A DNA stretch of 64,000 nt from an uncultured virus (IMG/VR IMGVR_UViG_3300030333_001711). Lineage: Duplodnaviria > Heunggongvirae > Uroviricota > Caudoviricetes. Positions within the stretch are counted from its first letter, which is position 1. Each line of letters begins with the position of its first letter. The stretch lies in the IMG/VR virus record IMGVR_UViG_3300030333_001711; one strand, given 5' to 3'. This document shows positions 1 to 64,000 of the stretch, piece by piece. The notes beneath the pieces are model-generated. The model worked only from the letters and a program-made list of their open reading frames with translations, did not search any database and had not been told where the DNA came from. Both the position numbers and the translations under genes were made by a program.

Positions 1-48
1 AAACAGAAAGAGGATAAATAGTAAAAACAATCTTGTGTCAAAAAGTCG

Positions 49-597
49 ATGTCTGTATTAAATGTCTTAGATACTACGACAGTGAGTGGTTCAGGTACTG
101 CTTACATCGTCGTTAAAAGTGGAGTTGTACGTGCATATGCTGCATCTGCATCAACCATAAAATTTGATAGCGGTCCTGCTATTACACTTGCAGCAGGGGA
201 AGCAGTTTTGCTGTCAGTAGGTAAATCAAAAAATATTAGTATTACTGGTGCAACTAATGCTAACGGTTCAGTATTTACTGTTGCAGGTGGTGGACACGGT
301 ACAGGAGCAGGTGGTCGTCACAGTTTTGCTGTAGGAGATTTTGTTCAGACTATAGATGGTGGTGACACAGGTTTTGGAACAGACTTTGAATCTGCTGCAT
401 CAGCAGGTAAGAAAGTGACAGCAGTTACTGACATAACAATTACTACAGACATTGATGCGTCAGGTGCAGGTTCTGCATATTCAATTAGTGATGCTGATGT
501 AATCGCTAACACCGTTCCTATGTTACAAAGAACTGTTAAGTTAACAGCAGGTTCTGCGGACGTAGTTGTAGAACAAGTACAAGTTGTCGGAGGTTGA
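49..597 (+). CDS. Putative virion structural protein (Gly/Ala/Thr-rich, beta-rich)
   Basis: 182-aa ORF preceded by late-promoter-like ATAAATA at 14-20; composition typical of tail/structural proteins. Confidence 0.5.
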   Translation: MSVLNVLDTTTVSGSGTAYIVVKSGVVRAYAASASTIKFDSGPAITLAAGEAVLLSVGKSKNISITGATNANGSVFTVAGGGHGTGAGGRHSFAVGDFVQTIDGGDTGFGTDFESAASAGKKVTAVTDITITTDIDASGAGSAYSISDADVIANTVPMLQRTVKLTAGSADVVVEQVQVVGG

Positions 598-600
598 TCC

Positions 601-744
601 GTGGCGATACAAGATATTAATGGTCAATGGGTATGTGCATATTGTGGATTGAAGTCTCCTAAAGGACATTGGAGACCTAAAACGTGGATTGAAAAACACG
701 AAAAAAATTGTCCTAGACACCCATCTAATAATCAAGTAGCATAA
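601..744 (+). CDS. Small zinc-finger-like protein, 47 aa (CxxC...HxxxC)
   Basis: Read by eye: GTG start after GGAGG, MAIQDINGQWVCAYCGLKSPKGHWRPKTWIEKHEKNCPRHP..., TAATG overlap with next ORF. Confidence 0.6.
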   Translation: MAIQDINGQWVCAYCGLKSPKGHWRPKTWIEKHEKNCPRHPSNNQVA

Positions 745-2642
745 TGAACAATCTTCAATCATTTTCTAACTTTACTGAACACTGTGGTTGCGATCATAGT
801 GAAGACAAAAAGAAAAAATCTAAAGTTACTAAAGAAGAGATCATAAAAGAATATGGTGATCCTACAGTTAGTAAGAGATTGAGAGTTGCTCGTGCGATTG
901 ATTCAACGTTTAGAGGTAAAGCACCAAAGTACAATAGTAAGCGTGCTAAAATTTCTAATGCTTTGAAGATGTCATCAATAAAAGCAGAGACAAAAAAAAG
1001 AAAGGCAAAAGAAAATCCATATTCAGCAGGTAAAAAATTAAAAGCAGCTCTTGGAATAAACAGTGAAGGTTATCTTCCAGAAGAGGGATATGATATTGCA
1101 AGAGATATGGGAATGGTAAAACCATCTAAAGATAAGAAAGATGCAACTACTGCTAACCATACAAGAGAAACTGAGACTGATGCTCAAAGAAAATTACGTA
1201 TGCTAAAGCAGCAGAAGAATACTGCTAGAGCAGTTGAGAATGTTAAACAAAGACTTAGAGATAAGTATGGTAAGAATGCCATAATGGATGTAGGTAAGAA
1301 AAATGAAGAAGTAGAACATCTTGATGAATTAAGTAAGACAACTACTGCGAACTATCTCTACCACGCAAAGGTAGATAAAAATTATGTTCACGGTGGCAAG
1401 ATGGGTAAGTATGCAAAAGCGAGAGACAAAGGAATACAAAGAGCAGAGAAAAAACTAGGAAAAAAAGTTAGTGATAGAGTTAACTATGTTGCAGATACTG
1501 ATACTCGCTCGATGAGACAAGATTCAAGTACATCAGCATACCCTAGAAAAATTAAGGTAAAAGAAGAAGTACAGTTAGAGAAAGTTAATCTAAGAGATAA
1601 GTCTACTCAGTATGCTAGAAGCACTAAAGAGGTAGATACTGCAATGACAGATCACGTCAATAGAACAAAAGGTAGACACTATGGTAAAGATGGTAAGGTC
1701 ACAGAAGTTGGTCGTTATCGTAGACCAAGTAAGAGAGAAGCAAGAAATGAATTGATTGATTTGTATAAAGAAAGTTATGGTAGAGGTAGACTTACTAGCA
1801 CTAATGATATGCAGAGTAAGTTATACGCTAAGAATAATAGTATGGGTAAACCAAGGACTGATGATGAGATCAGGAAAGAAAAAGGTGGACAAGCATTTCT
1901 TGATAGAATCAAAGCAGCAAAATCAAAAATGAAAAGTGAAGGAACTTCTTATGGTCTCTACAAGGGAACTGGTAAACCATCAGGTCCTATGGCAGCGTTT
2001 GCTAAGAAAACTAAGAAGAAAAAAGAAGTAAAAGAAGAAATGGGTAATATAGCACATACTAAAACTAAAAAAGGTGGAAAGACAATTATAAATGTAAATA
2101 AAAATGATGAGGCAGATGCACAGAAAGCAATGAAGAATGATCCAAAATACATTCTTGGTAAGACTAGAGTGCAGTCATATAAAGAAGAATTTTATCAAAA
2201 AAGATATACTAGCAGTGGTTATAAACCTGTTGGTAAAAATAAGAGAATGGATCAGTCAAACAAAAGATCTGGTGATAGTAAAGCACAGTATAGAGACTTA
2301 CATAAAGATCTTGCTAAGTATGGTCACGTTAAAACAGGTAAAGCAAGTAACCTTAAAAGTGGTTTGAAGAGTTTCAAGGAATCTGCGTGGCAACGTAAAG
2401 AAGGAAAGAACCCTAGTGGTGGGTTAAATGAAAAGGGAAGAAAGTCTTATGAAAGAGAAAATCCTGGTTCAGATCTCAAAGCACCTGTAACAGGTAGTCC
2501 AAAACCAGGTAGTAAGGCAGATAAAAGGCAAAACAATTTTTGCAAAAGAATGGGTGGAATGAGAGGACCTATGAAAGATGAGAAAGGTAGACCAACTCGT
2601 AAAGCATTAGCACTTAAAAAATGGAACTGTCGTAGTTCCTAG
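744..2642 (+). CDS. Large basic modular protein, candidate internal head (poly)protein
   Basis: 632 aa, K/R-rich blocks separated by E-rich linkers (KEE, EEVEHLDE, KES); C-terminal AWQRKEGKNPSGGLN..ALKKWNC block resembles a conserved phage domain. Confidence 0.6.
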   Translation: MNNLQSFSNFTEHCGCDHSEDKKKKSKVTKEEIIKEYGDPTVSKRLRVARAIDSTFRGKAPKYNSKRAKISNALKMSSIKAETKKRKAKENPYSAGKKLKAALGINSEGYLPEEGYDIARDMGMVKPSKDKKDATTANHTRETETDAQRKLRMLKQQKNTARAVENVKQRLRDKYGKNAIMDVGKKNEEVEHLDELSKTTTANYLYHAKVDKNYVHGGKMGKYAKARDKGIQRAEKKLGKKVSDRVNYVADTDTRSMRQDSSTSAYPRKIKVKEEVQLEKVNLRDKSTQYARSTKEVDTAMTDHVNRTKGRHYGKDGKVTEVGRYRRPSKREARNELIDLYKESYGRGRLTSTNDMQSKLYAKNNSMGKPRTDDEIRKEKGGQAFLDRIKAAKSKMKSEGTSYGLYKGTGKPSGPMAAFAKKTKKKKEVKEEMGNIAHTKTKKGGKTIINVNKNDEADAQKAMKNDPKYILGKTRVQSYKEEFYQKRYTSSGYKPVGKNKRMDQSNKRSGDSKAQYRDLHKDLAKYGHVKTGKASNLKSGLKSFKESAWQRKEGKNPSGGLNEKGRKSYERENPGSDLKAPVTGSPKPGSKADKRQNNFCKRMGGMRGPMKDEKGRPTRKALALKKWNCRSS

Positions 2643-2664
2643 ATAGTGTAACAGAAACTTTATT

Positions 2665-3282
2665 ATGCAACCTGACGTTATTGATTTATTTCCATCCACA
2701 GTTCTAAGATTCAGACACGATGACTCTGAGATAAGGGATGAACTTGAAAAAGTTATTAGTGATGTACAAGAGAAAGAACAATTAATTCTTCACTTCGGTG
2801 ATGATCCTTCCAAGCAAGATCATTGGAGGGATTTTTTTCGTGCGTATGAAATGCCAAACTTAGAATCATATATTGCAGAGTGTGTTATTAAATATGTTGG
2901 TCACGATAATTGGAATATACCTGAGTCTTGGTTAAATATATACCCAACAGGTGCTAATCAGAATCAACATATGCACCCAGGATTTGAGTTGTCAGGATGT
3001 TATTATCATAAGACAAGTCCAGAACAAGGATTAATTAATTTTCATAGTCCACTTGTACAAGCAAGAATGAGTTGTTTTGCTACTTATCAAGAGATGGCAG
3101 TAGAAACATTCCCTGATACTTTGATATTATTTCCATCTTGGTTGGAACATTCTACTACACAGAACTATTCAAGAGATCAAAAATATTCAATAGGATTTAA
3201 TGTAAAGGTAAATAAAACAGGAGACTTTCCATTACACGGACAGTGGTATGGAAACCATACAATAGTACACAATAAGAACTAA
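2665..3282 (+). CDS. Putative 2OG-Fe(II) oxygenase (TIGR02466-like)
   Basis: SWLNI..HMHP..LSGCYY..LILFPSWLEH..SIGFN pattern. Confidence 0.8.
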   Translation: MQPDVIDLFPSTVLRFRHDDSEIRDELEKVISDVQEKEQLILHFGDDPSKQDHWRDFFRAYEMPNLESYIAECVIKYVGHDNWNIPESWLNIYPTGANQNQHMHPGFELSGCYYHKTSPEQGLINFHSPLVQARMSCFATYQEMAVETFPDTLILFPSWLEHSTTQNYSRDQKYSIGFNVKVNKTGDFPLHGQWYGNHTIVHNKN

Positions 3283-3455
3283 TGGTTGTCTGGGGTGTTG
3301 TTATTATGATTGCAATACTTGTTGTAATAGTTACTTGGTATATCGTCTATATACTAAGGACTGCATATATGGAGATGAACGATGGGAGCAATGGTTCCAC
3401 CAAGCAGGAAGAGTTGCTACAACTTCCGAGTGACAGAGATAAACAGGGTAGTTGA
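3282..3455 (+). CDS. Small single-TM membrane protein, 57 aa
   Basis: Read by eye: MVVWGVVIMIAILVVIVTWYIVYILR...; TAATG coupling to upstream stop; overlaps nuclease gene. Confidence 0.5.
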   Translation: MVVWGVVIMIAILVVIVTWYIVYILRTAYMEMNDGSNGSTKQEELLQLPSDRDKQGS

Positions 3456-3846
3456 TGGTGACACTATTGACGTTACTATCGATCTAGGTTTTGATCTATA
3501 CAAAAAAGAAAGGGTGAGAGTAGCAGGAGTCGATACTCCTGAGAAACGCACCCGTGACTTGGAAGAGAAAGCGTTAGGTATAGATGCTACTAATTGGATA
3601 AAAGAAAAATTGGAGGGTGCTATTGATGGAGAGTCTGAACTTACTATACGAACTGAACTCAAGGGAGGGATGGGTAAGTATGGTCGTTTGCTTGGTTGGT
3701 TATATGTTGGTGATGAAGATGTATCTCTCAACGAGCAAATGATAACCGAAGGATATGCGTGGTCTTATGATGGTGGTACAAAGAAAAAAGACTTTGAGGA
3801 ACTACGCGAAATTCGTCGTTCATATGGTACACTTGTAGCAGGTTAA
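3382..3846 (+). CDS. Thermonuclease (SNase-like) family nuclease
   Basis: RVVDGDTIDV, RVRVAGVDTPE, GKYGRLLG, LNEQMITEGYA motifs. Confidence 0.85.
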   Translation: MGAMVPPSRKSCYNFRVTEINRVVDGDTIDVTIDLGFDLYKKERVRVAGVDTPEKRTRDLEEKALGIDATNWIKEKLEGAIDGESELTIRTELKGGMGKYGRLLGWLYVGDEDVSLNEQMITEGYAWSYDGGTKKKDFEELREIRRSYGTLVAG

Positions 3847-3848
3847 CT

Positions 3849-4538
3849 GTGACAAATCTTTGTGATGAGTTAGCGGATCTTATTCGCAGGAACATTAGTG
3901 ATTTGCCTGACCTTGAGGTTATGGAATCGGATCATAGTGTTATAGAGCACGAGAAAGTGACTATACACAATGAGATGTGGAAGTGCAAAGGACTCAGAAA
4001 ATTACATATTGAAAGAGCGAATACTGACAAGATAGAGATCATCCACTGTGTTCTTTATCCAGATCCAGAATATCGTTTACCTATTTTTGGTTGTGACATT
4101 ATCCAAACAACTTCAACTATTACTGCTGCTATTGTTGATGTGTCTCCTGTACACGGGGTGGATCTCAATCCTCAGTTATCAGTAGTTAGTGAAAAATATA
4201 AATTTAAAGACAAGAGACCTCTTCCTATATGGGCAGAGGATATATTCTCGAACCATTGTAAATTTGCTAGATTGAAAGATCAAAAAGCAAGAGATGATTT
4301 CTATACTGTAGTTCAGAAATATTTACTAATATATTGTAATGCTGTGAGACACGCTAAGAAAGATCCACATTCTCCTTTTATACCAATAATGAAAAGATTA
4401 GATGATCAGTGTTGGTACTGTGTGTCTCAAAGAAAAAATCAAAAAACTAAAGCAGTATTGTCACAGTGGTTTGATCCCCTCTGGGCAGATAAATACATAA
4501 ACAATGTCTTATTTGACAAACCTTGGAGTAAAGATTAA
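3849..4538 (+). CDS. pcyA: Phycocyanobilin:ferredoxin oxidoreductase (ferredoxin-dependent bilin reductase)
   Basis: GLRKLHIE, IIHCVLYPDPEYRLPIFGCDII, AAIVDVSPV, QCWYCVSQRKNQKT motifs; catalytic His/Glu/His/Asp positions appear retained. Confidence 0.85.
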   Translation: MTNLCDELADLIRRNISDLPDLEVMESDHSVIEHEKVTIHNEMWKCKGLRKLHIERANTDKIEIIHCVLYPDPEYRLPIFGCDIIQTTSTITAAIVDVSPVHGVDLNPQLSVVSEKYKFKDKRPLPIWAEDIFSNHCKFARLKDQKARDDFYTVVQKYLLIYCNAVRHAKKDPHSPFIPIMKRLDDQCWYCVSQRKNQKTKAVLSQWFDPLWADKYINNVLFDKPWSKD

Positions 4539-6187
4539 TGGCAGAAAATCAGATATACTTAGGCAACCCCAATCTTAAGAAAGCAAACGTTGCAACTAAC
4601 TTCTCACCAGAACAGGTAAGAGAGTTTGTTAAATGTAGTAGAGATCCTGCATATTTTATTCGTAATTATATTAGGATCGTATCTCTTGATGAAGGTGTTA
4701 TACCTTTTAATATGTACGATTTCCAAGAGGAGATGGTAAAAAGTTTTCACGAGAATAGATTTAATATTGCTAAATTACCTAGACAGTCTGGTAAGTCAAC
4801 TATTGTAACATCATATCTATTATGGTATGTAATTTTTAACGATAACGTCAATGTCGCAATCCTCGCAAACAAAGCCCCAACTGCTAGAGAAATGTTGGGA
4901 CGCTTACAGTTATCTTATGAGAACCTTCCTAAATGGATGCAGCAAGGTATTGTTGGTTGGAACAAGGGGTCAGTCGAATTGGAGAACGGATCTCGTCTCC
5001 TTGCTTCATCTACTTCTGCTTCTGCTGTTCGTGGGATGTCCTTTAATATTATCTTCCTTGATGAGTTTGCGTTCGTTCCAAATAATATTGCTGAACAGTT
5101 CTTTGCTTCTGTTTATCCTACTATCTCATCTGGTAAATCTACAAAAGTTATTATCATATCTACCCCACACGGGATGAATATGTATTATAAGATATGGCAC
5201 GATGCAGAAAGAAATAAGAATGAATATGTTAATACAGAAGTGCACTGGTCACAGGTTCCAGGTAGAGATCAGAAGTGGAAAGAGCAAACTATAGCAAACA
5301 CATCAGAAGCACAGTTCAGAGTTGAGTTTGAATGTGAGTTTCTAGGATCTGTAGATACACTAATTTCCGCAAGTAAATTAAGATTGATGGTTTATGAAGA
5401 TCCTCTACACTCCAGTGTAGGACTGGATGTTTATGAAGATCCGATTGACGGACACACTTATACAATGACTGTAGACGTAGCACGCGGAGTAGATGGTGAC
5501 TATAGTGCATTTTGTATATTTGATACTACAGAACCTCCGTATAAATTAGTAGCAAAATATAGAAGTAATACAGTTAAACCCCTTTTATTCCCAGATATTA
5601 TAGTCAAGACTGCAAGTGCATACAACCACGCTTTTGTATTAGTAGAAGTAAATGACGTTGGTGCACAGGTAGCAGACATCATACAGTATGATCTTGAGTA
5701 TGACAATCTATTAATGTCTGCTATGCGTGGTAGAGCAGGACAAGTTATAGGACAAGGATTCTCTGGTGGTAAAGTACAACTTGGTGTAAAGATGTCTAGT
5801 GCTGTAAAGAAAGTTGGTTGTTCTAACTTAAAACAATTAATAGAAGATGATAAGATGACTCTATGTGATTATGATATTATCTCAGAACTAACTACGTTTA
5901 TTCAGAAAGGACAGTCGTGGCAAGCAGAAGAAGGATGTAATGATGACCTTGCTATGTGTTTAGTTATCTTTGCTTGGTTAGCAGTGCAACCATATTTCAA
6001 AGAGATACACGATAATGATGTTCGTGTAAAGATGTATGAAGAACAAAGAGAAGCAATAGAAGCAGATATGGCACCATTTGGTTTTGTTGATAATGGTATA
6101 GAAGATACAACATTTATTGATGAAGATGGTAACGTCTGGAACTCTGATCCTTATGGTGAAAGAACCTATATGTGGGAATATAGATGA
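4538..6187 (+). CDS. gp17: Terminase large subunit (T4 gp17-like)
   Basis: YLGNPNLKK N-terminus, Walker A PRQSGKST, IFLDEFAF, nuclease DDLAM. Confidence 0.97.
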   Translation: MAENQIYLGNPNLKKANVATNFSPEQVREFVKCSRDPAYFIRNYIRIVSLDEGVIPFNMYDFQEEMVKSFHENRFNIAKLPRQSGKSTIVTSYLLWYVIFNDNVNVAILANKAPTAREMLGRLQLSYENLPKWMQQGIVGWNKGSVELENGSRLLASSTSASAVRGMSFNIIFLDEFAFVPNNIAEQFFASVYPTISSGKSTKVIIISTPHGMNMYYKIWHDAERNKNEYVNTEVHWSQVPGRDQKWKEQTIANTSEAQFRVEFECEFLGSVDTLISASKLRLMVYEDPLHSSVGLDVYEDPIDGHTYTMTVDVARGVDGDYSAFCIFDTTEPPYKLVAKYRSNTVKPLLFPDIIVKTASAYNHAFVLVEVNDVGAQVADIIQYDLEYDNLLMSAMRGRAGQVIGQGFSGGKVQLGVKMSSAVKKVGCSNLKQLIEDDKMTLCDYDIISELTTFIQKGQSWQAEEGCNDDLAMCLVIFAWLAVQPYFKEIHDNDVRVKMYEEQREAIEADMAPFGFVDNGIEDTTFIDEDGNVWNSDPYGERTYMWEYR

Positions 6188-6414
6188 ACCTAGAGGACGA
6201 GTTAGAATTAGAACACCTGTTATTAGAAGATAGAAGGTGTCGTAAATGTCTTGTCACAAAAAATTTATTATCAGATTTTTACAAAACTAGAAAGGATAGA
6301 GGTAACTATCCATCTGCATTTGCGTATGAGTGTAAAGAATGTACTAAGAAGCGTGTTCAAGTACGTAGAAGAAATAAAAAGAGTCGTAAATGGTGTGACT
6401 ATCCTGACTGGTAA
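6184..6414 (+). CDS. Small zinc-ribbon protein (CxxC...CxxC)
   Basis: RRCRKC...YECKEC; ATGA overlap with gp17 stop. Confidence 0.65.
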   Translation: MNLEDELELEHLLLEDRRCRKCLVTKNLLSDFYKTRKDRGNYPSAFAYECKECTKKRVQVRRRNKKSRKWCDYPDW

Positions 6415-6455
6415 ACAGTTCACGTTTTGTTTCCCCATCAGAAAGATCGGTATTA

Positions 6456-6462
6456 ATAAATA
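6456..6462 (+). promoter_or_regulatory. T4-type late promoter for gp18
   Basis: ATAAATA about 45 nt upstream of gp18 start, AGGAG RBS follows. Confidence 0.7.
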
Positions 6463-6504
6463 ATTCTAGTAAAATTGGAAGCATTTTTCAAGGAGAATTA
6501 AACA

Positions 6505-9288
6505 ATGGCATCCACCCAACTTTCACCAGGGGTCGTTGTACTTGAGAAGGATCTGACAACAGTTGCAAATGCAACTTTAGATAATGTGGCAGTGATTGTT
6601 GGTTCCTTTGAAAAGGGTCCTGTTAACAAGATTGTTGACATTACAAGCGAGAAAGAATTACTTTCTATCTTTGGTAGACCTAATGATTATAACTACGAAT
6701 ACTGGTTTAGTGCATCACAGTTCCTACTCTATGGCGGTACATTAAAAGTTATTAGAGCAGAAGCAAGTGCACTTAAAAACGCAATAGATACAGCACAAAC
6801 AACTCAGACTGTATTTTCTGGTTCAGACACAACTCTTACAGTTCAAAACAGTACAGACTTTGCTCAGAACGATTTCATATTAATCGACGCTGAAATTCTA
6901 CAAGTAACTGCTGTTAACAGTAATGACCTTACAGTTCTACGTGGACAGTTAGCATCTGCTGCTACTTCACACGCTGCGGGATCTGCGGTCACATTAATTG
7001 AAGCAGCAGGAACTTCAACCACTATAAACGAAGGTGGAACACTTAGTGCTGCTGATACAACAATTACTGTTTCTGACGCAGGTACTCTTGGCGTACAGTT
7101 AAATGACTACTTAAAGATTGAAGATGAGATAGTACGTGCATCTGCAATCGTTGGAAACAACATAACAGTAACACGTGGAGAACTAAGCACAACCGCTGCA
7201 TCTCATACAGACGGTGTTGCTATTAGTCGTCTAACAGTTACAGTCGGTAAGACATCTATCAACGAAGTAACAACAACTGGTGTTACTGCACCTCTTATCA
7301 AAAACATTGAGCAGTATGAAACAACTGTTGAAACTGCTGCTAATGCTTGGAAGTGGGGTTCAAGATTCCCTGGAATCTATGGTAACTCTATAAGAGTTGT
7401 AATGACAGATGCAGGTCCAGATCAAATCTTATCACTTGCAGAACCAACATCTGCTGAGTGGGACTTTTCAGATATAATTACAAACTCAACTAATGTAGTT
7501 TACAACTTAGGAAACTCACAGGCAAAAGTATTTTCCTACACAATGGTCGTAACATTTGATGCAACTACAATCAATGGTGACTTCAAAAAAGATGAATACT
7601 GGAGAGCAGAGAGTTCTACAGGATCATCCGTTGACGTTCTTGGTCAAGTTGTAGCATACGATCCTGTAACAAGAAAGATTGAACTTAGCGTAGACTACGC
7701 CCAGTCATCTGACTTCTTACAAATAGGTGACGTTATTGCACTATGGGATGCAGCATCAGGTGGTAACAGAACTGGTGACAAAGCAACAGTACAAAGTGTT
7801 GAGCGTCAATTACGTGTTGTAAACGCAGCAGGTTCAGAAAACTTTGCAGCAAACTACACAATAGATGATGACAACACTTCTGGTGGTGGTATTCAAATCT
7901 TAAGTGTACGTTCAGATTACGAAGAGCGTTACTATGGTGGTGAGCAAAAATGGATCAACATTGCTCCACGTCCTACAACTTCTCCTTGGGTTTCAGATCG
8001 TGGTGGTGACAACGACCAGATGCACATCCTTGTACTTGATGGAGACGGAAAACTAACAGGAACTCCTGGATCACTTCTTGAGAAATTCCTATTTGTTTCT
8101 AAGTCCACAGATGCTAAAGGTGTACAGGGCGAAACACTATACTACAAAGACGTTATTAAAGCAAACTCAGCATACATTTACTGGGGTAGTCACGAAGGAT
8201 CATCTATAATGGATGTTGACGGTGCTGCTAATGGTGGATTTGGTTTATCAGGTGTGTCTCGTTCATTCGATCTTATCAAATACGGAACACCTCTTAAGAC
8301 TAAAGAAACAAATTTAGGTCGCGAAATCATTGGTACAACTAACGGATCAACTGTTAAGTACACACTACAAGGTGGTGTTGACGGATATACAGTTGCTCGT
8401 TCTGACATCCTTGGAGGTTATGACCTCGTAGGTGATAAGGAAACAGTTGATGTAGATTACATCTTAATGGGTCCATCAATGGCAAGCACTAATGATACTG
8501 TTGCTAAAGCACAGAAGATCATTGACATTGCTGCAACTCGTAAAGATTGTATCGCATTTGTTTCTCCATCACGCGGAGACATTATTGGTCAGTCTGACAC
8601 AAATGTAATTGTGAACAAGACTATCGATATGTACGAGCAATTAGGTAGTACATCTTACGCGGTATTCGATAACAACTACAAATACATCTATGACAAGTAT
8701 AACGATCAATATCGTTACATTCCTTGTAACGCAGACGTTGCAGGTCTTGTATTAGGTGCAACATTAAATTCAGAAGCGTGGTTCTCACCCGCAGGATTTA
8801 ACAGAGGACAGTTACGTAACGCAATCAAACTTGCTTACTCTCCTCTAAAAGATCATAGAGACAAACTCTATGCTGCAAGAGTCAACCCAATCGTATCATT
8901 CCCAGGTCAGGGTATTGTACTATTCGGTGACAAGACTGCACTTTCATATCAATCAGCATTCGATAGAATTAACGTTCGTCGCTTGTTCTTGGTACTAGAA
9001 GATGCAATCTCAGACGCAGCGAAAACACAACTATTTGAACTCAATGATGAGTTTACACGTTCTTCATTCAAGAACATTGTAGAACCATTCTTGCGTTCCA
9101 TACAATCTCGTCGCGGAATCGTTGATTTCTTGGTCGTTTGCGATACGAGCAATAACCCACCTGAGGCTATAGATAGAGGAGAGTTCTTCGCGGAGATATT
9201 CGTGAAACCAACACGCTCTATTAACTACATTACATTAACCTTCACTGCAACTAGAACTGGTTCTAGTTTCTCTGAAGTAACTAACTAA
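6505..9288 (+). CDS. gp18: Contractile tail sheath protein (gp18-like) with inserted domains
   Basis: SPGVVVLEKD N-terminus, WFSPAGFNRG, FDRINVRRLF, KPTRSINYITLTF C-terminus. Confidence 0.96.
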   Translation: MASTQLSPGVVVLEKDLTTVANATLDNVAVIVGSFEKGPVNKIVDITSEKELLSIFGRPNDYNYEYWFSASQFLLYGGTLKVIRAEASALKNAIDTAQTTQTVFSGSDTTLTVQNSTDFAQNDFILIDAEILQVTAVNSNDLTVLRGQLASAATSHAAGSAVTLIEAAGTSTTINEGGTLSAADTTITVSDAGTLGVQLNDYLKIEDEIVRASAIVGNNITVTRGELSTTAASHTDGVAISRLTVTVGKTSINEVTTTGVTAPLIKNIEQYETTVETAANAWKWGSRFPGIYGNSIRVVMTDAGPDQILSLAEPTSAEWDFSDIITNSTNVVYNLGNSQAKVFSYTMVVTFDATTINGDFKKDEYWRAESSTGSSVDVLGQVVAYDPVTRKIELSVDYAQSSDFLQIGDVIALWDAASGGNRTGDKATVQSVERQLRVVNAAGSENFAANYTIDDDNTSGGGIQILSVRSDYEERYYGGEQKWINIAPRPTTSPWVSDRGGDNDQMHILVLDGDGKLTGTPGSLLEKFLFVSKSTDAKGVQGETLYYKDVIKANSAYIYWGSHEGSSIMDVDGAANGGFGLSGVSRSFDLIKYGTPLKTKETNLGREIIGTTNGSTVKYTLQGGVDGYTVARSDILGGYDLVGDKETVDVDYILMGPSMASTNDTVAKAQKIIDIAATRKDCIAFVSPSRGDIIGQSDTNVIVNKTIDMYEQLGSTSYAVFDNNYKYIYDKYNDQYRYIPCNADVAGLVLGATLNSEAWFSPAGFNRGQLRNAIKLAYSPLKDHRDKLYAARVNPIVSFPGQGIVLFGDKTALSYQSAFDRINVRRLFLVLEDAISDAAKTQLFELNDEFTRSSFKNIVEPFLRSIQSRRGIVDFLVVCDTSNNPPEAIDRGEFFAEIFVKPTRSINYITLTFTATRTGSSFSEVTN

Positions 9289-9302
9289 TCAAGAGACTAA
9301 CA

Positions 9303-9974
9303 ATGGCAGAAGCACAACCAGGACAGGTACAAGGTGCAAATATAAAAGCACCTATCTTTACCTTCCGAGATAACGTAAAGGACTTTGCACGTCCTAATCT
9401 GTTCCAAGTTGAAGTGTTTGCACCTCCTGTTTTACAGGATGCAATTACACCCCAACCTGGTGGAGTAAGTGGATCAACCGCAGAAGTTTTAGAAACATCA
9501 GCGGGTGGTTCACAATTAAACGCAGCATCAGCAAATGCGTTTGGTACATTCCTTGTAAAGGCAGCAAACATTCCTGCATCAGTTGTAGGAGTTGTTAACG
9601 TTCCTTACAGAGGAAGACAATTAAAAATTGCAGGTGATAGAACCTTTGAACCTTGGACAGTAACTGTACTTAATGATCAGTCATTTAAGTTCAGAGCATT
9701 CTTCGAGGCGTGGTCATCTAACATCCAAGCACTACAACAAAACTTCCAAAACTCAAATACTATTGCAGACTATCAGTCTACAGCAAAAGTTCGTCAGATG
9801 GATCGTAAAGGAAACATCATCAGAACTTATAGATTTGAAGGTATCTGGCCAAGCAACATTAGTGCTATCGAACTTGACTGGGGAACAAATGACACTCCAG
9901 AAGAGTACACTGTAGAGTTCCAAGTACAATACTGGACATACGATACAGACGTAGATAGCGGAAACCAGTCATAA
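9303..9974 (+). CDS. gp19: Tail tube protein (gp19-like)
   Basis: ARPNLFQV, VPYRGRQLKIAGDRTFEPWTVT, YTVEFQVQYW. Confidence 0.95.
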   Translation: MAEAQPGQVQGANIKAPIFTFRDNVKDFARPNLFQVEVFAPPVLQDAITPQPGGVSGSTAEVLETSAGGSQLNAASANAFGTFLVKAANIPASVVGVVNVPYRGRQLKIAGDRTFEPWTVTVLNDQSFKFRAFFEAWSSNIQALQQNFQNSNTIADYQSTAKVRQMDRKGNIIRTYRFEGIWPSNISAIELDWGTNDTPEEYTVEFQVQYWTYDTDVDSGNQS

Positions 9975-10025
9975 AAGGCGGTTTCTTACCTCGCTAAATA
10001 GTTACGTAGAACAGGTACATAGTTA

Positions 10026-11654
10026 ATGTCTCAACTTTTTGGTTATTCTCTTGAGCGTGCGAAGAAGGGTCAGAGTAATGGTCCTTCTTTTGTGCGTAAA
10101 GAATCTGATGATGCTGCAACTCCCGTAGCAGGTGGTGGTTATTTTGGAACCGCTATTGACTTAGATGGTAGTTATAAAGACGAATCAGATCTTATTAGAC
10201 GATATAGAGAAATGTCCATTCACCCAGAGTGTGATAGGGCAGTGGATGATGTTGTCAATGAGGCAATCGCAGGTGACAGAGATGATAGTCCCGTAGATGT
10301 AGACCTAGCAAACCTAGAAGTAAGTGCAGCGATACGCAAAAAAATCAGAGATGAGTTTCATAACGTTCTCAGATTACTAGATTTTGATAAGAAAGCATAC
10401 GATATATTCCGCAGATGGTACATAGATGGAAAGTTATATTATCATAAGGTCATTGATACTAAAAATCCTCGTCGTGGTATTACAGAGTTAAGGTACATTG
10501 ACCCCCGTAAGATTCGTAAAGTAATAGAATTTGAAGCAAAGAAAGATAGACAGTTTGTAGATCCACGCACAATGGAATCTTTGACTGCACCTAGATCAGC
10601 AGAATATTACGTTTACAATCAAAAAGGTTTACGTGGTCTTGAAACTACAGGGATCAAGATTGCATCTGATGCTATTGCTTTCTGCCACAGTGGTTTGAAA
10701 GATATGAATAAGAATGTGATTATGTCACATTTACATAAGGCAATCAAAGCACTCAATCAACTTAGAATGATTGAAGATAGTCTTGTGATCTATAGATTAT
10801 CAAGAGCACCAGAACGTAGAATATTCTACATTGATGTAGGTAATCTACCAAAACAAAAAGCGGAACAATACCTCCGTGAGGTTATGAGTCGCTATAGAAA
10901 CAAGTTAGTTTACAATGCAGATACAGGAGAAATAAGAGATGACAGAAAATTTATGTCAATGCTCGAAGACTTCTGGTTGCCCAGAAGAGAAGGCGGGAGA
11001 GGCACTGAGATCACTACGCTCCCAGGTGGACAAAATCTTGGAGAACTTGAGGATGTCAAATACTTCCAAAAGAAACTATATCGTGCATTAAATGTACCAG
11101 AGTCTAGATTAGAATCTGATTCCACATTTAATTTGGGTCGTGCTGCTGAGATTACACGTGATGAAGTTAAATTCCAAAAGTTTGTCACACGTCTCCGCAA
11201 AAAATTCTCAGAATTATTCCACGATTTACTTAAAACACAATTAGTTTTAAAAGGTATCATCTCTATTGAAGAATGGGATGATATGTCTGAGCACATTCAG
11301 TATGATTTTATCGCTGATAACTACTTCAGTGAATTAAAAGATCAAGAAATTCTGAATGAAAGATTGAATCTTGTTACTACAATGGATCCTTTTGCGGGTC
11401 GTTACTTCTCTCTTGATTACATACGTCGTAAGGTCTTACGCCAGTCAGACGCTGAGATTAAGGAGATTGATAAGCAAATGGAAAAAGAAATTAGCACTGG
11501 TAAATTACCAGATCCCGCTGCTCTTGATCCTATGACAGGAGAACCTATGGATGGTGCACCAATGGATGCTCCACCAGAGGAAGAGTCCGAAGATATTACA
11601 TCAACAGGACCCGAATCAGTGTCTCCCGCTGATTATAAACGCGGAGAATTCTAA
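10026..11654 (+). CDS. gp20: Portal vertex protein
   Basis: IYRLSRAPERRIFYIDVGNLP, EDFWLPRREGGRGTEITTLPGG; late promoter CTAAATA at 9994-10000. Confidence 0.98.
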   Translation: MSQLFGYSLERAKKGQSNGPSFVRKESDDAATPVAGGGYFGTAIDLDGSYKDESDLIRRYREMSIHPECDRAVDDVVNEAIAGDRDDSPVDVDLANLEVSAAIRKKIRDEFHNVLRLLDFDKKAYDIFRRWYIDGKLYYHKVIDTKNPRRGITELRYIDPRKIRKVIEFEAKKDRQFVDPRTMESLTAPRSAEYYVYNQKGLRGLETTGIKIASDAIAFCHSGLKDMNKNVIMSHLHKAIKALNQLRMIEDSLVIYRLSRAPERRIFYIDVGNLPKQKAEQYLREVMSRYRNKLVYNADTGEIRDDRKFMSMLEDFWLPRREGGRGTEITTLPGGQNLGELEDVKYFQKKLYRALNVPESRLESDSTFNLGRAAEITRDEVKFQKFVTRLRKKFSELFHDLLKTQLVLKGIISIEEWDDMSEHIQYDFIADNYFSELKDQEILNERLNLVTTMDPFAGRYFSLDYIRRKVLRQSDAEIKEIDKQMEKEISTGKLPDPAALDPMTGEPMDGAPMDAPPEEESEDITSTGPESVSPADYKRGEF

Positions 11655-11678
11655 ATAGTATTAATTGAGGAATTAATT

Positions 11679-11879
11679 ATGCCTAGCATTGGAGCTATGG
11701 AAATAGTCAACAAACTCTTTTCTGGATCAAAAGATGTCAGTTCAGAGGTTGACGATGCGATGAATACAATGACCGCTGCTGCTATTGATCAGCAAAAAAT
11801 TGAAATTGCAAAAAACTTTCTGTACGAACCAGAAGAAACAGAGGAAACATCTAATGAAACTGATAACGGAGAAGGTTGA
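11679..11879 (+). CDS. Small acidic prohead core protein (gp67/68 position)
   Basis: 66 aa, acidic C-terminus, between portal and prohead protease; GAGG RBS. Confidence 0.55.
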   Translation: MPSIGAMEIVNKLFSGSKDVSSEVDDAMNTMTAAAIDQQKIEIAKNFLYEPEETEETSNETDNGEG

Positions 11880-12501
11880 AGACGTACAAGTCTTAACTGA
11901 AGAGAAAAACGGTAAGAAAAAACTCTATATAGAAGGTACTTTTCTACAAGGAGAGATCAAAAACCGCAACGGAAGAATGTATCCGTTAGCAACTCTTGAG
12001 AGAGAAGTGTCTAAATATAATGAGTCATTCATAAAAAGCGGTCGTGCTCTTGGTGAGTTAGGTCATCCAGAAGGTCCTACCGTAAATTTAGATCGTGCAT
12101 CTCATTTAATTACTTCTTTAGTGCAAGAAGGCAACAACTTCAGAGGTCGTGCTCGTATTCTCGAAACACCAATGGGTAACATTGCTAAGAACTTGCTTGA
12201 TGAAGGAGTGAAACTTGGAGTTTCTTCACGTGGTATTGGATCATTAAAAGAAACTAATGGGTGTAAAGTTGTCGCTGATGACTATATGCTCGCTACAGCA
12301 GCAGATATTGTTGCTGATCCTTCCGCACCTGATGCTTTTGTCAATGGTATTATGGAAGGAAAAGAGTGGATATGGGCAAACGGACTTATAAAAGAGTCAG
12401 AAATTGCACATATTAAACGTGGGTTAGACAATGCCCCTAGTAGTAAAGTCTTGGAAGAAAGAAAACTTTCCGCGTTTTCACAGTTCCTAGGAACTTTATA
12501 A
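11854..12501 (+). CDS. gp21: Prohead core protease
   Basis: MKLITE start (ATG at 11854), NRNGRMY, ALGELGHP, GVSSRGIGSL, DIVADPSAPDAFV. Confidence 0.96.
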   Translation: MKLITEKVEDVQVLTEEKNGKKKLYIEGTFLQGEIKNRNGRMYPLATLEREVSKYNESFIKSGRALGELGHPEGPTVNLDRASHLITSLVQEGNNFRGRARILETPMGNIAKNLLDEGVKLGVSSRGIGSLKETNGCKVVADDYMLATAADIVADPSAPDAFVNGIMEGKEWIWANGLIKESEIAHIKRGLDNAPSSKVLEERKLSAFSQFLGTL

Positions 12502-12502
12502 T

Positions 12503-12510
12503 TATAAATA
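12503..12510 (+). promoter_or_regulatory. T4-type late promoter for gp22-gp23
   Basis: Exact TATAAATA. Confidence 0.8.
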
Positions 12511-12551
12511 ATTGTTAGAAAAACTGTATTAAAGTTAACAAGGAGACACAA

Positions 12552-13550
12552 ATGTCCGCGAATGAAAAAGTTATGACACCCGAAGATTCTAAGCAGGAAG
12601 TCACCGAAGCAAAATTTGACGGTGCTGTATCTGATCAGTCTACTTTAGGTGCAGTTCAAGATCTTGGAGGTCCTACTCCAACGAACTCTAAACCTGATGA
12701 TGAGTCAAACAAACTCAAGACTGGTGGTGGTCCAACAGCGACTGCTCCAAAAACAAAACCTTCTGATGCTAGTCCTCAGAAGCACGAGTCTGTTGAAGCA
12801 GAAAATGCAGAAGGCGACAACCTTATTGAGGTTGACTTATCCGCTGATGTAGCAGCACTCACAGAGGGTGAGGACCTTTCCGAAGAATTCAAAGAAAAAG
12901 CAACTACTATTTTTGAAGCAGCAGTTGTTTCTCGTTTGAATGAGGAAGTGGGTAAGATCCACGAAGAGTACGCTTCCACTCTTTCAGAGGAAGTAGAAAA
13001 GATTAAGACAGAACTTGCTGAGAAAGTTGATGAGTATCTTACATACGCAACTCAGCAATGGTTAGACAGTAACCAACTCGAAGTCGAAAATGGTCTTAAA
13101 GCAGAGATCGCTGAGAGTGTAGTTTCTGGTCTTAAAAAGGTTTTCGTTGAGAATCACATTGAGGTTCCTGACGAGAAAGCAGACGTTGTTGATGCAATGA
13201 CTGCTGAATTAGATAATATGGAAACAAAACTCAACGAGCAAATTGAAGCTAACGTTGAACTTACTAAAAAGGTAAGTGCCTTTGTTAAGAATGGGATTGT
13301 GAACGAAGTAGCAGAAGGTTTAGCATCTACCGAAAAGGAGAAGTTATCCCAACTTGCTGAGGGTGTTGAGTTTGAAGATGAAGAGTCATTCCGCAATAAG
13401 GTAGCAACTCTTAAGGAGAGTTATTATCCTAGCAAACCTGCTGCTCCTGCAACAGAAACTATTGCTGAAGACGTACAACCTGTTGTGGATACAGATATGA
13501 CTGAAAGTATGTCACGTTACGTGGATGCTTTACGTCGTTGGACTAAGTGA
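12552..13550 (+). CDS. gp22: Prohead core scaffold protein
   Basis: Acidic coiled-coil, LSEEFKEKATTIFEAAV, LKESY; position between gp21 and gp23. Confidence 0.93.
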   Translation: MSANEKVMTPEDSKQEVTEAKFDGAVSDQSTLGAVQDLGGPTPTNSKPDDESNKLKTGGGPTATAPKTKPSDASPQKHESVEAENAEGDNLIEVDLSADVAALTEGEDLSEEFKEKATTIFEAAVVSRLNEEVGKIHEEYASTLSEEVEKIKTELAEKVDEYLTYATQQWLDSNQLEVENGLKAEIAESVVSGLKKVFVENHIEVPDEKADVVDAMTAELDNMETKLNEQIEANVELTKKVSAFVKNGIVNEVAEGLASTEKEKLSQLAEGVEFEDEESFRNKVATLKESYYPSKPAAPATETIAEDVQPVVDTDMTESMSRYVDALRRWTK

Positions 13551-13607
13551 TAAAAATACCCTAAACAACTTTTAAAAAAATACTTTTCCTGGAGGGGAAA
13601 TACGCAA

Positions 13608-14975
13608 ATGTTTAATTCTGAACAGTTGCAGGAAAAGTGGAACCCTGTTCTTGACTGTGATGGTCTTGATGGTATCAAGGACAATTACAGAAAAGCAGTT
13701 ACCGCTGTCCTGTTAGAAAACCAAGAAAAATTCCTACGCGAAGAAGCAGGAATTTTAACTGAAGCAGCACCTACAAACTCTACTGGATCTTCAAGTTCAG
13801 CAGCAGGTTTTAGTGCTACTGCTACAGCAACTGGTCCTGTTGCAGGTTTCGACCCAGTTCTAATCTCATTGATTAGAAGATCAATGCCTAAGTTAATCGC
13901 TTATGACATTGCGGGTGTACAACCTATGACTGGTCCAACTGGACTCATCTTTGCGATGAGATCTAGATACGGAACCAACCGTGCATCTGGTACTGAAGCA
14001 TTCTTCAACGAAGCAGATTCACAATTCACTGGTACTGACGCTGCTCAGACAAGTGGATTCGGTTCACAAGGTTCTGCACAAGCAGGATCAAACCCAGGTC
14101 TACTAAATGATTCTGGTACATACACAAACGGTACAGGAATGAGAACTGATGAGTCTGAGACTCTAGGTACTGGTTCTAATGCCTTCGCTGAAATGAACTT
14201 CAGCATTGAGAAAGTTACTGTGACTGCTAAGTCCAGAGCACTCAAGGCAGAGTACAGTTTGGAACTAGCACAGGATCTTAAAGCAGTTCACGGTTTAGAC
14301 GCTGAGTCTGAATTGGCAAACATTCTATCTACAGAAGTTCTTGCTGAAATCAACCGTGAAGTTGTTAGAACTGTTTACAAGATCGCAAGACCTGGTGCTC
14401 AGAACAACACTGCTACCGCAGGTATCTTCGACTTAGACGTAGACTCCAATGGTAGATGGTCTGTTGAGAAGTTCAAAGGACTTCTATTCCAGATCGAGAG
14501 AGATATGAACGCAATCGGGCACGAAACTCGTCGCGGAAAAGGGAACATAATCATATGTTCTGCTGACGTTGCTTCAGCACTCTCAATGGCAGGTGTACTT
14601 GATTACACTCCTGCTCTACAAGGTAACAGCAACCTACTTCCAGATGATAACTCCTCAACACTTGCAGGAACATTAAACGGAAGAATCAAGGTTTATGTTG
14701 ACCCATATTCAGCAAACGTAAGTGACAGACACTTCTATGTTGCAGGATACAAAGGATCTTCTGCATATGATGCAGGATTATTCTACTGTCCATATGTTCC
14801 TCTACAAATGGTAAGAGCAGTTGGTCAGGACACATTCCAACCAAAAATCGGATTTAAGACAAGATACGGTCTTGTTGCAAACCCATTCGCGGAAGGTACA
14901 ACTCAAGGAGAGGGAGCACTTACTGCTAACGCTAACCGTTATTACAGAAGAGTTCTTGTTGATAACCTAATGTAA
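13608..14975 (+). CDS. gp23: Major capsid protein
   Basis: GVQPMTGPTGLIFAMR, KSRALKAEYSLELAQDLKAVHGLDAE, FQPKIGFKTRYG. Confidence 0.99.
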   Translation: MFNSEQLQEKWNPVLDCDGLDGIKDNYRKAVTAVLLENQEKFLREEAGILTEAAPTNSTGSSSSAAGFSATATATGPVAGFDPVLISLIRRSMPKLIAYDIAGVQPMTGPTGLIFAMRSRYGTNRASGTEAFFNEADSQFTGTDAAQTSGFGSQGSAQAGSNPGLLNDSGTYTNGTGMRTDESETLGTGSNAFAEMNFSIEKVTVTAKSRALKAEYSLELAQDLKAVHGLDAESELANILSTEVLAEINREVVRTVYKIARPGAQNNTATAGIFDLDVDSNGRWSVEKFKGLLFQIERDMNAIGHETRRGKGNIIICSADVASALSMAGVLDYTPALQGNSNLLPDDNSSTLAGTLNGRIKVYVDPYSANVSDRHFYVAGYKGSSAYDAGLFYCPYVPLQMVRAVGQDTFQPKIGFKTRYGLVANPFAEGTTQGEGALTANANRYYRRVLVDNLM

Positions 14976-14996
14976 GCAATCGCTTATATTCTTTAC

Positions 14997-15022
14997 AAAG
15001 ACCCCTTCGGGGGTCTTTTTTT
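14997..15022 (+). terminator. Rho-independent terminator after gp23
   Basis: AAAGACCCC-TTCG-GGGGTCTTT followed by T run (UUCG tetraloop). Confidence 0.9.
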
Positions 15023-15052
15023 ATGTTAAATAATGGGAGGTTGAACATTTCT

Positions 15053-15217
15053 ATGAACGGACGATTGAACAAAGTTCAAATGCTTGCAAAAGTTATGCGT
15101 ATGAAAGATGGTCTGCACAGACATCAGTGGTATCCTCATTGGAATGATGAAGAACGTGCTGCTGCACAGATGATATTAAATAACGTTCTTGATGTTCTAG
15201 ACGAATACTGGGAGTAG
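15053..15217 (+). CDS. Hypothetical protein, 54 aa
   Basis: GGAGG upstream; ORF fills the gap before gp3. Confidence 0.55.
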   Translation: MNGRLNKVQMLAKVMRMKDGLHRHQWYPHWNDEERAAAQMILNNVLDVLDEYWE

Positions 15218-15225
15218 TATAAATA
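15218..15225 (+). promoter_or_regulatory. T4-type late promoter for gp3-uvsY-uvsW
   Basis: Exact TATAAATA. Confidence 0.75.
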
Positions 15226-15252
15226 AAATTACGGAAACAACTAATATCGTAA

Positions 15253-15810
15253 ATGTCTTTTCCAACGCAAATAAGCAATAGGAATTTCCTTAGTCCAGGT
15301 GGTTTCCGATTTACCTTAGCGAAGTATCCTAAGATTGCATACTATTGTCAATCAGCAAACATACCCGCTATATCAGTCGGTGAACTAACTCAACCAACAC
15401 CATTCAGACCTATTCCATTTGAAGGTGTATTAAACTATCAAACATTATCATTAAGATTCTTAGTAGATGAGGGTCTTGAAAACTATCTAATTATCCATAA
15501 CTGGATGAGAGGACTTGGTGTTCCTGAGAAGTTTAAAGAAAGACAGGAAATGATTGACGCAAACCCTAATAATTTTTCACCAGGAATAGGTGATAAAGAA
15601 TTTGCAGACGGAACTCTTACTGTATTGAATAGTAATTTTCAACCTTCATTCAATATAGTATTCAGAGATATGTTCCCAATAGCATTGAATACACTAGAGT
15701 TTGACGCTGCTTTATCTGACACCGAATACTTTAATTCTGTGGTAGAATTTAACTATCTAGATTATGAAATACGTAGTCTAACAGGAGATCGTTTAACAAC
15801 CTTAAAATAA
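15253..15810 (+). CDS. gp3: Tail completion / tube terminator protein (gp3-like)
   Basis: NRNFLSPGGFRF, ANIPAI, LRFLVDEGLENY; conserved position before uvsY. Confidence 0.8.
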   Translation: MSFPTQISNRNFLSPGGFRFTLAKYPKIAYYCQSANIPAISVGELTQPTPFRPIPFEGVLNYQTLSLRFLVDEGLENYLIIHNWMRGLGVPEKFKERQEMIDANPNNFSPGIGDKEFADGTLTVLNSNFQPSFNIVFRDMFPIALNTLEFDAALSDTEYFNSVVEFNYLDYEIRSLTGDRLTTLK

Positions 15811-15813
15811 AAT

Positions 15814-16242
15814 ATGGACCCACTTGAAGTGATTAAGCAGTCTTGGGCAGGAGACTGTATTTTTGATGAAGACAAATTAGATCAAGAGTCGTTAAAGATA
15901 CCATCTTTACACGCAAAGTATCAAGACTATTGGTCAAAGTATTCTTTAATACTAGAAGATAATAAGAAAAAACTTAGTGTCTTGAGGAGAGACAAGTATC
16001 TTTTTTATACTGGTAAAGCAGATGCGGAAGTATATAAAGATAATCCTTTTGATTTAAAAGTATTGAAGAATGATCTGAATACTTTTATGGAAGCAGACGA
16101 GGACATACAGACTCAGCAATTAAAAATAGCATACTTTGAAACTGTTATAAATTATTTGGAAGGGGTGTTAAAACAAATTAACAACAGAACCTACCACATT
16201 AAAAATGCCCTTGAACATAGACGTTTTGAAGCAGGTTTCTAA
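15814..16242 (+). CDS. uvsY: Recombination mediator UvsY
   Basis: LDQESLKIPSLHAKY, INNRTYHIKNALE..RFEAG. Confidence 0.9.
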   Translation: MDPLEVIKQSWAGDCIFDEDKLDQESLKIPSLHAKYQDYWSKYSLILEDNKKKLSVLRRDKYLFYTGKADAEVYKDNPFDLKVLKNDLNTFMEADEDIQTQQLKIAYFETVINYLEGVLKQINNRTYHIKNALEHRRFEAGF

Positions 16243-17702
16243 TGACCCTCATCACAAAGAAGAATGAAGTCTTCTTGCGAGTTGATGCTGATCCACACAT
16301 CCATCAAGAACTATCAGATTATTTTACTTTTGAAGTACCTAATGCAAAATTTTTACAGAAGCAGAGAAGGTACAAATACTGGGACGGAAAGATCAGATTA
16401 TATTCACCTGGAAATGGTGAATTATATGTTGGGTTATATGATTACCTAGTTGAATGGTTAGATAGAAAAGGTTATAATTACAGTGTACAGTCAAACAAAC
16501 AGTATGGAGAACCCAATGAGTCGGAAGAATTTGTCACCCCTGAGTCTGTTGCTTCCTTTGTTAGAGGTCTCAATCTGCCTTTCAAGATCAGAGGATACCA
16601 ACTTAGAGGACTTTATTGTAGCATTAAGTATAACCGAAGACTTCTATTATCACCAACTGGATCTGGGAAATCGTTAATCATCTATACTTTAATTAGATGG
16701 CACTTGTTTCACGAAAGAAATATACTTATTATCGTACCCACTACATCATTAGTAGAACAATTATTCAAAGACTTTCAAGATTATGGATGGAATGCAAGAG
16801 AACACGTTAACAAAATCTATGCAGGGAAAGAACGTTATAGAGAATCTCCTGTTGTCATTTCTACGTGGCAATCTATCTACAAAGAACCTCGCAATTTCTT
16901 TAATAGGTTTGATGTTGTTATCGGGGATGAGGCACACCTTTACAAAGCAAAGTCTCTAACAAAATTACTAACCAAAATGCACAGTTGTAAGTATCGTATT
17001 GGTCTTACAGGTACTCTTGATGGTATGCAATGTCATCAATTACAACTAGAAGGATTGTTTGGTCCAGTAGAAAAAGTAATTAGAACTGATGAGTTACAGA
17101 AGAAAGGATACTTATCAGATTTAAAAATAAATGTATTAGTATGTAAGCACGAATATATTGAGTTTGAAAACTATCAGGAAGAGATAGAGTATATAATTAC
17201 ACACCCAAAACGAAATAAGATCATAGTAAACCTAGCGTCAGATCTATCTGGTAATACCCTTGTGCTATTTAATTACATTGAAAGACACGGAGACGTTCTT
17301 AGAGATATGCTAAATAGTAAAAAGGGAGATAAAAAACTCTTTTATATTCACGGAGGAACTGATACTTCTGAACGGGAAATGGTGAGAGAGATATGTGAGG
17401 TGACTAGCAATGCTATCATTCTTGCATCGTACGGTACATTCAGTACGGGTATTAATATTAAGAACCTACATAATGTAATCTTTGCTTCACCATCCAAGTC
17501 TAGAATCAGAAACCTTCAATCCATAGGAAGGACACTTAGGAAACACGATTCCAAAGCACGTGCTTATCTGTATGACTTTGCTGATGATATTAGTAATGAG
17601 TACAACCGAAATATGACTTTGAACCATATGGTTTTTAGGATTAAGACATATAATGATGAAAAATTTGACTACTCAGTAACAGAAATTAATCTCAGGAAGT
17701 AA
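16242..17702 (+). CDS. uvsW: SF2 DNA/RNA helicase UvsW
   Basis: SPTGSGKS, DEAH, GLTGT, FSTGINIKNLHNVIFASP, QSIGR. Confidence 0.95.
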   Translation: MTLITKKNEVFLRVDADPHIHQELSDYFTFEVPNAKFLQKQRRYKYWDGKIRLYSPGNGELYVGLYDYLVEWLDRKGYNYSVQSNKQYGEPNESEEFVTPESVASFVRGLNLPFKIRGYQLRGLYCSIKYNRRLLLSPTGSGKSLIIYTLIRWHLFHERNILIIVPTTSLVEQLFKDFQDYGWNAREHVNKIYAGKERYRESPVVISTWQSIYKEPRNFFNRFDVVIGDEAHLYKAKSLTKLLTKMHSCKYRIGLTGTLDGMQCHQLQLEGLFGPVEKVIRTDELQKKGYLSDLKINVLVCKHEYIEFENYQEEIEYIITHPKRNKIIVNLASDLSGNTLVLFNYIERHGDVLRDMLNSKKGDKKLFYIHGGTDTSEREMVREICEVTSNAIILASYGTFSTGINIKNLHNVIFASPSKSRIRNLQSIGRTLRKHDSKARAYLYDFADDISNEYNRNMTLNHMVFRIKTYNDEKFDYSVTEINLRK

Positions 17703-17706
17703 AACA

Positions 17707-18156
17707 ATGTCACTCAATTACGTCAAACACGAAGAAGAATTTTTAGGAGTTGCTAAACTTACTAATGGGGATGAGGTTATTGGTAAGTTTACAGTTGTAA
17801 AGGATACAGATGGTACAGATGTTGTATTCATAGTTGATCCTGCTAAAGTACATCACGGATCAATCAATACAGCAGACGGAAAAAGAACTGAGATGGTTGG
17901 TCTAAAGAGGTGGATGTATTTTTCTGATGAAGAATTTTTTATAGTTCCTGATAATCAAATTATTTCACTTGCTCCGCAGTCGGTCGAGGCGACGATGATG
18001 TATAAGATGTTTGTTCGTCAAGAGTTTGAACGCACAAGTCTATCAGACTTAAAAGAACAAAACGAACTACCCCCAAATCCTAATCAAGGATTCTTAGGTA
18101 CTGTTGAAGATAACCGTAAAAAGTTTGAAGATCTCTTTAATAAACCTTTAGAGTAG
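17707..18156 (+). CDS. Conserved hypothetical protein (possible Sm-like fold)
   Basis: KLTNGDEVIG motif; position between uvsW and gp55. Confidence 0.6.
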   Translation: MSLNYVKHEEEFLGVAKLTNGDEVIGKFTVVKDTDGTDVVFIVDPAKVHHGSINTADGKRTEMVGLKRWMYFSDEEFFIVPDNQIISLAPQSVEATMMYKMFVRQEFERTSLSDLKEQNELPPNPNQGFLGTVEDNRKKFEDLFNKPLE

Positions 18157-18188
18157 TTATAACCATCCCTTGAACCCTTACAGTGTTA

Positions 18189-18217
18189 ATTGTACAGATA
18201 ATTGTAACTCTTGTCAA
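18189..18217 (-). promoter_or_regulatory. Sigma70-type promoter on minus strand (antisense to upstream genes)
   Basis: Reverse complement reads TTGACA-N17-TACAAT. Confidence 0.65.
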
Positions 18218-18223
18218 CCCCTA

Positions 18224-18252
18224 TTGACGTTTCCTAACAAATAAGGTACTAT
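18224..18252 (+). promoter_or_regulatory. Sigma70-type promoter for gp55
   Basis: TTGACG-N17-TACTAT. Confidence 0.7.
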
Positions 18253-18276
18253 AAGGTATAGGAAATCTAGTCATCA

Positions 18277-18765
18277 ATGGCGATCTCAATGCCAAGAAGA
18301 AAACAAAAGAGTCAGCATTACGTTGACAACAAAAAATTTTTAGAAGCACTTATCAATCATAAAGAAAGGATAAAGCGTGCAGCATCTCAGGACAAACCTA
18401 AACCAAGGATACCAGAGTATGTAGGAGACTGCTTTTTAAAAATCGCGACGCACCTTTCGTATAGACCAAACTTCATAAACTATATGTACAAAGAAGATAT
18501 GGTTTCAGATGGTATAGAAAACTGTGTTCAGTATATTGATAACTTTGATCCAAATAAATCTAAGAATCCATTTGCATATTTTACACAAATAGTTTACTTT
18601 GCTTTTTTAAGAAGGATTGCAAAAGAGAAAAGACAGCAATCAATTAGAGAAAAAATTATAGAGAAGTCTGGTTTTGATCAGATCTTTCACACTGACGGTG
18701 ATGTAGATCCTGCTACACTAAACAATATTAAAACTCGTATTGAGATGAACAACAGATACCAATGA
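18277..18765 (+). CDS. gp55: Late-transcription sigma factor
   Basis: HYVDNKKF, HLSYRPNFINY, NFDPNKSKNPFAYFTQI. Confidence 0.95.
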   Translation: MAISMPRRKQKSQHYVDNKKFLEALINHKERIKRAASQDKPKPRIPEYVGDCFLKIATHLSYRPNFINYMYKEDMVSDGIENCVQYIDNFDPNKSKNPFAYFTQIVYFAFLRRIAKEKRQQSIREKIIEKSGFDQIFHTDGDVDPATLNNIKTRIEMNNRYQ

Positions 18766-18941
18766 AAGTTGATAGGTACTATGATCCATACGAGGATCTT
18801 GAAGCACAATGTCTAGAAGAACTAGAACACATCGCCAAGTCACTAGGCGGTAATATGAAAAAACTGACCAGAGCAGATTACTCTGGAAGATCATCAAAAG
18901 TTATTGAAATTGAGTATGAAATTAACGAAGGAACTAATTGA
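18762..18941 (+). CDS. Hypothetical protein, 59 aa
   Basis: Read by eye: MKVDRYYDPYEDLE...; ATGA overlap with gp55 stop. Confidence 0.5.
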   Translation: MKVDRYYDPYEDLEAQCLEELEHIAKSLGGNMKKLTRADYSGRSSKVIEIEYEINEGTN

Positions 18942-19209
18942 CAAGATACAAGAAGCAATGCTTCATACCAAGAAAGATGGTACTGTCAACTGGAAAGATA
19001 CCGATGAGATTGAGGTACAATTAGCAGGAACATTTGCTGCTGACAGATTTATTGTTATTAAGAACAAAACAAAAGACCCAGTAGTATCTGCTGCACCTCA
19101 TCCTGATTTCGATTACGAAAGAAAGGTCTTTACCAAAGATGGTAGAGAAGAGTATATGAAAGAATATGCAACTAAAAGATTACACAATGATATAAAAAAA
19201 TCAAAATGA
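18916..19209 (+). CDS. Hypothetical protein
   Basis: ORF track; coupled to gp47 by ATGA. Confidence 0.6.
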   Translation: MKLTKELIDKIQEAMLHTKKDGTVNWKDTDEIEVQLAGTFAADRFIVIKNKTKDPVVSAAPHPDFDYERKVFTKDGREEYMKEYATKRLHNDIKKSK

Positions 19210-20252
19210 AAATTCTTTTAATAACTGATCAGCATTTTGGTGCTAGAAATGACAACCCAATATTCTTGGGCAAATTTAAACAGTTCTATGAACAAATAGT
19301 ATTTCCTTATATTGATAGGAATAATATAGATACTGTATTTTGTTTAGGAGATACGTTTGATAAACGTAAGAGTATAAACTATCTTTCATTAGATGCAACT
19401 AGAGAAATGTGGTTTAAACCTTTACAGGATAGAGGTATCAAGATGTATATGTTGATTGGTAATCACGACATATACTTTAAGAATACTCTGAGAGTAAATG
19501 CTTGTGACCATCTACTTAAAGAATATGATAACTTAGAAATCATAAACAAACCAACAGAAGTAGTATTAGATAATAGAAAATTTCTAATGCTTCCTTGGAT
19601 TTGTGACGATAATAAAAATGATATTTACCAAGCAATAGAAGATACAGATGCTACTGCTTGTATGGGACATCTAGAATTATCAGGGTTTGAAGCACTTCCT
19701 GGAATTCGTATGGAACACGGTGAAGATCCTGAGAGGTTTTCTAAGTTTAAATTAACTTGTACAGGTCACTTCCATCACAGATCAAGACAAGATAATATAA
19801 TGTATCTCGGTAATCCGTACCAACTTTACTGGAATGACTACGGTGCAATTAGAGGTTTTCACACCCTAAATACTGATGACTTAAGATTAACATTCATTCA
19901 AAATCCTTTTAATATATTTGAAAAAATATTTTATGATGATACTAATAATGATTATGAAACATTACCAGACCATAAGGAACTGGTAGGAAGTTATGTAAAA
20001 CTTGTAGTTCAACAAAAAGATAACCAAAAATTATTTGATCGCTACGTAAAACATTTACAAGACATAGGTGTAGCAGATTTAAAAATTATTGAAGATCTTA
20101 CTCTTGAAGCAGTAGAGGTAGATGAGTCTATCAAACTAGAAGACACAATGACTATCTTAGAGAACTATGTTAATGAATTAGAGGATCACATAGATAAGAA
20201 AAATATTGTTAAAATAGTTAAGTCACTTTACCTAGAAGCACTCAACGTTTAA
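19206..20252 (+). CDS. gp47: Recombination endonuclease subunit (Mre11/SbcD-like)
   Basis: ITDQHFG, LGDTFD, GNHD, GHFH metallophosphoesterase motifs. Confidence 0.95.
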   Translation: MKILLITDQHFGARNDNPIFLGKFKQFYEQIVFPYIDRNNIDTVFCLGDTFDKRKSINYLSLDATREMWFKPLQDRGIKMYMLIGNHDIYFKNTLRVNACDHLLKEYDNLEIINKPTEVVLDNRKFLMLPWICDDNKNDIYQAIEDTDATACMGHLELSGFEALPGIRMEHGEDPERFSKFKLTCTGHFHHRSRQDNIMYLGNPYQLYWNDYGAIRGFHTLNTDDLRLTFIQNPFNIFEKIFYDDTNNDYETLPDHKELVGSYVKLVVQQKDNQKLFDRYVKHLQDIGVADLKIIEDLTLEAVEVDESIKLEDTMTILENYVNELEDHIDKKNIVKIVKSLYLEALNV

Positions 20253-20518
20253 TGTACGTCCTAACTGATAAAGCAACTGGAGGAGTCTACGCTGTCACAG
20301 ATGATGAGAAAGATGAAAAGGTTGTGCAAATTTTTGTTGACAAAGATGACGCTATACGCTATTATGGACAGTTAGAGGCATTAGATTATCAACGTCCTTT
20401 GCAAATTCTAGAATTAGAAGAAGAGCAAATTAAGGCAAACTGTGTCAATCACGGTTATATGTATTGTATAATTACTCCTAACGATCTCGTTACCCCTCCT
20501 CCTGATTTAATTTTATGA
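20252..20518 (+). CDS. Hypothetical protein between gp47 and gp46
   Basis: 88-aa ORF coupled on both sides; contains TTGACA-N17-TATTAT (20337-20365) that may drive gp46. Confidence 0.65.
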   Translation: MYVLTDKATGGVYAVTDDEKDEKVVQIFVDKDDAIRYYGQLEALDYQRPLQILELEEEQIKANCVNHGYMYCIITPNDLVTPPPDLIL

Positions 20519-22230
20519 TTGTATTTGAAAAACTTCGTTGGAAGAATTTATTATCTACAGGCAATCAATTTACAGAATTTAATTTATGCGACACTAGGTC
20601 AACTCTAGTGATAGGAGGTAATGGCACGGGCAAATCTACAATGCTTGATGCTTTAACTTATGGATTATTTAATAGACCCTTTCGTAAAGTTAGTAAAGGT
20701 CTTTTAGTCAATTCAATTAATGATAAAGATTGTGTAGTAGAGATAGAATTTTCAGTAGGAACAGTTAGTTATAAAGTAGTGCGTGGTATGAAACCCGCTA
20801 TTTTTGAGATATATCGTAACGGTGCATTGTTAGATCAAGACGCTGCTAGTAGAGACTATCAAAAATATCTAGAACAATCTGTTCTTAAACTCAACTACAA
20901 ATCATTTACACAAGTGGTTATATTAGGGAGTAGTACATTTGTTCCTTTTATGCAACTTACAGCATCACATAGAAGAGAAGTTATTGAAGATTTACTGGAC
21001 ATACAAATCTTTTCTAATATGAATCTGTTACTAAAGGAACGTGTTAGAGATAATAATGAATCTCTAAGAGATTGTGAATATGAGTTACAGATAGCAGAAG
21101 AAAGAGTTACTGCACAGAAGAGAACTCTAGCAGCATTAACAGGTGCTAACGATGAAAGGATACAAGTATTAGAAGAACAGTTCCAAGAAAATGAAGATAA
21201 TATGATGGCAATAAAAACTAAGATTGAAGAGTTGCAAACATCTATGACAGAACTAGGTGACTTTACAAGTCATATAAACGCTCTTGAATCTAAATGGGAA
21301 TCAGCAAAAACTATTGAAACTAAATTAGATACTAAGATTGAAAGAATAGAAAAAGATATACAATTCTTTAATGAACATTCTACTTGCCCTACTTGTACTC
21401 AAGATATTAATGAGTCACTTAGAAATATAAAAGTTAATAATCTTGCAACTAAAGGTAATGAGTTAGACAAAGCACGTGATCAACTTAAGTTAGAGATTGC
21501 AAAGGTACGATCTAAGATGGTTGCATTTACAGAAGCAGCAGATAAGTATGCAGATATGCAAAGAGAAATACATCATCTATTAGATAAACAAGATAGGTTT
21601 GTAAAGACCAATACTAGAATACTAGGAGAGATTAAAAACTTACACGACAAACCTAATATTGCTACAGAGAAACAAACTCTTATGCAAAGACAAGCAGAGT
21701 TTGATGTTAAAGAAGATGCCTGTGCAGAAGTATCAAGACTATCAAGTGACTACAAACTTGTAAGTAGTTTATTGAAAGATGGTGGTATCAAGTCTAAAAT
21801 TATTGCTAAGTATATACCTGTCATCAATCAAAACATTAATAAGTTCCTATCTAATATGGATACTTATATTAACTTTACTCTAGATGAAGAGTTTAATGAA
21901 GTTATAAAATCACGTTACAGGGATAAGTTTTCCTATGCTTCTTTCTCAGAAGGAGAGAAACAAAAGATTGATCTATCACTTCTCTTTACTTGGAGACACG
22001 TTGCTAAGATGAAAAATTCTATTGCTACAAACTTACTTATCTTAGATGAGGTCTTTGATAGTTCTCTTGACAACTATGCTACAGAAGAATTATTAAAGAT
22101 ACTAAAGGGATTTGGAGATGCTAATACTTTTATTATCTCACATAAAGGTGAAGTCCTACTTGACAAATTTGAAAAAACAATTAAATTTGATAAGGTAAAC
22201 AATTTTTCTAAATGTGAGGAGATAGAATGA
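20515..22230 (+). CDS. gp46: Recombination ATPase subunit (Rad50/SbcC-like)
   Basis: GGNGTGKST, CPTC zinc hook, FSEGEK signature, LILDEVFD. Confidence 0.96.
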   Translation: MIVFEKLRWKNLLSTGNQFTEFNLCDTRSTLVIGGNGTGKSTMLDALTYGLFNRPFRKVSKGLLVNSINDKDCVVEIEFSVGTVSYKVVRGMKPAIFEIYRNGALLDQDAASRDYQKYLEQSVLKLNYKSFTQVVILGSSTFVPFMQLTASHRREVIEDLLDIQIFSNMNLLLKERVRDNNESLRDCEYELQIAEERVTAQKRTLAALTGANDERIQVLEEQFQENEDNMMAIKTKIEELQTSMTELGDFTSHINALESKWESAKTIETKLDTKIERIEKDIQFFNEHSTCPTCTQDINESLRNIKVNNLATKGNELDKARDQLKLEIAKVRSKMVAFTEAADKYADMQREIHHLLDKQDRFVKTNTRILGEIKNLHDKPNIATEKQTLMQRQAEFDVKEDACAEVSRLSSDYKLVSSLLKDGGIKSKIIAKYIPVINQNINKFLSNMDTYINFTLDEEFNEVIKSRYRDKFSYASFSEGEKQKIDLSLLFTWRHVAKMKNSIATNLLILDEVFDSSLDNYATEELLKILKGFGDANTFIISHKGEVLLDKFEKTIKFDKVNNFSKCEEIE

Positions 22231-22379
22231 ACTGTTGGCACTGTGGCACTGAATTGATTTGGGGAGCAGACTTCTCAGGAGAAGATTATGATTTACCTGA
22301 GATTGCAATAGTCACTAATCTTTCTTGTCCTAAATGTGATTCATATGTAGAGGTCTATTTACCGAAAGACGAAGACTAA
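22227..22379 (+). CDS. Small zinc-ribbon protein, 50 aa
   Basis: Read by eye: MNCWHCGTELIWG...LSCPKCDSYVEVY; coupled both sides. Confidence 0.65.
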   Translation: MNCWHCGTELIWGADFSGEDYDLPEIAIVTNLSCPKCDSYVEVYLPKDED

Positions 22380-22957
22380 TGTTTGACACTCCTTATTACA
22401 GAGGAAATGATGAGTTTAAAATGCACCATCAGTTCCAGAAACATCTACATAGTAGAAGGGATGAATTTTGTGTGCCAGATAATGCTTTTAATGGAACTGG
22501 ATATTCTACAATAAGATCAGACAATCGTATTCACTTAGAGTATCCTGAGTTTGGTTCATATCTTAATGAAGCAATATCAAAGTATGATGATAAACTACAA
22601 TGTACTCACGCTTGGGTTAATATAAATCCACCAGGATCATATCAAACCAGACACAACCACGCTTGTTGTGATATGGCAGGTACATACTATGTGACAGTTC
22701 CAGAAGCAGACTCAGGTAACATACAATTTTATAATCCATCACCTACAGTAGAAGCAATGATGATACACCAACCATATCATTGTTCCACCCATCTTCACAT
22801 ACCTACAGAGAAAGACATCCTGATCTGGCCAGGGTTCTTGGACCACGAGGTAACATATAACTATTCAGATGAAGAAAGATGGAGCGTTTCGTTTATGTTA
22901 TCCTTAACTCACCTAGATAGATTAGAAAGATTTCCATCTATGTTAGTCTATGATTGA
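22379..22957 (+). CDS. Putative 2OG-Fe(II) oxygenase (TIGR02466-like)
   Basis: AWVNIN..HNH..GTYY..IWPGFLDHEV..RWSVSF. Confidence 0.8.
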   Translation: MFDTPYYRGNDEFKMHHQFQKHLHSRRDEFCVPDNAFNGTGYSTIRSDNRIHLEYPEFGSYLNEAISKYDDKLQCTHAWVNINPPGSYQTRHNHACCDMAGTYYVTVPEADSGNIQFYNPSPTVEAMMIHQPYHCSTHLHIPTEKDILIWPGFLDHEVTYNYSDEERWSVSFMLSLTHLDRLERFPSMLVYD

Positions 22958-23016
22958 AAGATTTACCGATAACAGCGAGTGGTTGGATAAACTAATCAAC
23001 GATCTGGAAAAGAAAG

Positions 23017-23166
23017 ATGAGTACAAGAGTCCCGAATTGGCAGCATCACTCGAAGAAGGAGACGAAGAGACATCTAAAACCTCAGAAACTAAGAGCAGCA
23101 AGAAAAAGATGTAGACAATTAATAAACCGTCTACTAAGTGTTTCCAAACAGTCAGGGAACGTTTAA
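23017..23166 (+). CDS. Small basic hypothetical protein, 49 aa
   Basis: Read by eye: MSTRVPNWQHHSKKETKRHLKPQKLRAARKR...; resembles a small ORF I recall from cyanomyoviruses. Confidence 0.55.
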   Translation: MSTRVPNWQHHSKKETKRHLKPQKLRAARKRCRQLINRLLSVSKQSGNV

Positions 23167-23191
23167 TATAGGTGTAACGAAACAAATTCAA

Positions 23192-25384
23192 ATGACTGTT
23201 AACACTGGAGTAAAAGGCACACTTGCAAAACTACTTGCAACAGAAGACCTTGTTGTTGAGCACAAGACCTGTGAAACTGCATCTTTCGATGTTGCTCGCA
23301 GAGTCCTTACATTACCTAACTGGGAAAAAGCAACTGAAGAAGTATATGATCTTCTAGTAGCACACGAAGTAGGACACGCATTGTTCACACCTAATAGACA
23401 ATGGGATGATTTACCTTGCCCTAAGTCAATCATCAACGTAACAGAAGATGCACGTATTGAGAAGTTGATGAAGAGAAAGTATGGTGGTCTTCCAAAAACA
23501 TTTTATAGAGGATACAGAGAACTAGATGCTATGGATTTCTTTATGATTCCTGATGATCAAGATGAGATCAATCTAGTTGACAAGATCAATCTTCACTTCA
23601 AGTCAGGTGCATTTACTCCTATCGAATTTGCTCCAGAGCACGAGTATCTTGTAGACCTTGTAGGTGAAACAGAAACATTTGAAGATGCAATAGAAGCAGC
23701 AGTAGAAATATACAAAGTAATGCAAGAGATTGAAAAGCAAAAAGAACTAGAAAAACTTGCTGAAACAGAAGAAGGAGAAGAAGAAGGTGGTGGTAGTGGA
23801 AATCTAGGTGAAGGTGAGCAAACACCAGACCTAGAGATCATTGATCCAAATCAACCTTGGGATCAAGGACAGCAGATGCAACAAAAAGGAGTGCAAGAAG
23901 GTAAAGCATCAGGTGGTAATTCTGGTGGTGTAGACTACGATCCATTCCAATCACAAACTGATGAAGCGTTTACTCAAGGAACTAAAGATCTAACAGAAGA
24001 ATCACATTACGGTCGTGATACAGTATATGTTGAACTACCAAAGAAACTAAATCCTGATCACTTTACAGTTGGTGCAGACTATCTTCTAAAGATAAACAGA
24101 GAGCATTACAGTTCTGAGAATGAATTAAAAGAAGAAGGTAAGCAAGCATCCTATGATCAAACTGTTAATGAGTACAACACCTTCTACAAGAAATCACAGA
24201 AAGAAGTAAACTATCTTGTAAAAGAGTTTGAGTGTAAGAAAGCAGCATCATCATATGCTCGTGCTAGAACCTCTCGTACAGGTGTTCTTGATACATCTAA
24301 ACTACACACATACAAGTTTACTGATGACATCTTCAAGAAAGTTACTGTTCTTCCAGAAGGTAAGAATCACGGTATGATCTTCTTATTAGATTGGTCAGGT
24401 TCTATGTCTAATAACATCAGAGAAACTGTAGAGCAGGTTATCCAACTATGTTGGTTCTGTAAAAAAATCAACATCCCATTTGATGTTTACGCATTTACTA
24501 ATGATGGATATGCTGCATCTTATAGAATGGATGTCAATGGTATCAAGAACGACCCAGATCATTATGGATATAAAAGTCTACACGAACCTGTTGTAGGTGA
24601 GTTTGCTCTTGAGAATGGTTTTACATTACTCAATGTAGTATCTTCAAAACAGAAAAAGAGAAACTTTGAAGATGCACTTAAGTACCTTTTCATTAATGCT
24701 ACTGCTAACAACTACAGAAGTTACTACAGTTTCAAAAATGGTTTTGCTGTAAGTTATCAAATGGCACCAGGATTCGGTTTATCAGGTACACCTTTGAATG
24801 AAGCACTTGTATTGATGAAACCTGTTGTAAAAGAATTTTCCAGAAACTTAGACAAAGTTACACTATGTGTTCTTACTGATGGCGAAGGTCAAAATTCTGC
24901 TTACTACAGCGGTGAGCATACTTATAATAATCGTCCATACGCAAACTCTATGGGTTACAACTGTTCTCTTAGAGATCGTAAACTAGGACGTACTTATGAG
25001 AAGTTTGATGGGTCTGATAAAACTACAAATATTCTCCTTGAGAACTTACGTGAGACATATCCTACTCTCAATATTATTGGGTTCCGTTTACTTGGTTCAC
25101 GTGATGGATATAGTTTCTTCTCCAGAACATTTGAGTATGATCAGGAACCAATGGAGAAAGCACAGAAAGCATACAGAAAGGATAAGTATGTTGCTATCAC
25201 ACATACTGGATACCACAAACTATTCGTTATGCCATCTAACAATCAATCAGATACAGAAGAACTATGGGATGACATCAAGGAAGGTTCTTCACGTGCAGAG
25301 ATTACTAGGACATTCAAAAAGATGTTCAAGAACAAAAAGTCTAATAAGAAAATGCACAACTCATTCATAGAGACAGTTGCATAA
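23192..25384 (+). CDS. CobT-like protein: HExxH metallopeptidase-like domain plus vWA domain
   Basis: AHEVGH, NVTEDARIE, acidic linker, MIDAS-like LDWSGSM, VLTDGE; adjacent to AAA ATPase. Confidence 0.8.
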   Translation: MTVNTGVKGTLAKLLATEDLVVEHKTCETASFDVARRVLTLPNWEKATEEVYDLLVAHEVGHALFTPNRQWDDLPCPKSIINVTEDARIEKLMKRKYGGLPKTFYRGYRELDAMDFFMIPDDQDEINLVDKINLHFKSGAFTPIEFAPEHEYLVDLVGETETFEDAIEAAVEIYKVMQEIEKQKELEKLAETEEGEEEGGGSGNLGEGEQTPDLEIIDPNQPWDQGQQMQQKGVQEGKASGGNSGGVDYDPFQSQTDEAFTQGTKDLTEESHYGRDTVYVELPKKLNPDHFTVGADYLLKINREHYSSENELKEEGKQASYDQTVNEYNTFYKKSQKEVNYLVKEFECKKAASSYARARTSRTGVLDTSKLHTYKFTDDIFKKVTVLPEGKNHGMIFLLDWSGSMSNNIRETVEQVIQLCWFCKKINIPFDVYAFTNDGYAASYRMDVNGIKNDPDHYGYKSLHEPVVGEFALENGFTLLNVVSSKQKKRNFEDALKYLFINATANNYRSYYSFKNGFAVSYQMAPGFGLSGTPLNEALVLMKPVVKEFSRNLDKVTLCVLTDGEGQNSAYYSGEHTYNNRPYANSMGYNCSLRDRKLGRTYEKFDGSDKTTNILLENLRETYPTLNIIGFRLLGSRDGYSFFSRTFEYDQEPMEKAQKAYRKDKYVAITHTGYHKLFVMPSNNQSDTEELWDDIKEGSSRAEITRTFKKMFKNKKSNKKMHNSFIETVA

Positions 25385-25405
25385 CCAATTATATTAGTGT
25401 CACAT

Positions 25406-25429
25406 AACCCCCTTGAAAGGGGGTTTTTT
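25406..25429 (+). terminator. Intrinsic terminator-like hairpin
   Basis: AACCCCCT-TGAA-AGGGGGTT followed by T run. Confidence 0.7.
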
Positions 25430-25464
25430 ATTGCTATTGTATATACATAGACACAAGACAACTA

Positions 25465-26568
25465 ATGCCTTTTACAACTGCAATTCCTGTGACCACACCT
25501 GATATAGTCACATACTTAACAACAAACTTCGGCAATGAAGTATCTGTCAAAGAACTACTATCTGCTGCTGATGAGTTCCGTTGTTCACTAGCAACAATCA
25601 AGAAACGTCTTAAGACTTACAAAGTTGCTATTGGTAAGTGGAACCTATCTGTTAAAGAACTAGAGCAAACATTCAAAGCACCTGCTGCTACACCTGCTGT
25701 TCAGCAAGTACAATCTGTTCCTCGTTCAGAGCAAATACTTGTTCCAGAAATTGACCCTAACTATGTTCCTTTTGGTAACTTCACTGCTCTTAAAAAGATT
25801 ATCAGTTCAAACGTTTTCTATCCTACATTCATCTCTGGTCTATCTGGTAACGGTAAGACATTCGGTGTAGAACAAGCGTGTGCTCAACTCAAGAAAGACT
25901 TTGTAAGAGTCAACATCACAGTTGAGACAGATGAAGATGATCTTATCGGTGGTTTCCGTTTAGTCAATGGAGATACTGTATGGCACAATGGTCCAGTTAT
26001 CGAAGCACTTGAAAGAGGTGCTATCCTTCTCCTTGATGAGATTGACCTAGCATCAAACAAAATTCTTTGCTTACAATCTGTACTAGAAGGTAAAGGTGTA
26101 TTCCTTAAGAAACTAGGTAGGTATGTAAAACCTGCTAATGGATTCAATGTATTTGCAACTGCTAATACCAAAGGTAAAGGTTCTGACGATGGTAGATTCA
26201 TCGGCACCAATGTTCTTAATGAAGCATTCCTTGAGAGATTTGCTATCACACTAGAGCAAGAGTATCCAACAGTTACTGTTGAGAATAAGATTCTTACTAA
26301 GATCGCTACTGATCTAAAGATCAATGACAAAGACTTTGTATCTCGTCTATGTGATTGGGCACAGGTCATCCGTAAGACATTCAACGATGGAGGTATTGAT
26401 GAAGTAATCTCTACTCGTAGACTTGTACACATTATGCGTGCATACTCAATCTTCAACAAGAAAGAAGATGCAATCAAGTACAGCATCAACAGATTCGATG
26501 ATGAGACTAAGCAAGCATTCTTAGAACTCTATGATAAGATAGATGTTGACTTCCAAAAGGAAGACTGA
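25465..26568 (+). CDS. cobS: CobS/MoxR-like AAA+ ATPase
   Basis: GLSGNGKT, ETDEDDLIGG, LLLDEID, ATANTKGKG, ISTRRL. Confidence 0.88.
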   Translation: MPFTTAIPVTTPDIVTYLTTNFGNEVSVKELLSAADEFRCSLATIKKRLKTYKVAIGKWNLSVKELEQTFKAPAATPAVQQVQSVPRSEQILVPEIDPNYVPFGNFTALKKIISSNVFYPTFISGLSGNGKTFGVEQACAQLKKDFVRVNITVETDEDDLIGGFRLVNGDTVWHNGPVIEALERGAILLLDEIDLASNKILCLQSVLEGKGVFLKKLGRYVKPANGFNVFATANTKGKGSDDGRFIGTNVLNEAFLERFAITLEQEYPTVTVENKILTKIATDLKINDKDFVSRLCDWAQVIRKTFNDGGIDEVISTRRLVHIMRAYSIFNKKEDAIKYSINRFDDETKQAFLELYDKIDVDFQKED

Positions 26569-26574
26569 TATACT
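26546..26574 (+). promoter_or_regulatory. Sigma70-type promoter for the gp45 region
   Basis: TTGACT-N17-TATACT with TG extension. Confidence 0.65.
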
Positions 26575-26599
26575 AGGGGGGTATAAACCCCCTTTTATA

Positions 26600-26872
26600 A
26601 TGTTCAAGTATGAAGAGGACAAACTCCTCAAAGAAATTTACAAGTACATTGAAAAGACCTATGAAGGTCACTACTCAAATGGACAAGTACAAACTCTTGA
26701 CATTATAGAATCGGTCGGTGATGCTGAAGCATTCTGTAGAAGTAATATTTTAAAGTATGCTTCTCGTTACGACCGCAAGGGAACAGCAAGGAAGGACATT
26801 GTTAAAATCGTTCACTATGCTATACTCTTATTACATTTCTCTGATAAGTCCGACAACAATGACCCAAGTTAA
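26600..26872 (+). CDS. Conserved hypothetical protein (DUF3310-like)
   Basis: HYS..QTLDII..FCRSNILKYASRYDRKG..DIVKIVHYA. Confidence 0.7.
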   Translation: MFKYEEDKLLKEIYKYIEKTYEGHYSNGQVQTLDIIESVGDAEAFCRSNILKYASRYDRKGTARKDIVKIVHYAILLLHFSDKSDNNDPS

Positions 26873-27530
26873 ATTAACTAAATCCACATTCAACACACTT
26901 AAAAATTTTGCGACGATCAACAAATCTATTGTTATCAATCCTGGTTCTAAAATCCGTACGATCAGTGTTAACAAAAACATATTTGCTTCTGCTGAAGTCG
27001 AAGAAGTCTTTCCTACACAAGTCCCCATTTATGACCTCGGTGTATTTCTCTCTGGTCTCTCGATGTTTGAGAACCCTATCTTTGATTTCAGTTCAGACAG
27101 TAAGGTTATCATCAAAGATGAATCGGGTGCAGAATCAAACTTCTTCTACAGCGACCCAGAACTCGTAGTACAACCTCCTAAAGATGGAGTTAAACTACCT
27201 GACACTAAGACAGTTAAGTTTACTCTTAAACCTAATGTGTTAGATAATCTTTTACGTGCAGCATCAGTTTATGCAGTTCAAGATTTATGTTTATATTCCA
27301 AGAATGGTTCTCTTGTATTAACTGTATGTGATAAAAAGAATGAGACATCTAACAGTTATGAAGTGCCAGTAGGAACAACAACTGAAGATGATCTTTGCTA
27401 TTGTTTTAAAGTAGAGAATCTTAGGTTGCAACCCGAAGAATATGATGTTACAATCTATGATAATAGATGTGCTCTATTTGATGCAGTGAATCGTGATCTG
27501 CAATACTTTATCGCTCTTGAACCACAATGA
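26859..27530 (+). CDS. gp45: DNA polymerase sliding clamp
   Basis: LKNFATINKSI, IYDLGVFL, FKVENL, YFIALEP. Confidence 0.92.
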   Translation: MTQVKLTKSTFNTLKNFATINKSIVINPGSKIRTISVNKNIFASAEVEEVFPTQVPIYDLGVFLSGLSMFENPIFDFSSDSKVIIKDESGAESNFFYSDPELVVQPPKDGVKLPDTKTVKFTLKPNVLDNLLRAASVYAVQDLCLYSKNGSLVLTVCDKKNETSNSYEVPVGTTTEDDLCYCFKVENLRLQPEEYDVTIYDNRCALFDAVNRDLQYFIALEPQ

Positions 27531-27805
27531 AACTTAAGAAACACGACACTCCAAAACCAACAGAAAATCCAGAACAACTGTTGGCAAGATTCGACAAACG
27601 TATCAAACAACTCACTGCTAGAAAAGATGAGTTGCAAGGGTGGTATGATGAGTATGTAAAACTCGAACAAGATCTTACTAGACTTCAAGGATCAGTTGAT
27701 GCAGTTACTTACATAGCAACTGGTAAACTTCCTGGAGACGGAAACCACGGTGGTATGAAAGATCACAAACCTGTAAAGCACGGTAAACTAGACGCACTCG
27801 ACTAG
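27527..27805 (+). CDS. Hypothetical coiled-coil protein
   Basis: ORF track; heptad pattern. Confidence 0.6.
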   Translation: MKLKKHDTPKPTENPEQLLARFDKRIKQLTARKDELQGWYDEYVKLEQDLTRLQGSVDAVTYIATGKLPGDGNHGGMKDHKPVKHGKLDALD

Positions 27806-28267
27806 ATGAAAGAATTTGATTATGGACTCGATTATAAGTCTCTTGACTTTACAGACGAGAAAACTCGTGAACTTTATCGTATTGGAAGGGGAGAGCAAGG
27901 AGTTCTACTGGTTCGCCCTTATACTAACGACATATGTGCTCATTGGAGATTCAAAACTCCTGATGAAGCAGTAACATCATCCAATAAAATTTACTCGATG
28001 TATCTCGATTACAGAGATGAAGAGGATTTTATTGGTATGGATATGTGTCGTAAATTTTTAGAGATGGGATTTACTAGGTCAAGACGTTATGCTAATCATA
28101 AAGATGGCAACAAATATGATGAGAATAAGAATGTCAAACCTCAAGAACCAGATCATCTGACTAATAAGTATGCTAAGTCGGCACAAATATTTAAAAAGAT
28201 TAGAGACATTGTTGCTAAATGTGACACCTATGTTAGGATGAGAAAAGAATGGAGATCTAAAGAATGA
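27806..28267 (+). CDS. DUF4385-like protein
   Basis: YRIGRGEQGVLLVRPY, HWRFKTP, GMDMCRKFLEMGFTRSRRYANHK. Confidence 0.75.
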   Translation: MKEFDYGLDYKSLDFTDEKTRELYRIGRGEQGVLLVRPYTNDICAHWRFKTPDEAVTSSNKIYSMYLDYRDEEDFIGMDMCRKFLEMGFTRSRRYANHKDGNKYDENKNVKPQEPDHLTNKYAKSAQIFKKIRDIVAKCDTYVRMRKEWRSKE

Positions 28268-28764
28268 ATATTTTTGTCACAGATGCTGACCCTGTAAAGT
28301 CAGCACAAGTATTACCTGACAAACACATTGTCAAGATGCCACTAGAAACTTGTCAAATGCTTTCTATTGTTGCATCAGAAAAGTGGGGTCACGGTTTCGG
28401 TGTTCTACCCAAGTTAGACGGTGCTCCATATAAAACAGACAAAGGTGCATTTCGTAATCATCCTTGTACAGTATGGGCACAGACATACTTTCGTTGGTTA
28501 ATAGAACACGGACTTGCCTTATGTGCAGAGTACACTCATCGTTATGGTAAGACACACAGTTGTCAATACACTATCGAGTGTGCTGATATTATATTTCCTG
28601 ATAGTCCTGCACCTACAAATTTTGTAAGAGCAATGTATGATGAGTTCAAGTACGATAATACTATCGACACTTTTACAGCATACAAAAGATACATTGCATC
28701 TAAACCTTGGGTGTGCGATAATTATCTTCGTAGACCAGAACGCAAACCTTCTTGGATTTCATAA
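28264..28764 (+). CDS. Pyrimidine-dimer DNA glycosylase-like protein
   Basis: MNIFV..DKHIVKMPLETCQML, NHPCTVW, LCAEYTHRYGKTH. Confidence 0.75.
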   Translation: MNIFVTDADPVKSAQVLPDKHIVKMPLETCQMLSIVASEKWGHGFGVLPKLDGAPYKTDKGAFRNHPCTVWAQTYFRWLIEHGLALCAEYTHRYGKTHSCQYTIECADIIFPDSPAPTNFVRAMYDEFKYDNTIDTFTAYKRYIASKPWVCDNYLRRPERKPSWIS

Positions 28765-29705
28765 TGAGTAATTTTTTATGGGTTGAAAAATACAGACCCA
28801 AAACTATTGATGAGTGTATTCTTCCAGAAAATATAAAAGATGTTTTAAATAAGTTTGTAGAGAAAGGAGAACTACCTAATCTATTACTATCAGGTCCTCC
28901 TGGGATTGGAAAGACCACTGTTGCTAAAGCAATGTGTGAACAGATTGGTGCAGACTATTATGTAATCAATGGATCTGATGAAGGTAGATTCTTAGACACT
29001 GTTAGAAACAATGCAAAGAATTTTGCATCTACTATGTCTCTAGCATCTTCTGCAAAACATAAAGTAATTATTATTGATGAAGCAGATAATACTACTCACG
29101 ATGTTCAACTTTTACTTAGAGCATCTATAGAAGAGTTTAGTAGTAACTGTAGATTTATTTTTACTTGTAACTATAAGAATAAAATTATAGAACCATTGCA
29201 TTCAAGATGTAGTGTAATTGATTTCTCAATCACAGGTAAAGAGAAAGCAACTATAGCAGCAGGATTTTTTACTAGCATAAAAACTATACTAGATAAAGAG
29301 CACGTAGGTTATGAACCTAAAGTTGTTGCTGCTTTAGTACAGAAATATTTTCCTGACTTTAGAAGAACACTTAATGAACTACAAAGATATTCTTCTATTG
29401 GACAAATTGATACAGGTGTTCTTGCTGTACAGCAATCAACTAATCTAAATGATCTAGTATCTTATTTAAAAACAAAAGAGTTTACTAAGATGCGTAAGTG
29501 GGTTGTATCTAACTTAGATAACGATCCTAATTCTATTATGAGAACTATCTATGATTCTCTGTATGATCATTTACAACCACAAAGTATTCCACAGGCAGTT
29601 CTAATTATTGCTGACTATCAATACAAAACTGCATTTGTTGCAGATCAAGAGATTAACTTAGTTGCGTTCCTAACCGAAATGATGATGCAATGTCAATACA
29701 AGTAG
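28764..29705 (+). CDS. gp44: Clamp loader ATPase subunit
   Basis: LWVEKYRP, GPPGIGKT, IIDEAD, LHSRC. Confidence 0.96.
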   Translation: MSNFLWVEKYRPKTIDECILPENIKDVLNKFVEKGELPNLLLSGPPGIGKTTVAKAMCEQIGADYYVINGSDEGRFLDTVRNNAKNFASTMSLASSAKHKVIIIDEADNTTHDVQLLLRASIEEFSSNCRFIFTCNYKNKIIEPLHSRCSVIDFSITGKEKATIAAGFFTSIKTILDKEHVGYEPKVVAALVQKYFPDFRRTLNELQRYSSIGQIDTGVLAVQQSTNLNDLVSYLKTKEFTKMRKWVVSNLDNDPNSIMRTIYDSLYDHLQPQSIPQAVLIIADYQYKTAFVADQEINLVAFLTEMMMQCQYK

Positions 29706-30277
29706 GATATATTCCAAGAGACATATCAGATTTTATGTATGAGGTCTTGTGCAGAGATAATACCTTTCCGTGGTTTTATCAAGAGCAGACCTCATTTTAT
29801 AATGGCACTGCTGAAGTATTACAGTTAGATGGTTATGAAGAACATCCATACTTTGCACACACTATTGTTACTGACAATCAGATAAAGTCAAACGCATATG
29901 ATATTGTGTTTGATAAATTTTGGAAGTGGATGGTAAAAAATGTTGACGGAGATTTTGGTGAGTTAATTCGTGTACGTGCAGCAAAGACTATGAAGAATAA
30001 AGTGCCACCTACACAACCACACGTTGACGCACCGTTTGGACATTGGGTTATGATTTACTATTGTGATAATAGCGATGGTCCAACTACGATATATAAAGAA
30101 CGGTATGGTGAAAATCCAGAGAACGTCAGACCTAAACAATACATAGATCCTGAGAAAGGAAAGTATGTAATCTTTGATGGTCGTATGTATCACTCTGGTA
30201 ATGCACCTAGAAAACATTCTTCAAGAACTATCTTGAACATTAATTATTATGGACACACACGAATTCTTCCCAGTTAA
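29690..30277 (+). CDS. Putative 2OG-Fe(II) oxygenase
   Basis: PHVD, IYYCDNSDGPT, FDGRMYH, RTILNIN. Confidence 0.75.
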   Translation: MSIQVGYIPRDISDFMYEVLCRDNTFPWFYQEQTSFYNGTAEVLQLDGYEEHPYFAHTIVTDNQIKSNAYDIVFDKFWKWMVKNVDGDFGELIRVRAAKTMKNKVPPTQPHVDAPFGHWVMIYYCDNSDGPTTIYKERYGENPENVRPKQYIDPEKGKYVIFDGRMYHSGNAPRKHSSRTILNINYYGHTRILPS

Positions 30278-30857
30278 GTTTTATTCATTTGATAATAAAG
30301 ATTTAGTAGAACCTACTTTACAGACCCTTATGGAATGTGAACGTGGGTTATTTAATATTCCTAATACTGTAGAGACTACTAAAGGTGATTTATTTGAGAG
30401 AGAAGAATTTAAGGACATACATAAATGGTTTGAAAAATGTTTGAATGATATAAAAACTGAAGAACAATTACAGTTTGAAGGTGACTTCAAGGTCTGTATG
30501 TCTTGGGGAAATGTAAGTGGACCTGATAGCGGTGGTTGTCATCAAGCACATAGGCATCCGTTTTCATACCTGTCTGGTATCTATTACCTCACAGAAGGGT
30601 CTCCTACGGTCTTCCAGGACCCTCTGACACCACGTACGATGAATCAACTAGAGATAATAAGTGGAACATATGAGAATGCTGTAGCGATAGAACCAACTGT
30701 AGGTCAACTATTGATCTGGCCAAGTTGGATGATTCATTGGTCTGTACCACATCACGGTCCAGAACCACGTGCTGTTATTGCTTGGAATGCTCTACCTGAT
30801 GGTGGTATTAACTTTGGTCCTTATGGACAGAATATGGTAAACCTAAAAGTAAACTAA
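30249..30857 (+). CDS. Putative 2OG-Fe(II) oxygenase (TIGR02466-like)
   Basis: SWGN..HRHP..LSGIYY..IWPSWMIH..RAVIAWN. Confidence 0.8.
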   Translation: MDTHEFFPVKFYSFDNKDLVEPTLQTLMECERGLFNIPNTVETTKGDLFEREEFKDIHKWFEKCLNDIKTEEQLQFEGDFKVCMSWGNVSGPDSGGCHQAHRHPFSYLSGIYYLTEGSPTVFQDPLTPRTMNQLEIISGTYENAVAIEPTVGQLLIWPSWMIHWSVPHHGPEPRAVIAWNALPDGGINFGPYGQNMVNLKVN

Positions 30858-31393
30858 TGATCTTAACTCCTTTCGGTCCTAAAATTTATCACGGTAGAAT
30901 AGATGAAGATGTAAGACTAGACTTACTAAGATATGCTTTTGATGCAGAACCATCACAGGATGCGTCTGGTATATTAGCAGGTCAACTAGAAGAACAATTT
31001 TATATCTATCCAAGTAAACGTGATTTAGATGAATTGCGTAAACACATTGGCACATATACTAATCAAAATTATATTGATATAGAACCTATATGGGTAAACT
31101 TTCAACGTGCAGATGATTGGCAACCTGTACATAATCACGCAGGTGAATTTAGTTTTGTAGTTTATGTAGATATTCCACCTGGAATGTATGATGAACCAGA
31201 GATAGCAGGTTCGATCGTGTTTAACTATGGAGAACAGTTACCACACGCAAGGTGTCAGTATGGTCCAATCAAACCACAGGTAGGTGACATTTATATTTTT
31301 CCTGCTTGGTTAAAACATTATGTGTATCCCTACAAATCTACTGGACAAAGAGTGTCAGTTAGTGGTAATATAATAACAAGATTAAATTCATAA
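30857..31393 (+). CDS. Putative 2OG-Fe(II) oxygenase
   Basis: WVNFQ..PVHNH..FSFVVY..IFPAWLKHYVYP..RVSVSGN. Confidence 0.8.
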   Translation: MILTPFGPKIYHGRIDEDVRLDLLRYAFDAEPSQDASGILAGQLEEQFYIYPSKRDLDELRKHIGTYTNQNYIDIEPIWVNFQRADDWQPVHNHAGEFSFVVYVDIPPGMYDEPEIAGSIVFNYGEQLPHARCQYGPIKPQVGDIYIFPAWLKHYVYPYKSTGQRVSVSGNIITRLNS

Positions 31394-32220
31394 TGAAATC
31401 ATTGAAGACTCCTCTTAGGTATCCTGGTGGAAAGTCAAGAGTAGCACCAATGCTCGTGGACAAGATGCCACGTATGACAGAATATCGAGAACCTTTTCTT
31501 GGTGGTGGTTCTACTGCTATAGAATTTACAAAAAGATATAGAGATATACCTGTATGGGTAAATGACTTATACGTTCCTTTGTATAATTTCTGGACTATCT
31601 TACAAGAAGATTATGATACTTTATCTGATGCCCTAATGGGATTGAAGATGAATCACGATACTCCTGAGAAAGCAAGAGAACTATATCACGCAGCAAAGAC
31701 TAGAGTTAATGACTCTGATATGTTTTTGTCTGCTGTTTACTTTTGGGTAATGAATAAATGTTCCTACTCAGGTCTAACAGAGAACTCATCATTTTCACCA
31801 CAGGCATCAGTACAGAATTTCACTAAGAAAGGTATTAAGAACTTACCTTACTATGGAGAACTGATTCAAGATTGGAAGATAACTAACTTAGATTATAATT
31901 CTTGTTTTGGTGGTGATGCTTTTCTCTTCTTAGATCCTCCATATGATATAAAAGATTTTTTATATGGTGGTAAAGGTGGAACAATGCACAAAGGTTTTGA
32001 CCACAGACAGTTTGCATATAATTGTGCAGAGACAACTAACAACTGGATGATCACATATAACATCAATGAAAACATTGAAGAACTATTCAAAAGTTATAAT
32101 ATAGAAAAATATTCTATTACGTATGGAATGCAACACAGAGAAGACAATACTAGAAAGAAGGAACTTTTAATTACTAACTATAGTATAAAATCACCATTGG
32201 AGGAGTTATTCGTTGATTGA
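31393..32220 (+). CDS. dam: DNA adenine methyltransferase (Dam/D12 class)
   Basis: PLRYPGGKS, EPFLGGGS, FLDPPY; GATC is common in the window. Confidence 0.88.
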   Translation: MKSLKTPLRYPGGKSRVAPMLVDKMPRMTEYREPFLGGGSTAIEFTKRYRDIPVWVNDLYVPLYNFWTILQEDYDTLSDALMGLKMNHDTPEKARELYHAAKTRVNDSDMFLSAVYFWVMNKCSYSGLTENSSFSPQASVQNFTKKGIKNLPYYGELIQDWKITNLDYNSCFGGDAFLFLDPPYDIKDFLYGGKGGTMHKGFDHRQFAYNCAETTNNWMITYNINENIEELFKSYNIEKYSITYGMQHREDNTRKKELLITNYSIKSPLEELFVD

Positions 32221-32731
32221 AGTTATAGATGATTTTTTTCCGAGACGTTTAGTAAATGAAGCATACTACTATCTTGATTCATATAACAACTGGGATCACC
32301 TAGCAGATTCTCCTGAGAACCAACACGCATATACTTTAGGCAAGTCGTTTGATTATCCAAACTTTGAACCAATAGGTAATAAGTTTTTAGATGTTATAGA
32401 TGTGCCAGTAAAGAAATGTTTGTATAATTGTTTTAGACACGAAGACTGTCCTAAACCTCACGTTGACTCTCAAGTAGAACAGGGTGTAACATATCTGATA
32501 TATGTCAATCCTGATTGGAACATTACTATGGGAGGAGAAACACTCTTTATAGATAATGAAACAGATGAGATTATAAAGTCAGTTCTTCCTAGACCAGGTA
32601 GAATGATTAAGTTTCAATCTATCATTCCACATATGGCAAGACCTCCTGTAAGGGATGCTTTTCCCAGACGATATAGTCTTGTCTTCCAAACACATCCAAC
32701 AGATTCATTCTCTCTCGGAGATATATTATGA
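32213..32731 (+). CDS. Putative 2OG-Fe(II) oxygenase
   Basis: PHVD, YVNPDW..GGETLF, PRPGRMIKF..IPH..RYSLVF. Confidence 0.8.
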   Translation: MIEVIDDFFPRRLVNEAYYYLDSYNNWDHLADSPENQHAYTLGKSFDYPNFEPIGNKFLDVIDVPVKKCLYNCFRHEDCPKPHVDSQVEQGVTYLIYVNPDWNITMGGETLFIDNETDEIIKSVLPRPGRMIKFQSIIPHMARPPVRDAFPRRYSLVFQTHPTDSFSLGDIL

Positions 32732-33126
32732 GCAAACGTGACGACTATCCTTTAAAGGATTATTTGAATAGTATTAATCACACTAAAGAAAATTTATTAG
32801 AACGTGAAGGTGACTGGGATAAGAACTATCCTCCATTCATTGTAAACAAATGTCTTAGCGGTTTTATAGATACAGTTCTATATGCTAATGAAATGAATGC
32901 GAATTTTAACTTAGATAAAGATCTACAATATTCCTTTTATCTAAATAGCCTTAGGAAGAAACGACGTTTCTCACCTTGGGAAAGAAAGGAGAAAATAAAA
33001 GACTTTGAACTTGTAAAGAGTTTCTTTAAATACTCTGATGAAAAAACCAAGGATGCGTTGAGGATTCTAACAAAGGATCAAATTGATTTGATTAAACTTA
33101 AAATGGATACAGGAGGCAGAAGATGA
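32728..33126 (+). CDS. gp62: Clamp loader small subunit
   Basis: LKDYLNSIN, YPPFIVNKCLS, LRKKRRFSPW; directly before regA. Confidence 0.88.
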   Translation: MSKRDDYPLKDYLNSINHTKENLLEREGDWDKNYPPFIVNKCLSGFIDTVLYANEMNANFNLDKDLQYSFYLNSLRKKRRFSPWERKEKIKDFELVKSFFKYSDEKTKDALRILTKDQIDLIKLKMDTGGRR

Positions 33127-33554
33127 CTGACGAGAACGTAGAAATCTCGTGGAGTCCTGAGCAAATGGTAGAGGTGACTTTACGTCAACCTGATGATTTC
33201 CTCAAGGTAAGAGAGACACTAACAAGAATTGGAGTTGCTTCTCGTAAAGAGAAAAAACTATTTCAGTCTTGCCATATATTACATAAGAAAGGTAAGTATT
33301 ATATTGTTCACTTCAAAGAACTATTTGCTTTAGATGGTAAGCATTCTAATCTAACAACTAATGATGTACAACGTAGGAATCGTATTACAAAACTGTTGTC
33401 TGATTGGGGTTTAGTTGTAATGGTAGATGAGAATAGAGTCGAAGATATTGCACCTTTAAATCAAATCAAGGTTATTTCTTTTAGAGATAAGAAGGAGTGG
33501 ATCTTAGAATCTAAGTATAATATCGGTAAAAAGAAAACTACGGAGGAATCTTAA
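33123..33554 (+). CDS. regA: Translational repressor RegA
   Basis: DDFLKVRETLTRIGVAS, QSCHILHK, YYIVHFKELFALDGK. Confidence 0.96.
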   Translation: MTDENVEISWSPEQMVEVTLRQPDDFLKVRETLTRIGVASRKEKKLFQSCHILHKKGKYYIVHFKELFALDGKHSNLTTNDVQRRNRITKLLSDWGLVVMVDENRVEDIAPLNQIKVISFRDKKEWILESKYNIGKKKTTEES

Positions 33555-33725
33555 TTGTACGAAACAGATGAACTAGGAGAGATAGTAAGAGATTTTGCTA
33601 AGAGGATTGAGTATGTGTGTGCAATGGAAATGTCAGGTAAGATAACACAGGAAGTTGCATACGAAAGAATAAGGACTGAGTGGAAACATCTAAAGAAAAC
33701 TAGAAAATTTTTGGTGTCTAAATAG
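33555..33725 (+). CDS. Small hypothetical protein resembling a cyanobacterial family, 56 aa
   Basis: Read by eye, TTG start after GGAGG: ...FAKRIEYVCAMEMSGKITQEVAYERIRTEWKHLKK. Confidence 0.5.
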   Translation: MYETDELGEIVRDFAKRIEYVCAMEMSGKITQEVAYERIRTEWKHLKKTRKFLVSK

Positions 33726-33746
33726 GGTTAGTCACCCTAAATTGTA

Positions 33747-34142
33747 ATGGCAGAAGTAAAAGAAAAACCTAAAGGTCCTATAGGTAAACTTAAAGAAGTT
33801 GCAGAAGACAAAGAAGAGCAACTAATGTACTTAGCGACACTGATAAGAGTGATCGTTCTCGTGTGGTCAGCAGGAATTTTAACTTTGAACTACGTTAAAA
33901 TACCAGGTTATGATGCAGGAGAAAAGATTGATCCAACTTTCATAGCTTCAGTGTTTACAGGAACTTTGGCAACTTTCGGTGTCCAGACTGGGGGTAAGAA
34001 AAAGAAAGGTGATGGTAGTGGAGATGCAAACATATCTAAAAAAGATATGGAGTTTCTTATTGCCAAGGCATCAGAGACTGCTCCTGCACAGACTATAAGA
34101 ATAGAGTCAGCACCTATAAAAATTACTCCTGATTCAAAATGA
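33747..34142 (+). CDS. Two-TM membrane protein
   Basis: Two hydrophobic segments; late-promoter-like CTAAATA at 33718-33724. Confidence 0.65.
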   Translation: MAEVKEKPKGPIGKLKEVAEDKEEQLMYLATLIRVIVLVWSAGILTLNYVKIPGYDAGEKIDPTFIASVFTGTLATFGVQTGGKKKKGDGSGDANISKKDMEFLIAKASETAPAQTIRIESAPIKITPDSK

Positions 34143-34684
34143 AGTGGTTTAGTCTAGGTCTAGGTGTTCTGTTGGGTGTATCCCACATAGGAATGATTGG
34201 TATGATTGCAAGACGACAAGGAAATGGATTTCCTAATATCAATATACCAGTAGGAAACTATACTTCTTATCACGCAGAAGTAAGTAAAGAAGGTTATAAG
34301 ATTTCTTATAGAGCAAATGATCCAAAGATAATGTATAAGACTTCTACAATAAAAGAGAAGGCAGGATTCTTAGGATTGGCAAATAATACTAAAGATATAG
34401 CAGAACAATTCACAATGGAAGGTGATACACATATAAGTGGTAGTGTTAATAAACAAGACAACCCTACTGCTAGTAATAAATCAGAAGCGTGTATTGAAGC
34501 GGTTGGTGCTGCAAAAGGAACTGGAAGACTTGTAGGCACTAGCGTTGGTGCTGCTGCTGCTCCTACTCTTAGTAGTATTCCTTTTGTAGGTTGGGTTGCA
34601 GCAGGTTGGGTAGCGATGTTCGGTGGCGACCAAGGTGCAAACATTGGTGGTAATATGGCAGAAGACCTAAATAAAAATTGTTAG
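34139..34684 (+). CDS. Membrane-anchored protein with glycine-zipper C-terminus
   Basis: N-terminal hydrophobic segment; GxxxG repeats, IPFVGWVAAG. Confidence 0.65.
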   Translation: MKWFSLGLGVLLGVSHIGMIGMIARRQGNGFPNINIPVGNYTSYHAEVSKEGYKISYRANDPKIMYKTSTIKEKAGFLGLANNTKDIAEQFTMEGDTHISGSVNKQDNPTASNKSEACIEAVGAAKGTGRLVGTSVGAAAAPTLSSIPFVGWVAAGWVAMFGGDQGANIGGNMAEDLNKNC

Positions 34685-34693
34685 GATTAAATT

Positions 34694-34903
34694 ATGTTTT
34701 CAGTATTAAACGTAGTAGAAGCGTGGAACGAAATCTCTTGGGCAGATGCAGTTCCTTTTACACTTGTTCTTATAGGTCTTTACTGGGTAAAGGTAAAGAT
34801 AGATACATCACTTGGATCTATTAATAAGAAGCAAGCAAAACAATTAAAGAGAATCATTCGAGAAGCAATCGATGAATCTGAATTAATAGATAAAACAAAA
34901 TGA
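34694..34903 (+). CDS. Small membrane protein
   Basis: One TM segment; ORF track. Confidence 0.55.
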   Translation: MFSVLNVVEAWNEISWADAVPFTLVLIGLYWVKVKIDTSLGSINKKQAKQLKRIIREAIDESELIDKTK

Positions 34904-35220
34904 TATTCTGGATTGGTTTTTTTGTTATGTTCTTCAACGAAGGATTCGTGATGATGCGTCACGTGTCACCGTGGTTTGCAAAACAAAGAGAAAGAGTCAT
35001 TAACAAATTAGGAGAGAATGTGTGGTATCGTCTTCACGGTACGTTAGATTACACTTGGATTGGACTTGTAACACTTGGTCTAATAGTAAACTCTAACAGA
35101 CTACTACACATATCAGTACTAGCAATTTTTTGGATTGGTTCTTTCGTAGTATTTTATTTACCGAGATGGAAAAGAAAAAGACGTTACTTAAATTTGAAAA
35201 ACAATTTGGGAAAGGAGTAG
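34900..35220 (+). CDS. Multi-TM membrane protein
   Basis: About three hydrophobic segments, basic C-terminus. Confidence 0.6.
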   Translation: MIFWIGFFVMFFNEGFVMMRHVSPWFAKQRERVINKLGENVWYRLHGTLDYTWIGLVTLGLIVNSNRLLHISVLAIFWIGSFVVFYLPRWKRKRRYLNLKNNLGKE

Positions 35221-35489
35221 ATCCTTGGTATGCCAAGATGGAAAGATGGGCAAAGAAACAAAGGTTTCCTATCAATCATCTTTTACTAGGTCTTGTAGCA
35301 TATCTTAAAGAAGAATGGATAGAGCAGAAGATAGAGAACACAATGGATGATGTAGATAGGCAGGTAGAACAGATTAAAGAAGACTGGGATGCTGAGGAAC
35401 GTGAACAGTTTGGAGTGATAAATAGTTCACCTTCAGAAGTGAAGGGTTTAAACAATTTTGAAATTAATTACAATGCAAAAGATCATTAA
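35166..35489 (+). CDS. Hypothetical protein
   Basis: ORF track, probable start at MEKKK. Confidence 0.55.
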   Translation: MEKKKTLLKFEKQFGKGVDPWYAKMERWAKKQRFPINHLLLGLVAYLKEEWIEQKIENTMDDVDRQVEQIKEDWDAEEREQFGVINSSPSEVKGLNNFEINYNAKDH

Positions 35490-35700
35490 TGGAATCGCTA
35501 TTGCAAGTGGTGTTATCTCTCTCACCGTTGTTGGTACTGTTGGGTATGTATTCATACGCAAGGATGCGATTATCGAAAACGTCAAAGGTAAAATAATGGA
35601 AGCAGTTATGCCTTCTATGGGCGGTGCTATTCAAAAATCATTACCTGATATAACTGGACCTGTCTTACCTACTGGACCTAACCTACCTAAAGGAATGTAA
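35473..35700 (+). CDS. Single-TM protein with Pro-rich tail
   Basis: MQKIINGIAIASGVISLTVVGTVGYVF. Confidence 0.6.
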   Translation: MQKIINGIAIASGVISLTVVGTVGYVFIRKDAIIENVKGKIMEAVMPSMGGAIQKSLPDITGPVLPTGPNLPKGM

Positions 35701-36467
35701 TGGAAGAAATCCCAAATATTATTATTTCGGATCTCTACATACCAAACACAAATGCTGTAAATGTACCACCGTGGGTTGGAAAACCCGCGTGGTCGTTTGG
35801 TCCTAGCGTTCCTGTAACAGTTGACATCGGAACTCCTGTTGTCAATATTCCAGGTTGCGTTGAAGCACACGAACTCAATAATCAAAAAAATAAAAATCTT
35901 GCTGAGGATGATCCTGATAAAACTATCACATATTGTGATGGAGGAGTACCATCTTTTGAGACTATAGATTATAGAGAAGATGAATTAATATTTGAACAGG
36001 AGACTGTGGTTCCAGATATAGCACCACCTCCAGAAATAGAAACACCAGAAGTAACACCACCAAACATACCTTCTACAGATAAAGAAATAGAATGCCCTGC
36101 ACCTAATCAACCTAGAGTTGGTGATCTAACTCAGAATGGAGAAGAGAGAGTTATAGGTCACGAGGTACGAGAAGGTCAATGTGTAGTGTTATATGAGGAC
36201 ACTACAGTAGTCGAAAAATTTTTACCATCTACAAATCAAGTATCTGTGACAGCAGCGATAGCAGTGGTTGCTACAGCATCTGCTGCTGCGACACCATTAT
36301 TATTGAGAGTTATAAAACCTGCAATAAAAAAACTCACTACTACCATACAGAAGAAGTTCGGTAAAGAACCACCTAAGTTAAGTCGTAATGAGATACAGTG
36401 TAATAAATATCGTGAGAAAAAAGGACTACCTCCCTTCAAACTTCCTAAAAAGAAAAAGAAAAATTAA
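35700..36467 (+). CDS. Pro-rich protein with Cys pairs and C-terminal TM/basic tail
   Basis: PGCVEAH, YCDGGVPSF, ECPAP..QCV, AAIAVVATASAAA, poly-Lys end. Confidence 0.65.
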   Translation: MEEIPNIIISDLYIPNTNAVNVPPWVGKPAWSFGPSVPVTVDIGTPVVNIPGCVEAHELNNQKNKNLAEDDPDKTITYCDGGVPSFETIDYREDELIFEQETVVPDIAPPPEIETPEVTPPNIPSTDKEIECPAPNQPRVGDLTQNGEERVIGHEVREGQCVVLYEDTTVVEKFLPSTNQVSVTAAIAVVATASAAATPLLLRVIKPAIKKLTTTIQKKFGKEPPKLSRNEIQCNKYREKKGLPPFKLPKKKKKN

Positions 36468-37342
36468 TTATTACCAATAGATACTTCTTTTAATAATGAA
36501 GCATCTGTACTAGGTATTGTATGAGCGTGGTTTGGAAGAACTCCAGGTGGGTTTACTAGAACCACATCGGCACATACAGCATAGTATGGTGAGTCTTTAT
36601 GGAACATTATTCCTGCCTTCATCAGTTCACCACAATTTTTTAATCTCGCGATCTCAAAGTCTAATCTTTTATTAGCAGTGAGTTGTTGTGAATATGCTAT
36701 TTGAGTTGCTACTGCTTCCTTACACTGGTCTTGTAGTGTCTTGTCTAATGGTTTAGACCACGTTGCACTAAAACCTATTGATATAGAATGATTATCTTTT
36801 TGACCTGTTCTTACTGGAACTTCATATAACACCACCCCTGGATTATCTGGTGCACCATCTCCTGTGGGATTTCCATTTGCATCTGTAGTACCAGTCAAGT
36901 CACGCATATCATACACTTGATCAAACCATATATCTTCGTAGGGACGTTGTAGAGATGTACTCCCTGTAACATACGGTGTGAAGTTTAACGTTGGACCTTG
37001 ACATTGTATGCCATTTCCATAAGTGTTAGTTATATACGGACCCTGCAAAACCTGTATAGCTTGATTTGTGACACTTCCAGAACTGTTTGCTATTGGCGAT
37101 GCTGTTGCTGACACACCACCAACTGTCTCTGCACGCATAGGTAGAGCGTTAGCAGTGAGAACTGTTGCTATTATTGTTGAAATATACTTTGCGTATCTGT
37201 GACCGAAGTTACGGTTGTTTCTCTTTGTATTACTGTATGATTTATTAGACCTGGGGCACGATACGTCTCCGTGAACTGGAACGCTGCTCCTGGAGTTGTT
37301 ATCGTGTAGTTTGGTTTGTTTGCGTGGTCTAAGTCTTGCCAT
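36464..37342 (-). CDS. Secreted/envelope hypothetical protein (true start uncertain, probably near 37190)
   Basis: Signal-peptide-like KYISTIIATVLTANALPMRA followed by beta-rich region and four Cys. Confidence 0.6.
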   Translation of the reverse strand: MARLRPRKQTKLHDNNSRSSVPVHGDVSCPRSNKSYSNTKRNNRNFGHRYAKYISTIIATVLTANALPMRAETVGGVSATASPIANSSGSVTNQAIQVLQGPYITNTYGNGIQCQGPTLNFTPYVTGSTSLQRPYEDIWFDQVYDMRDLTGTTDANGNPTGDGAPDNPGVVLYEVPVRTGQKDNHSISIGFSATWSKPLDKTLQDQCKEAVATQIAYSQQLTANKRLDFEIARLKNCGELMKAGIMFHKDSPYYAVCADVVLVNPPGVLPNHAHTIPSTDASLLKEVSIGNN

Positions 37343-37614
37343 TGCGAAGTCACTCCATTAATAGTATTAGATGAACCATTCCCTATAGCGGGTGATATGG
37401 TTGTTCCATCTTGTGATATGTTTGTACCACTGACCGAATATTGCCACCCTGTCGCATAATCCATAGAATTTATGGTCTCCGTCACGGTGGAAGTCGTTTC
37501 CGTGTGGGAAGTCATACTACCCTGAGAAAAATTTGGCACCACAGGCACTGCTATGACTGGGTTTACGCCCATAGTCAACGTTGCAATGCCACATATGTAC
37601 CATACACGTTTCAT
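37171..37614 (-). CDS. Secreted Thr-rich hypothetical protein
   Basis: Signal peptide then VPVVPNFSQGSMTSHTET. Confidence 0.7.
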   Translation of the reverse strand: MKRVWYICGIATLTMGVNPVIAVPVVPNFSQGSMTSHTETTSTVTETINSMDYATGWQYSVSGTNISQDGTTISPAIGNGSSNTINGVTSQWQDLDHANKPNYTITTPGAAFQFTETYRAPGLINHTVIQRETTVTSVTDTQSIFQQ

Positions 37615-37627
37615 ATTATATAGTTAC

Positions 37628-38137
37628 TTATTGGATGGTTAATTCAGTTGTGAATTGTCCTACAGCACCTGTACCTGCTCCACCTGCTGTTAGTGAAATC
37701 GTACCAGATGAATCAACAGTTCCTGCTAAACTATCTTTTGTACCTGCTGCTGTGGATGTCTGATTACCGAACGCTGATACTGCACCTGTGGTCAACGTTG
37801 TTGATATGGCATCACCTTGATTCCAAGATTGTGTAAAGCTAAAACTTTCCCCTGCTGTTGCCTGAACTGCACCTAGAGAAGGTATTGCTCCGACACCTGT
37901 AGATGCGGTGATTGTCATAGCACCTATGGTGTTGTATGATGCACCATTAGAATCTGTACCAGTTGTTGTAACGTTATTACCTGATACACTGTAAACGTTT
38001 GGAGTACGACTTACCTGAGTCGCTGCTGCATTCACATTTAACTGGATACTAGATTGAATTTTATGCGTTAAATCTGCCCTCGCTGATAGAGGTGCACCCA
38101 ATATTCCCATAACAATAACGAAAGCGAGTTTCTTCAT
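37628..38137 (-). CDS. Secreted Thr/Gly/Ala-rich hypothetical protein
   Basis: Classical signal peptide MKKLAFVIVMGILGAPLSARA; minus-strand late promoter CTAAATA at 38174-38168. Confidence 0.7.
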   Translation of the reverse strand: MKKLAFVIVMGILGAPLSARADLTHKIQSSIQLNVNAAATQVSRTPNVYSVSGNNVTTTGTDSNGASYNTIGAMTITASTGVGAIPSLGAVQATAGESFSFTQSWNQGDAISTTLTTGAVSAFGNQTSTAAGTKDSLAGTVDSSGTISLTAGGAGTGAVGQFTTELTIQ

Positions 38138-38308
38138 TGTCTTTAAATTTAGAGACTATACTGGCTCTATTTAGACAAATGAATGGTTTCGTGACACCCG
38201 TATATTTACTTATGGTTATCCTCCTAGTCATAGCAATACATATAGTGTTAAATAGTATTGTCGCCTTACAGGGACACTATTCACACTCGCTTAAAAAGGA
38301 GAACTATT

Positions 38309-38752
38309 ATGGGTACGCTATCTAGGTACACAGCAAATGACCTTGACTTTCTAATGGATGCTATAGAGAAAACAAGCATCGGATTAGGACCAACTCTTAA
38401 GAGATTGGATGTCACAAACGGATCTAACAGATCCTATCCACCATATAACATCATCAAAAACTCAGAAGAAAACTGGGAGATTGAGATGGCACTTGCAGGA
38501 TGGGATAAAGATGACATAGAAGTATCTACAGAACAAAACGTTCTAACTATTGCATCTAAAAAAAGTAAAGAAGATGAAGAACCACGCACACACGTGCATC
38601 GTGGACTCGCATCTAGAGAATTTACTCAGACTTTTAACCTTGCTGATGATGTAGAGATTGGAGAAGTTCAATACAAGAACGGTCTTCTATCAATAAGTTT
38701 GAACAAGATTGTACCAGAACATCAGAAGAGAAAAGTCTTTGATATATCCTAA
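38309..38752 (+). CDS. hsp20: Small heat-shock protein
   Basis: YPPYNI, EMALAG, HRGLASREF, NGLLSISL..IVPEHQKRK; AAGGAG RBS. Confidence 0.93.
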   Translation: MGTLSRYTANDLDFLMDAIEKTSIGLGPTLKRLDVTNGSNRSYPPYNIIKNSEENWEIEMALAGWDKDDIEVSTEQNVLTIASKKSKEDEEPRTHVHRGLASREFTQTFNLADDVEIGEVQYKNGLLSISLNKIVPEHQKRKVFDIS

Positions 38753-38763
38753 ATTAAGGACAC

Positions 38764-38792
38764 TTGACAATGTTAGTGTATTAAGATATACT
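38764..38792 (+). promoter_or_regulatory. Near-consensus sigma70 promoter
   Basis: TTGACA-N17-TATACT. Confidence 0.8.
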
Positions 38793-38799
38793 ATATAAT

Positions 38800-38900
38800 T
38801 ATACAAAGGGATCGAAAGATCGTGCCCCTGCGTAGATTCAAAAGACACCTATGTCGAGGTAGTCTAACATCCGCGGGGGTTTTCCTTGCGAGAAATTAAA
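38800..38900 (+). ncRNA. Structured 5' leader (candidate cis-regulatory RNA)
   Basis: GATC-GAAA-GATC hairpin; GCCCCTGCG/CGCGGGGGT stem with nested stems; GC-rich island in AT-rich intergenic DNA. Confidence 0.55.
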
Positions 38901-38907
38901 AACAAAA

Positions 38908-39255
38908 ATGATTAAATCACTATTAGCAGTAGCATCTGTCTCTGCACTCTCAGCACCTGTACTAGCAGGTCCTTATGTCAACGTAGAAGTAAACTCATCT
39001 CTAACAGGTAGTAACTACACAGGCACAACAACAGAATTACAAGTCGGATATGAAGGAGACAACTGGTATGTTTCTGGTGGTCCTATCACAACTGCACCTG
39101 ACGGTGGTGAGTCTTCAACAGACTTCATTGGATACCTTGGTGGTTCTGTTGACGTAACCGAAGCAGTTGGAGTGTATGGAGAGTTTTCACTACAGACAGC
39201 AGATGCTGCTGATAACGCATACGGTGTTAAGTTAGGTACAAAGTACACTTTCTAA
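38908..39255 (+). CDS. Small outer-membrane beta-barrel-like protein
   Basis: Signal peptide, alternating beta-strands, C-terminal GTKYTF (BAM-type terminal Phe). Confidence 0.75.
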   Translation: MIKSLLAVASVSALSAPVLAGPYVNVEVNSSLTGSNYTGTTTELQVGYEGDNWYVSGGPITTAPDGGESSTDFIGYLGGSVDVTEAVGVYGEFSLQTADAADNAYGVKLGTKYTF

Positions 39256-39279
39256 ACCTTTATACATAATACACAACTG

Positions 39280-39308
39280 AAGAGACCCACCCATCGGGTC
39301 TCTTTTTT
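39280..39308 (+). terminator. Rho-independent terminator
   Basis: AAGAGACCC-loop-GGGTCTCTT followed by T run. Confidence 0.85.
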
Positions 39309-39322
39309 ATTCAACTAAATTT

Positions 39323-39565
39323 ATGAACTACTATGTGAATTGCACACCTCGGCATATTAAAGAGAAGGAGAATGTCAATATGGACATCCCTACATCTGAT
39401 GTCGAGGATTTTCTTTACTACGTTCGTCTCTTAGCAGACGAAAGAAATATTTCATCACGTCGTGCCTTTGGCGAACTTGTCAAAGGTGTTTACCAACAAC
39501 TTATGGAGAAAGAGTATGACCGTCAAGATCGTAAGAGTCGCCAACGGGGAAGATATAATCGCTGA
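39323..39565 (+). CDS. Hypothetical protein
   Basis: ORF track. Confidence 0.5.
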   Translation: MNYYVNCTPRHIKEKENVNMDIPTSDVEDFLYYVRLLADERNISSRRAFGELVKGVYQQLMEKEYDRQDRKSRQRGRYNR

Positions 39566-39884
39566 TGTTCAAGAAGCGTATCCTAATAAAGAAGTATATT
39601 CTCCTATTGGATACTTTCTTACTAACCCTTATCAGGTTATAGTAGAAGCAACAGCGGAAATGCTTTTTGAATCAGGAACTTCTGATGAACCACAAAAAAT
39701 CAATGACTTAGATCTACAACTATTTCCTTGGATACCTATGTCAGCAGACAAACGTTGTCTAGTACAGTTAAGTCAGGTTCAAACAATTTACAATCCACAC
39801 CCAGAGTTATTATCTAAATGGGAAAAACTAACGGAGGCAGACAATGGCACCAATCAAACTGGTGATACTAAGGGACAGTCTTAG
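39516..39884 (+). CDS. Conserved hypothetical protein (possible Sm-like fold)
   Basis: MTVKIVRVANGEDIIADV, LFPWIP. Confidence 0.65.
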   Translation: MTVKIVRVANGEDIIADVQEAYPNKEVYSPIGYFLTNPYQVIVEATAEMLFESGTSDEPQKINDLDLQLFPWIPMSADKRCLVQLSQVQTIYNPHPELLSKWEKLTEADNGTNQTGDTKGQS

Positions 39885-40083
39885 TTACCTTATGGGAGAG
39901 GTTACTGAATTAGATGAAGAACCATCATACTTAATTACAGGTTGTATGAAAATTGATGGTGATAAAGTATCTGCTTTTCCAGAACATACAGATCAAAGAG
40001 ATGTCTTCTTGACATCTGATGTAATTTTGACTATAGTAGATCCATCCAAAGACGCAATAACTAATTACAAGAAAGCATTGTGA
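39844..40083 (+). CDS. Hypothetical protein upstream of gp43
   Basis: GGAGG RBS; overlap with gp43 start. Confidence 0.6.
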   Translation: MAPIKLVILRDSLSYLMGEVTELDEEPSYLITGCMKIDGDKVSAFPEHTDQRDVFLTSDVILTIVDPSKDAITNYKKAL

Positions 40084-42557
40084 GCAGATTATACTCTAAC
40101 GTAACTTTACTAGGTGACTCTATCCTTTGTAGAGGATATGAAAATGGTGATCCAGTATCGTTTAAAGAGATTATCAAACCTACATTATTTGTTCCTTCAC
40201 CTAAAGGTAAATGGAAGTCACTAACAGGTGAGAAAATGACACCTGTAGTGCAGGATGGTGCTCGTCGTGCTAGAGAGTTTATTGAAAAATATAAAGACGT
40301 TAATAACTTTGAGGTTCACGGTTACGAACGTTTTGTATATCAATGGATCTCTGAAAAATATCCAGGTCAACTAAGATTCAATATGAGTGATATGAAAATC
40401 ATTACTATTGATATTGAGGTTGCTTGTGAAAATGGATTCCCTGATGTAGAAGCATCACAGGAGGAAATGCTTTGTATAACAATCAAAGATCTTGCTACTG
40501 GTAAGTTTATTACTTGGGGAACTCGTGAAGCAAAGGTAGACACAGAGTATCGAGTGTTCTGGACAGAACAGGAAATGCTTACCGACTTTCATAAGTGGTG
40601 GTGTTCTAATACACCTGATATTATTACTGGTTGGAACTGTAACTTGTATGATATACCTTACATTTGTCGTCGTCTAGAACGTGTACTAGGAGAGAAATGG
40701 CAGAAGTCATTATCACCTTGGAATAAAGTAAATATGCGAGAGGTCTACATTCAAGGACGTAGAAATCTTGCTTACGATATACTAGGTGTCAGCATCTTAG
40801 ATTATCTTGATCTCTATAGAAAGTTTACATATACTAATCAAGAATCATATCGTCTAGAGCATATTGCTACAGTAGAACTTGGTGAAGGTAAACTAGATCA
40901 TAGTGAGTTTGAAAACTTTAAAGACTTCTATACAGAACATTGGCAGAAGTTTGTAGAGTACAACATTAAAGACGTTGATCTAGTTGACAGACTAGAGAAG
41001 AAAATGAAACTTCTCGAACTAGCAATTACTATGGCATATGATGCCAAGGTAAACTTTGAAGATGTGTATTCTCAGGTTCGTATGTGGGATACACTTATAT
41101 ACAACTATCTAAAGGAGAGAAAGATCTGTGTTCCACCTCGTCAAGAAAGTAAGAAAGATGACAAATACGCAGGTGCGTACGTTAAGGAACCTATACCTGG
41201 GTTATATGATTGGGTGGTTAGTTTCGACCTTAACTCTCTGTACCCTCATCTCATTATGGAATATAACATTTCACCAGAGACTTTGGTTCCCACTAGATAC
41301 CCAAGTATCTCTGTGGACAAAATCTTAAATGGTGAGATTGATATTGATAGTGACTATTGTGTTGCTGCTAATGGTGCACAATATAGAAAAGACATTCAAG
41401 GTTTCTTACCTGAGATGATGCAAAAGATCTACGATGAACGTACGATCTATAAAAAGAAAATGCTTATTGCCAAGTCTGAATATGAAAAGACAGGTGATAA
41501 AGAATTACAAGCAGACATATCTGCTTTTAATAATATCCAGATGGCACGTAAGATTCAACTTAATAGTGCTTATGGTGCTATCGGAAATCAATACTTCCGA
41601 TACTTCAACATCGCTAATGCTGAAGCAATTACATTGTCTGGACAGTTATCTATCCGTTGGATAGAAAACAAAATGAACTCTTACATAAACAAAATTTTAA
41701 AAACAAAGGAGGTTGATTATGTTATTGCTTCTGATACCGATTCCATTTATCTTAATCTGGGTTCTCTGGTTGAAACTGTATTCAAGGGCAGAGAGAAAAG
41801 CGATCAAAGCGTTCTTAGGTTCCTTGAGAAGGTGTGTGATGTGGAATTTGAAAAGTATATTCAGAATTCTTATGAAGCGTTGGCAACCACTGTAAACGCA
41901 TATGATCAAAAGATGTTTATGAAGCGAGAGAACATCGCTAACAAAGGCATCTGGACTGCTAAGAAAAGATACATCCTCAATGTATGGAATAGTGAGGGTG
42001 TTCAATACGCTGAACCTAAACTAAAGATGATGGGTATTGAAGCAGTTAAATCATCTACACCTGCTGCTTGTAGGACAGCAATTAAAGATGCACTGAAAGT
42101 TATTATGAATGGTACAGAATCTGATGTACAAGAATTTGTAGGAAACTTCAGAAAGAAATTTGAAACTATGCCACCAGAAGATATTGCATTCCCTCGTGGA
42201 TGTAATGGGGTTGGCAAATTCTCAAATCCTGCTACAATTTATAGTAAGGGAACTCCCATACACGTACGTGGTGCGTTACTATATAATTTCCACGCTAAGA
42301 AAACAAAGATAACTCACAAGTATCCTCTCATACAAGAGGGAGAGAAAGTAAAGTTTCTTTATCTTAGACGACCAAACAAAATTAATGAAAACGTTATTTC
42401 ATTCTTCCAAACATTACCTAAAGAGTTTGGACTTGACAAATACATAGATTTTGATCTACAATTCCAGAAGAGTTTTCTTGATCCTTTACAAGTTATTATG
42501 GATACTATCAACTGGAAGGCAGAAAAAATCGCTACTTTAGAAGACCTTTTTGTATGA
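40080..42557 (+). CDS. gp43: Family B DNA polymerase
   Basis: DIEV exonuclease, [29 protein letters not shown]. Confidence 0.98.
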
Positions 42558-43570
42558 CATCAGCATTTTTTAAAGACATTATCAGCGACATCGGAAACGA
42601 GTATGCAGGTGTAGTGTCAGATGGAGTATCAGCAGGAGACGTTGCGTCTTTTGTAGATACAGGTAGTTACATCTTTAATGCCCTAGTAAGTGGTAGTATT
42701 AAAGGTGGAATACCTTCCAATAAGATCACCGCTATTGCAGGTGAGAGTAGTACAGGTAAAACTTTCTTTACTCTTAGTATGGTAAAAAGTTTTCTTGCAA
42801 GTAATCCAGAAGCAGGGTGCATTTATTTTGAATCTGAGTCTGCATTATCTAAGGATATGATTGAGTCTAGGAATATTCCTTCTGATCGTATGGTCTTAGT
42901 TCCTGTTACCACAGTTCAAGAATTTAGAACACAATCATTAAGAATTGTTGACAAATATCTTGAACAACCAGAAGCAGAACGTAAACCATTAATGTTCGTT
43001 CTCGATTCTCTTGGTATGTTATCTACTTCAAAGGAAGTCCAAGACTCCTCTGATGGTAAGGACACACGAGATATGACTCGTGCACAGGTTGTCAAAGCAA
43101 TCTTCCGTGTTCTTACTTTGAAGTTGGGTAAAGCGAACATACCTATGATTGTCACAAACCATACATATGATGTAGTGGGTGCATATGTACCTACAAAAGA
43201 AATGGGCGGTGGTTCTGGTCTTAAATATGCAGCATCGACTATCATCTATCTCGCTAAGTCTAAAGAGAAAGATGGTAAAGAAGTGATCGGAAACATCATT
43301 AGATGTGAAACAAAGAAATCTAGATTTACAAAAGAGAATGCTAAAATTACTACTCGTCTTTTCTATGACGAACGTGGACTCGACAGGTATTACGGATTAC
43401 TGGAGTTGGGTGAAAAGTATGGAGTCTTCACAAAGCGGGGTAATAGGATTGTTGTTGGTGAATCTTCCGTTTATCCTTCTGCTATCCTTGCCGATCCTGA
43501 CAAGTACTTCACCGAAGGAATAATGCAGCAACTAGATGAAGCAGCACAAAAAGAATTTGCGTACGGTTAG
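42554..43570 (+). CDS. uvsX: RecA-like recombinase UvsX
   Basis: [29 protein letters not shown]. Confidence 0.95.
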
Positions 43571-44151
43571 TGGAACTCAGAGATTACATACAAGTTTATG
43601 ACTACACATTACCTAATACTGTTTGCAAAAACGTTATTAGATTATTTGGTAGTCAGATTCACGAAGAGGTAGATCAGAAAGGTCTACCTAAGTTTCGTCA
43701 ATTCAATATCACACAGGCAATAGATGACAATGAGCATAATCTCAATGTATCTCCTTGGTCTGAGTGGGGAATGATACAGAATGCTTTGATTGAATCATCA
43801 CATTACTATGTCCAAAAATATATGGAGGATGTAGATTGTAGACCATATTTTCCTGTCAAATCTGCTCTTGAACAATTCAGAGTTAAGAAATATGAAAAGG
43901 GAACTGATGATCGTTTTGATAAACACGTTGATGTGGGAGACCACGCATCTGCTCGTAGGTTCTTATCAATGTTCTGGTATCTAAATGATGTTGAAGAAGG
44001 TGGCGAGACAGTTTTTGAAAACGGTCCTACAATAAAACCAAAGGAAGGCAGATTAGTTATGTTCCCTCCTCTATGGTTATACCCACACTCAGGTAAACGC
44101 ACTATTTCTGACGACAAATTTATCGTAAGTTCTTACACACATTATGTCTAA
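43570..44151 (+). CDS. 2OG-Fe(II) oxygenase (prolyl-4-hydroxylase-like)
   Basis: HVD, WYLNDVEEGGETVF, PKEGRLVMFPP..YPH. Confidence 0.85.
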   Translation: MELRDYIQVYDYTLPNTVCKNVIRLFGSQIHEEVDQKGLPKFRQFNITQAIDDNEHNLNVSPWSEWGMIQNALIESSHYYVQKYMEDVDCRPYFPVKSALEQFRVKKYEKGTDDRFDKHVDVGDHASARRFLSMFWYLNDVEEGGETVFENGPTIKPKEGRLVMFPPLWLYPHSGKRTISDDKFIVSSYTHYV

Positions 44152-45502
44152 TCTTGAGAATTTAATTATCTCATCATTATTCTTTGAAGAAAAGTTTACT
44201 CGTAGAGTAATTCCACATCTCAAAGGAGAATATTTTGAAGATGTTAATAACAAAATACTTTTTGAAGAAACATCAAAATATTTTGTTGAGTACGATCGTC
44301 TTCCAACTAAGGAAGCATTGACTATTGAATTAGAAACCCGTAGAGATCTTACAGATGAACAATCTAAGACTATACAAAATAGTATTTCTAATTTTGAAGA
44401 TACAGCACACGATATTAAATGGTTAGTAGACACTACAGAAAAGTGGTGTCGTGATCGTGCAATATACAACGCTCTATTAGAGTCAATTCAAATTGCTGAC
44501 GGTGAGAAGAAAGCAAGTAGAGATGCTATTCCATCATTACTTACTGATGCACTTGCTGTTAGTTTTGATAATTCTGTTGGACACGATTACATAGATGATG
44601 CTGACGATAGATTTGATTTCTATCATAGAAAGGAAGAGAAAATTCCTTTTGATATTTCTATGCTCAATAAGATTACAAAGGGTGGTCTAGGTAAGAAGAC
44701 ATTGAATATCGCACTGGCAGGAACTGGTGTTGGTAAGTCATTGTTTATGTGCCACACCGCTGCTTCACATCTAATGCAAGGATATAATGTTCTTTATATT
44801 ACTTGTGAAATGGCAGAGGAAAAAATTGCTGAACGTATTGATGCAAACTTATTGAATATAAACGTACAACAACTAGAAACATTGCCTAAAGTTATGTACG
44901 ATAATAAGTTGACAAAGGTTGCAGAGAAAACTCAAGGTCGTCTTATTGTAAAAGAATATCCAACAGCAGCAGCACACGTAGGTCATTTCAAATCTCTACT
45001 ACAAGAGTTAGCAATTAAAAAGTCTTTTACTCCTGACGTAGTGTTTGTAGATTATTTAAACATCTGTGCATCTGCTAGATATAAGGGGGCAATAGTTAAC
45101 TCTTATACCTATGTTAAAGCAATCGCTGAAGAACTCCGTGGTCTTGCTGCTGAGTGCAACCTTCCTATCATTAGTGCTACTCAAACTACTAGATCAGGTT
45201 ACGGTAATTCAGACGTGGAACTTACCGACACTTCTGAATCTTTTGGTCTTCCTGCAACTGCTGACTTTATGTTTGCTCTTATCTCTAGTGAAGACTTGGA
45301 AGCAAACGGTCAAATAATGATCAAGCAGTTAAAAAATAGATACAACGATCCGACAATGAACAAAAGATTTGTTGTGGGTATTGACAGAGGGAAGATGAGA
45401 CTGTATGATTGTGATCAGCAGGAGAATATTATAGATCCTGGTCACAATGGTGAGGACACACCTAAAATTCAACCAACATTATTTACTGATTTTAAAGTAT
45501 GA
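44144..45502 (+). CDS. gp41: Replicative DnaB-like helicase
   Basis: AGTGVGKSL, KEYPT, DYLNIC, SESFGLPATAD, KQLKNRY. Confidence 0.96.
   Translation: MSNLENLIISSLFFEEKFTRRVIPHLKGEYFEDVNNKILFEETSKYFVEYDRLPTKEALTIELETRRDLTDEQSKTIQNSISNFEDTAHDIKWLVDTTEKWCRDRAIYNALLESIQIADGEKKASRDAIPSLLTDALAVSFDNSVGHDYIDDADDRFDFYHRKEEKIPFDISMLNKITKGGLGKKTLNIALAGTGVGKSLFMCHTAASHLMQGYNVLYITCEMAEEKIAERIDANLLNINVQQLETLPKVMYDNKLTKVAEKTQGRLIVKEYPTAAAHVGHFKSLLQELAIKKSFTPDVVFVDYLNICASARYKGAIVNSYTYVKAIAEELRGLAAECNLPIISATQTTRSGYGNSDVELTDTSESFGLPATADFMFALISSEDLEANGQIMIKQLKNRYNDPTMNKRFVVGIDRGKMRLYDCDQQENIIDPGHNGEDTPKIQPTLFTDFKV
45381..45409 (+). promoter_or_regulatory. Sigma70-type promoter inside gp41 for mazG
   Basis: TTGACA-N17-TATGAT. 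Confidence 0.6.
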
Positions 45503-46014
45503 CTTCTACACCAGACCCAATGCCTCAAGATTTTACACAATCACAAGATTTTAAGGGGTTCGCATCACCAGAAGCGAAAAAAAGAAAGGGACAAAAAACA
45601 GCAGAGAAATTTGACATAGATCTTGATAAGTACACAGAGTTCGTTGATTTGGTAACATCTGATGCAAGTAAGAGTTATGATTCTCTAATAGAAAGGTACG
45701 AGGAACTACATAAAGAAGGGTGTAAAATAGAAAGACTCGATACCGCAGCATCAGGAATGGTTGCTGAAGCGGGCGAGTTTATGGAACTTGTTAAAAAAAT
45801 CAAATTTCAAGGTAAACCTTGGAACGATGATGTTAAAGACCACCTTGTTACAGAACTCGGAGACGTGATGTGGTATGCTGCACAAGCAGCAATGGCATTG
45901 GATGAACGTCTTGCAGAAGTAATCTTCCGTAATACAGTGAAACTTGCATCTCGCTATCCAGAGGGAGAGTTTTCTATAAAACGTTCAGAGGAACGAAAGG
46001 AAGGTGACAGATAA
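45499..46014 (+). CDS. mazG: MazG-like nucleotide pyrophosphohydrolase
   Basis: AEAGEFMELVKK..FQGKPW, ELGDVMWY, KLASRYP. Confidence 0.9.
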   Translation: MTSTPDPMPQDFTQSQDFKGFASPEAKKRKGQKTAEKFDIDLDKYTEFVDLVTSDASKSYDSLIERYEELHKEGCKIERLDTAASGMVAEAGEFMELVKKIKFQGKPWNDDVKDHLVTELGDVMWYAAQAAMALDERLAEVIFRNTVKLASRYPEGEFSIKRSEERKEGDR

Positions 46015-46339
46015 ATCACAACAGGAAAAGGAAATGACTAATTTTCCATTCTCAGATATGAAACCAAGTATAAAACTTCCAGGATTAGGAAGTTTTTATA
46101 CTAAGGAAGAAGTTAAATTTTTACTTCAACAGACATTAGAACAAGCGAAGAAGATAGATGAAGAATCTATGCGTAAACATAACAGAGATGCTACTGTCAT
46201 AAGTATGATATTAGGATTTACTTGCCTAGCATTATTTTTAGATGGAACACTACGTCTACTAGGTATCATTCCACCATTTTTAGGAATAGATATTGACATT
46301 ATAGATAAAATAGTAGAGAAAGTTAATGAACTAAGATGA
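46004..46339 (+). CDS. Hypothetical membrane protein (start may be 46034)
   Basis: HNRDATVISMILGF..DGTLRLLGIIPPF. Confidence 0.6.
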   Translation: MTDKSQQEKEMTNFPFSDMKPSIKLPGLGSFYTKEEVKFLLQQTLEQAKKIDEESMRKHNRDATVISMILGFTCLALFLDGTLRLLGIIPPFLGIDIDIIDKIVEKVNELR

Positions 46340-46881
46340 CAGTTTATGTCGGTAGTGGACAACCAGTATTTGAGTTTATACTACCAGATGAATGTATTGA
46401 AGAAGCAAACACTGTTATTGATGATTGGTTAAAGTTAGATAAACCATCACCAGAAGCATCTAATGTTGTAGCACGTCAAACTGATTGGGATATGAAAATG
46501 CCTAAGTGCGAATCATATGTCAGTTTGTGCTGTAAAATGATTGCTAACCTGATATACAATGCAGGTGGCAGAGTTTATGGTGGATTGAATGATGGAACCA
46601 CAGATGTAGAATATTTTGCTAAAGATATATGGGGTGCAGATTATAAACAGGGAGACTATGTGAAACCACACTGTCATTTTCCTGCTGATTTTGCTGCTGT
46701 TGGATATTTAAAAATAGATGATGGTGCATCACCTATAATATTTGACGGACGTAATCCATACTATGTGTCAGCAAGACAACTATTAATATTTGATGCAAAG
46801 ATGCAACACGAAGTGCCAGTTACGTCAGCAGGAAGACGTTGTTTTGCTATGAATTTATATAAAAAAGCAGGTACCTTCTAA
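46336..46881 (+). CDS. Putative 2OG-Fe(II) oxygenase
   Basis: IWGADY..PHCH..LLIFDAKMQHEV..RRCFAMN. Confidence 0.7.
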   Translation: MTVYVGSGQPVFEFILPDECIEEANTVIDDWLKLDKPSPEASNVVARQTDWDMKMPKCESYVSLCCKMIANLIYNAGGRVYGGLNDGTTDVEYFAKDIWGADYKQGDYVKPHCHFPADFAAVGYLKIDDGASPIIFDGRNPYYVSARQLLIFDAKMQHEVPVTSAGRRCFAMNLYKKAGTF

Positions 46882-46898
46882 ATAGTAAAAAAAGGTCG

Positions 46899-47798
46899 AT
46901 GGCAAGGAAACAAGATCAAGGAACTCAGTTTGAATGGTGCGTATTACATACTGCATATAGTCGTCTTACTAATCCAGAAGTTTTATCTAGTAAACAACTA
47001 AAAACTAAAGAAAAAGCATTAGAAACTTGGAATAAAACAAACAGTACAGTACAAAAAGACTCTGTAAAAGTAGTAGATAAACTTGCAAAGACCTTATCCA
47101 CTAATGAAAGTTTAAAATTTTATGCCTCATTTGAAAAGATGGAATCGGGAAGTAAATCTGATATAGTTTTTTATAAAGGTGGTAAGATATATCAATGCTC
47201 TATGAAATATGGAAATTCTTTTCAACTTAGTAGTTCAATGATAGAGACTAATGTAACTGCACTTAATGAAATATATAAAAAAATTGCTAGAGGTAAAGGT
47301 TCAAGCACAGATGGTAATACTTTGGCAAATATCCAAGCAGTAATTAATGATGTGGAAGCATTTTTTCCAAATAAATATATGACAAAGGAAGACGTTGATT
47401 CATTAGTCAAACACAATCCAAATGCAGCAGCACTAGAAGAAAGGTTGATAGAAATTATAGGAACTAAAGGTAAGGATGGTGTCGGATCAGTCTATGATGA
47501 ATTTAGATGTGCCTTTGTAGAAGAATCAATCACAGGAAAGTTGACATTAAAAGGAAAACCTCTCCAAATAGCGACACATATACTAACAGAAAAAGGTTTG
47601 AGACCAATTACTAAGAAATTAGTACAAGAGTTTTGTGCAATAGTAAATCCAAGATTTTCTAAAAAGAAACAAGGTACATTTCCAAAGACAAGACAACTAG
47701 GGCAAGGTGTTCAAGGTCCTATAGAGAGGATTCCTACCAGTCTACAAGGTGTCACACAATATAATCCAGTAATCAGAATAGATGTTAAACTAGGATAG
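46899..47798 (+). CDS. Hypothetical protein, possible PD-(D/E)XK nuclease fold
   Basis: GTQFE...KSDIVF...CSMK pattern; late-promoter-like CTAAATA at 46878. Confidence 0.45.
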   Translation: MARKQDQGTQFEWCVLHTAYSRLTNPEVLSSKQLKTKEKALETWNKTNSTVQKDSVKVVDKLAKTLSTNESLKFYASFEKMESGSKSDIVFYKGGKIYQCSMKYGNSFQLSSSMIETNVTALNEIYKKIARGKGSSTDGNTLANIQAVINDVEAFFPNKYMTKEDVDSLVKHNPNAAALEERLIEIIGTKGKDGVGSVYDEFRCAFVEESITGKLTLKGKPLQIATHILTEKGLRPITKKLVQEFCAIVNPRFSKKKQGTFPKTRQLGQGVQGPIERIPTSLQGVTQYNPVIRIDVKLG

Positions 47799-47799
47799 T

Positions 47800-48987
47800 A
47801 TGAAAAACACTCACCTCGAACATTTAGAAGACGATATACTCAACAGTGGGTCTAATGGTGGTAGAAATGCTATCAAGATTCTAAGAGAGTTAGGTCTTAT
47901 GTTAACAGAACCACATTCCAATATACGAATCACTACCAAATGGGATGGTGCACCTGCTATTGTATGTGGACAGCATCCTACTACAGGAAAATTTTTTGTT
48001 GGAACAAAAGCAGTATTTAATAAAGGAACACCAAAAATTTGTAGAAGCAATAGTGATATAGACACATACTATGCAGGTCAACTAGCAGATAAACTTAAGG
48101 TTTGTTTAGAATATTTACCTAAGTTAGGTATCAAAGGTGTACTGCAAGGTGATTTACTTTTTTATAATGATGTGGTTACTAGAAATGTAAATGGTGAATC
48201 TTGTTATGTGTTTACACCTAATACTATTACCTATGCTGTACCTGTAAAGAGTGATATGGGTAAGAAAATTAGAACCGCAAAGATGGGTATCGTATTCCAT
48301 ACAAAGTATAGCGGTGGTGATGGCACAGTTAGAGATATGAAAGCATCTTTCGGTGTTAATACATCTTCTATGAAAAGTAATGACGTAGCAGTATTCTCAT
48401 CTAACTTTAAAGATGCAACAGGTGCTTCTACATTTGATAGAACTACATTATCTAAGTTTATCTCAGCAACAAACCGTGCAGAGGGTTCTCTCAAACAAGC
48501 ATCACAGTTCTTAGATGTTCTAGGACAGACAGGTAGTGGTAAGTTTTTACTATCAGAAGTCTTTAAATTATTCTTTAACAGTTATATTAAAAAGGGTGTG
48601 AAGTTTTCTAGTACAGCAGATGTATCTAATGCTTTTGAGAAATTTTATAAAGCAACATTGCAAAAAGAAATTGATACCAAGAAAACAGAAGCGACAAAGA
48701 ATAAATATAAACAGATACAACTAGATGGTCTAAAGTTTATTAAAACTAATGCACGACCGATATATATGACAGTAGCATCTTATATGAATTTAACTGAATG
48801 TAAGATGTATATTGTTCGTCAGTTATCAAAAGTAAATACTATTGGTACTTACATCAAAACTGACAATGGTTATCGTGTTACAGCACCAGAAGGTTTTGTA
48901 GCAATTAAATCTGGTTCCGCTATAAAGTTAGTTGACAGACTAGAGTTCAGTAAAACTAACTTTAATATAGAAAAGAACTGGGGTTGA
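47800..48987 (+). CDS. Conserved phage protein with KxDG motif (ligase/nucleotidyltransferase-like)
   Basis: KNTHLEHLED, TTKWDGAPA, LQGDLL, PEGFVA, KLVDRLEFS. Confidence 0.6.
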   Translation: MKNTHLEHLEDDILNSGSNGGRNAIKILRELGLMLTEPHSNIRITTKWDGAPAIVCGQHPTTGKFFVGTKAVFNKGTPKICRSNSDIDTYYAGQLADKLKVCLEYLPKLGIKGVLQGDLLFYNDVVTRNVNGESCYVFTPNTITYAVPVKSDMGKKIRTAKMGIVFHTKYSGGDGTVRDMKASFGVNTSSMKSNDVAVFSSNFKDATGASTFDRTTLSKFISATNRAEGSLKQASQFLDVLGQTGSGKFLLSEVFKLFFNSYIKKGVKFSSTADVSNAFEKFYKATLQKEIDTKKTEATKNKYKQIQLDGLKFIKTNARPIYMTVASYMNLTECKMYIVRQLSKVNTIGTYIKTDNGYRVTAPEGFVAIKSGSAIKLVDRLEFSKTNFNIEKNWG

Positions 48988-48998
48988 TAAATAGTATT

Positions 48999-50150
48999 AT
49001 GAAATTTAAGCAATTCCTATCAGAAGCACGCACTGTTGCAGGAGAAGCAGCAGCGAAACGAGGTCTCCAACACGTTGGTCACGGTTACTATGCTGATCGC
49101 ACAGGTAACATTGTGGCAAAATCAGAAGGTGGTGAGAGACTTGTTACAGTTTCTCGTGATGAAGCAGAACAAGCACAAGCGGGTGCTGAAGAAGGTGCTG
49201 CTGAAAATGAAGGTAATTCATCGGTAACAGATCTTGGAAACATTGCAATTACTTTTGGGAGGTTCAATCCTCCTACTGTGGGTCACGAAAAACTTTTATC
49301 CAAAGTTGCGGAGTCTTCTCAAGGAGGAGAATACAGGATTTATCCATCACGTACTGTTGATGCAAAGAAAAATCCGTTGGAACCTGCGGAGAAGATAAAC
49401 TATCTTAAACAGATGTTCCCCGACCACGCAAATGCAATACAAAATGATCCTGATAAAGGAAACATTTTTAATGTATTGTCTTCTATCAATGAAGAGGGTT
49501 ACAGTTCAGTAACAATGGTTGTTGGTAGTGATAGGGTAGCAGAATTTAATGACCTCCTACAAAAATATAATGGTCAAGCATATAACTTTGAAGAACTCAA
49601 GGTAGTATCTGGTGGACAAAGAGATCCTGATGCTGAAGGTGTTGAAGGTATGTCTGCATCTAAGATGCGTGCATTTGCTGCTGAAGGAAACCTAGAAGAT
49701 TTTGCTAAAGGTATCCCTGGAAAAGATGAGGGAGTAGCAAAAAGACTTATGGATGCGGTACGTAAAGGTATGGGTATCCAAGAGAAAGAGGACGTAGAGA
49801 TTAAAGAACTCTGGCAGATCGCTCCTAAGTTAGATCTACAAAACTTAAGAGAAGCATACGTTCGCAAAAGTATTTTTGATATGGGAACAGTAGTTGAGCA
49901 CCTAGACACTGGTGTTCAAGGTAAGATTGTTCATCGTGGAACTAACTATGCAATATTTGAAGACGGTAACGGATGGAGATTCCGTTGTTGGTTAACCTCA
50001 CTAAATGAGGTAAGAGAAAAACATCATTCTGCTGATGATGGGTCAGGAAACGACTGGAAAATAGGAACCGATACCTATAGACAAGCAGTACAGGCAATGA
50101 CTCCTGGGCAAAGCATAAAGAAATTTAGCGACTTCCGAAAGTCTAAATAA
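48999..50150 (+). CDS. Cytidyltransferase-family (HxGH) protein
   Basis: TFGRFNPPTVGHEKL, VVGSDRV, MSASKMR; GATAAATA late promoter at 48986. Confidence 0.85.
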   Translation: MKFKQFLSEARTVAGEAAAKRGLQHVGHGYYADRTGNIVAKSEGGERLVTVSRDEAEQAQAGAEEGAAENEGNSSVTDLGNIAITFGRFNPPTVGHEKLLSKVAESSQGGEYRIYPSRTVDAKKNPLEPAEKINYLKQMFPDHANAIQNDPDKGNIFNVLSSINEEGYSSVTMVVGSDRVAEFNDLLQKYNGQAYNFEELKVVSGGQRDPDAEGVEGMSASKMRAFAAEGNLEDFAKGIPGKDEGVAKRLMDAVRKGMGIQEKEDVEIKELWQIAPKLDLQNLREAYVRKSIFDMGTVVEHLDTGVQGKIVHRGTNYAIFEDGNGWRFRCWLTSLNEVREKHHSADDGSGNDWKIGTDTYRQAVQAMTPGQSIKKFSDFRKSK

Positions 50151-50171
50151 TATCATAGGATAATTAATCAA

Positions 50172-52007
50172 ATGGACCTTAAAACAGCGACAAAACTATT
50201 GAAGTATAGTCCTTCAGACGTACAACGTGTCAGATATGTCGTAGAGTATGCTAATCATAACACCGATAACCCTAGTGAGTATATCGATGTGCATACACAC
50301 AGCACTGCACAAAAAGAAATAGCACAGATTTTTGTAGAGACAGCAAACGCAGCGACACTTAATATGAAACCAAGTGATGCTTCTCCAAAGATTGATACTG
50401 TTAAGGAAAAGGAGACTACTGTAGATCCACAGTGCGAGAATCAGAAAACTATAAAAGCAAAACCATCAGAAGCATCTGCTAAGACAGAAGAGGTAGAGCA
50501 TATAGAGGAGAAGAAAGGTCTTTATGCTAACATCCACGCTAAGAGAGCAAGAGGTGAATCACCTGCAAAACCTGGTGATGAAGACTATCCTGCAAAAGAT
50601 GCTTTCAAGAAAGCAGCAAAGACTGCTAAAGAAGAGGTTGAGCATCTTGATGAGTTGAGTAACAAAACTCTAGGTGGTTACGTTGCTAAAGCATCGAAAG
50701 AAGTTGAAGGACATATGAAATACAAAGGCGATAACCCTGATGTTAAAAAAATAAAAGATAAACAAATTAAAAAGAGAGTAGGTGGTATGGCAAAAGCAGG
50801 TGCTAAGATGGCAGAAGCATACGCTGCTGTATATGAAAAGTATGACAATAGATACTCTGATAACACAGGTGAAGAGTCAGCAAAAAAGAAAGCAGCACTT
50901 GAAAAGAAAAGAGGAATGAAGTTAGACAATCATCCTCAGTTTAAGAGAGAAGAGGTGGAGCATATTGAAGAGAAGGATACATCAGTAATGAAAAAGTATC
51001 TTGATGATAAAGCAAAGAAGTTAACAAAACAAAGAGACGCACAACCTGATCGTTATAAAAACAATCCTGCTTTTGATAGTACTTCACCTAATCCAAAGTA
51101 CGAGGGAGTATTGCATAGGGTAAAAGAAGCAGTTGGTAATTATAATGAAGAACTCAAGATGACTAAGAAGGAATATGATAAGATTCATAAAGACTTCAAG
51201 TCAGATGATCCTAAGAATCCTAGAACTACAAAGTACGTTCCAGGAAAAGGAACTGTATCAATGCCTGTTAAGTTTGTAGAGCATCATCAAAAGGATAAAG
51301 ATGGTAAGGTAATCGAACACGAAGATACCACACCAGTATCTGTAGAGGAAGGTCTAAAGCAAGCACGTAAGAACGTGGGAGCATCTAAGTGTTGGGATGG
51401 AAAGAAGATTGGCAGTCCTCCAACTAAAATGAAAGGTGGAAAAGAAGTTCCTAATTGTGTTCCAGAAGAAATAATTAAGTCAACTAAATTTGTTATTTCT
51501 GAAACTCCAAAGGGAGATATGGGAAAAGACAGAGCGACTAAAGTAAAAGATAGAATAGCACGTAATTATGGTGGATCAGGAACTTACGGTGCAAAGTATA
51601 ATGCTGATGCTCGTAAACATAACCACGAGGCAGAAAGAGGTGTCAAGAAGAAGAAAGGTCACGTTATGAATAGACCCAATTCGTATCATCCCTATAATGA
51701 TAGAAGACAAGGTGGATCTCATTGGTACAATCAAGGTCAAGGTTTAGCGGGTACAAAGAAACACGGTAAGTCTGACTACGATGAACCTTCAAGAAAGAAG
51801 GTCAAAAAAGAAAATTATTCTTGGAGAGAAAGAATGAATTTTGAAGAAGGGATGGCAACTCCTGAGTCAGGGACTGGTAAGTATTACAATGAGAAGAAAC
51901 CAACCGCTATGCAGTTGGCGAAGAGAGAGAAGATGAAGAAGGTCAAGGCATTGACCAACCAAGGAAAGCACAAAGAAGCAAATGATCTCTATAACCAGAA
52001 AGATTAA
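50172..52007 (+). CDS. Large modular protein with repeated EEVEH(I/L)(E/D)E linkers, candidate internal head (poly)protein
   Basis: Three EEVEH repeats and many V/I-x-E linkers between basic modules; CTAAATA upstream. Confidence 0.6.
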   Translation: MDLKTATKLLKYSPSDVQRVRYVVEYANHNTDNPSEYIDVHTHSTAQKEIAQIFVETANAATLNMKPSDASPKIDTVKEKETTVDPQCENQKTIKAKPSEASAKTEEVEHIEEKKGLYANIHAKRARGESPAKPGDEDYPAKDAFKKAAKTAKEEVEHLDELSNKTLGGYVAKASKEVEGHMKYKGDNPDVKKIKDKQIKKRVGGMAKAGAKMAEAYAAVYEKYDNRYSDNTGEESAKKKAALEKKRGMKLDNHPQFKREEVEHIEEKDTSVMKKYLDDKAKKLTKQRDAQPDRYKNNPAFDSTSPNPKYEGVLHRVKEAVGNYNEELKMTKKEYDKIHKDFKSDDPKNPRTTKYVPGKGTVSMPVKFVEHHQKDKDGKVIEHEDTTPVSVEEGLKQARKNVGASKCWDGKKIGSPPTKMKGGKEVPNCVPEEIIKSTKFVISETPKGDMGKDRATKVKDRIARNYGGSGTYGAKYNADARKHNHEAERGVKKKKGHVMNRPNSYHPYNDRRQGGSHWYNQGQGLAGTKKHGKSDYDEPSRKKVKKENYSWRERMNFEEGMATPESGTGKYYNEKKPTAMQLAKREKMKKVKALTNQGKHKEANDLYNQKD

Positions 52008-52015
52008 TAAATAAA

Positions 52016-52471
52016 ATGGAACTCTCTGAAAAAAAATCTAAGATTTTAGTAAACCCAAAGAAATCTGATCTAATGAAAGAATCTATTCGCGAAATGCTTC
52101 GTCTTGAAGTACAAAACTTACAAGAGAAAGCAAAGAAAAAACTTGATCCTGTAGGAACAGAGGACAAGGACATCGACAACGACGGTGATCACGACAAAGA
52201 TGATAAGTATCTTCTTAACAGAAGAAAGACTATATCAAAAGCAATGGGTAAGAAGACTCATATCTGTGCAAAGATGGCAGAGCACGCTGAGTATGGTCTT
52301 GTAACTACTATCCCAGAGCATCACACTCTAGTTGAGATGGAAGAACCAGATGATCAGGGTAACACTCACTACGTATCACACTATGACATCGTAGACAAGG
52401 GTGGAAGAATCTATGAGAACGTAGCAGTAGAAGATTTAGAAGTATTAGTATCTGAAGCACATAATCATTGA
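52016..52471 (+). CDS. Hypothetical protein with DxDxDG (EF-hand-like) loop
   Basis: LDPVGTEDKDIDNDGDHDKDDKYL. Confidence 0.6.
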   Translation: MELSEKKSKILVNPKKSDLMKESIREMLRLEVQNLQEKAKKKLDPVGTEDKDIDNDGDHDKDDKYLLNRRKTISKAMGKKTHICAKMAEHAEYGLVTTIPEHHTLVEMEEPDDQGNTHYVSHYDIVDKGGRIYENVAVEDLEVLVSEAHNH

Positions 52472-52507
52472 TGTATATATAGGGTAGGTACCTTATTCTT
52501 TATTAAA

Positions 52508-52714
52508 ATGATTGGTTCAGTTTCAAGTTTTCTCTTACCTTTTGCAAAGAGTATTATAGAGAAAGCAATCGCTAAAATCCCTGATGATGCAGAACTCGGT
52601 GATAAACTCATCGACATCTGTTTAGTCATCATAGGTAAAGCAGTCAAAATGACTAAAACAGAAGCAGATGATAAGTTGTTTGAGCAAGTCTCAGCAGCAA
52701 TCAAAGCAAGATAA
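52508..52714 (+). CDS. Hypothetical protein, 68 aa
   Basis: ORF track; followed by terminator. Confidence 0.6.
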   Translation: MIGSVSSFLLPFAKSIIEKAIAKIPDDAELGDKLIDICLVIIGKAVKMTKTEADDKLFEQVSAAIKAR

Positions 52715-52717
52715 ACG

Positions 52718-52741
52718 AAGGAGGGTACACCCCTCCTTTTT
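52718..52741 (+). terminator. Rho-independent terminator
   Basis: AAGGAGGG-TACAC-CCCTCCTT followed by T run; TATAAATA late promoter immediately after (52744-52751). Confidence 0.8.
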
Positions 52742-52787
52742 ATTATAAATAAATAATAGGAAACACAATGTTCTTGGAGAATAACTA

Positions 52788-53576
52788 ATGGCGATCTATG
52801 GTAAGATTGACGCTGCTGCATTTACACAGAACATTAGCGTCACTAATGGCGACGCTACTGTAACAAAAAATGCTGCTGATAGCGTAGTCCCAGGTGACGT
52901 ACTAGAAATTTCTAGCGTTGCATATATTGTTAAACAGGTAACTAGCACTACTGCTATAGAGTTACACAAAGCATATGCAGGATCAACTGCAACAGTTACT
53001 GCATCAAGCGTAATTAAAAGAACTCCACCAAAAGCGGTTGCAGAGTATGTAATCAAAGGTGGAGATAGTATCACTGACTATCAATTAGTATTTGTAGATA
53101 CAACAGAAGATGGAATTGCATCTAACAAGTCTCGTGGTATAGACGGACCAGGATGGTGGTTGTATAGAACATACAATACAGCACAAGGAACCACACGTCA
53201 TAAGGCAGAGAAACTTGCTGCACTAAGAGTAGCAGTAGGAACATCAGGTGATATGGCAGACGAGACAGTAGTAGCAGACGTACTTGAAACTATTACTATC
53301 GGTACACAACCTTCTAACCAGACCTCATCTAGTGGTGCTGCAACATTCACAGTTGCTGCAACTGTTGATCAGTCAGGTACAATCACATATCAGTGGCAGA
53401 AGAGAACTGCTAGTGGTACTAGATTTGCTGACGTAAGTGGTGCTACAAGTGCATCTCTTGTATTGTCTGGACAACTTGCTGCTAATGATGGTGACTCATA
53501 CAGAGTTAAACTTAACAGTAGCAAAGGTGCTAAAGAGGTAGTAAGTTCTATCGCAACTCTATCATTTGGTAGTTAA
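52788..53576 (+). CDS. Virion structural protein with C-terminal Ig-like domain
   Basis: ITIGTQP..ATFTVAA..ITYQWQ..YRV Ig-like pattern; late promoter. Confidence 0.7.
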   Translation: MAIYGKIDAAAFTQNISVTNGDATVTKNAADSVVPGDVLEISSVAYIVKQVTSTTAIELHKAYAGSTATVTASSVIKRTPPKAVAEYVIKGGDSITDYQLVFVDTTEDGIASNKSRGIDGPGWWLYRTYNTAQGTTRHKAEKLAALRVAVGTSGDMADETVVADVLETITIGTQPSNQTSSSGAATFTVAATVDQSGTITYQWQKRTASGTRFADVSGATSASLVLSGQLAANDGDSYRVKLNSSKGAKEVVSSIATLSFGS

Positions 53577-53593
53577 TTAAATTATAATTCGTT

Positions 53594-53968
53594 ATGAATT
53601 TTTCAGTGTTAACGAACGACAACTATATGTTGTTCGCTATGAAGCATTATGACAATCCCCAGTCTGTAACTTACGATGACTTTCAAGAAGATATGATGAG
53701 GTTTAAGTATCTCAAACGTCTTTTTGGTAGGTATGTTAAGTCTGGGGTATTGCGTAATCATTTGATCTTAAACCATTTGATTGTATTGTTCAATGTATTT
53801 GGTGAAGCAGCGATACCCTTATTGGTTTTTAAAATCGAGATGGAGTATTGGTCTATTATGAAATCCTATCTATTATATTTGAATAGATTAGATCCCGAAG
53901 GTGGCAATGGTATTCTCGATGAGATAGTCATTGACGCTGAAGTTACGTCACAGTTGAGTAAACTCTAA
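53594..53968 (+). CDS. Conserved T4-like hypothetical protein
   Basis: FAMKHYDNP, FKYLKRLF, HLILNHLIVLFNVFG. Confidence 0.7.
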   Translation: MNFSVLTNDNYMLFAMKHYDNPQSVTYDDFQEDMMRFKYLKRLFGRYVKSGVLRNHLILNHLIVLFNVFGEAAIPLLVFKIEMEYWSIMKSYLLYLNRLDPEGGNGILDEIVIDAEVTSQLSKL

Positions 53969-54675
53969 TGCCCGCAGTATCAGTAGCACAACGTAGATTT
54001 ATGGGGATGGTCAGAGCAGTCCAGAAGGGCGAGATGTCTGCACCATCGAAAGAGATTGCGTCTGCTGCTAAAGGTATGAAAAAGACTGATGTAAAGAAGT
54101 TCGCCTCTACTAAAGAGAAAGAACTACCTATGGTGAAAGAATATATGATTGGGTATGGTGCTGTTGTATCGTCAGCAAGACCTGGATCTACCAGTCATAG
54201 TGATGCGAAAGGAAAGTATGTTGCTAAGACAGCGAAGAAAAAGAAAACTGTCAAAGAAGAAGGTGCTCCTACTATGAGCACAGGTTCTACTGCACAAGCA
54301 GCGGGATTCTCTGGTGACTCTGATCCTAATGGTCCTACAGCAGGACTAGATGAACCTTTAGGTGGTGTTGGTAGACCAGTTAAAGGTAGAAGGTTTAAAT
54401 GTAAAACCAAAAAGAATGGAACCATCAAGTGTGGTCCTTCTACTACTAAAGAAAGTTATACTAGAAATGAGGGGAGATACTTTCCTTTCAAAGTAGAGTT
54501 CACTGAGTTTGAAGGAGAGACAGACTTTGTATTCTATGGTCGTAGTGTCTCTGATGTAAAAATACGTTTGAGGTCTATATACAGACCAGAAAAATTTGAC
54601 AAGATAAAAATCACCCGTCTAACACCTTCTACTGTGTTAAAATATTACTGGGATAAGCGTCAAGGAGCAATGTAG
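53968..54675 (+). CDS. Modular hypothetical protein with KE(E/S) linkers
   Basis: MPAVSVAQRRFMGMV..KKFASTK module, then VKEE and KES linkers. Confidence 0.6.
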   Translation: MPAVSVAQRRFMGMVRAVQKGEMSAPSKEIASAAKGMKKTDVKKFASTKEKELPMVKEYMIGYGAVVSSARPGSTSHSDAKGKYVAKTAKKKKTVKEEGAPTMSTGSTAQAAGFSGDSDPNGPTAGLDEPLGGVGRPVKGRRFKCKTKKNGTIKCGPSTTKESYTRNEGRYFPFKVEFTEFEGETDFVFYGRSVSDVKIRLRSIYRPEKFDKIKITRLTPSTVLKYYWDKRQGAM

Positions 54676-55055
54676 TGTCTGATATTAATTCAGCGATAAT
54701 AGAAAGACTAGAAAAAGTTGTAGATACCCTTCAAGAGAACTCTGTAAAGATGGGTCAACTGCTTGCGGTTCATAATGAGAAGTTAGATAAGCAAGATAAG
54801 ATTGATCAAGTTCTATTCGAGAAGGTAGATAGACTACACGCTGATGTAACCAGAGAAACAAATGCTATTAAGAAAGGATGTGAGAGAGATATAAGAAAAG
54901 TAGATGATAGACTCAGGTTGATGGAGAAAAAGATGTGGAGTATCTTTGGTGCTCTTAGTATTATCTCTTTCCTTGTAAGTCCAGTTGGACAGAAAGTGAT
55001 ACAACCTATGTTGACATCACAAACAAATACGAGTATGATAGAAATCGTTCCATAA
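54675..55055 (+). CDS. Coiled-coil protein with C-terminal TM
   Basis: LLAVHNEKL, heptads, WSIFGALSIISFLV. Confidence 0.6.
   Translation: MSDINSAIIERLEKVVDTLQENSVKMGQLLAVHNEKLDKQDKIDQVLFEKVDRLHADVTRETNAIKKGCERDIRKVDDRLRLMEKKMWSIFGALSIISFLVSPVGQKVIQPMLTSQTNTSMIEIVP
55011..55039 (+). promoter_or_regulatory. Sigma70-type promoter for primase/nrdAB
   Basis: TTGACA-N17-TATGAT. Confidence 0.7.
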
Positions 55056-55067
55056 GAAACTTTTATA

Positions 55068-56066
55068 ATGAGTTATGTTGATGTCAAGTACGCACGTCTT
55101 GTAGGCAGTCGTCTTGATCTCTTCAAGGAAAAGAAGACAAACCTATACAATTTTAGATGCCCTTATTGCGGAGACTCACAGAAACATAAGTCTAAAGCAA
55201 GAGGGTATTTTTTCGTCAAGGGTTCTGATTTTATATTCAAGTGTCACAACTGTGGTGTTGGTAGAACACTAGGAAATTTCTTGAAGGATAATGCTAGAGA
55301 CTTATACGATCAGTTTGTCTTAGAAAGATATAAGATGGGATTGACAGGTAAAAGTACAAGAGTTGCTGAACCAAAGTTTACAAGTCTTCAAACCAAACCA
55401 ATCTTTAATACAGGTACTAAGATTCCAAAAATCTCAGACCTAAATAAAGAACACCCTGCAAGATCCTACCTTGAATCGAGAAACATTAATGGAGATAAAC
55501 TTGATAGAATTTTCTATGCAGAACGTTTCAAAGAGTTTGTTAATAAACACAAACATACCTTTGACAATCTGCAAAACGATAGTCCAAGGATTATAATACC
55601 ACTCATAGACCAAAGTGGAAAATGGTTTGGAATACAAGGGAGAGCAATCTCATCCAATCCAAAACTAAGATACATTACTATTATTTTCGATGAAACAAAA
55701 CAAAAAGTCTTTGGTCTCGACACAATCGATAGCAACAAGACAGTCTACATCGTGGAAGGACCGTTTGATTCCCTCTTCTTGGAAAACTGTGTTGCTATGT
55801 GCGGGTCCGATCTTGATCCTAGGACGTGTGGTTGGAGCGATAGTGTTTTTGTTTTTGATAACGAACCACGCAACAAACAAATCACCGACCGAATTGCAAA
55901 AGCAATATCAGGAGGTTACAAAGTCGTCATCTGGAATAACTCCATAGAGGAAAAAGATGTCAACGATATGATTCTGTCTGGACATAATGTTCAAAGTATA
56001 GTAGAATCAAACACCTACTCAGGGTTAACAGCACAAGTTAAATTTCAAAACTGGAAAAAAGTATGA
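55068..56066 (+). CDS. gp61: DNA primase
   Basis: RCPYCGDS, KCHNCG zinc finger, VEGPFDSLF, DNEPRN, KDVND TOPRIM. Confidence 0.95.
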   Translation: MSYVDVKYARLVGSRLDLFKEKKTNLYNFRCPYCGDSQKHKSKARGYFFVKGSDFIFKCHNCGVGRTLGNFLKDNARDLYDQFVLERYKMGLTGKSTRVAEPKFTSLQTKPIFNTGTKIPKISDLNKEHPARSYLESRNINGDKLDRIFYAERFKEFVNKHKHTFDNLQNDSPRIIIPLIDQSGKWFGIQGRAISSNPKLRYITIIFDETKQKVFGLDTIDSNKTVYIVEGPFDSLFLENCVAMCGSDLDPRTCGWSDSVFVFDNEPRNKQITDRIAKAISGGYKVVIWNNSIEEKDVNDMILSGHNVQSIVESNTYSGLTAQVKFQNWKKV

Positions 56067-58390
56067 ACGTAATTAAAAGGGATGGCACTGCCGAACCTCT
56101 CAACCTAGACAAGATACATCAAATGGTTGAGTTTGCCTGTGAAGACATAACAGGTGTATCATCATCACAAGTAGAAATGAATAGTGGTCTACAATTCTTT
56201 GATGGTATTGAATCAGAACAGATTCAAAATATTCTTATTAAATCTGCGAGTGATTTGATTAGTTTAGATTCACCTAACTATCAGTTCGTAGCAGCAAGAT
56301 TACTATTGTTTAGTGTTCGTAAACAAGTATTTGCTGATTGGAATAATACTGGGTATCCTAAACTCAAAAGTCACGTTGAGACTTGTGCAGAAGCAGGAGT
56401 ATATGATGGTGGAATCCTAAAGAAATATGACGATGAAGAGTGGGAAGAACTAAATTCTTATATAGATCACCAACGTTGCTATGGATTTACATATGCAGGG
56501 TTGAGACAGATCGTAGATAAGTATCTTGTACAAGACCGTAGCACTGGTAGAGTATATGAGACTCCTCAGTATATGTACATAATGGTTGCTGCAACCTTGT
56601 TCCAAGATTACCCTAAAGATAAAAGACTCGATTATGTCAAACGCTACTACACAGCAACCTCCAAAGGGAAAATCAACGTCCCAACTCCAGTTCTCGCAGG
56701 TGTTAGAACACCTCTTCGGCAGTTTGCGTCTTGCGTTTTGGTTGATGTTGACGACACCTTGGATAGTATTTTTACTTCTGATATGGCCATTGGTCGTTAT
56801 GTTGCACAAAGGGCAGGGATTGGTATCAACGCAGGTCGCATCCGTGGGATCAACAGTAAAATCCGTGGTGGAGAAGTCCAACACACAGGTGTTGTACCGT
56901 TCCTCAAAAAGTTTGAAAGCACTGTCAGATGTTGCACTCAGAATGGCATTAGAGGTGGATCAGCGACTGTCCACTTCCCCATCTGGCACCAAGAAATAGA
57001 AGATATTATTGTTCTAAAGAACAACAAAGGCACAGAGGATAACCGTGTCAGAAAATTAGACTATAGTATTCAGTTCAGTGAGTTATTCTATAGAAGGTTT
57101 ATCGAAAATGGAGAAATCACACTCTTCTCACCACACGATGTACCAGGATTATATGATGCTTTTGGAACTCCTGAGTTTGATGCACTGTATGCTCAGTATG
57201 AGTTGGATGAATCAATACCTAAGAAAAAGATAGGTGCACAAGATCTTATCCTAAACTTCTTGAAGGAAAGAGCAGAGACTGGTCGTCTATACATTATGAA
57301 TATAGACCACTGTAATAGTCATAGTTCATTCAAAGACAAGGTTAATATGAGTAACCTATGTCAGGAGATAACTCTACCTACCGATCCTTTAGATCATATA
57401 GATGAAGATGGTGGTGAGATTGCATTGTGTATTTTATCTGCTATTAACGTAGGTAAACTCCGTAGTCTTAATGAGTTAGAAGAACTATGTGATCTTGCAG
57501 TTCGTGGACTAGAAGAACTAATTGATTACCAACGCTATCCTGTTGCAGCAGCACGACGTAGCACCCTTGCAAGACGCTCCTTGGGCATCGGATTCATCGG
57601 TCTAGCACATTACCTAGCAAAGAATGGATTTAAGTATAACGATCAAGGTGCATATGATATAGTACATAACCTTACTGAAGCATTCCAATACAATCTTCTT
57701 AAAGCATCAAACGAGATAGCAAAAGAGAAGGGTGCTTGTGATGGTTTCTCTCACACAAAATACTCTGATGGAATCTTACCAATAGATACATATAAGAGTG
57801 AGGTAGATCAGATAACAAAAGAGGAATACAAGTATGATTGGGAATCTCTTAGGGCATCTATCTTGGAGCACGGTCTCAGGCACTCAACACTGTCCGCACA
57901 AATGCCTTCAGAGAGCAGTTCCGTTGTGTCAAATGCAACCAATGGAATCGAACCACCTAGAGACTACTTGTCCGTTAAGAAGTCAAAAAAAGGACCTCTT
58001 AAGCAGATTGTTCCAGGGTTTCCCCATCTGAAAAACAAATACACATTACTTTGGGATATGCCATCTAACGAAGGATATATCAAAGTCACATCAGTTATGC
58101 AAAAGTTTTTTGATCAGGCAATTAGTGGTAACTGGAGTTATAATCCAGAGAACTATGATAACGATGAAGTGCCTGTCTCTGTTATGGCACAGGATCTTCT
58201 TACCACATACAAATATGGTTGGAAAACTTCTTACTATCAGAATACATATGATGCTAAGAAAGAAATTGAAGAACCTGCACATCCAATGGGATGGAGGGAT
58301 GATATACCTATGGATGAAACCAATCAAAGATTAAATCAACTCATACAAGAATTAGAACAGGAGGAAGACTGTGACAGTTGCAAAGTTTAA
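56063..58390 (+). CDS. nrdA: Ribonucleotide reductase class Ia alpha subunit
   Basis: ATP cone VIKRDG, QFASCVL, SNLCQEI, MPSESSS, C-terminal CDSC. Confidence 0.97.
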   Translation: MNVIKRDGTAEPLNLDKIHQMVEFACEDITGVSSSQVEMNSGLQFFDGIESEQIQNILIKSASDLISLDSPNYQFVAARLLLFSVRKQVFADWNNTGYPKLKSHVETCAEAGVYDGGILKKYDDEEWEELNSYIDHQRCYGFTYAGLRQIVDKYLVQDRSTGRVYETPQYMYIMVAATLFQDYPKDKRLDYVKRYYTATSKGKINVPTPVLAGVRTPLRQFASCVLVDVDDTLDSIFTSDMAIGRYVAQRAGIGINAGRIRGINSKIRGGEVQHTGVVPFLKKFESTVRCCTQNGIRGGSATVHFPIWHQEIEDIIVLKNNKGTEDNRVRKLDYSIQFSELFYRRFIENGEITLFSPHDVPGLYDAFGTPEFDALYAQYELDESIPKKKIGAQDLILNFLKERAETGRLYIMNIDHCNSHSSFKDKVNMSNLCQEITLPTDPLDHIDEDGGEIALCILSAINVGKLRSLNELEELCDLAVRGLEELIDYQRYPVAAARRSTLARRSLGIGFIGLAHYLAKNGFKYNDQGAYDIVHNLTEAFQYNLLKASNEIAKEKGACDGFSHTKYSDGILPIDTYKSEVDQITKEEYKYDWESLRASILEHGLRHSTLSAQMPSESSSVVSNATNGIEPPRDYLSVKKSKKGPLKQIVPGFPHLKNKYTLLWDMPSNEGYIKVTSVMQKFFDQAISGNWSYNPENYDNDEVPVSVMAQDLLTTYKYGWKTSYYQNTYDAKKEIEEPAHPMGWRDDIPMDETNQRLNQLIQELEQEEDCDSCKV

Positions 58391-59564
58391 ACTTAACAAC
58401 GACGATCAACAAATGCCAAAGACAAAAATTAAAGGAGTAACGGTATTCAATAAAGAAAAGAACAATACCAATCCTCCTATGTTCTTCGGACCACCTCTAG
58501 GAGTACAAAGATATGATGGTGCTAAGTATCCAGTGTTTGATAAACTAACTAATCAACAACTAGGATACTTCTGGAGACCAGAAGAGGTCTCATTACAAAA
58601 AGATCGAAGTGACTTTGCTACATTAAATGAAACACAGAAACACATCTTCACGTCAAATCTCAGGTATCAGATCCTCCTTGACTCCGTACAAGGTCGTGGT
58701 CCTGGTCTTGCTTTCATCCCTTACTGTTCGATACCTGAGTTAGAATCTGCTATGATTGCGTGGGAATTTTTTGAGATGATACACTCAAAAAGTTACACAC
58801 ATATTATTAAGAATGTATATCCAGACCCATCAGTTGTCTTTGACACTATCTTAGACGATGAAAAGATACTTGCACGTGCTAAGAGTGTTACAGAAGCGTA
58901 TGATGACTTCATAAACGCTGCACAACAGTATGGATCTGGTAATATGTGGGTACACAACCTTGACGGTGTACCTCTCGGTCACTATGAACTCGTTGAATTA
59001 AAACGTAAACTTTATAGGGCAGTAGTAAATGTCAACATTTTGGAAGGAATTCGCTTCTATGTCTCCTTTGCGTGCTCGTTTGCATTTGGAGAACTTAAAC
59101 TTATGGAGGGATCAGCAAAAATTATCTCCCTCATCTCAAGAGACGAAGCACAACATCTTGTCCTTACTCAACAAATCCTCGGAAAGTGGGCACAAGGAGA
59201 CGACCCAGTAATGCTCCAGATAATTAAGGAGGAGAAAGATAGAGTAACTGAGATGTTTGTCAACGCAGTAAACGAAGAGAAAGCGTGGGCAGAATACTTA
59301 TTTAAAGATGGTAGTATGATAGGATTGAACGCTAAACTATTAGGACAGTATGTAGAATGGATTGCTAATCGTAGAATGAAAGCGATAGGAATAGATCCAA
59401 TCTATGATATACCTTTAAGAAACAATCCACTACCTTGGACAGAGCACTGGTTAAACTCCAGAGGACAACAGAATGCACCACAAGAAACTGAAATAGAATC
59501 ATATGTAGTAGGTGCAATCAAACAAGACGTAACCTCTGACACCTTCAAAGGGTTCGAGTTGTAA
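58371..59564 (+). CDS. nrdB: Ribonucleotide reductase class Ia beta subunit
   Basis: FWRPEEVSL, LDSVQGRG, EMIHSKSY, LEGIRFY, RDEAQH, PQETEIESY. Confidence 0.97.
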   Translation: MTVAKFKLNNDDQQMPKTKIKGVTVFNKEKNNTNPPMFFGPPLGVQRYDGAKYPVFDKLTNQQLGYFWRPEEVSLQKDRSDFATLNETQKHIFTSNLRYQILLDSVQGRGPGLAFIPYCSIPELESAMIAWEFFEMIHSKSYTHIIKNVYPDPSVVFDTILDDEKILARAKSVTEAYDDFINAAQQYGSGNMWVHNLDGVPLGHYELVELKRKLYRAVVNVNILEGIRFYVSFACSFAFGELKLMEGSAKIISLISRDEAQHLVLTQQILGKWAQGDDPVMLQIIKEEKDRVTEMFVNAVNEEKAWAEYLFKDGSMIGLNAKLLGQYVEWIANRRMKAIGIDPIYDIPLRNNPLPWTEHWLNSRGQQNAPQETEIESYVVGAIKQDVTSDTFKGFEL

Positions 59565-59592
59565 CAGAACGGGTATTAAAACCTTTTAGTTG

Positions 59593-59600
59593 TATAAATA
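59593..59600 (+). promoter_or_regulatory. T4-type late promoter upstream of the riboswitch locus
   Basis: Exact TATAAATA. Confidence 0.7.
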
Positions 59601-59660
59601 TATGTGAATGGTGACATTTCTCTAAGAATATGTTATCATTATTTACAAACGTTCATCTAA

Positions 59661-59867
59661 ATGATTAGTCTTGCACTATCGGGGTTTCTAATCGCTGAAC
59701 ACAATCCATCTCATTGGGAGATGTCTTGTTCAGAGTGGAACCAGAATAGGGTAGAGATTATGAGCGATCAGAATCTTATACCTGATGCCAAGGAGTATCT
59801 TATAGATTACTTCAGAACAAAGGTATCCGACGATAGATGTGATGTCTTTATCATTGGACGCAAGTAA
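59661..59867 (+). CDS. Small protein nested in riboswitch unit 1 (hydrophobic N-terminus, two Cys)
   Basis: 68-aa ORF; start in 5' P2 strand, stop in GCAAGTAA. Confidence 0.6.
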   Translation: MISLALSGFLIAEHNPSHWEMSCSEWNQNRVEIMSDQNLIPDAKEYLIDYFRTKVSDDRCDVFIIGRK

Positions 59868-59891
59868 GTCGCGGAACGGTACGTTCATCCT

Positions 59892-60080
59892 ATGATTCAT
59901 CTACTTGCTTTACTCATTGCAACTAACGGTTTTACCTGTGCAGAGATTGCTGCAAAGGTAGAGAAAGCAAAGAGTTATCCAGATCTTACACCTCAAGAGA
60001 GGGAAGAACTTATAGAACTCTATACAGTTTATTTGCCAGAGGCGATGGGAGTAGAATGTAATTGGGACGCAAACGACTGA
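59892..60080 (+). CDS. Small protein nested in riboswitch unit 2 (hydrophobic N-terminus, two Cys)
   Basis: 62-aa ORF ending WDAND, encoded by aptamer nucleotides TGGGACGCAAACGACTGA. Confidence 0.6.
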   Translation: MIHLLALLIATNGFTCAEIAAKVEKAKSYPDLTPQEREELIELYTVYLPEAMGVECNWDAND

Positions 60081-60124
60081 AGGAACGGATCTTAAAAACA
60101 TCCAACTACTTTAGGAGTAAACAA

Positions 60125-60253
60125 ATGGCACAAGTAACTTATCGTGGTATCCCTTATGATACCGACGCTCGTGTACAGAGTCAGAAGACTCAACAACCAC
60201 AACAAAAGAATCTCGTTTATAGAGGTCTAAAAGTAAAGGAGGAGAACAAATGA
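60125..60253 (+). CDS. DUF4278-like YRG-motif peptide, 42 aa
   Basis: MAQVTYRGIPYDT...LVYRGLK; AGGAG RBS; typical partner of glutamine riboswitches. Confidence 0.8.
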   Translation: MAQVTYRGIPYDTDARVQSQKTQQPQQKNLVYRGLKVKEENK

Positions 60254-60342
60254 TGATTGTTACTCAGATAACCCTCCTTATGGCAGTTGCCCTTTCACTA
60301 TTTTATTTTGAAGTCCGTCTACTGCAAAGATTGGAGGGATAA
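60250..60342 (+). CDS. Small TM peptide, 30 aa
   Basis: Read by eye: MMIVTQITLLMAVALSLFYFEVRLLQRLEG; ATGA overlap, GGAG RBS. Confidence 0.5.
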   Translation: MMIVTQITLLMAVALSLFYFEVRLLQRLEG

Positions 60343-60347
60343 GGTCT

Positions 60348-60536
60348 ATGTTAAGAATCCATTTTAGTTGGGGTCTTGACTATGATTTACCAGAGTATGA
60401 TCCTGAGATCCACGATCCGAAAGAGGTCTTCGCTATGCTATGCTATAGAGGAGTTCATTACGCTAAATGGGTTCGATTAGATACATTCAATATAAATAAC
60501 TGGTTTCTGCATAACCCTAGACAAACAGAAAATTAA
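60348..60536 (+). CDS. Small protein with YRG motif
   Basis: LCYRGVHYAK; GGAGG RBS. Confidence 0.6.
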   Translation: MLRIHFSWGLDYDLPEYDPEIHDPKEVFAMLCYRGVHYAKWVRLDTFNINNWFLHNPRQTEN

Positions 60537-60547
60537 TGTTATAATAT

Positions 60548-60574
60548 AGAGATCCGCAAGGGTCTCTTTTTTTT
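60548..60574 (+). terminator. Rho-independent terminator
   Basis: AGAGATCC-GCAA-GGGTCTCT followed by T run. Confidence 0.85.
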
Positions 60575-60609
60575 ACTCGAACTAAATAATGACAAAAAGG
60601 AAACGTCCA

Positions 60610-61275
60610 ATGAAAATATTTCTAGACTGTTCTGATCCAGAATTACTTAAACCTGCAATAGAAACAGGTTTAGTTGATGGAGTAACAACAAACCCATCTC
60701 TAATGAAAAAGCAAGGGATGGAACCTATGGATGTAATCCAAAAAATTACAGAATTATTTTCGTGGAGTTCGTCAGTTAGTGCTGAAGTCGTTGGAGAAAC
60801 AGCAGACGATATGCTAGAGATGGCAGTAGACTACTATCAGATAGCACCTAACGTAACAATTAAATTACCCTGTAACGTAGAAGGATTGAAAGCGTGTAGT
60901 GATCTTACAGAAGATGGTATCAAAACAAATGTAACTTTAATCTTCTCAGAAGCACAAGCAGTTCTTGCAGCAAAAGCAGGTGCAACATATGTCTCACCTT
61001 TTGTAGGACGTGTTAATGACAATTCATTTGATGGTATAGGATTGATTAAAGGTATATCAGATTTGTATATGATGCACGACATAGAGACACAGATCTTATC
61101 TGCTTCTATAAGGGATGTTAAACAGGTCACAGACAGTTGGAAAGCAGGTGCTGATGTAGTTACTATGCCAATAGGTATTTTTTGGAAAATGTATCAACAC
61201 GTCTTGACAGACATAGGACTTGCACGTTTTAATGAAGACTGGAAAGCATTACAATCTGACTTACAAAATGGATAA
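60610..61275 (+). CDS. talC: Transaldolase (TalC/FSA family)
   Basis: MKIFLD, GVTTNPSL, TIKLP, NVTLIFS, YVSPFVGR, ASIR. Confidence 0.95.
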   Translation: MKIFLDCSDPELLKPAIETGLVDGVTTNPSLMKKQGMEPMDVIQKITELFSWSSSVSAEVVGETADDMLEMAVDYYQIAPNVTIKLPCNVEGLKACSDLTEDGIKTNVTLIFSEAQAVLAAKAGATYVSPFVGRVNDNSFDGIGLIKGISDLYMMHDIETQILSASIRDVKQVTDSWKAGADVVTMPIGIFWKMYQHVLTDIGLARFNEDWKALQSDLQNG

Positions 61276-61417
61276 AGACAAACTCAAAGTTTTGATTGGA
61301 GAATTGAAGTATCTAATCAACGAACTTGAATCAGAAGTCTACTCAGATGTTACTACATATACTGAGGGACCTGATCATTTACCACAGTATGAACAAGAAG
61401 GAGTCGAACACGAATGA
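61268..61417 (+). CDS. Hypothetical protein, 49 aa
   Basis: MDKDKLKVLIGELKYLINELESEVYSD. Confidence 0.6.
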   Translation: MDKDKLKVLIGELKYLINELESEVYSDVTTYTEGPDHLPQYEQEGVEHE

Positions 61418-61856
61418 ACAACACTATGATAACCCGTGGATCTTTGATAGCAATATCTTTAACAGCACTGACATTGGGAGTAGTTACGGGTTCGTCTATG
61501 TCATCACAAACGAACGCACTGGACAAAAGTATATCGGACGCAAATACTTTGTTCAAAAACGAAAACCTAGAGGTGGAGGTAGGAGACGTACGAGTGAAAG
61601 CGACTGGAAGAATTACTATGGAAGTTGTCCAGATCTTAAGCGAGATATTAAGGAGTACGGAAAGCAATGTTTTTCCAGAAGAATACTCTCCTTACATCCC
61701 ACCGTTGGAAAGACAAACTATGAAGAGACACGACAACTTTTTGCCAACAATGTATTAACAGAAAAATTAAAAGACGGTACACCTGCATACTATAACAGCA
61801 ACATACTTGGTCGTTATTATAAAAAAGACTATTACGATTCTGAATCCGTCACATAG
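61389..61856 (+). CDS. GIY-YIG family endonuclease (start uncertain)
   Basis: GFVYVITN..KYIGRK, ESDWKNYYGS, YYNSNI. Confidence 0.8.
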   Translation: MNKKESNTNEQHYDNPWIFDSNIFNSTDIGSSYGFVYVITNERTGQKYIGRKYFVQKRKPRGGGRRRTSESDWKNYYGSCPDLKRDIKEYGKQCFSRRILSLHPTVGKTNYEETRQLFANNVLTEKLKDGTPAYYNSNILGRYYKKDYYDSESVT

Positions 61857-61880
61857 ACCCCTACACAGGGGTCTTTTTTT
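61855..61880 (+). terminator. Rho-independent terminator
   Basis: AGACCCCT-ACAC-AGGGGTCT followed by T run. Confidence 0.85.
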
Positions 61881-61910
61881 GTGTATAATAAGTACACTAA
61901 CAATATTATT

Positions 61911-62165
61911 ATGCAACTAATTCACGAGAGATTCCCATACAAGTATGTTACTTGTGGTGATCTAGAGATCAATGGCAAACCAGATTGTCGTATTCTAAAG
62001 TTTGATGAGTACACAGAGAGATACAAAACAATGTACTACTGTGACAATATGGATCAGATGATGACCGCTATAGAGGACTTCGAGTACACCAAATGGTTAG
62101 ACCCATCAGGACCTCCTTGTTACGTACGTGACAGTTCTGATACAGATGCTACACTAATCTCGTAA
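61911..62165 (+). CDS. Conserved cyanophage hypothetical protein
   Basis: ERFPYKYV..NGKPDCRI..MYYCDN..EDFEYTKWLDP; TGnTATAAT upstream. Confidence 0.65.
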   Translation: MQLIHERFPYKYVTCGDLEINGKPDCRILKFDEYTERYKTMYYCDNMDQMMTAIEDFEYTKWLDPSGPPCYVRDSSDTDATLIS

Positions 62166-62279
62166 TATAAGTTTACATATCAGCATATTAAGTAAGGATT
62201 TGTACTCATTTTATTAAAATACTTGACACAAATCTTTACAATGCTATATAATATATGTAACGTTTCTTTACAAAAGACA

Positions 62280-62477
62280 ATGACAGTTATTACTGAATCA
62301 GGTGGAAGACAAAATGCCTTCCCAACCGAAACCAGACCTTACATAGATGAGTCTGTTTCCTACGAAGGTTATCCTCAGAATGCTGAGAAAGTCAACGGTC
62401 GTTGGGCGATGATCGGATTCGTAGCATTGATAGGTGCATACGCAACTACAGGGCAAATCATTCCAGGTATCTTCTAA
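62280..62477 (+). CDS. hli: High-light inducible protein
   Basis: AEKVNGRWAMIGF...TGQIIPGIF; TTGACA promoter at 62223. Confidence 0.93.
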   Translation: MTVITESGGRQNAFPTETRPYIDESVSYEGYPQNAEKVNGRWAMIGFVALIGAYATTGQIIPGIF

Positions 62478-62590
62478 TGAACTATTGGAAGAACGCAGAG
62501 CAAACAAACGGTAGATTAGCAATGATGGGTTTCGCCATCGCTGTAATAAACTACGGTTTTACTGGATGGATAATTCCAGGATTCTATTAA
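62477..62590 (+). CDS. hli: High-light inducible protein
   Basis: AEQTNGRLAMMGF...TGWIIPG. Confidence 0.92.
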   Translation: MNYWKNAEQTNGRLAMMGFAIAVINYGFTGWIIPGFY

Positions 62591-62634
62591 TGAAATTTCA
62601 ATCACAATTCACAATCAACAAAGAGGAAAAACTA

Positions 62635-62742
62635 ATGACTCCAGAAGCAGAAAGATTTAACGGTTGGGCAGCAATGCTTGGTTTCGTTGCAGCAGTTGGT
62701 GCTTACACATTCACAGGTCAAATCATTCCAGGTATATTCTAA
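62635..62742 (+). CDS. hli: High-light inducible protein
   Basis: Read by eye: MTPEAERFNGWAAMLGFVAAVGAYTFTGQIIPGIF. Confidence 0.92.
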   Translation: MTPEAERFNGWAAMLGFVAAVGAYTFTGQIIPGIF

Positions 62743-62832
62743 ATGAAAAGACATCCTGTGCCACTTAGAATTGTGCCATACATTTTCGCAATGGCACTAG
62801 GAGCAAGTACATTAACAACCGCATTCGTATAA
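62743..62832 (+). CDS. Small hydrophobic peptide, 29 aa
   Basis: Read by eye: MKRHPVPLRIVPYIFAMALGASTLTTAFV; exactly fills the gap between hli genes. Confidence 0.5.
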   Translation: MKRHPVPLRIVPYIFAMALGASTLTTAFV

Positions 62833-62833
62833 A

Positions 62834-62968
62834 ATGACAAACAAAAAACCAATCGAAAAAGAAAAGTTAGTTGCTGAAAAACTAAACGGAAGACTAGCAA
62901 TGCTAGGTATCGTTGCAGGACTAGGTGCTTACTTAACTACAGGACAAATCATACCAGGATTTGTTTAA
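62834..62968 (+). CDS. hli: High-light inducible protein
   Basis: Read by eye: ..AEKLNGRLAMLGIVAGLGAYLTTGQIIPGFV. Confidence 0.92.
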   Translation: MTNKKPIEKEKLVAEKLNGRLAMLGIVAGLGAYLTTGQIIPGFV

Positions 62969-63156
62969 TGATCTTAGAGGCAGATTATAATACTTGGGTT
63001 AATACCATACTGTTTCCTTTTTTACCTGTAATTACGGTATTCTTATGCAGTTGGTTGATGCTAGGTGACTTGCCTTTTGATGATGACGATGATGATGACG
63101 ACGGTGGAGGAGGAGTAATGACTCCTGTTTATAACTACGCACCATCAGGAGCATAA
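62968..63156 (+). CDS. Small TM protein with poly-Asp/Gly tail
   Basis: TM segment then DDDDDDDDGGGG. Confidence 0.65.
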   Translation: MILEADYNTWVNTILFPFLPVITVFLCSWLMLGDLPFDDDDDDDDGGGGVMTPVYNYAPSGA

Positions 63157-63241
63157 TGAAGTATCAATTACTTTTTGCTGTAGTACTCGCAGCATTTGCC
63201 ATTAACGGCAATATAACAAGTTTATTTTACGCATAATATAT

Positions 63242-63273
63242 AAGGGTAGCACAAACTAACGCTACCCTTTTTT
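63242..63273 (+). terminator. Rho-independent terminator
   Basis: AAGGGTAGC-loop-GCTACCCTT followed by T run. Confidence 0.8.
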
Positions 63274-63441
63274 ATGAAATATAGACTTGAGTACCAGACA
63301 GAAAATTCAAACAAGTGGATTAAGATGAATAACTATCGTAATTTATCTGATGCAAAATCTGAATTTTATCTTTACCTCTGTAGACAATCTCAAAATATGG
63401 TCTACAATAAAACTAGAATAAGAAGAGTACAAGATGACTGA
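63274..63441 (+). CDS. Hypothetical protein, 55 aa
   Basis: Read by eye: MKYRLEYQTE...; overlaps next ORF. Confidence 0.45.
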   Translation: MKYRLEYQTENSNKWIKMNNYRNLSDAKSEFYLYLCRQSQNMVYNKTRIRRVQDD

Positions 63442-63613
63442 CCTTTCACTCAGAACAAAATCTTACCTACAACTGAAGAAGTATTTCAAAGTTTGTGACA
63501 ACCAAAAAGTCTACGAGTTCTGTGACTATTGGATCACAAGTGGAAACACTGACACAGATGGACTTGACGAAGCATTTCGTGTAAGATACAACATAGATAA
63601 ACTTGGAGACTAA
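63434..63613 (+). CDS. Hypothetical protein, 59 aa
   Basis: Read by eye: MTDLSLRTKSY..VYEFCDYWI.. Confidence 0.5.
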   Translation: MTDLSLRTKSYLQLKKYFKVCDNQKVYEFCDYWITSGNTDTDGLDEAFRVRYNIDKLGD

Positions 63614-63697
63614 CTTAATGAAAGTGTCATATTTGTTGATACTTCTTATAATATCTGCTATGGTATTATATCTCCCACAATTCGCCTATGTACGCTA

Positions 63698-63871
63698 ATG
63701 ATTTTTCTATCTTGTCCACCAGTATATACTCTTCCTGGAACTTGGACTAAATGTGAACACGCATTAATTCCACACTTTGAATTTAATGTAGGTCCATCAC
63801 TCGCAGTTTTCCTAGGACTAATTACAATAGGGATACTGATATACAGTACAACATCAATTAGAAAAGATTAA
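63698..63871 (+). CDS. Small TM protein, 57 aa
   Basis: Read by eye: MIFLSCPPVYTLPGTWTKCEHALIPH...LAVFLGLITIGILIY. Confidence 0.5.
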   Translation: MIFLSCPPVYTLPGTWTKCEHALIPHFEFNVGPSLAVFLGLITIGILIYSTTSIRKD

Positions 63872-63873
63872 TT

Positions 63874-64000
63874 ATGAGAAGAGAAATGTTAGAGGCACTG
63901 AAGTCACTCTCTATCGGCAACATCAAGAAAGCAAAGATGAACATTGAGATATATCTCAAGAGTCCTGTCGGTATTGGAGAACACCCTGACGTTTTAGGTG
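63874..64000 (+). CDS. Hypothetical protein, truncated by window end
   Basis: MRREMLEAL..NIEIYLKSPVGIGEHPDVLG. Confidence 0.55.
   Translation, partial: MRREMLEALKSLSIGNIKKAKMNIEIYLKSPVGIGEHPDVLG

Follow-up and report, generated by a model that had tools for sequence, protein, structure and literature searches.

Conserved small-protein genes in both variable hairpins of a predicted, interlocked glutamine-riboswitch sensor of cyanophages

The window, by which we mean the whole stretch of 64,000 nucleotides analysed here from an uncultured caudoviricete, a marine cyanophage (IMGVR_UViG_3300030333_001711), holds between nrdB and talC a leader in which two small genes, ORF1 and ORF2, alternate with conserved pieces of a glutamine aptamer, followed by a DUF4278/YRG peptide gene. 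The features, with core and helix assignments as predicted, are the following.

59593 to 59600, + strand: TATAAATA, which we take to be a T4-late-promoter-like box
59611 to 59639, + strand: sigma-70-like promoter, GTGACA-17-TATCAT with a TG extension (10/12 matches)
59650 to 59654, + strand: CGUUC, 5' P1 strand of the first (outer) core, invariant in 20/20 compact tandems
59656 to 59665, + strand: 5' strand of hairpin P2a, containing the ORF1 start codon (59661-59663)
59661 to 59867, + strand: ORF1, 68 aa, ending GRK-stop, a two-Cys protein of the T4-GC 429 / phrog_6471 family (phrog_6471 E 3.4e-27)
59850 to 59858, + strand: 3' strand of P2a (AUCAUUGGA), also coding for I-I-G of ORF1
59859 to 59866, + strand: CGCAAGUA, joining strand of core 1, with the CGC part and the AAGUA half of the E-loop
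59867 to 59871, + strand: AGUCG, 5' strand of the P3 helix common to both cores, complementary to 60074-60078, with covariation
59873 to 59879, + strand: GGAACGG, copy 1 of the 3' P1 strand, followed by the G paired to the CGC strand
59882 to 59886, + strand: CGUUC, copy 2, with GAACG (59874-59878) a possible local 5-bp hairpin with loop GUA (inner P1)
59888 to 59892, + strand: UCCUA, 5' strand of hairpin P2b, its last base being the A of the ORF2 start codon
59892 to 60080, + strand: ORF2, 62 aa, ending WDAND-stop, a two-Cys protein of the T4-GC 430 / phrog_504 family (phrog_504 E 6.9e-11)
60063 to 60067, + strand: UGGGA, 3' strand of P2b, also coding for W-D of ORF2
60068 to 60073, + strand: CGCAAA, joining strand of core 2, without AGUA
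60074 to 60078, + strand: CGACU, 3' strand of the P3 helix common to both cores, with covariation
60079 to 60088, + strand: GAAG (E-loop half, 60079-60082), then GAACG (3' strand of the outer P1, 60083-60087) and G
60087 to 60103, + strand: short hairpin GGAU...AUCC immediately 3' of the aptamer, read by eye
60113 to 60117, + strand: Shine-Dalgarno sequence AGGAG
60125 to 60253, + strand: DUF4278/YRG peptide gene, 42 aa, with YRG twice
60250 to 60342, + strand: hydrophobic 30-aa ORF, part of the transcription unit
60348 to 60536, + strand: 62-aa ORF (phrog_6192), part of the transcription unit
60548 to 60575, + strand: intrinsic-terminator-like hairpin and T run ending the unit

The preliminary description had recognised pieces of a tandem glutamine aptamer at this site, and all conserved parts indeed lie within 59650-60088, every motif where it had been placed: CGTTCATC begins at 59650 and 59882, and GGACGCAA...GGAACG spans 59856-59878 and 60065-60087. 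The composite 3' motif matches twice in the 64 kb, against 0.00 expected from 100 shuffles; CGTTCATC on its own is weak evidence, because it occurs five times in the window with 1.16 expected from shuffles. Both P1 strands are present in two copies, CGUUC at 59650-59654 and 59882-59886 and GAACG at 59874-59878 and 60083-60087, and AAGUA of core 1 occupies 59862-59866. The pieces are interrupted at the two variable hairpins only, and these hold ORF1 and ORF2. In the Gln-II crystal structure as presented in PMC6698751, the counterpart of the first CGUUC is C1-C5, bases lining the ligand site, and that of the CGC of core 1 is C17-G18-C19; the ligand-site bases C1, G2, G18, C19, C39, G40, and G41 (names from the same source) are intact in both cores, within CGUUC, ACGCA, and GGAACGG. 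From its sequence, 59650-60088 is predicted to be one composite glutamine-riboswitch sensor, of the kind preceding cyanophage DUF4278/YRG peptide genes, with two putative ligand-binding cores, each made of CGUUC, a variable hairpin, a CGC joining strand, and GGAACGG.

This arrangement escapes the Rfam models in the window. No glutamine family reached its gathering score over the 64 kb (RF01739, gathering score 35 bits, gave 0 matches) or appeared at E up to 10 over 59500-60400, a failure caused by the two long insertions. The sole Rfam match, to mir-27, was taken as chance. Instead of deleting the loops, we scored compact natural relatives and ran an nhmmer profile, made from 20 compact tandems of relatives, on the intact window. 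It gave exactly two matches, in order, at 59852-59892 (profile positions 16-60, E 1.2e-8) and at 60063-60088 (positions 65-93, E 0.0034), and the second break in the profile (positions 61-64) falls in the loop of hairpin 2. Profile positions 1-15, the 5' strand and hairpin 1, had no match in the window, and the break at hairpin 1 is thus placed by the CGTTCATC match at 59650 and by pairing, not by the profile. Compact relatives at the equivalent site reach or exceed Rfam gathering scores, which upholds the assignment of the pieces to the glutamine aptamer. In P-RSM6 and P-SSM7 the site lies between nrdB and talC, as in the window, with a compact first and an ORF-filled second unit; the compact unit scores 34.9 and 31 bits, respectively, on RF01739 (gathering score 35), and that of P-RSM6 scores 33.1 bits on RF01704 (gathering score 33). 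Among six compact tandems scanned, all from viral contigs, two were matched whole as a single Glutamine aptamer above the gathering score (43.6 and 38.4 bits), two had one single unit that passes it (36.7 and 35.3 bits), and two had best matches slightly under it (34.2 and 34.1 bits).

That each variable hairpin contains a whole ORF, with the start in its 5' strand and the last codons and stop in conserved aptamer bases, was borne out. The loop of P2a is taken up by ORF1, which ends with UAA in the core sequence formed by AAGUA and the following A; that of P2b is taken up by ORF2, whose UGA stop overlaps the junction of CGACU and GAAG. The closing stems pair as they had been drawn, P2a over 9 bp with A59661 bulged (UA, CG, UG, AU, AU, the bulge, UA, GC, AU, UA) and P2b over 5 bp, the latter being part of the ViennaRNA minimum-energy fold with pair probabilities of 0.65-0.97. 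Both hairpins are closed by U-A, C-G, and C-G directly after CGUUCA, as in type-I glutamine riboswitches, and their loops of 184 and 170 nt are far beyond the family norm. In relatives, the mean number of contiguous pairs from the base of the stem is 4.47 for 101 distinct ORF-filled units and 4.53 for 66 compact units, against 3.27 +/- 0.11 for shuffled partners, and in 43 distinct ORF-ORF tandems pairing within units (4.51 and 5.98) exceeds that across units (3.05 and 3.05). The fourth stem pair is CG in 53, UA in 25, UG in 19, and AU in 17 cases, and unpaired in 21/138. These comparisons indicate that the P2 stems are conserved and covarying in the ORF-filled relatives, a conservation that is in part confounded with coding (ATG, Trp/Gly codons).

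Of the proteins encoded in the loops, ORF1 (AlphaFold2 mean pLDDT 76.9, helical) matched 56 phage records by tblastn, all from cyanophages or marine viruses, and the family of ORF2 (mean pLDDT 81.2) comprises 460 or more clusters at 90% identity, every one of them without a name or annotated as hypothetical. Pfam gave no match for either, Foldseek of the ORF2 model against the PDB returned nothing at E 0.001 or better, and a protein atlas search returned unnamed viral clusters only. The suspected paralogy of the two holds as a distant one (hhalign probability 84.6%, E 6.8e-6). Conservation of the nested ORFs, a check that had been called for, is evident from median dN/dS values of 0.40 for the ORF2 family, 0.22 for the ORF1 family, and 0.17 and 0.26 for other nested clusters (overall range 0.17-0.40), with the third codon position the most variable; because these values are well below 1, the nested ORFs appear to be real genes under purifying selection. 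Signal-peptide-like N-termini were seen by eye in some nested families only, and export and disulfide stapling of the small proteins are putative.

Phages with short and with ORF-filled P2 loops were compared, as had also been suggested, in a main set of 125 locus strands collected by a pattern that requires the conserved junction. All four combinations exist: 50 strands are short-ORF, 21 ORF-ORF, 17 short-short, and 6 ORF-short, with 1 short-ORF-short and 30 single or unclassified, counts that represent non-independent events as many of the viral contigs are closely related. Loop lengths are bimodal, either 14-50 nt or 141-227 nt, and all long loops (114/114) have an intact ATG ORF. One triplet was seen (L093). 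The layout is present in cultured phages, including P-HM2 (ORF-ORF), P-SSM4, S-TIM4, P-RSM6, and P-SSM7. In genome contigs, the matches listed for the junction pattern are mostly chance ones in unrelated bacteria and are uninformative on host chromosomes; the full tandem occurs in 2/120 of the loci listed, on a 194-kb Synechococcus MAG contig and a 16.6-kb contig from a Rhodospirillaceae bin; both contigs may be phage DNA.

This series could mean that the genes are merely lodged in the loops as the only places that tolerate a small gene, using the operon promoter, while the sensor regulates the DUF4278 gene alone, on ribosome-free transcripts, with no selected link between the nested genes and glutamine. 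The hairpin loops are free in length and sequence across the family, the four combinations imply that in evolution the sensor works whether or not it holds the genes, and the module occurs in different genome neighbourhoods. Moreover, one protein cluster is found in either hairpin (seven times in the second, once in the first), as expected for a cassette recombining between conserved flanks. A lodged gene should, however, come with a spacer and ribosome-binding site of its own. By contrast, the ATG of 114/114 long-loop ORFs lies 10-16 nt from the start of CGTTCA, in or against the stem; 97 of these ORFs have their stop within the 3' core, and the other 17 no more than 13 nt upstream of it. The proteins fall into five clusters and, with respect to the core, into three reading frames. 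Selection of loci by protein similarity alone points the same way: among 83 loci found with single-protein queries (the ORF2 query gave only three), CGTTCA lies within 16 nt of the ATG in 82/83 and the 3' core at the stop in 73/83. The ten loci without the standard 3' core comprise three cut contigs and seven that carry CGTTCAGCC...GGCCGCA, and in these seven the first hairpin pair is changed from U-A to G-C on both sides. None of the 80 complete loci so chosen has a member of a nested family outside an aptamer. Physical exclusion between ribosome and stem would hold whether selected or not, and we consider simple lodging unlikely.

A second question is how the two units relate. The preliminary description had treated them as two independent aptamers side by side, and this part has to be corrected: unit 1 has AAGUA without GAAG, unit 2 has GAAG without AGUA, and a helix between the units covaries. 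AAGUA, P3, and GAAG, the E-loop arrangement of type-I, come together only when both units are read as one, each unit having one half. The Gln-II arrangement, with GGAACGG in a hairpin loop and the 3' strand directly following, is absent, since the partner of 59867-59871 in unit 1 lies about 200 nt downstream, past the second core, and unit 2 has no stem enclosing GGAACGG in the window. The shared helix, AGUCG (59867-59871) with CGACU (60074-60078), was surveyed in 196 tandems with 28 distinct combinations. The short form occurs as AGUCG/CGACU (68), AGUCA/UGACU (4), AAUCG/CGAUU (1), AUUCG/CGAAU (1), and GGUCG/CGACU (2), and the long form as AGCCGACU/AGCCGACU (66), AGCCGACA/UGCCGACU (12), GGACGG/CCGCCC (2), and others. 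Pairing is seen in 93.6% of cells for the 20 compact tandems, whereas shuffled partners give 87.6 +/- 0.6 (0/500 reach the observed value) and slid registers 31-56%; three pairs of the helix change on both sides. Compensated forms also occur in the ORF-ORF loci of S-TIM4 and L085, and in Rfam alignments an entire compact tandem is treated as a single aptamer whose P3 contains the second core. Because of this shared helix with its compensatory changes, the two cores appear to be interlocked through it and not independent.

Were the units independent, each CGUUC would pair with the nearest downstream GGAACG and each core would bind its own glutamine, as in an ordinary pseudo-cooperative tandem. 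Such doublets (157) and triplets (4) are listed in PMC9481103 as far as it was available, the best Rfam matches of long-form relatives are single units (35.3 and 27.8 bits), and the identical P1 strands permit such pairing. Against it stand not only the split of GAAG and AGUA between the units but several compensatory changes in the inter-unit helix, some of which break the mini-hairpin within a unit (AGCCGACA/UGCCGACU, 12 loci). Once the inter-unit helix is present, this P1 pairing would be doubly pseudoknotted, and the linker between the units resembles a hairpin loop, with 3-5 nt in all loci parsed (79/83 of those selected by protein; the pattern allowed 1-6 nt). The side-by-side fold lies 9.6 kcal/mol above the ViennaRNA minimum, compared with 7.3 kcal/mol for a nested fold (no tertiary or ligand terms). 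Altogether, we regard independence of the two cores as improbable.

For the interlocked sensor we prefer a fully nested topology, which is not proven, in which an outer core encloses an inner, circularly permuted one. The outer core would follow the type-I-like order CGUUC (59650), P2a, CGCAAGUA, P3, GAAG, and GAACG (60083-60087), and the inner core would run from GAACG (59874-59878) through the loop to CGUUC (59882-59886), P2b, and CGCAAA. Since the P1 strands are invariant, covariation cannot assign the partners of CGUUC and GAACG. In ViennaRNA calculations on 59647-60130, the minimum-energy fold contains P2b only, and pair probabilities are at most 0.055 for P2a, P3, and either option for P1. 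Over distances of 190-430 nt in an mRNA under translation, helices are kinetically unfavourable.

These weak long-range helices, and the lack of an Rfam match in the window, would fit a riboswitch that is dead in its ORF-filled forms, with the pieces kept as protein termini, translation signals, or recombination anchors. Yet core bases are maintained in three reading frames and past the stop codons (GGAACGG is non-coding), stems and shared helix covary within ORF-filled loci, ORF-filled stems are as long as compact ones, and the ligand-site bases are intact in both cores. We therefore think a relic very improbable. The whole is best explained by an interlocked sensor with ORF-filled hairpins, in which folding of the sensor would compete with translation, and we give this reading a probability of about 60%.

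The unit has candidate promoters of two types. A late-type box, TATAAATA, is present where a late promoter had been put (59593), and it is a putative promoter in use. The sigma-70-like promoter would begin the RNA a few bases ahead of the aptamer, and compact relatives have TTGACT-17-TATAAT at equal distance from CGTTCA. A metatranscriptome (RNA run X1) has two contigs without a single difference from the window, one over 59606-60086 (depth 69.8) and one over 60100-60524 (depth 84.9), with flanks at 0-5; they are compatible with DNA carry-over and show no RNA ends, so that the start at 59606, near the late-type box, is only a weak hint. The second contig stops before the terminator-like hairpin. 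RNA peaks at 59864-59910 and 60052-60145 consist of short contigs from many relatives, and uncovered bins are uninformative. Supplement file 6 of PMC5082946 lists the P-HM2 homologues PHM2_179, PHM2_180, and PHM2_181 as Mid/Mid/Mid for light and as Late for dark conditions; homologous genes are thus transcribed during P-HM2 infection.

Downstream, the expected YRG/DUF4278 gene is confirmed by a Pfam match just above the cut-off (PF14105, E 1.7e-5, 25.5 bits, cut-off 25.3). ORFs downstream of such tandems have a Y[RK]G motif in 120/120 distinct cases, twice in 119, and this peptide gene is normally the target of the glutamine riboswitch class. The stem of the short hairpin between aptamer and gene varies in relatives and stays pairable (GGAC/GUC, GGAG/UUCC, GGGG/UCCC; by eye, no formal count).

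The positions of the nested genes suggest how such a sensor might operate. Both start codons lie in or against the hairpin stems, 10-11 nt from CGUUC, and both stops lie in core bases beside the shared helix; because of this, a ribosome initiating, elongating, or terminating on ORF1 or ORF2 would have to melt the sensor, and the folded, glutamine-bound sensor would in turn have to bury both start sites. At low glutamine the sensor would be unfolded and the nested two-Cys proteins translated, whereas high glutamine would favour the state in which, among relatives of the class that have been studied, the DUF4278 peptide downstream is switched on. Which way each effect runs is inferred, and glutamine binding by the leader of the window and the hiding of start codons by the ligand are putative. 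We offer as a tentative proposal, with the odds somewhat against it, a translation-gated sensor whose two interlocked glutamine cores fold only while their own nested genes are untranslated, giving reciprocal production of the nested proteins (low glutamine) and of an IF17-like peptide targeting host nitrogen assimilation (high glutamine).

In group I and II introns, too, a helix closes around a protein gene in an insertion-tolerant loop; intron ORFs act in the splicing or mobility of their own intron and leave the transcript together with it, whereas here the RNA around the genes senses a metabolite, belongs to an mRNA leader, and supplies the bases that write the gene ends. To our knowledge, no ORF lies in a Gln-II hairpin. 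In leader-peptide attenuation and riboswitch uORFs such as that of mycobacterial B12 rpfB, as far as their descriptions were available, short-ORF translation and an alternative fold are likewise mutually exclusive, but the ORFs there belong to the expression platform and usually encode peptides that are not conserved as proteins, in contrast to the conserved proteins in the ligand-binding domain here.

The closest known element is the type-I glutamine riboswitch (glnA RNA, RF01739; Synechocystis gifB/IF17 leader, PMC6212724), which in the portion of that source at hand shares the CGUUC/GAACG P1, the variable hairpin, the ACGNAAGUA joining strand, P3, GAAG before GAACG, and a position upstream of a DUF4278 gene. 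In the element described here, P3 joins two cores with the second within the first, both variable hairpins hold a gene of 62-68 codons, and the window is invisible to the Rfam model; the element is a derived variant of type-I and no plain member. Gln-II (Downstream-peptide motif, RF01704), known from marine picocyanobacteria, is alike in ACGCA in place of ACGGA, in GGAACGG, and in the short YRG peptides, as outlined in PMC6698751, but closes its post-GGAACGG helix with the immediately following strand, whereas here the partner lies beyond the second core. Its crystal is a strand-swapped dimer according to the same account, a fold that tolerates helices from two cores. The tandems of PMC9481103 likewise place two or three glutamine aptamers ahead of one gene; they are treated there as separate pseudo-cooperative units, and the available part of that paper mentions neither a shared helix nor a nested ORF. 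Neither an ORF within a glutamine aptamer nor a shared helix was described in the literature that our search covered, which did not include two sources that may bear on novelty, Ames and Breaker 2011 and the additional files of PMC2864571.

Riboswitch aptamers are usually treated as compact non-coding domains, and Rfam-type models miss the ORF-filled form entirely. Here a validated sensor class appears with conserved protein genes in its ligand-binding domain and with two cores on one shared helix, in a layout whose presence in cultured phages makes direct testing possible. Should glutamine still be bound by the sensor, long-range folding of the aptamer would have to compete with translation, and a single sensor would exert reciprocal control; what tandem glutamine riboswitches mean would have to be reconsidered, and two large unannotated cyanophage protein families would be linked to the nitrogen status of Prochlorococcus and Synechococcus hosts while they are infected. 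Translation gating of the sensor, if true, would be a regulatory principle undescribed for any riboswitch, at work in a large share of marine T4-like cyanophages.

The window belongs to a T4-like cyanomyovirus. Its nearest phage records are S-TIM4, P-RSM4, P-SSM7, P-SSM4, and P-RSM6, and in the nearest phages the small ORFs at this locus are annotated as hypothetical proteins (clusters T4-GC 429-432). The locus comprises the following features:

58371-59564, nrdB, the 5' neighbour of the sensor locus
59593-59600, T4-late-like TATAAATA box upstream of the sensor
59611-39, sigma-70-like promoter upstream of the sensor
59650-60088, sensor region with glutamine-aptamer units 1 and 2
59661-59867, ORF1, in variable hairpin 1 (P2a)
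59892-60080, ORF2, in variable hairpin 2 (P2b)
60548-67, terminator-like hairpin after the fifth small ORF
60589-61275, talC, the 3' neighbour of the sensor locus

All aptamer motifs listed in the preliminary description are present in the window where it had placed them. Two copies of the composite 3' motif GGACGCAA-N(4-24)-GGAACG lie in the 64 kb, one at 59856-59878 and one at 60065-60087, where chance would give none; CGTTCATC by itself is weak evidence, since it occurs five times against 1.16 expected. ORF1 and ORF2 take up the space between the motif halves, and the ligand-site bases that PMC6698751 names for Gln-II are all intact in both cores. In an Rfam scan of the whole 64-kb window no family reached its gathering score, and there was no glutamine-family match. 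A nhmmer profile built from 20 distinct compact (short-hairpin) tandems gave exactly two collinear matches in the intact window: 59852-59892 (E 1.2e-8), then 60063-60088 (E 0.0034). The profile's second break falls within the hairpin 2 loop, and profile positions 1-15 (5' strand and hairpin 1) had no nhmmer match in the window.

Natural compact relatives, used with their sequences unaltered, took the place of in-silico loop deletion. P-RSM6 and P-SSM7 have a compact first unit at the same genomic place. These hairpins (CCCC-AUA-GGGG and CCC-AGAA-GGG) belong to units scoring 34.9 and 31 bits on Rfam Glutamine (RF01739; gathering score 35), and the P-RSM6 unit scores 33.1 on Glutamine-II (RF01704; gathering score 33). 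Directly after them comes a second unit whose hairpin holds an ORF2 homologue. Both hairpins are gene-filled, as in the window, in S-TIM4, P-SSM4, and P-HM2. When viral contigs were scanned for a junction pattern (3' core, then a short linker, then CGTTCA), at least 120 loci were found; together with phage records and the window they give 125 locus strands. Among those listed, the architectures are short-ORF (50), ORF-ORF (21), short-short (17), ORF-short (6), short-ORF-short (1), and single or unclassified (30), and hairpin spans among the matches listed are bimodal (14-50 or 141-227 nt). The triple arrangement (contig strand L093, 300-564) has a compensated shared helix, AGUCA/UGACU, between its last two units and a long-form first unit. 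Full tandems with a nested ORF also occur in L268, a contig binned as a Rhodospirillaceae MAG that has another complementary shared-helix pair (GUCAA/UUGAC), and in L263, a 194-kb contig from a Synechococcus MAG; in either case the contig is probably phage DNA that was placed in a bacterial bin.

The closing stems pair whether or not a gene lies between them. Contiguous pairs from the stem base average 4.47 in 101 distinct ORF-filled units and 4.53 in 66 compact ones, against 3.27 +/- 0.11 with shuffled partners, and in 43 distinct ORF-ORF tandems own-unit pairing (4.51 and 5.98) exceeds cross-unit pairing (3.05 and 3.05). The variable stem positions covary in the alignments: the fourth pair is CG in 53, UA in 25, UG in 19, and AU in 17, and is unpaired in 21 of 138. 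Three contig strands (L056, L077, and L079) have a second hairpin of the form CGUUCA-UUCGCUAU...AUAGCGAA-CGCA, with UC/GA in place of the usual CC/GG stem base and both sides altered.

The nested ORFs are genes, judging from their sequence conservation. All 114 long loops among the loci listed hold an intact ORF, with the ATG 10-16 nt past the start of CGTTCA and the stop within the 3' core (97/114) or at most 13 nt upstream of it (17/114). The encoded proteins fall into five clusters (67, 31, 8, 7, and 1 members among the loci listed), one of which is present in either hairpin. Median pairwise dN/dS in the four larger clusters is 0.40, 0.22, 0.17, and 0.26, and variation is greatest at third codon positions; the values are rough, since the two largest clusters approach synonymous saturation. 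On the same conserved bases the ORFs finish in three frames (GGA CGC AAG UAA; G GAC GCA AAC GAC UGA; UAG|GAC), so the core is conserved as RNA and not as codons. The same pattern is seen in 83 loci picked by protein similarity alone: in 82, CGTTCA lies no more than 16 nt upstream of the ATG, and in 73 the stop coincides with the 3' core. Of the ten exceptions to the latter, seven carry CGTTCAGCC...GGCCGCAAGTA, in which the first hairpin pair has changed from U-A to G-C across about 200 nt, and the remaining three are cut contigs. The main rival explanation is that small genes lodge passively in loops that tolerate insertions. It is made less likely by how precisely and invariably starts and stops fall on sensor bases, and by the lack of any nested-family member outside an aptamer among the 80 complete loci picked by protein similarity, but it keeps a modest probability. 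Published descriptions cover glnA RNAs of cyanophages and tandem glutamine riboswitches (PMC9964418, PMC2864571, and PMC9481103); the literature searched yielded no mention of a gene inside a glutamine aptamer or of a helix common to two glutamine cores.

The two window proteins, described earlier as looking paralogous, represent families that are distant paralogues (hhalign 84.6%, E 6.8e-6). AlphaFold2 models (mean pLDDT 76.9 for ORF1 and 81.2 for ORF2) predict that each protein begins with a hydrophobic helix and continues as a helical hairpin carrying one Cys at either end. Searches by fold, Pfam, and protein atlas returned no function-giving match. At 90% identity the ORF2 family comprises at least 460 clusters, unnamed except for phage hypothetical proteins, and ORF1 has relatives in 56 phage records, every one from a cyanophage or marine virus. 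Within ORF1, a 6-bp inverted repeat over conserved HWEM codons (59707-59723, CATCTC-ATTGG-GAGATG) is flagged as terminator-like on both strands and is probably incidental.

The two cores are interlocked, as deduced from complementary segments in their ends. Unit 1 ends in ...CGCAAGUA-AGUCG-C-GGAACGG, with the AAGUA half of the E-loop and without GAAG; unit 2 ends in ...CGCAAA-CGACU-GAAG-GAACGG, with GAAG and without AGUA; and AGUCG (59867-71) is complementary to CGACU (60074-78). Both segments are present in 196 tandems, in 28 distinct combinations. Among these, the short form of this helix is AGUCG/CGACU (68), AGUCA/UGACU (4), AAUCG/CGAUU (1), AUUCG/CGAAU (1), or GGUCG/CGACU (2), with 5/5 pairs in every variant. 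The long form includes AGCCGACU/AGCCGACU (66), AGCCGACA/UGCCGACU (12), AGCCGACU/AGUUGACU (11), and GGACGG/CCGCCC (2), and the AGCCGACA/UGCCGACU change would disrupt a mini-hairpin within each unit while retaining the inter-unit pair. At positions 3 and 6 the long form repeatedly has A.C or C.A oppositions, which suggest conserved non-canonical pairs. They are kept even where the rest of the 8-position helix is rewritten (GGACGACG/CGCCGCCC); a long-form example is 614-621 with 656-663 of contig strand L024. Rfam treated two whole compact short-form tandems (L019 and L052) as one Glutamine aptamer 87-89 nt long, with the second core as 38-41 nt inserted in P3, at 43.6 and 38.4 bits, above either unit alone.

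In an alignment of 20 compact tandems, 93.6% of cells pair in a nested structure, against 87.6 +/- 0.6 for shuffled controls (0/500 as high) and 31-56% for slid registers, and three shared-helix pairs have two-sided changes. The P1 strands are invariant in relatives, so covariation is silent on which CGUUC pairs with which GAACG. We prefer a fully nested topology because it is pseudoknot-free, has the strand order of type I at either end of the shared helix, agrees with a linker that is always as short as 3-5 nt, and is cheaper in ViennaRNA (+7.3 vs +9.6 kcal/mol over the minimum). The Gln-II crystal contains a strand-swapped dimer, according to PMC6698751, so such exchanges are physically possible.

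The ORF at 60125, downstream of the sensor, matches DUF4278 barely over the Pfam cut-off, and a Y[RK]G motif is present in 120/120 distinct first ORFs downstream of such tandems, twice in 119. The stop of this gene overlaps the ATG (ATGA) of a 30-aa hydrophobic ORF (60250-60342) whose sequence suggests a membrane peptide, translationally coupled to the gene; by eye, P-SSM4, S-TIM4, and P-HM2 have a comparable unannotated ORF after the YRG gene. A 62-aa ORF follows (60348-60536; phrog_6192, E 6e-27), whose weak DUF4278 match at CYRGVHYAKW (E 0.16) may mark a second, divergent YRG peptide of the same operon. The whole promoter-sensor-YRG module behaves as a movable cassette, since its genome neighbourhoods differ among phages: it follows nrdB in the window, S-TIM4, P-SSM7, and P-RSM6, pstS and manA RNA in P-SSM4, and a glycine-dehydrogenase-like gene in P-HM2. 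The manA RNA (RF01745, 184-188 bits) adjoins the module in P-SSM4 (locus strand L003, 665-850) and P-RSM6 (L004, 1645-1830).

One marine RNA library has zero-difference contigs over 59606-60086 and 60100-60524 at depths of about 70-85, with the nrdB and talC flanks at 0-5; this coverage consists of assembled contigs, from which RNA origin and RNA ends are not provable. Parts of the stretch are also in libraries of three other studies. Some RNA-library contigs join 59890 to 60065 via 9-10 other letters; their source is co-occurring relatives whose second hairpin is short. Cultured P-HM2 has the same ORF-ORF layout as the window, and its three homologous genes are classed as middle genes under light and as late genes in darkness (PMC5082946, supplement file 6).

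These comparisons establish the sensor's anatomy, the coding status of its nested ORFs, and the conserved pairing. A ribosome initiating at 59661 or 59892 would sit on the adjoining CGUUC and on the 5' strand of the stem, and one terminating at 59865-67 or 60078-80 would sit on the shared helix and on the GGAACGG behind it, so that translation of either ORF would unfold both cores. Conversely, the folded, ligand-bound sensor would hide both start sites. In studied members of the class, glutamine binding turns the downstream DUF4278/IF17 gene on (PMC6212724); by analogy, we would expect a reciprocal output, with low glutamine favouring the nested proteins and high glutamine the YRG peptide.
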